IMG/VR virus record: IMGVR_UViG_3300010970_000163
DNA from: an uncultured virus (IMG/VR IMGVR_UViG_3300010970_000163)
Lineage: Duplodnaviria; Heunggongvirae; Uroviricota; Caudoviricetes
Strand: one strand, 5' to 3'
DNA: 20,000 bases
Shown: one piece after another, positions 1-20,000 of the stretch
Position numbering within the stretch: position 1 is the stretch's first letter
Layout of the letters: each line of letters starts with the position of its first letter
Program-made: the position numbers and the translations under genes
The notes under the pieces: generated by a model
The model's input: the letters and a program-made list of their open reading frames with translations, nothing else
What the model was told of the DNA's origin: nothing
The model's database searches: none

Positions 1-10
1 CACGAGCGTG

Positions 11-157
11 TTATGATCCACAGTAGAGGCATCCCTCCTCGTCATCATCATTTTGATTTAAGGAGGTGCGTAGAGCCTCCATTTCTACCTGAGCATCCGT
101 CCAATCAGGGTGCATATTCTTAATTAGGTGTTTTAAAAACATCAAGTTATTTTCCAT
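11..157 (-). CDS. Small hypothetical protein (48 aa) with acidic C-terminal CxxCGS tail
   Basis: Translated by hand (below ORF-track cutoff): MENNLMFLKHLIKNMHPDWTDAQVEMEALRTSLNQNDDDEEGCLYCGS*; A-rich leader (AAAAAAT-ATG); overlaps the stop of the upstream micro-ORF. Confidence 0.7.
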   Translation of the reverse strand: MENNLMFLKHLIKNMHPDWTDAQVEMEALRTSLNQNDDDEEGCLYCGS

Positions 158-239
158 ATTTTTTATCTTCTTCGTATTCGTAATCCATTAAAGTAACAAT
201 CACAGGAGTGTAAGTCTCTGTTTCTTCATTGTATGTCAT
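147..239 (-). CDS. Possible micro-ORF (30 aa)
   Basis: MTYNEETETYTPVIVTLMDYEYEEDKKYGK*; fills the gap and overlaps both neighbouring genes, consistent with translational coupling. Confidence 0.4.
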   Translation of the reverse strand: MTYNEETETYTPVIVTLMDYEYEEDKKYGK

Positions 240-465
240 CCATAGCTCTTCGTAAGTATACGGCAAGGTCGAGGGCTTCTTCATAGGCTTCTTTTATCCA
301 ATCTTTCAAAATTAAGTCTTTTCGATCAACTGTGGTCCCATATTCTTTCAAACCTTTTTCCTCTCTCTTACGAAGATCTGCAATTACACTTTCAAGAGTA
401 TTTGAACTTTTTTCATCCTTGTAATTGTACTTGATTTTGCTTATAGTTGTCTTACTCTGCTCCAT
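226..465 (-). CDS. Small phage protein, putative all-alpha nucleotide pyrophosphohydrolase-like (MazG-like)
   Basis: Motif KGLKEYGTTVDRKDL...WIKEAYEEALDLAVYL with an EExxD acidic helix; likely start is ATG at 465 (MEQSK), overlapping the upstream stop, rather than 501. Confidence 0.6.
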   Translation of the reverse strand: MEQSKTTISKIKYNYKDEKSSNTLESVIADLRKREEKGLKEYGTTVDRKDLILKDWIKEAYEEALDLAVYLRRAMDDIQ

Positions 466-688
466 GTGTTTCGTAGTGTTTAACAATAATATCTTCAACA
501 AATCTTTTCTTCATCTCGTTCCAACCACCCCAATCTGTCTCACTTGAAGATGGGTGAGCGTCTACTTCATATGCCGTTCCTGCGAAGTTTACGATCTTCG
601 TTAGAGTGTATGAGTACTTCATGTCTAAAATAACTTCACCATTAAAATGGTAGATAGTTTGATGCGGTTTGTCAATTGTAATTTCCAT
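452..688 (-). CDS. Hypothetical protein (78 aa)
   Basis: ORF tightly packed in the leftward operon; AAAAACACA-ATG leader. Confidence 0.7.
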   Translation of the reverse strand: MEITIDKPHQTIYHFNGEVILDMKYSYTLTKIVNFAGTAYEVDAHPSSSETDWGGWNEMKKRFVEDIIVKHYETHGAE

Positions 689-695
689 TGTGTTT

Positions 696-1208
696 TTAGT
701 GTTTGATTTTTAACTTGAAGATTAAATCGTTATATGCCTGTCTTGGTTGGCGGTATCCAAGCTCCTCCATTTTTTCAACAAAGTACTGGACGATCATTCT
801 ATCTTTCCATGATGTTTCCATAGAGTCCTGAAACATATTAATTCCGTGCAGAATGGTGGCGTGATTTTTATTTCCAAACTCACTACCAATACCCTCTAAT
901 GTTACAGGTAATGTTTTGTACATCATCCAATATACTAAACGTCTGTAGAGAATATTCTCTTCTTTTCTATTCATCTCACCTGTCGCGTTATAAACTTTGA
1001 TAGCTAAATCTTTCATGAGATCAATGTAGCTCCTCATATTAGTTCCTAAAGCAACATTGTGTATCACATGACTAAACTTATCAGCTTCTTCTTTTAAGTG
1101 AGGAACATAAAGAATTAGATCGTGAATGAATCTTTCTTTCCTCTCATTCGGCACATACTCTAAGATGTCTCCAAAGTGAATTTCTTTTTTTTCTTTTTCT
1201 GTTGTCAT
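696..1208 (-). CDS. Protein with a DnaA C-terminal (domain IV) helix-turn-helix-like domain
   Basis: RRLVYWMMYKTLPVTLEGIGSEFGNKNHATILHG resembles the DnaA signature SLxxIGxxFGxRDHTTVLH; no AAA+ domain. Confidence 0.7.
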   Translation of the reverse strand: MTTEKEKKEIHFGDILEYVPNERKERFIHDLILYVPHLKEEADKFSHVIHNVALGTNMRSYIDLMKDLAIKVYNATGEMNRKEENILYRRLVYWMMYKTLPVTLEGIGSEFGNKNHATILHGINMFQDSMETSWKDRMIVQYFVEKMEELGYRQPRQAYNDLIFKLKIKH

Positions 1209-1220
1209 TTGTTTTTTTTG

Positions 1221-1670
1221 TTATTTGATTTGATTAAACATTTCCTTTACTTGATCTAGTGAGTGTTTTTGAATAAAATCCCAGTAGACGAATTTGTATA
1301 AATTATGTAGATATTTCTCTCGGTATTTTTCAGTACTATTTGGCTTTCCGAGACCAAGCTCCTTGCAAGTTCGATTACTTGCGTTTTTCTTGATGTTTTC
1401 ATTTACTTCTTTTTGTATCAAATTATTATTTCGCAAATATCTAACATTTTTCTCACAAAATGCAAATAAAACTTCAATTATTTCTACATATTTTTTATCA
1501 ACACAGATATAAACAGCCTCGACATTCTCGTAGAAGTCTTGTTTTGAGCCACTTAGCTCCCCGTTCTTATAGGATGTAATTGCCACCTGTCTAAGTCCGT
1601 ATTGAAATGCCGGATCAGAATGGTATATCTTCGTTTCCATAAACGTCATCATTTTTTTGTTCATAATCAT
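1221..1670 (-). CDS. Hypothetical protein (start uncertain, ATGs from 1640 to 1670)
   Basis: Co-oriented ORF overlapping the primase-helicase stop. Confidence 0.7.
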   Translation of the reverse strand: MIMNKKMMTFMETKIYHSDPAFQYGLRQVAITSYKNGELSGSKQDFYENVEAVYICVDKKYVEIIEVLFAFCEKNVRYLRNNNLIQKEVNENIKKNASNRTCKELGLGKPNSTEKYREKYLHNLYKFVYWDFIQKHSLDQVKEMFNQIK

Positions 1671-3363
1671 TTATTGGACTAAAACGCTCCTCGCTTCCAA
1701 TCTCAGTGAAACGCTTGCACTTTACATCGTATAGGAATCGCACCTCTCCAACTCTTCCCACAAAAGACCACCTAATCTTCTGAATGTGGACCTGTGTCTC
1801 TCCAGTTGCGTAATCTCTATAGACCACAAAACCATTGTCACATTTGTTGAAGAAATGTGCTGAACCTGCGATGTCGTAGAGAGTAGGGACAACATAGGCT
1901 CCATTCTCTTTTCTAATTTTTGTCGGGTGTGCGACAAGGAAAACGTGTACTCCATAACGATCTTTAAATCTTTTTACTTTTGTTAATGCCTCTGATATAT
2001 ATTGTGTCTCGCTCATACCTTTCGGCACTTGGTGTTCTACATAGTTCCAAGGATCTATTACGAGACAATTGATTCCGTTTCTTTTCACAAGTTCTGCTGC
2101 TTTGTCGAGGATACCATCAATGGTAACATCCATCTCATCGATCTTCATAAAGAAGAACATGTCCTCCACAAATTCACGGGCAACATCAACCTCCTTCTCA
2201 GTCATCTTATTAATCGGATTGTAGGAGAAGAAAGACTTGCCTATAAATAACTCAGCCAACTCTGTGAATAGAATCTCTGTAGGTTGCTTCTCAGGAGAGA
2301 ACATGGCCACCTTCCATGAGTGCTTTGCGGCAAGTCGTACAATAATATTACTTAAAAATGTAGACTTACCAGCGTTGGGAGTACCTGTAATTATTGTAAA
2401 CTCTGAACCTCTAAAAGAAATATGTTCATCAAGCATTGGATAGCCAGCCTTAAGACCTGTTGGAAAACCGTTAAGATATATATCGTTTATCTTATCACGT
2501 ACATCATTTACTTTTTCTATTCCTTCTATCGGTATCTGATAAGCCTCAGCTATTACTTTTTGTAGCATCTCAGGACCGTATGTGAGAAGAATCTCATTGG
2601 CATCCTTACATCCGTCAATAGAATTTACATACCATATTCTCTCTCTACCAAGTCTCCTTGTCAACTCATCGCGTAGAGAAAGTCCTGCTGAATCGTTATC
2701 GGTAAAAATGATGATTTTATCCTTGTCTGCAAAGTCATCAATACAGTTATCGAGATACTTTAAGTTCTGATTACCTTTTGAAGCCCCGTTTGGGACGCTT
2801 ACGACAGGGTAGATTCCACTTTCGTGCATCGAGAGGCAGTCCATTTCACCTTCAACGATTACACACCATTTATAGCCCTCTAATGAGGTCAGATTGTAAA
2901 GGATCAATTCTGCCCCTGATACCATTCTGAAATTCTTCTCAGCGTCTCGGTATTTTACATTGACAAGAATGTTATTTTTAAAGTAGTTGAAGCAGATAGC
3001 ATTTCTCTTCTTTTGAACCTGAGGAAAGAACTGCTCCTCCTCCGTGATTTTAAATTGGAGAAGTGTGTTATTGGATATCCCTCTTGACTCAAACCAAGAT
3101 ACAACCTTATCGCTCACCTTCTGAAGTCGAGACACGGGCATTACATATTCAACTTTCTTCTCGTTTAGATTGACACTCTTGCCTTCTGATGCCGAGCATG
3201 ACGGGTAGTGACACTTGTACACTCCCATCTCCACGTTAACAGATAGACTCTTGTCCTTCTTGTTCGATCTGCCGTCCACACAGAAAGGGCAATTAACCTT
3301 CTGCTGTCCTGAGATGTCCTTGCACTTAATTCCTAGTGCTGTTATTTTTTGGTAGTTGCTCAT
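1615..3363 (-). CDS. Bifunctional DNA primase-helicase (T7 gp4/Twinkle-like: Zn finger, TOPRIM, SF4 helicase)
   Basis: CPFC...CHYPSC zinc finger; TOPRIM IVEGEMD, SVPNGA, FTDNDSAG, CKDANE; Walker A ITGTPNAGKS; VIDPWN; LVAHPTK; DIAGSAHF. Confidence 0.93.
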   Translation of the reverse strand: MSNYQKITALGIKCKDISGQQKVNCPFCVDGRSNKKDKSLSVNVEMGVYKCHYPSCSASEGKSVNLNEKKVEYVMPVSRLQKVSDKVVSWFESRGISNNTLLQFKITEEEQFFPQVQKKRNAICFNYFKNNILVNVKYRDAEKNFRMVSGAELILYNLTSLEGYKWCVIVEGEMDCLSMHESGIYPVVSVPNGASKGNQNLKYLDNCIDDFADKDKIIIFTDNDSAGLSLRDELTRRLGRERIWYVNSIDGCKDANEILLTYGPEMLQKVIAEAYQIPIEGIEKVNDVRDKINDIYLNGFPTGLKAGYPMLDEHISFRGSEFTIITGTPNAGKSTFLSNIIVRLAAKHSWKVAMFSPEKQPTEILFTELAELFIGKSFFSYNPINKMTEKEVDVAREFVEDMFFFMKIDEMDVTIDGILDKAAELVKRNGINCLVIDPWNYVEHQVPKGMSETQYISEALTKVKRFKDRYGVHVFLVAHPTKIRKENGAYVVPTLYDIAGSAHFFNKCDNGFVVYRDYATGETQVHIQKIRWSFVGRVGEVRFLYDVKCKRFTEIGSEERFSPINDYEQKNDDVYGNEDIPF

Positions 3364-4097
3364 ATTTTCTTGAAGTATCCTTGTTCTGCTCTATCGATTT
3401 CTTGTTGTGTTTTTAAATGCGTTCCTCCGAATATGTCTCTTACCTTAAACTTTCCCTCTTGAATCTTGTATTGATCCTTAAACCAATTGTTCCTCATCTT
3501 GCTCTTCCAGTTTAAGACTTTGTTGCCATAGCTATCGGTCCATCCTAAATCGACATAGTATCCATAACATTTGATTGCCGTTTCTTCGTTATAACCATTT
3601 TCTTTAAAGAACGCCTTTACTTCTTCCTCAGTGGGTGGCACAAAACTTTTCTTCTTCGATTTTGCCAATATATTATTTGTCTTTGTATTAACTTCTGTAT
3701 TTGTATTAATACTCTGTCTTTGTATAGGCATACTTTGACCGAGGTCGGCAAATGCCGATGTCGGCTTTTCCCGAGTGTCGGAATCTTCTAATATCGGCTC
3801 TTCGTACACAACGTGATTCCAGCCCTTAAACACCTTTGTCTTAGTGTCAATTACTTTTACGCTAACTATGTAACCCTTCTCTTGAAGCTGTTTAAACACA
3901 CGATCAATAGTACCCTTAGAGTCAGGCATATTTTCATGCAACTTTGATTTGTACAATATCCAATCTTCTGGCAATGAAAGCAAGTAAACAAGAAGACCTC
4001 TTTCCTCTATTGTTAAACTCTTTGATCTAAGAACATCGTTCTTAACCATTGTAAAATCTCTTATAGATTTTGCTCTTACAATTTGTCCTGTGTTCAT
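3360..4097 (-). CDS. Phage replication initiator / replisome organizer-like protein (N-terminal winged HTH)
   Basis: N-terminal FTMVKNDVLRSKSLTIEERGLLVYLLSLPEDW...LQEKGY; low-complexity linker containing iteron-like repeats; C-terminal FVPPTEEEV...GW...NWK domain; ATGA overlap with the helicase. Confidence 0.75.
   Translation of the reverse strand: MNTGQIVRAKSIRDFTMVKNDVLRSKSLTIEERGLLVYLLSLPEDWILYKSKLHENMPDSKGTIDRVFKQLQEKGYIVSVKVIDTKTKVFKGWNHVVYEEPILEDSDTREKPTSAFADLGQSMPIQRQSINTNTEVNTKTNNILAKSKKKSFVPPTEEEVKAFFKENGYNEETAIKCYGYYVDLGWTDSYGNKVLNWKSKMRNNWFKDQYKIQEGKFKVRDIFGGTHLKTQQEIDRAEQGYFKKI
3739..3797. repeat. Palindromic iteron-like array, putative replication origin
   Basis: CCGAGGTCGG (3739), CCGATGTCGG (3755), CCGAGTGTCGG (3771), degenerate CTAATATCGG (3788); 16-bp spacing; adjacent AT-rich tract ~3665-3715. 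Confidence 0.65.
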
Positions 4098-4103
4098 AAT
4101 GTG

Positions 4104-4157
4104 AAAAAAAATGCCCCGAAGAACAGGGAGGTAGAGGACTCACCTATTCAACAGGGC
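4104..4157 (-). terminator. Intrinsic terminator/attenuator hairpin in the initiator-gene leader
   Basis: RNA GCCCUG-UU-GAAUAGG-U-GAG [UCCUCUAC] CUC-CCUGUUC-UU-CGGGGC then A-U8, ending 6 nt before the initiator AUG. Confidence 0.75.
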
Positions 4158-4195
4158 TAATATTTTTTGTTTATTTTGTCGGCCTCTACTCCAAC
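4104..4195 (-). ncRNA. Putative cis-regulatory two-hairpin (kissing-loop) leader RNA
   Basis: Hairpin 1 GUUGG[AGUAGAGG]CCGAC (4195-4178); its loop is perfectly complementary over 7 nt (GUAGAGG/CCUCUAC) to the terminator loop. Confidence 0.6.
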
Positions 4196-4199
4196 GAAA

Positions 4200-4231
4200 C
4201 AAATATAATGCTTTTTACGCTGCTCTCCAAA
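4200..4231 (-). promoter_or_regulatory. Bacteroidota primary-sigma promoter for the initiator/helicase operon
   Basis: TTTG (4231-4228) - N20 - TATATTTG (4207-4200), matching TTTG-N19-21-TAnnTTTG. Confidence 0.75.
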
Positions 4232-4433
4232 TACGAACACCGCCATCCATAGTTCTTGCGGTAAGCTCGTAGTTTCTTTTCTTCTTTTGGTAGAACAATT
4301 TAGCTAGGTACTTTGAAGTCTCTCCTTTAACGAAGAAAGAATCACCTACTTCTAATTCAGGCAAGATGTATTCTGTCTTGCGGCCTCTTCCACTGCTATC
4401 TGGGATCGGAATGTTTTTGTCAATATTCAACAT
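4215..4433 (-). CDS. Small putative DNA-binding phage protein
   Basis: IDKNIPIP...LEVGDSFFV...RTMDGGVRIWR motif seen in a widespread small phage protein family; first gene after the leftward promoter. Confidence 0.7.
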   Translation of the reverse strand: MLNIDKNIPIPDSSGRGRKTEYILPELEVGDSFFVKGETSKYLAKLFYQKKKRNYELTARTMDGGVRIWRAA

Positions 4434-4464
4434 GGTTTTTTTATTATGTGTGTTTTTACTTTTG

Positions 4465-4497
4465 CAAATGTAATGACATTCTTACAAATATTCCAAA
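4465..4497 (-). promoter_or_regulatory. Leftward Bacteroidota-type promoter
   Basis: TTTG (4497-4494) - N21 - TACATTTG (4472-4465), followed by CAAAA. Confidence 0.7.
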
Positions 4498-4573
4498 TAA
4501 ATTTTAATAACAAGTTAACCCACTCTTGTTGAAAACTATTAAAACCATTCCTTTACATTACAAACTTTATTGT

Positions 4574-4581
4574 TAAATTTG
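4574..4581 (+). promoter_or_regulatory. Rightward Bacteroidota-type -7 promoter element
   Basis: TAAATTTG(CAAAA) 20 nt upstream of the SSB start codon. Confidence 0.65.
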
Positions 4582-4600
4582 CAAAACAAAATTACATAAA

Positions 4601-4945
4601 ATGAATATTAAAGGAAAAATCAAATCGGTAGGCAACACCGAACAGAAGAGTGCCAAATTTGCAATCAGAACATTTGTTGTTGAGATTGAGGGTAAGTACC
4701 CGGAGTTGATTGAGTTTCAACTTGTAAACAACAACACGCTCATTATCGATCCATTTACGGCAGGAGATGAGGTTGATGTTCACTTCAATCTAAAAGGCAG
4801 AGAGTATAACGGAAGAGTATATAATTCTCTTCAGGCATGGAAGATTGAGGGAGAACCTAAATCAAACACAAATGAAACAGCAACACAAGAAAACGCCCCT
4901 CAGACCACAACCGAGACAAAAGAAGACGGAGACCTCCCATTCTAA
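4601..4945 (+). CDS. DUF3127-like single-stranded DNA-binding protein
   Basis: OB-fold-like IKGKIK...YPELIEFQL...GDEVDVHFNLKGREYNGRVYNSLQAWKIE; disordered linker; acidic tail EDGDLPF. Confidence 0.85.
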   Translation: MNIKGKIKSVGNTEQKSAKFAIRTFVVEIEGKYPELIEFQLVNNNTLIIDPFTAGDEVDVHFNLKGREYNGRVYNSLQAWKIEGEPKSNTNETATQENAPQTTTETKEDGDLPF

Positions 4946-4954
4946 TGTTAAAAG

Positions 4955-4982
4955 AAAGTCCCCCTTGTTTAGGGGGATTTTT
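4955..4982 (+). terminator. Intrinsic terminator after SSB (possibly bidirectional)
   Basis: AAAGTCCCCCT-TGTTT-AGGGGGATTTTT. Confidence 0.75.
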
Positions 4983-4983
4983 G

Positions 4984-4991
4984 TATTTTTG
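4984..4991 (+). promoter_or_regulatory. Possible -7 promoter element
   Basis: TATTTTTG just after the terminator and 15 nt before ATG 5007. Confidence 0.4.
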
Positions 4992-5006
4992 GATAAAATA
5001 AAATCT

Positions 5007-5348
5007 ATGTTCTTCAAATCCAAAAAGAAAAAAGAGGGGGATTTAACTCCATTGCCAGTTCTTTGCAGTACATATTGTGTTGTTTGGAATAGCGAAGAAG
5101 AGATTGAAAGTAATCCAGGTCAAGGCCTGTATGCAGACTTTGTTCCTATTATTTTTGATGTTACCAAGGTAACTGCAATACAAGCTGATGTAGAATTTAG
5201 AAATGATGGATCAGCGGCAGTGGGATCTAGAACATTGTTATACTTAGTAGGTTCTAGTGAGCCTTTGATAATTGACTGCCCGTATAATACTTTTGTAGAA
5301 TCATTCACTCTTTTAAAATCAAACGAAGCTTATAACAACACTAAGTGA
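5007..5348 (+). CDS. Hypothetical protein (113 aa)
   Basis: Start re-assigned to ATG 5007 (MFFKSK), because the 4845 start overlaps SSB and runs through the terminator. Confidence 0.7.
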   Translation: MFFKSKKKKEGDLTPLPVLCSTYCVVWNSEEEIESNPGQGLYADFVPIIFDVTKVTAIQADVEFRNDGSAAVGSRTLLYLVGSSEPLIIDCPYNTFVESFTLLKSNEAYNNTK

Positions 5349-5379
5349 TGTTTAACTTTAAATACTTTAAACAAGCTAT

Positions 5380-6537
5380 ATGACAATCTCCAAATTAGTA
5401 CAGTTACTTCACTCTAGGCCAGGTTATTTAAAGTCAGGTCCAAGTTACATAGCGAGAAAATTTAAAGTCAGTTTGAAGGACGCTACAGCAGCTTTAAAAT
5501 CTGCACGAGCTGAAAGAAATGAAGTTAATAGAAAAGTTGTAAAGGTTGAGCTAACCAATGATTCTGACAATGTTATAACTGAGTTTGAGCAGTATTTAGA
5601 TAAAAACGGTATTGATCATTCTATGGTTAATTCTGTTAAATACTGGCAAAATATGAAAGGAGAACAGAGGTTCTCTGTAGTAACAAAAAGCGAAAGAAGA
5701 GCAGAAGAGATTCAGAAAGATATTGAAGAGTTTGCGGCTAGTTACAGTCCTAAAGCTAGAGTAATAACTAAAGGTAGAGGACATGACTACAAAGTGAAGT
5801 CAACTTTAGAAATTTCTCTTCCTGATATTCACTACGGCAAGTTAACAGATATTACCCTAGAGGAAATGGAGAGGCAATTCCTTGACACAATTGAGGACTT
5901 AGTTAATAAGGGGAAAGGGTTGAATATTGAAAGAGTTCTTCTACCTATTGGAAATGACGGAATGAATACAGATGGAATGAGAATGTCTACAACAAAAGGG
6001 ACTCCTCAACATGATGTCATTGGATGGAAGGAATCATTTAAAGGTTATTGGACTCTAATAGTTAGGGCAGTAGATTTCTTAAAAGATGTAGCTCCAGTTG
6101 ATATAATTGTTGTATCTGGAAACCATGACTACGAGAGAATGTTTTATGCCGGAGATGTTTTAGCAGGTTGGTACCGCAACGATCCGAATGTAACTGTAGA
6201 TAACTCTACAATGCCTAGAAAATATTATAAGTACGGGAAAAACATGATAATGTTTACCCATGGAGATAATGAAAAACCTGCTGATATGCCACTAATAATG
6301 GCAACTGAGCAACCTGAGATGTTTGCGACAACTGAATTTAGAGAGGCTCATTGTGGGCATTATCATAAGGAACAGGTAAACGAATACCGAGGTGTTAAGG
6401 TGAGATTTCTCCCATCGATATGCGCATTAGATGAATGGCATAAAAAGATGGGTTATCAATCACTCAGAGCAGCTCAGGCATTTATTTGGAATCACGATGA
6501 AGGCCTTGAGGGGTATTTACAAAGTAATGTTAAATAA
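5380..6537 (+). CDS. Calcineurin-like metallophosphoesterase (possible nuclease) with N-terminal HTH-like extension
   Basis: Motifs DIHYG, GNDGMNTD, SGNHD, FTHGD, GHYH in canonical order. Confidence 0.85.
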   Translation: MTISKLVQLLHSRPGYLKSGPSYIARKFKVSLKDATAALKSARAERNEVNRKVVKVELTNDSDNVITEFEQYLDKNGIDHSMVNSVKYWQNMKGEQRFSVVTKSERRAEEIQKDIEEFAASYSPKARVITKGRGHDYKVKSTLEISLPDIHYGKLTDITLEEMERQFLDTIEDLVNKGKGLNIERVLLPIGNDGMNTDGMRMSTTKGTPQHDVIGWKESFKGYWTLIVRAVDFLKDVAPVDIIVVSGNHDYERMFYAGDVLAGWYRNDPNVTVDNSTMPRKYYKYGKNMIMFTHGDNEKPADMPLIMATEQPEMFATTEFREAHCGHYHKEQVNEYRGVKVRFLPSICALDEWHKKMGYQSLRAAQAFIWNHDEGLEGYLQSNVK

Positions 6538-6541
6538 AAAT

Positions 6542-6643
6542 ATGAAATTATACATTTTGTCATTTGACACTGCCTATGAGACAGTGAATACTGGAGAGGC
6601 AACATTATTGACTCCTAATTTTACACAGTTAAAAAATCACTAA
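6542..6643 (+). CDS. Possible micro-ORF (33 aa)
   Basis: MKLYILSFDTAYETVNTGEATLLTPNFTQLKNH; ATG 4 nt after the upstream stop with an A-rich leader. Confidence 0.4.
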   Translation: MKLYILSFDTAYETVNTGEATLLTPNFTQLKNH

Positions 6644-6644
6644 C

Positions 6645-6668
6645 AAAAAATGGGGTTCGTTAACCCCA
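6645..6668 (-). terminator. Intrinsic terminator oriented on the minus strand
   Basis: TGGGGTT-CGTT-AACCCCA stem; the U6 tail lies on the minus strand (plus A-run 6645-6650), with only CTTTCT on the plus side. Confidence 0.65.
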
Positions 6669-6718
6669 CTTTCTGCACACAAATAAAAAACACACATTAT
6701 AGGACCAGAACAGTCCTA
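6645..6718 (-). ncRNA. Putative antisense small RNA (~70 nt)
   Basis: Minus-strand TACTTTTG (6728-6721), 5' hairpin (6698-6720), GU-rich single-stranded segment, terminator; no minus-strand ORF here. Confidence 0.5.
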
Positions 6719-6720
6719 TA

Positions 6721-6728
6721 CAAAAGTA
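6721..6728 (-). promoter_or_regulatory. Antisense Bacteroidota-type -7 promoter element
   Basis: TACTTTTG on the minus strand; no clear -33 TTTG. Confidence 0.55.
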
Positions 6729-6758
6729 TCTCAATTTCACACACGAAAAAAACATTAT

Positions 6759-7388
6759 ATGAAGTATTTGAATTATTTACCTGTTATTTTAAATGATGGA
6801 AATCATTTAGTTACGGGTTTAAATGTTGGGGATGTTAGAATACATATGTCGCTTCATCAAAATGGTCAAGACGCGGAGTATTGGACAAACATTGATTGCA
6901 CAGTACACTCTGATTATTTAACTTGGAAAAAGGGAGATAGCGTATTCATTAAGTACAATGAGATCCGAGAGGTATGCGGTGTGTACGGAGTTTCAAACAG
7001 AATTATTTTTGATGGAGATGCAAAGGTTCATCTCATCAATCCAGAGTTTGTTTATCTTACAATACGTGACGGGGAAATTATTGTTCCTGACGGATTCTCC
7101 CTAGTTCTTCCGGCAATAGAAGAGAAGAAAAAAAGTGAGTATATTATCACGCTTCAAAAGGAAGAGGAGGATTCATTTGAGAAAGATGTATGGAAAATAA
7201 TAAAGGTAGGTGGACCAAGCCCATTGAAAGAGCTTACCTTTGGAACAGACGCTATTCCTCAAGAGGGTTGGTACGTTAAGGTGAAAAAAGATCGTGGTGT
7301 TCCACTAGAAGCTCATTTAAATAAAAAGCTTAAGGAGAGATATTTTTTAATTAGACACAATGAGGTGATGGCTTATGAAATTCGATAG
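6759..7388 (+). CDS. GroES (Cpn10)-like co-chaperonin, probably two tandem domains
   Basis: C-terminal half follows the GroES pattern: VPDGFSLVLPAIEEKKKSEYII...IIKVG...QEGWYVKVKKDRG...RYFLIRHNEVMA; N-terminal half has KKGDSVFIKY. Confidence 0.55.
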   Translation: MKYLNYLPVILNDGNHLVTGLNVGDVRIHMSLHQNGQDAEYWTNIDCTVHSDYLTWKKGDSVFIKYNEIREVCGVYGVSNRIIFDGDAKVHLINPEFVYLTIRDGEIIVPDGFSLVLPAIEEKKKSEYIITLQKEEEDSFEKDVWKIIKVGGPSPLKELTFGTDAIPQEGWYVKVKKDRGVPLEAHLNKKLKERYFLIRHNEVMAYEIR

Positions 7389-8040
7389 TACAGAGTTTGA
7401 GAAATTAAAATATCCGATCCATAAGATACCTATGGATCAGCCTGTATTATTTGAGTTTTCTGACCTGTCTAAATTCTCTATAATATTTTCGGCAAATGAT
7501 TTACCTAAGCAATTAGATCCAGATCTTGTTTTGAGATATTTAATATTGATGTATGACTTAGGATCTCCTGGTCAGGGAATTCCCGATTTAAAGAGAAGAA
7601 AGACATGGGCTATGCAATGCCTGAATATTGAACCTCCATATCCAAAGCATATTACGGATATGCTGTCGTGGAAGATTAAAGGGGTAAACAGAAGGGCAAT
7701 ATATTTCTTACTACTTATGGGTGGTGAGCAGTACATGGTTTGGAAGTCAGCCGAGGAAGCCCTATTGCGTTACACGGAATTAGAGATTAAATTAGAGGCA
7801 GAAGATGAGGCTGCTCAAGCTAAAATAGTTCAGGCAGAAAAGACTCGAAGAGAAATTATTAATATGACAATGAGTCAAATTACTTCCTCTAAGAATGAGT
7901 TTTTGCAAGGTGAAAAAAGTAAGGACCTTGATGATGAGTTGACTGAGTTTACTTTGCTCGATTCACTCGGCATCAGACCGGAAGAATATATTCGTGAATT
8001 TCAAGATAAGGGGGATGTATTCCCTGACATAGATGCGTGA
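7375..8040 (+). CDS. Putative terminase small subunit
   Basis: Directly upstream of and overlapping TerL; helical/coiled-coil C-terminal half; positional inference only. Confidence 0.45.
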   Translation: MKFDSTEFEKLKYPIHKIPMDQPVLFEFSDLSKFSIIFSANDLPKQLDPDLVLRYLILMYDLGSPGQGIPDLKRRKTWAMQCLNIEPPYPKHITDMLSWKIKGVNRRAIYFLLLMGGEQYMVWKSAEEALLRYTELEIKLEAEDEAAQAKIVQAEKTRREIINMTMSQITSSKNEFLQGEKSKDLDDELTEFTLLDSLGIRPEEYIREFQDKGDVFPDIDA

Positions 8041-10441
8041 TAGTAAGTACCCATATCAAATAGCCGACAAGTCTGTGTTTTTAAACACGGACGATGAGGA
8101 CTTGTTCAAAATTGAAATACCTGTTCCAACACCGGAGGAGTATTACAACTTGCCGTATGAAGACGCTATTAAAAAAATAGATGGCTACGGCAATCCCCCA
8201 GACAAGCAAAGATTTGAATATCAAGAGATGCCATCTAAACTAAAGGATGTTGAGGCTGTCATCAGAAAGAAAAAACAAATTAAGCCAAAGGATGTAGTCC
8301 GTCTTGAAGATATAGATGAGGAGCTGTTTAATAATGCTGCCTATTACTCCAAGGAAATTATTTGGATTAAGAAGCAAATAAGAAGGCACTACAAGGGTTA
8401 TTTCTTTTTCAATAACGGTAAACCAACATACGTTCCCGGATGTATGTATACGTATTTAAATTTCTGGCCAATAGGTAATCCTAAGAATAAGAATGGCTTA
8501 CCTGAGTATAGAGATAGAGATAGAAGATGGTTTGTAGGTGTAATGTATTCATATACAACACGAGACGGTGTATTTAAGTACAAGGTAGTTTATACCGATG
8601 GCAACGACTCCTTTGTTAGATACTTTAACAACAAGAAAAGTGTAGAAGAATTTAAAGAGATTAATCCACAATGCTATGTTGAGGAGGGTAACTTTATAGT
8701 TGATACAGGAGAAAGAACGATGTACGGAGTTATCTATCCAAAGCACCGAAGAGAGGGAGCCACATCTCGTGCAGGATTTCTTAACTGGTACGTTACGGCA
8801 ACTCTAGGTATTCAGCGTTTTGGTGGTATACAGAGTATGTCAGACTACCACTCCACTCAAGTATTTGTGGATCACATTGCAAAGCGTCTACGCAGAATGC
8901 CGTTCTTCTTTAAATTAATGACTGAAGGATCTTCCGTTCCAAAAGAGGCCATACAATTTACTGCCCCTGCAAATAGAACGGCAGGAGGTGTTGGAACAAC
9001 TTCTCTCCCTCCACACGAGGGTTGGATAAATCATCGCCCATCAGGAGAGAGAGCATATGATATGGAGAAGCTCCACTTCATCCACCATGATGAGGTTGGT
9101 AAGGTTGATCCTAAGAACGGTATTAACGTCAATATCATTGATAGGTGGAGGGTTGTTATGAAGTGTCTTGCTCAAGGTCCTTATATCCACGGGCTTGGTC
9201 TTTTAACATCTACCCTAGGGGAAATGGAGAAGGGTGGTGGTGATCAGATGAAAAGACTTATCCTCGCTTCCAAGTTTGAATCTCGTAATGATAACGGACA
9301 GACAGCCTCAGGTTTATTTACAATATTCTTTCCGGCATACGATGGCTTAGATGGTTTCATTGATGAATTTGGAAATTCTATTGTTGAGGATCCTAAGAGA
9401 CCTGTTAAAAATAGTGATGGTCGTTTAGTTTCAATTGGAGCTAGAACATATTTAAAGAATAAGAGAAAGTCATTTGAGGCAAATGATGATCAGACTGGGT
9501 TGATTGAAGAGATGCAAAACTTCCCATTTACATTGAAGGAATGTTTCATGTCAGCATCAAAAGATTCATCTTTCCCTGTGTTAAAAATCAGAAGAAGAAT
9601 TAGCGAGTTGACATTCCAGCCTCACCTCACAAGAAAATACAATTTTGAATGGGAGTCAGGCCGTGGATCCCGTGTTATTCTAAAAGAATCGGATGAAGGT
9701 AAATTTATTATCTCTCATCTTCCTCCTCACGGATTAAGGAATCTAAAGGAGTGGGACTCAGACACAGAGTCATGGAGACCATCTTGGAATGTAATGAATA
9801 GATATGTATTAGGAGCCGATCCAGCGAAGTATGAGACGCATGAGGTGAGTGGTAAAAAGAAGTCGTTTCACGCAGGAGCCATGTTCTATAAAAGAGATAT
9901 GTCTACCGATGGTGATAATGGCACTGAAATAAAATTGCGTAGTCAATGGAATAGTGATAAATTTGTACTTACTTACAAACAAAGAGATGTAGGTAGAGAG
10001 GAGTATGCTGATGATATGGCTAAAGCTTGCGTATTTTACGGAGCTATGTTATATCCCGAGATGAATATTACTCACCTCTACGAACACTTCTTAGAGTGGA
10101 AGCTTAGCGGTTACTTGTTATACGATATGAATGAGCAGGGAGAGAAAAAGCCATTGCCAGGTAGAATTACCACGGATGGTTCTAATAACTCAGCAAAACA
10201 GGATATCTTTGACACGTGGGAACAGTACTTGAAGGATGGATGTGAGTATGAGAATCATATTGAAATTTTAGAAGAAACGGCAAATATTGATGGCAGAGCA
10301 GAGATGACAAAGTACGATTTGTTTACAGCTGGAGGCTACGCACTTTTGGGAAGTAAGTCATTATACCCTAAATTTGTAGAAATGAATGAAGAAGCTTCTA
10401 AAATTGATGGTGATTTATTTGGTACTTTTGATTACTTTTGA
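8033..10441 (+). CDS. terL: Terminase large subunit (crAss-like)
   Basis: Walker A-like YPKHRREGAT; Walker B IHHDEVGK; coupling motif LTST; IFFPAY; RNase H-like nuclease LGADP, YPEMN, TKYD. Confidence 0.9.
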   Translation: MRDSKYPYQIADKSVFLNTDDEDLFKIEIPVPTPEEYYNLPYEDAIKKIDGYGNPPDKQRFEYQEMPSKLKDVEAVIRKKKQIKPKDVVRLEDIDEELFNNAAYYSKEIIWIKKQIRRHYKGYFFFNNGKPTYVPGCMYTYLNFWPIGNPKNKNGLPEYRDRDRRWFVGVMYSYTTRDGVFKYKVVYTDGNDSFVRYFNNKKSVEEFKEINPQCYVEEGNFIVDTGERTMYGVIYPKHRREGATSRAGFLNWYVTATLGIQRFGGIQSMSDYHSTQVFVDHIAKRLRRMPFFFKLMTEGSSVPKEAIQFTAPANRTAGGVGTTSLPPHEGWINHRPSGERAYDMEKLHFIHHDEVGKVDPKNGINVNIIDRWRVVMKCLAQGPYIHGLGLLTSTLGEMEKGGGDQMKRLILASKFESRNDNGQTASGLFTIFFPAYDGLDGFIDEFGNSIVEDPKRPVKNSDGRLVSIGARTYLKNKRKSFEANDDQTGLIEEMQNFPFTLKECFMSASKDSSFPVLKIRRRISELTFQPHLTRKYNFEWESGRGSRVILKESDEGKFIISHLPPHGLRNLKEWDSDTESWRPSWNVMNRYVLGADPAKYETHEVSGKKKSFHAGAMFYKRDMSTDGDNGTEIKLRSQWNSDKFVLTYKQRDVGREEYADDMAKACVFYGAMLYPEMNITHLYEHFLEWKLSGYLLYDMNEQGEKKPLPGRITTDGSNNSAKQDIFDTWEQYLKDGCEYENHIEILEETANIDGRAEMTKYDLFTAGGYALLGSKSLYPKFVEMNEEASKIDGDLFGTFDYF

Positions 10442-10442
10442 T
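10423..10442 (+). promoter_or_regulatory. Tandem -7 promoter elements upstream of portal
   Basis: Direct repeat TACTTTTGAT-TACTTTTGAT across the terL stop; both copies match TAnnTTTG. Confidence 0.45.
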
Positions 10443-10451
10443 TATTAAAAT

Positions 10452-12782
10452 ATGAACGAATATACTGTACTGTGGCCTAAGGATGATATCGATCCTAAGA
10501 AAAAGAATAACAACTGGTTATCTCAAGTTGGCCGTGCCATTTTTTATCGTTATGAAAATAACAAAACGTACTACAGTCGTAATGACCTTGCTCGTTTATT
10601 TGAAATAAGAAACTACTCTGAAGGAAGACAAAGTCCTCAGAAGTACATCGATATGTGGGCTACTCGTGGAGATGAGAAGGCTAAGGGTAACTCTAATTTT
10701 AATAACGCGAATGCACGAAGCAGACGTAAGGGATATGCAAATATTGACTTTACTCCATTCTCTATGGCTCCTGAGATCAAGAGAATTATTATGTCTGTAT
10801 TAGGCACAGAGAATCAGAGAATACAAGTAGACTCTATTAATCCTGATGCTCGCAACCAAAGAGCTTTAAAGAAGTACCAATTATACATTAAGAGCAAGTT
10901 AGATCCTATCTTAAAAAAGATAGGTAAACCTCAATTAGCTGAGAATGAGTTCGTTCCTGAAAACATTACAGAATTAGAGCTATATGAGACTCTTGGAGGT
11001 TTTAAATTAAACTTTGAGATCGGCATTGAGAAGCTTGCTGAGTTTGGTTTTAAGAATAGCGACTGGACAAAGATTGAGCGTCAACTTAAAGATGATGCTA
11101 TAAACTACGGGTTTATTGTAGTAAAAGATTATACTGATCCTGATACAGGAATGGCAAAGGTTAAGTATATTGATGTTACTAAATTTGTTTGCGCTTGGAC
11201 GGATGAGAGCCAAGGGGATAACAGTCCATTTGGAGGTCACTTCCAAAAGTACAGTTTGCCAGAAGTTCGTAAGATTCTTCTTCAAAATGGATACTCAGAA
11301 GATGAGACTGAAGGTCTTGTATCAAAGATTGCTAAGTGGTCTTATGACACTGTTTACGCTAACGATAGATACGGTTGGTCATGGTACTCTCAAAGAGACA
11401 CTATTACAGATCGTATGCGTTACGATGACTTCTTTGTAGATGTTCTTGAGTTTGAATATATTTCAAAGGACAGCAACTACTTCAAGAAAAGAAATAGAGA
11501 TGGAAGCGTGCAGTTCTATAAGGATATGTTCGGTGATGTTGTAAACACAGAGAAAAAGAAAACGGTAGTTATTGACGGTCACTTCATATATGAAGGATAC
11601 TTCTTGCCAGGTGCGAATATTACTGTAGGTGGTAAGCAGAAGAACATGAAAAGAGTTAATAAGCAAAAGCCACAACTCTCTTACCGTTTCCTAAGAATCC
11701 CAGGAAAGTCTATCACAGAGACGGCAATGCCTATCTATGACTCAATGCAAATCAACCACCTTAAATTACAGGCGGCTAAATTAGCAGCGGCCCCTAAGGG
11801 TATTGCAATTGATATCGGAGCTTTGAATATTAATAGTATCGCAGGTACTATGTACACTCCATTTGATCTTGTACAAGTTTACTCACAAACGGGTAACTTC
11901 TTCTACAAGTCTTCAATCTTAGGAGGTAAAGTAAATACCTCTCGTTCATTTGATGAGCTAGAGGGTGGTATTGGTAAGCAATTAGCTGAATGGATTACAG
12001 CGTATCAACACGATGTTGAAAAGTTATTGCAGATTACAGGTATCACTCCAACTATGGCTGGTTCTCCTGCTAAGGGTGATAAGCTTGTTGGTATTGCAGA
12101 GCTAGAGGTTGAGGCTACTAACAATGCGTTATGGCCATTGCAACAAGGTATAGAACAATTGAAAATTAAGGCTGCTGAGAATATTATTCTACGTGCCTTA
12201 ACTACAATGAGATACGATAAGGCTACAAGAGATTACTATAGCGGTGTATTTGGACAAGCTTCTGTAGACGCTATGTTGACAGGATCTGAGATGACTCTTG
12301 ATGAGTTAGGTCTCTCTCTTTCAAATAAAGTTTCTCAGACTCAGAAGTTTAAAATTATGGAGGCAGCAGAGACTGCACTTAAAGTTGGCCGCAACGGAAT
12401 GCCGGAGATCGAGCTTGCTGATTACACTATGATCATCGAGATGTTGGAGAAGGGAAGAATCAAGGAGGCTACGTGGTACTTAAATTACAAGTCAGCTAAG
12501 AAGAGAAAGTATAACGATGAAATGGCTGCTCAGAATCAACAGGCACAATCTCAATCATTAATTGATTTAGAGCGAGCTAAGTTGGATGCTGAATTAGCTA
12601 AGATCGATGCTAAGAAAAACGCTACTATTGAACAGGAGACTGTACTCTCTCAATTGAGAATACAAGAAGCTCAAGCTTTACAGGCTGCTAAGACGGAAGG
12701 TAATCTTGCCGAGTTAAAAACAGAAGCATTTCTTCAAGAACAGACCGGAGCAGAGATCACAGGATCTATGAGAAAAAAGTAA
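10452..12782 (+). CDS. Portal protein (crAss-like)
   Basis: 776 aa directly after TerL; RNYSEGRQSPQKY, YANIDFTP, QINHLKLQ...PKGIAID, YSQTG, QITGI motifs; C-terminal coiled-coil barrel. Confidence 0.85.
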   Translation: MNEYTVLWPKDDIDPKKKNNNWLSQVGRAIFYRYENNKTYYSRNDLARLFEIRNYSEGRQSPQKYIDMWATRGDEKAKGNSNFNNANARSRRKGYANIDFTPFSMAPEIKRIIMSVLGTENQRIQVDSINPDARNQRALKKYQLYIKSKLDPILKKIGKPQLAENEFVPENITELELYETLGGFKLNFEIGIEKLAEFGFKNSDWTKIERQLKDDAINYGFIVVKDYTDPDTGMAKVKYIDVTKFVCAWTDESQGDNSPFGGHFQKYSLPEVRKILLQNGYSEDETEGLVSKIAKWSYDTVYANDRYGWSWYSQRDTITDRMRYDDFFVDVLEFEYISKDSNYFKKRNRDGSVQFYKDMFGDVVNTEKKKTVVIDGHFIYEGYFLPGANITVGGKQKNMKRVNKQKPQLSYRFLRIPGKSITETAMPIYDSMQINHLKLQAAKLAAAPKGIAIDIGALNINSIAGTMYTPFDLVQVYSQTGNFFYKSSILGGKVNTSRSFDELEGGIGKQLAEWITAYQHDVEKLLQITGITPTMAGSPAKGDKLVGIAELEVEATNNALWPLQQGIEQLKIKAAENIILRALTTMRYDKATRDYYSGVFGQASVDAMLTGSEMTLDELGLSLSNKVSQTQKFKIMEAAETALKVGRNGMPEIELADYTMIIEMLEKGRIKEATWYLNYKSAKKRKYNDEMAAQNQQAQSQSLIDLERAKLDAELAKIDAKKNATIEQETVLSQLRIQEAQALQAAKTEGNLAELKTEAFLQEQTGAEITGSMRKK

Positions 12783-12811
12783 AATAAAACACACACACAA
12801 ATAATACACGT

Positions 12812-13897
12812 ATGGAAAATGAAGTAAAAGCAACAAGCATCTTTGATGCCTTGGGGTTATCTCCTGAACAAAGTAATGTACAGGATAATTCTCCTGTAGT
12901 AAATAATACTACAGATAACAATGCTGCTCAAAATAATGAGCCTGTTGATAATGCGCCTATTGAAGAGCCTACATTTAAGGCATCTGATCTAAAGGCAATC
13001 TTTGGAGACTTCGAGTCTATCGATTCTATCAAAGAGAAGTACATGACGATTGAAGAACGTGCTAAGAAGTTCGATGAATTTGAGCCTTATATCTCAGAGA
13101 GAGAAACTCTTGTTCGTCAATTAGAGTCTCCATTTGCAAATGAGAAATTAGCAAACTTAAATTCTTTCATTAAGAGTACAGGAATTAACGACTTAGATGT
13201 TGCCAATAAATTTGTTGGTAAGACTGCATCTGAGATGCGTGACACTCCTATTCAAACTATGGCACTTGCTGAAGTGATTAAGGATCCTTCTCTATTGCAA
13301 GACTTGACTTTTGAAGAGATCTGTGAGACTATTGCAGAGGAGAATAACACCTATGTTAATGCCTCTAGTGAAGATATCCCAAAAACAATGAAAATGAAGT
13401 TGGGAAAAAATATCTCTATAGTAGAAGAAAAATTAAAAAATATTGGTGAGAATAAAGATTTTATTGCATCTTTGCGTGAACAAATTAACACTGAGAAAGA
13501 AGGTGTTAATAAGTTAGTTAGTGATTGGAAGCCGATTGTAACAGAGGCATCAAAGATTAACGAACTTGACATTGAGATTGATGGTTTAAAGGTAAAGACT
13601 TCGGTGTCGGAGGAAACCAAAAACCAAATTAATCAAGAGGTCATGGGAATTATTTCTGCGAACCCTTTACCTGCTACCGAACAGAATATGGATGCTATAA
13701 ATTTGTACATCCGCACCCGTGCCGAGGCATTGGAGGCGAAGAATGTATATAAAGCTCTAATAACCGCTGTGAGAGGGGAGGCCCAAGAAGCAGCTCTTAG
13801 AGAGTTTCATAATGGATCGGAAGTAGTTAAACACGAGAAACCTGACGGTAAGTCTGAGAAGTCTCAACTACAGAGGTACTTCGAATCACAACAATAA
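12812..13897 (+). CDS. Putative capsid scaffolding/assembly protein
   Basis: Acidic, helical, with a disordered N-terminus; located between portal and major capsid. Confidence 0.6.
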   Translation: MENEVKATSIFDALGLSPEQSNVQDNSPVVNNTTDNNAAQNNEPVDNAPIEEPTFKASDLKAIFGDFESIDSIKEKYMTIEERAKKFDEFEPYISERETLVRQLESPFANEKLANLNSFIKSTGINDLDVANKFVGKTASEMRDTPIQTMALAEVIKDPSLLQDLTFEEICETIAEENNTYVNASSEDIPKTMKMKLGKNISIVEEKLKNIGENKDFIASLREQINTEKEGVNKLVSDWKPIVTEASKINELDIEIDGLKVKTSVSEETKNQINQEVMGIISANPLPATEQNMDAINLYIRTRAEALEAKNVYKALITAVRGEAQEAALREFHNGSEVVKHEKPDGKSEKSQLQRYFESQQ

Positions 13898-13927
13898 AAA
13901 TGATTCATAAATTTTAAACTTAAGAAA

Positions 13928-15349
13928 ATGGCAAATACATTTGCTCCTGTTTCGGGTGAAGGTTTAAATGGCGGTCTATTATCGTTATTTGACGCTTCAT
14001 ACACAAGTGGACTTTTGGTTCCACATTACTTACGTACCTTGAAAAACAAGTACGGTGACAACGGTCTTTCTGACTTCCAACTTTTGATGGGATTAGGAAT
14101 GAAGCGTGGTGTTCAAAACATCACTGGATGGCACTGGGAAAAAGGTTTCTACGATGCTCCAATCAACGGTACTGTTGATGCAACTGGTGCTAGCCAAATC
14201 ACTGTAGAAGTTACTGCTGAGACTGTAGGTTCTACTAACATCGATTTGATCTACGCTAAAGTTGGTCAAGTAGTTATGATTGCTAGCGAAGCTAGTCTTC
14301 CTTTGGCTCGTGTATCTGCTGTTTCTGCTCCTGTTGCTAACGTATACACTGTAACTCTTGATGCTGTTCAAACAGGATCTCTTACTGGAGTTACTGGAGA
14401 CGTTACTTTGATCGTTGTAGGTTCTGCTTGGGCTGAAGGTTCAGACCAACCAAGTTCATCTCAGTCTTTCTGGACTAAGTACAACTGGCAAACACAAATC
14501 TTCAAGGAGACTTATGAGTTGACTGGTACTCAAAAGACTAACGCCCCTCAATTCATGGAAGTTGAGTACGGTGATGGTCGTACTAAGAAAATGAACGGTT
14601 TCTTCTACGAAGGTCAGGACGAAGCTGAATATCGTTTGATCAAGCAAATCGCTTTATCAATGATCTTCGGTCAAGCTCAAACTAACGCTGCTGTTCCTCA
14701 AACTTTCTCTGGTCTTGATGCTGAGATTGGTGCAAGAGGATACACTGCTGAAATCGGAGCTGCTGCTGGTGACTTTGGTGTTGAAGATTTGCGTACAATC
14801 GCTACTGAAATGTCTAAGCGTTACTCTAGCAACTTGTTCTTGACTTGGTTAACTCAAGAGTTGTACTCTGAAATCAACCAAGACGCTCAATCTACAGGTT
14901 ACTTCGCTAATGCTAACGTAAACGCATTGAACTCTTCAGTTGCTGACGTATTCTTCGGTGGTAACATGAGTGATGTTGAGGCATTAACCGGTACTTTATC
15001 TTATCAAGGTTTGATCGTTGATGGATACAACTTCATGTTGAAGCAAGCTCGTTTCATGCAAGATCCAACTACTTTGGCTGCTGTTAACACTAACGCTTTA
15101 CGCAGACGTGGATGGGTTATTCCATTGAACAAGATGGCTGATGCTGAAGGTGTTCTTCGCAACCGTATCGAGTTGGTTTACAAGGAAATGAACGGATATA
15201 GCCGCTTCATGGAAATCACTGACGATGGACGTGCTTCTGCTCGTAAGATCGGACCAAGTGATGTTGCTAAACTTTACTTGTCTTCAGACTTAGGATTTGA
15301 CTTCTTCGTATTGGAGCAGTTCACTAAGCTTAGCCCAGTAAATCCATAA
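13928..15349 (+). CDS. Major capsid protein
   Basis: 473 aa after portal/scaffold; WHWEK, IVVGSAWAEGSDQP, NWQTQIFKETYELTGT motifs typical of HK97-fold capsids of this group; strong high-expression codon bias (GCT/ACT/GGT/TTC/AAC); followed by a terminator. Confidence 0.88.
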   Translation: MANTFAPVSGEGLNGGLLSLFDASYTSGLLVPHYLRTLKNKYGDNGLSDFQLLMGLGMKRGVQNITGWHWEKGFYDAPINGTVDATGASQITVEVTAETVGSTNIDLIYAKVGQVVMIASEASLPLARVSAVSAPVANVYTVTLDAVQTGSLTGVTGDVTLIVVGSAWAEGSDQPSSSQSFWTKYNWQTQIFKETYELTGTQKTNAPQFMEVEYGDGRTKKMNGFFYEGQDEAEYRLIKQIALSMIFGQAQTNAAVPQTFSGLDAEIGARGYTAEIGAAAGDFGVEDLRTIATEMSKRYSSNLFLTWLTQELYSEINQDAQSTGYFANANVNALNSSVADVFFGGNMSDVEALTGTLSYQGLIVDGYNFMLKQARFMQDPTTLAAVNTNALRRRGWVIPLNKMADAEGVLRNRIELVYKEMNGYSRFMEITDDGRASARKIGPSDVAKLYLSSDLGFDFFVLEQFTKLSPVNP

Positions 15350-15366
15350 TTTTTGGATTAATATAT

Positions 15367-15402
15367 AAAAAGGGGAGGTGAGTTTCTCCCTCCCTTTTTT
15401 TT
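15367..15402 (+). terminator. Intrinsic terminator after major capsid gene
   Basis: AAAAAGGGGAGG-T-GAG-TTT-CTC-CCTCCC-T8. Confidence 0.85.
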
Positions 15403-15442
15403 CTTTTCACACACAAAAAAACAACACAAAAAATCACACACT

Positions 15443-16306
15443 ATGCTATTTATGGACGGTGAAAAATTCTCGCTTGATGCAGAGGATTTAAATCAACTTA
15501 AGTCTGTATTCCCAGACTTCATGTTAAAAAACAAATCTGTTAGAATGACTCACAATGGTGATTCAGTAAGAAAACTACAGACAAACAACCCAATCATTCC
15601 AATGGTATTTGCAAAACCTAAACATGGGATGTTGCTGTTTCATAATTTTGTAGATCCTGTAACAGGAGAACAAAGAGAAGTTCGTTTTAGCGATGGACCT
15701 CCACAATATAGAAATGACGGACGTAAGGTGTTTTCTGCTAAGTCTATGCCTATCGATGCTAATTTCATTTTCGATCCACGTAAGGATAAGGAATTGTTGT
15801 GGTATGTATATAACTTTAGCGGTCTTTTTGCCAATGGTTTAAAGGGAAGATTCAACTCTCCTTATAAATTCTTAATGGTTGAAAGAGAGGCTACAGAGAA
15901 AGCAAATGCACAAATGGCTGAAGCTCGCGCTAAAGTAGCTATTGCAAACTTGACTAAGGAGCAATTGATTGCTTTTGCTAAGGGCAATGTAGGTGTTAAT
16001 GCTGACGATACTAAAGAAGTAATTATCTCTCGTATCTACTCTGCAATGGACAAGAAAGCTGAGTACCGCGAGTATGTAATTGACACTCTAACTCCTCCTC
16101 AAAATAACGATATCCTCGATATCATTGAGAAGGCATGGAACTTAGATCGTTTAGTGCCAAGCATGGATGGAACACAAACAATTCTCATCTATAATGGCAA
16201 AGAAGTAACTCTTGCAGATCTTCCTGTAGACGATAAACAAGGACTGGCAGACTTCCTATCTAAGGACAAAAAAGCCTTAAACCTTGTTAAGAAGGCTATT
16301 AGCTAA
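15443..16306 (+). CDS. Hypothetical protein following the capsid gene (probable virion/assembly protein)
   Basis: 287 aa ORF in the position of the conserved post-capsid gene of crAss-like clusters; CA-rich leader. Confidence 0.7.
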   Translation: MLFMDGEKFSLDAEDLNQLKSVFPDFMLKNKSVRMTHNGDSVRKLQTNNPIIPMVFAKPKHGMLLFHNFVDPVTGEQREVRFSDGPPQYRNDGRKVFSAKSMPIDANFIFDPRKDKELLWYVYNFSGLFANGLKGRFNSPYKFLMVEREATEKANAQMAEARAKVAIANLTKEQLIAFAKGNVGVNADDTKEVIISRIYSAMDKKAEYREYVIDTLTPPQNNDILDIIEKAWNLDRLVPSMDGTQTILIYNGKEVTLADLPVDDKQGLADFLSKDKKALNLVKKAIS

Positions 16307-16326
16307 GAATATTTTATAAAAATCTG

Positions 16327-16359
16327 AAATGGGGTACAGTTTGTACCCTATTTTTTTTT
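16327..16359 (+). terminator. Intrinsic terminator
   Basis: AAATGGGGTACA-GTT-TGTACCCTATTTTTTTTT; followed by the promoter-like TATCTTCG. Confidence 0.85.
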
Positions 16360-16388
16360 ATCTTCGTGGTATAATTCGTAATAAAAAA

Positions 16389-17783
16389 ATGGCTACTACA
16401 TTACACTTTAACATAACCACTAAAAAGGTCAAAGTTGATCAGGACGTTTCTCAAGATTTGTATGGTATTATCACAGGACCATCAGGTGTTGCTTTCGTTA
16501 CAAAAAATTCATTAGGAAATGAGTTGATTGATGGAGACGTTGAATCTATTTATTTCAACCTTCCACTTGACACGTCAAATAGTATTGTGTACGGAAATTA
16601 CACGTTGAAGTATGGAACTGCGGTGATTAATCCTAATGATCCTGAGACATATACATCTGTGTCTTTTACTTATTTAGGTGCCGATGTTTTAACTGCTTGT
16701 TTTACTGTAGAGCATAATTGCGATTATTACCCAACTGGTTTAATTACAGCTACAGACAGCACGTATTACGGGGATAATTCAGGAACGGCAACTAGCCCAG
16801 AGATTCTTTCTCGCACGTTATCTCTATACTACCCAGATGGTTTGGTTAATCCAACACCTGCTGTAAATCCTGTTGAAGGTGTTCAATCTCCTATTACTAC
16901 AGGATCTTATGCATTAACTGTAGACACTCTTGCTACAGGAATGTGGACAGCTATCATGGATGTAGAACTTTTGTATACACAGCAAGATGATCTTGTTATT
17001 GAATATCAATTAAAGAAAACATTAAACCACAACGTAGCTTGTGTAGGTCAATTATGTTCAATTAACGGATGTATAGATGGCATGACTCAAGCGTTTAATT
17101 CTGATGTTGCCTGTGGTGTTACAACTCCTCGTTACGCGAAGCAATTGACCTTGATTAATGCTTACTTCTCTCAATATCAAATGGAGAGAGCTTGTGGCAA
17201 TACAGCTAAGGCTAATGAGTATTTAAACTTAATGAATGAGTTAGTTAGCGGCACATCTACTTGCAATTGCTCTTCTGGTTCTTGTTCAGGCTCTTGCGGA
17301 TCTTCTTGCTCATGTGATTCATGCGGAGATGATAATACCCCACGTTGGATTAACACTCCAGGATCTACTACTCAATCTGTACTAGAGCAGATGCAGAATG
17401 ATATAACTACTATTGAAGGTGATGTTGTAACTTTACAAGAAGATGTTGAAGCACTTCAACCTACATATAAAGTTTACACGGCTTTGCTTTCAACTTTTGA
17501 AGATAATGCCCCTACTGCTGAAATACTTGAAAACACTATAGGCTCTATCGTATGGACAAGAGTATCTGAGGGATTTTATCAAGCTACTTTATCAAGTGCT
17601 TTTACATTAAATAAAACCTTTGTTTTAGTTGGTCCTTATGATATAAATAATGGAAATGTTTGGTTTGTTAAACACGCTTTACAATCCGTTAATTCTATTC
17701 TATTATATGCTTTTGATGAAGGTGGCAATCTAATTGATGGATTAGGCACTAATGTTTCAATTGAAATTAGAGTTTATAACTAA
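16389..17783 (+). CDS. Putative virion structural protein with Cys-rich segment and fibre-like C-terminal domain
   Basis: Start re-assigned to ATG 16389 (MATTL), since 16329 lies inside the terminator; beta-rich N-terminus, Cys/Ser/Gly cluster, short heptad coiled coil, C-terminal YKVYTALLS...LENTIG...IEIRVYN domain. Confidence 0.7.
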   Translation: MATTLHFNITTKKVKVDQDVSQDLYGIITGPSGVAFVTKNSLGNELIDGDVESIYFNLPLDTSNSIVYGNYTLKYGTAVINPNDPETYTSVSFTYLGADVLTACFTVEHNCDYYPTGLITATDSTYYGDNSGTATSPEILSRTLSLYYPDGLVNPTPAVNPVEGVQSPITTGSYALTVDTLATGMWTAIMDVELLYTQQDDLVIEYQLKKTLNHNVACVGQLCSINGCIDGMTQAFNSDVACGVTTPRYAKQLTLINAYFSQYQMERACGNTAKANEYLNLMNELVSGTSTCNCSSGSCSGSCGSSCSCDSCGDDNTPRWINTPGSTTQSVLEQMQNDITTIEGDVVTLQEDVEALQPTYKVYTALLSTFEDNAPTAEILENTIGSIVWTRVSEGFYQATLSSAFTLNKTFVLVGPYDINNGNVWFVKHALQSVNSILLYAFDEGGNLIDGLGTNVSIEIRVYN

Positions 17784-17789
17784 TAAATT

Positions 17790-18536
17790 ATGACACTAGA
17801 CGTAATATACGAACAAGTTTATTTAAAGCTTGGAAAGGATGCCTACGGTAACGTAGTTACTCCTGATAGTTTTAATCAATCACTTAGCTATGCTAATATT
17901 GAAAAGTTGAATGACTTTTTAATAGTATTGGAGCAGGATGAGGAGATGATTGATAATCTACGTCCTTTTGTTGTTACTCTTGGTGACAATGCTTCATCTC
18001 CTATTTATTTGGATGAGTATGGATATGCTGTTCTTCCTTCAGATTACGTAAGATATGTTCAGAGTAGTCGTATGGATTACACTAACAATACAACGGGATC
18101 TACAGAAGTATACAGACATATTGAGATGCTAACGAACAAAGATTTTTCTTATCGTCTTAGCACCTCTCTTTACTCCCCTACACTGAGCAGACCGATTGCC
18201 ACTGTACAAAACGAGAAGTTATTAGTTAGACCTAAGGGCATTAATGATATTAGTTTTACATATGTCAGAATGCCATTAACACCTAACTACGACTACGACT
18301 TTAGCGATATTACTTTCTTACCTGTATATCTCCCTCCAGGAACTGATCACGGCTCTTTACCTGACACTACAGTGCGTCCTGGATTTACGGCAGGTGATCC
18401 AAGTGAGAGCGTTGAGTTAGAGTGGCCAGAGGATGTGCATGATGATATCATCAATATTATTTACAAATTCTTCGCTATTAATCTTAAGGATATGAATAGC
18501 TTGCAGACTATAGAAATTGAAAAAGGTAGACCATAA
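17790..18536 (+). CDS. Putative head-tail adaptor / tail ring protein
   Basis: LGKDAYGNVVTPDSFN, LPSDY, YVRMPLTP, ELEWPEDVH motifs resemble crAss-like ring proteins; position in the tail block. Confidence 0.6.
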   Translation: MTLDVIYEQVYLKLGKDAYGNVVTPDSFNQSLSYANIEKLNDFLIVLEQDEEMIDNLRPFVVTLGDNASSPIYLDEYGYAVLPSDYVRYVQSSRMDYTNNTTGSTEVYRHIEMLTNKDFSYRLSTSLYSPTLSRPIATVQNEKLLVRPKGINDISFTYVRMPLTPNYDYDFSDITFLPVYLPPGTDHGSLPDTTVRPGFTAGDPSESVELEWPEDVHDDIINIIYKFFAINLKDMNSLQTIEIEKGRP

Positions 18537-19129
18537 TGACTAAGAGAGACCTGATAGATTTAATACAAGAGCGTTTGGCTAGTGGTGATGTTCCTAACGA
18601 CATCATGGGCCGCTATAAATACCAAACGGTATCGGCTCTTATTGCTATTGTGTATCAAGAAGCAGCAACAGCTGACAACTCGGTACTCGGCACAATGGTA
18701 CTGCCATATGACTTGGCTGTAACGTGTGAGAACGGTAAGTACATCAGTATGCTTACTGCGGCTCCTGCATACGGCCCAATGAGTGTTAAGTACGCTACAG
18801 ATTCTTGTGGCAATACATACTACTCTCGTCAAAGCGATGATCAGAATTTATTCTTAACCAGAATTAAGAATATGTCTAAGCCTGAGTTCTATGTGCGTGG
18901 TAAGAAATTGATCTGGACGTGCAATCCAAACTTTGATACTACTACAGTTTACATGGTTCCTAACTTCTTAGATATGGATGATAGTGAAGAGGCGGTAATG
19001 CCTAGTTCTATCTCAGCTATTCTAACTCGTGTTGTTGAATTGGTTCGCGCTACAGATACAAGACCTCAGGAAGTTGTAAATAATACGAGTCAAGACAATA
19101 CTCCTAAACAAACTAATTACGCTCAATAA
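18536..19129 (+). CDS. Putative tail ring/structural protein
   Basis: TAATG coupling with both neighbours; MTKRDLIDLI helix followed by a beta domain, paralog-like architecture. Confidence 0.5.
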   Translation: MTKRDLIDLIQERLASGDVPNDIMGRYKYQTVSALIAIVYQEAATADNSVLGTMVLPYDLAVTCENGKYISMLTAAPAYGPMSVKYATDSCGNTYYSRQSDDQNLFLTRIKNMSKPEFYVRGKKLIWTCNPNFDTTTVYMVPNFLDMDDSEEAVMPSSISAILTRVVELVRATDTRPQEVVNNTSQDNTPKQTNYAQ

Positions 19130-19872
19130 TGGAAGGTACTCCTGTAAAAAATATAGAATACGTAATTCAATCGGCACTCAATCGTGTTAAGGGACAGACT
19201 ACAGAGATCCCTCGCTTAGAGCAGATCGGTATAGAATGGATGAGTGAGGTTGTTAGAGGAACCACAGCGTTCCCTTGCCTTAAGGTGGCACACTTAGATA
19301 TTAACTCAGTTAATCAAGTTGCCCTTCCTCCTGATATCATGAGATACACAAAGATCGCGCTTGACTACGGTGGACGTTTATGGACATTGGGATTGGATCC
19401 GAATATGTCTCTCCCTACAGATATGCAGGCTTGCGATAGTATTCCTCAAGCAAGCGCAACAGATATTCAAACCGGGGTGTACTTTATTGATCACTCATGG
19501 AATGGAGTTTATTTCCCGGCTCTATTTGCAGCAGGTGGTGGTTTTAACCAAGCTTATTACAGAGTAGATCCAACAAATACTTTTATACAATTAAGTAATG
19601 ACATCCGAGGTGGTAAGATTGTTTTAGAGTATTTAAGCACTGGTGCTGATATCAACTCTCAGACTCTTGTCCCTCACTACTATATCGAGCCAATGAGAAA
19701 TTACATCATTTGGCAATTAGCAGAATTTGAGCCACAGAAATATCCTGTGAATGCTCAAAACAGAGAGAGAATTTATACTGAATCTATGGCAGATGCAGCG
19801 ATGTCTCAAGGTAATACTATTGATGAATTACTTGACGCATACTACTCAGCTCCTGGATTAAAACTACGATAA
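19129..19872 (+). CDS. Putative tail ring/structural protein
   Basis: VALPPDIMRYTKI...IVLEYLSTG...EPMRNYI motifs resemble crAss-like ring proteins. Confidence 0.6.
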   Translation: MEGTPVKNIEYVIQSALNRVKGQTTEIPRLEQIGIEWMSEVVRGTTAFPCLKVAHLDINSVNQVALPPDIMRYTKIALDYGGRLWTLGLDPNMSLPTDMQACDSIPQASATDIQTGVYFIDHSWNGVYFPALFAAGGGFNQAYYRVDPTNTFIQLSNDIRGGKIVLEYLSTGADINSQTLVPHYYIEPMRNYIIWQLAEFEPQKYPVNAQNRERIYTESMADAAMSQGNTIDELLDAYYSAPGLKLR

Positions 19873-19875
19873 AAT

Positions 19876-20000
19876 ATGTACTCACAGTCAAACTTTTTTT
19901 ACGGAGGTATAAATACCGATGATGAGGATCGCTTAATACCAAATACAGATTTTAGAGATGCTTTATACTCTAGAAACTATGGTATTAACACCTCTGATGA
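19876..20000 (+). CDS. Tail stabilization/muzzle protein, 5' partial
   Basis: MYSQSNFFYGGINTDDEDRLIPNTDFRDALYSR resembles the F..GMNxDxDxRLxPxxxYRDA N-terminus of crAss-like stabilization proteins; runs off the window. Confidence 0.7.
   Translation, partial: MYSQSNFFYGGINTDDEDRLIPNTDFRDALYSRNYGINTSD

Follow-up and report, generated by a model that had tools for sequence, protein, structure and literature searches.

A predicted small RNA gene of a tailed phage with complementarity to the start regions of several phage genes

Within the window, i. e. the whole stretch of 20,000 nucleotides from an uncultured phage analysed here, a short unit on the minus strand is very probably a real, conserved small RNA gene. 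Its predicted RNA probably turns down target genes by multi-target repression. That it does so as a trans-acting translational repressor of several phage genes is the reading we favour, albeit with reservations. The layout, the conservation, the strand, the complementarity to leaders and the covariation with two of these leaders are supported by the sequence.

The phage and its host

The window genes encode a primase/helicase, a replication initiator, an SSB protein (DUF3127), an exonuclease, a terminase, a portal and a capsid protein and thus indicate a tailed phage. Nearest to the terminase are those of phages of Flavobacterium, Cellulophaga, Tenacibaculum and Maribacter, with 25-28% identity. 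The motif TAnnTTTG is the Bacteroidota -7 promoter box as described in the accessible text of PMC7366714; in six large relatives 11-16 of 77-107 such sites per genome lie directly 5' of genes, compared to 0-5 for three control patterns. From the terminase similarity and the gene-proximal TAnnTTTG sites we infer a host from the Bacteroidota. An SSB scan led to five distant Bacteroidota loci (30-41% identity), too remote for a host call, and an alignment search with ORF6759, which sought a host or prophage copy, gave no match in genome contigs.

The relatives are 58-68 kb in size, two of them with terminal repeats. In the complete relative G004 an integrase was not found in a PHROGs scan of 56 of the 72 called proteins, the core genes being covered via the window. 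The virion region of relatives encodes a very large protein of 3700-4500 aa (G004 49883-61129, L144/L145; about 4518 aa in G002), in which Pfam recognises nothing beyond a stretch of Phage_L5_gp82 and a weak match to Cache.

Layout of the small RNA unit

The first-pass annotation had described a promoter element, a hairpin, an unpaired stretch and a terminator on the minus strand. Each of these elements was found where it had been placed:

6728-6643, minus strand: whole unit of box, short hairpin, U/G-rich unpaired seed and terminator (from sequence)
6728-6721, minus strand: host-type -7 promoter box TAnnTTTG, here TACTTTTG (retained in 28/28 distinct variants)
6720-6698, minus strand: inverted repeat around the 5' hairpin (from sequence)
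6716-6645, minus strand: predicted small RNA of ~72 nt, up to ~80 nt in relatives (ends inferred)
6702-6716, minus strand: 5' hairpin of 5-6 bp with a nearly constant GUUCU loop (from folds and pair changes)
6700-6676, minus strand: unpaired U/G-rich seed of 25 nt (opening cost ~0.7 kcal/mol)
6676-6643, minus strand: intrinsic terminator with a U6 tail at 6650-6645 (from sequence and pair changes)

A -7 box ends at about -5 relative to +1, and the fifth base after the box is a purine in all 28 variants, with four varying bases in between. Hence transcription likely starts at G6716, within the 5' arm of the hairpin, which gives an RNA of ~72 nt. The claimed hairpin is present as an inverted repeat, but with this start only 5-6 of its 8 pairs fall inside the predicted RNA. 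The terminator has its U6 tail on the minus strand only, as had been proposed; the sequence after the core stem on the plus strand reads CTTTCT. Compared to shuffles, the fold reaches z = -6.2 for 6640-6728 and z = -3.1 for 6645-6716. A -33 TTTG of the canonical kind was not seen by eye upstream of the -7 box, and Rfam gave no family match at gathering score over the unit. The window holds 25 TAnnTTTG sites, most of them within genes. A run search for RNA evidence returned 11 runs (shares 0.05-0.09); in the four that were examined, as contigs, the region 6569-7743, which includes the unit, was covered by none.

Conservation and strand

In 54 of 56 related loci the unit precedes the homologue of ORF6759, and this holds to a protein identity as low as 50%; in the two exceptions, L027 and L118, the upstream DNA is absent. 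The loci were collected as homologues of the neighbouring ORF6759, and some contigs occur in two collections. The order of promoter, seed and terminator, which the first-pass annotation had proposed to look for in related phages, is kept in these 54 loci. A covariance model (R1) was built from the window and 25 of the 56 loci, and these training rows match by construction. The unit was recognisable by eye in relatives before R1 was made, and an independent pattern scan found it in 38 loci with a single match each. It is single-copy per genome in 10 whole records, and second sites for R1 scored at most 30 bits everywhere (59 sources). Five other phage records that share the exonuclease gave only terminator-level scores with R1 (at most 25 bits).

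Among the 28 distinct variants the -7 box reads TACTTTTG in 24, TACATTTG in two and TAATTTTG in two, i. e. changes occur at the two free positions only. Two-sided changes were seen in 7 of 21 stem pairs, with 98.3% of the cells paired. For the 5' hairpin the numbers are 4 of 6 pairs and 96.6%, for the terminator 3 of 15 pairs and 98.9%, and one-sided stem changes are G-U on the minus strand. The stem covariation score exceeds 500 of 500 shuffles; however, related sequences can beat this shuffle control, and the pair table therefore outweighs the score. The noncoding gap is more conserved than the adjacent protein. Whereas the 3' end of the seed, UUGUGUG, is invariant, its 5' part differs among four lineages (W, A, B and C). 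Together, conservation, promoter variation and stem covariation strongly support a small RNA gene on the minus strand.

We considered whether the plus strand encodes a small protein or an upstream ORF, and rejected this. An ATG is present in lineages B and C only, in different frames, and frames are shifted by single-base indels; L011 and L013, for instance, differ by one base. Thus there is no conserved plus-strand small gene.

The DNA upstream of the terminator (6431-6643) is mosaic in comparison with L001, L002, L004 and L009-L014. Some relatives have the exonuclease gene and a 33-codon remnant here, in others a different, phosphoesterase-like gene is found, and the remnant forms its 3' end. 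The gene was thus exchanged, and the RNA unit remained next to ORF6759.

Pairing with phage leaders

When accessibility is included in the energies, four of 24 start sites in the window stand apart (12812, 15443, 4433 and 6759; two of the 24 start positions used were off the start codon). The candidate targets are:

12794-12811, plus strand: leader of the putative scaffold gene (12812-13897), net -17.0 kcal/mol, the best site in the window
15410-15428, plus strand: leader of the post-capsid gene (15443-16306), which encodes 287 aa and follows the major capsid gene, net -15.8 kcal/mol
4446-4465, minus strand: leader of the 72-aa DUF7303-like gene (4215-4433), net -14.2 kcal/mol
6740-6760, plus strand: start region of ORF6759 (6759-7388, 209 aa), net -13.6 kcal/mol

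The leader of the gene at 688 comes next (match at 689-697, net -10.1 kcal/mol); that of the initiator at 4097 reaches -8.2 kcal/mol (match at 4096-4103). These two, and the leaders of the major capsid, terminase and portal genes, were rejected as targets. The six leader matches of the first-pass annotation are all present, and all have the orientation that would let an RNA from the minus strand pair with the mRNA as antisense (the 17/19 match was checked by eye); its target list was incomplete in that the ORF6759 leader, a fourth candidate, had been missed.

The predicted pairing sites lie 1-33 nt upstream of the AUG. They overlap the adenine-rich positions before the start that promote initiation in Flavobacterium, as described in the accessible part of PMC7797042. 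Elsewhere in the window, all three perfect matches of at least 10 nt are located in start regions (2.8% of both strands), and 8 of the 11 occurrences of CACACA are in leaders (0.2 expected).

With respect to shuffled controls, a comparison that had been suggested at the outset, the result depends on the leaders and the lineage. For the five best leaders of the window, none of 60 dinucleotide-shuffled seeds reached the mean energy of the real seed. Of 11 genomes, 8 had 0 or 1 of 60 shuffled seeds as good for their five best leaders. The three genomes of lineage A showed no such advantage (26, 13 and 13 of 60), and when all leaders are averaged most genomes show none either (1-40 of 60). The same target genes recur across genomes, together with a RecT-like gene and a gene of 271-284 aa, both outside the window. 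The matches had been noted to be of low complexity, and this likewise limits the seed/leader tests.

Two gene labels need qualification. The match at the "DNA-binding gene" is real, but the 72-aa protein is DUF7303-like below the Pfam cut-off and has no clear fold match; "scaffold" rests on the position of the gene between the portal and capsid genes. The 72-aa protein is one of a very large family of phage proteins (1711 representatives at E up to 0.001), and in the clusters nearest to it DUF7303 is annotated on 13-23% of the members. Its structure model is confident (pLDDT 85), yet Foldseek gave no match with E < 0.001, and the best Z in the fold comparison was 4.5. The promoter box of the gene is:

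4472-4465, minus strand: TACATTTG (from sequence)

Between the divergent 72-aa and SSB genes there are two opposed pairs of TAnnTTTG boxes, at 4457-4472 and 4574-4594; the plus-strand box at 4457 overlaps the promoter of the 72-aa gene and points away from this gene. For ORF6759 no family could be assigned. The idea that it is GroES-like was rejected, as hhalign against a GroES-like protein of a relative gave a probability of 0.2%.

Covariation of seed and leaders

For each orthologous leader all seed-leader energies were computed and converted to a double-centred advantage of cognate pairs. Left out of the count were w3360 (start miscalled), three spurious reference ORFs and two duplicates. 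Among 24 genes there were two outliers, the post-capsid gene with a cognate advantage of -3.3 and the 72-aa gene with about -3.0, and for each of them none of 150 shuffled-seed sets was as good as the cognate one, in a comparison of four lineages that amount to about three independent seed changes, in low-complexity sequence and with script-called starts. When lineage W, that of the window, is omitted, the cognate arrangement ranks first of 6 permutations for each of the two leaders. Both outliers had already been named in the first-pass annotation from the window alone.

The leader of the 72-aa gene has a different perfect match of 10-12 nt to the respective own seed in lineages W, A and C. 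In lineage B the match is 7 nt only, and here the window seed fits the leader better than the cognate seed does (-18.6 vs -16.7). A seed variant and a perfect match of 14 nt in the post-capsid leader are both private to G002 (2/1000 shuffles). Single seed-leader pairs often fail against shuffles, e. g. the window post-capsid pair with 20/200 and the 72-aa gene of G004 with 55/200.

The remaining genes gave weaker or no effects. Cognate advantages of -1.9 for the RecT-like gene and -1.6 for the 284-aa gene come from two lineages only. The scaffold leader has a low energy with the seed of every lineage, and its cognate advantage is weak (-0.8, three lineages). The ORF6759 leader, with an advantage of -1.2 and 13/150 shuffles equally good, is not significant, nor are two further genes (10/150 and 27/150). 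The gene at 688 shows no covariation (55/150 shuffles equally good), no cognate preference was seen by eye for the initiator at 4097 or for the A-rich linker of its leader, and 13 other genes present in four lineages had no cognate effect (rank 15 of 24).

Hence a seed complementary to distant start regions, with covariation, was found for two targets, within four lineages. The claim of multi-target pairing with the phage's own start regions holds for the 72-aa and post-capsid genes, which covariation in relatives bears out, and moderately for the scaffold gene and ORF6759; for the genes at 688 and 4097, with their weak energies and no covariation, it was not sustained.

Possible mode of action

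In the mechanism that we propose, the host housekeeping sigma factor would transcribe the RNA of ~72 nt from 6716 to ~6645 on the minus strand. Its two hairpins would shield the RNA ends and keep the 25-nt U/G-rich seed open. The seed could then base-pair, in trans, with C/A-rich tracts located 1-33 nt ahead of the start codon in a few phage genes, namely the 72-aa DUF7303-like gene, the post-capsid gene, the scaffold gene and ORF6759, and in complete relatives possibly also the RecT-like gene and the 271-284-aa gene. This pairing would block ribosome loading on leaders that use unstructured A-rich sequence and not a Shine-Dalgarno motif. In Bacteroides, GibS and FopS are repressors that act through base-pairing at start regions, as far as described in PMC7366714 and PMC11697453. 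With a host-type promoter the RNA would be made early, and its likely purpose would be to cap or delay the output of the strongest leaders of the phage. If the output of scaffold, post-capsid gene and ORF6759 were capped while the capsid gene is spared, timing or dosage could be set. Transcription, the exact ends, pairing in the cell, repression over another effect and the timing are what we infer from the features described above.

Alternatively, the RNA could act mainly in cis, as full-length antisense or by transcriptional collision, against a plus-strand message that reads across the gap into ORF6759, terminase and portal; lambda OOP or aQ RNA would be the precedent, and the distant matches would be by-products of a shared leader style. 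The plus strand has no TAnnTTTG between 6640 and 6759 and only a weak U tail, thus the downstream genes are probably reached by read-through, and in every locus the unit accompanies ORF6759. However, cis action makes no demand on the sequence, yet the seed varies together with leaders at distances of 2.2 and 8.7 kb, and the RNA ends 43 nt short of the ORF6759 start. We regard mainly cis action as unlikely; some cis effect is likely under any reading.

Another possibility, which we consider quite unlikely, is that the C/A tracts are sites of a phage or host protein and change together with this protein. The plus-strand copy of the seed would count as a further site of this kind, in the leader of ORF6759; the minus-strand elements would serve otherwise or serve nothing. 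CACACA is strongly enriched in leaders, whose sense the plus strand of the seed shares; since the plus-strand copy is leader-like, a protein-binding motif could yield the same covariation. Moreover, the small beta-alpha-beta-beta fold modelled for the 72-aa protein could bind nucleic acid, but the fold search gave no clear match. Against protein sites, the box, the purine at +5, the U tail and the G-U wobbles all indicate the minus strand, and ORF6759 has its own tract adjoining the start codon.

The RNA could also be a decoy or be directed at the host, i. e. soak up a host RNA-binding protein or sRNA, or pair with C/A-rich host leaders and so mimic an sRNA of the MasB type. MasB (BTnc201, RF04177) indeed gave the best Rfam alignment of the unit (24.4 bits, E 0.022 in a 251-base search, model positions 1-99) and has the same order of hairpin, U/G-rich stretch ending UUUGUGUG, and terminator. 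Furthermore, the 3' end of the seed is invariant and its 5' part follows the phage leaders. The score, though, is far under the gathering threshold of 105, and membership in the family was rejected; the likeness is one of layout, and homology is not implied. MasB is ~100 nt long, narrowly conserved and binds ~40 nt inside the BT_1675 coding region, according to the accessible text of PMC10994844. With R1, 1 of 151 Bacteroidota genomes was matched (26 candidates scored per genome; 1 of 5 in an earlier set), and this sole match in host genomes, L179, is a terminator look-alike without a promoter box. A pure decoy would moreover leave the covariation with phage leaders unexplained. In sum, we give the decoy or host-directed role a small chance. 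Highly improbable is a terminator alone, flanked by leader-like low-complexity sequence and with an RNA that is never made, for although the RNA contigs leave the unit uncovered and TAnnTTTG sites are frequent inside genes, the gap is better conserved than the neighbouring protein and its constraint is typical of a promoter and minus-strand stems.

If translational repression in trans is true, Bacteroidota phages would use a start-region-blocking sRNA of the host kind to coordinate their own scattered genes, in a phylum in which Shine-Dalgarno motifs mean little to most ribosomes. The seeds and leaders of the four natural lineages are ready-made compensatory pairs. With them, the role of C/A tracts as Bacteroidota translation enhancers and the seed length needed without Hfq are directly testable. 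More speculatively, and doubtful as a whole, part of the developmental programme of this presumably integrase-less phage might run on RNA alone: an sRNA made from a host-type promoter, which would recognise a C/A tag in selected early and late leaders and maybe in host leaders via the MasB-like invariant end, and a covarying loop-loop switch that gates the replication initiator could jointly set lysis timing or a carrier state.

Comparison with known systems

FopS and GibS of B. thetaiotaomicron, as far as described in PMC11697453 and PMC7366714, resemble the phage unit in being short intergenic RNAs (FopS 65-70 nt) with a canonical sigma-ABfr promoter (TAnnTTTG), a single-stranded seed and an intrinsic terminator, and they pair near the start codons of several mRNAs as predicted for the phage RNA. 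The same sources describe the Bacteroides phylum as largely devoid of Shine-Dalgarno motifs. Unlike the phage unit, both are host genes with metabolic targets and a 5' seed, and FopS exists in 14 copies, whereas the phage unit is single-copy, carries its 5' end in a hairpin and its seed between two hairpins, and has phage targets. FopS/GibS family models were absent among the Rfam matches with E up to 10 over 6550-6800.

GcvB of enteric bacteria is ~200 nt long and Hfq-dependent. Like the predicted phage RNA it is multi-target and silences ACA-containing translation enhancers upstream of starts (accessible part of PMC3879156). Unlike the phage unit, with which it has no sequence family link, it is a host RNA that acts on amino acid uptake and metabolism genes beside Shine-Dalgarno motifs. 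The best reading, by analogy, is that the predicted RNA works like FopS/GibS or GcvB yet belongs to no Rfam family.

The c4 RNA of P1/P7 is a phage-encoded RNA that sets phage gene expression by pairing; c4 antisense RNA was absent among the Rfam matches to the unit. Further phage sRNAs that set phage gene expression by pairing are P22 sar, lambda OOP, aQ, PreS, VpdS and 24B_1, and those reviewed in the accessible text of PMC12197685, from Proteobacteria, either work in cis on a single gene, regulate host genes or have one phage gene as their target. In contrast, the present unit belongs to a probable Bacteroidota phage and would address a tag common to scattered early and late leaders. A published RNA like this in a Bacteroidota phage was not found in a search of the openly accessible literature.

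Other RNA elements

Five whole records contain a second small-RNA-like unit with a TATATTTG box, ~45 U-rich bases and then a terminator. Its positions, outside the window and from sequence, are:

L134:14547-14644, minus strand
L160:946-1043, plus strand
L142:3840-3945, plus strand
L154:10727-10824, plus strand
L138:14043-14147, minus strand

A clear phage target of this unit was not seen in the pairing comparison. Its U-rich part has a conserved core that includes an anti-AUG.

The leader of the initiator gene (4207-4098, minus strand; start 4097) begins with a TAnnTTTG box at 4207, followed by a hairpin with the loop GTAGAGG and an A-rich linker. Its 3' part is a long bulged stem with CCTCTAC in the loop and a U8 terminator tail just before the AUG. 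Rfam gave no match of note for this element. The two loops keep a perfect complementarity of 7 bases in 29/29 distinct variants, which comprise four sequence types, and from its sequence the element looks like a kissing-loop or pseudoknot attenuator of replication.
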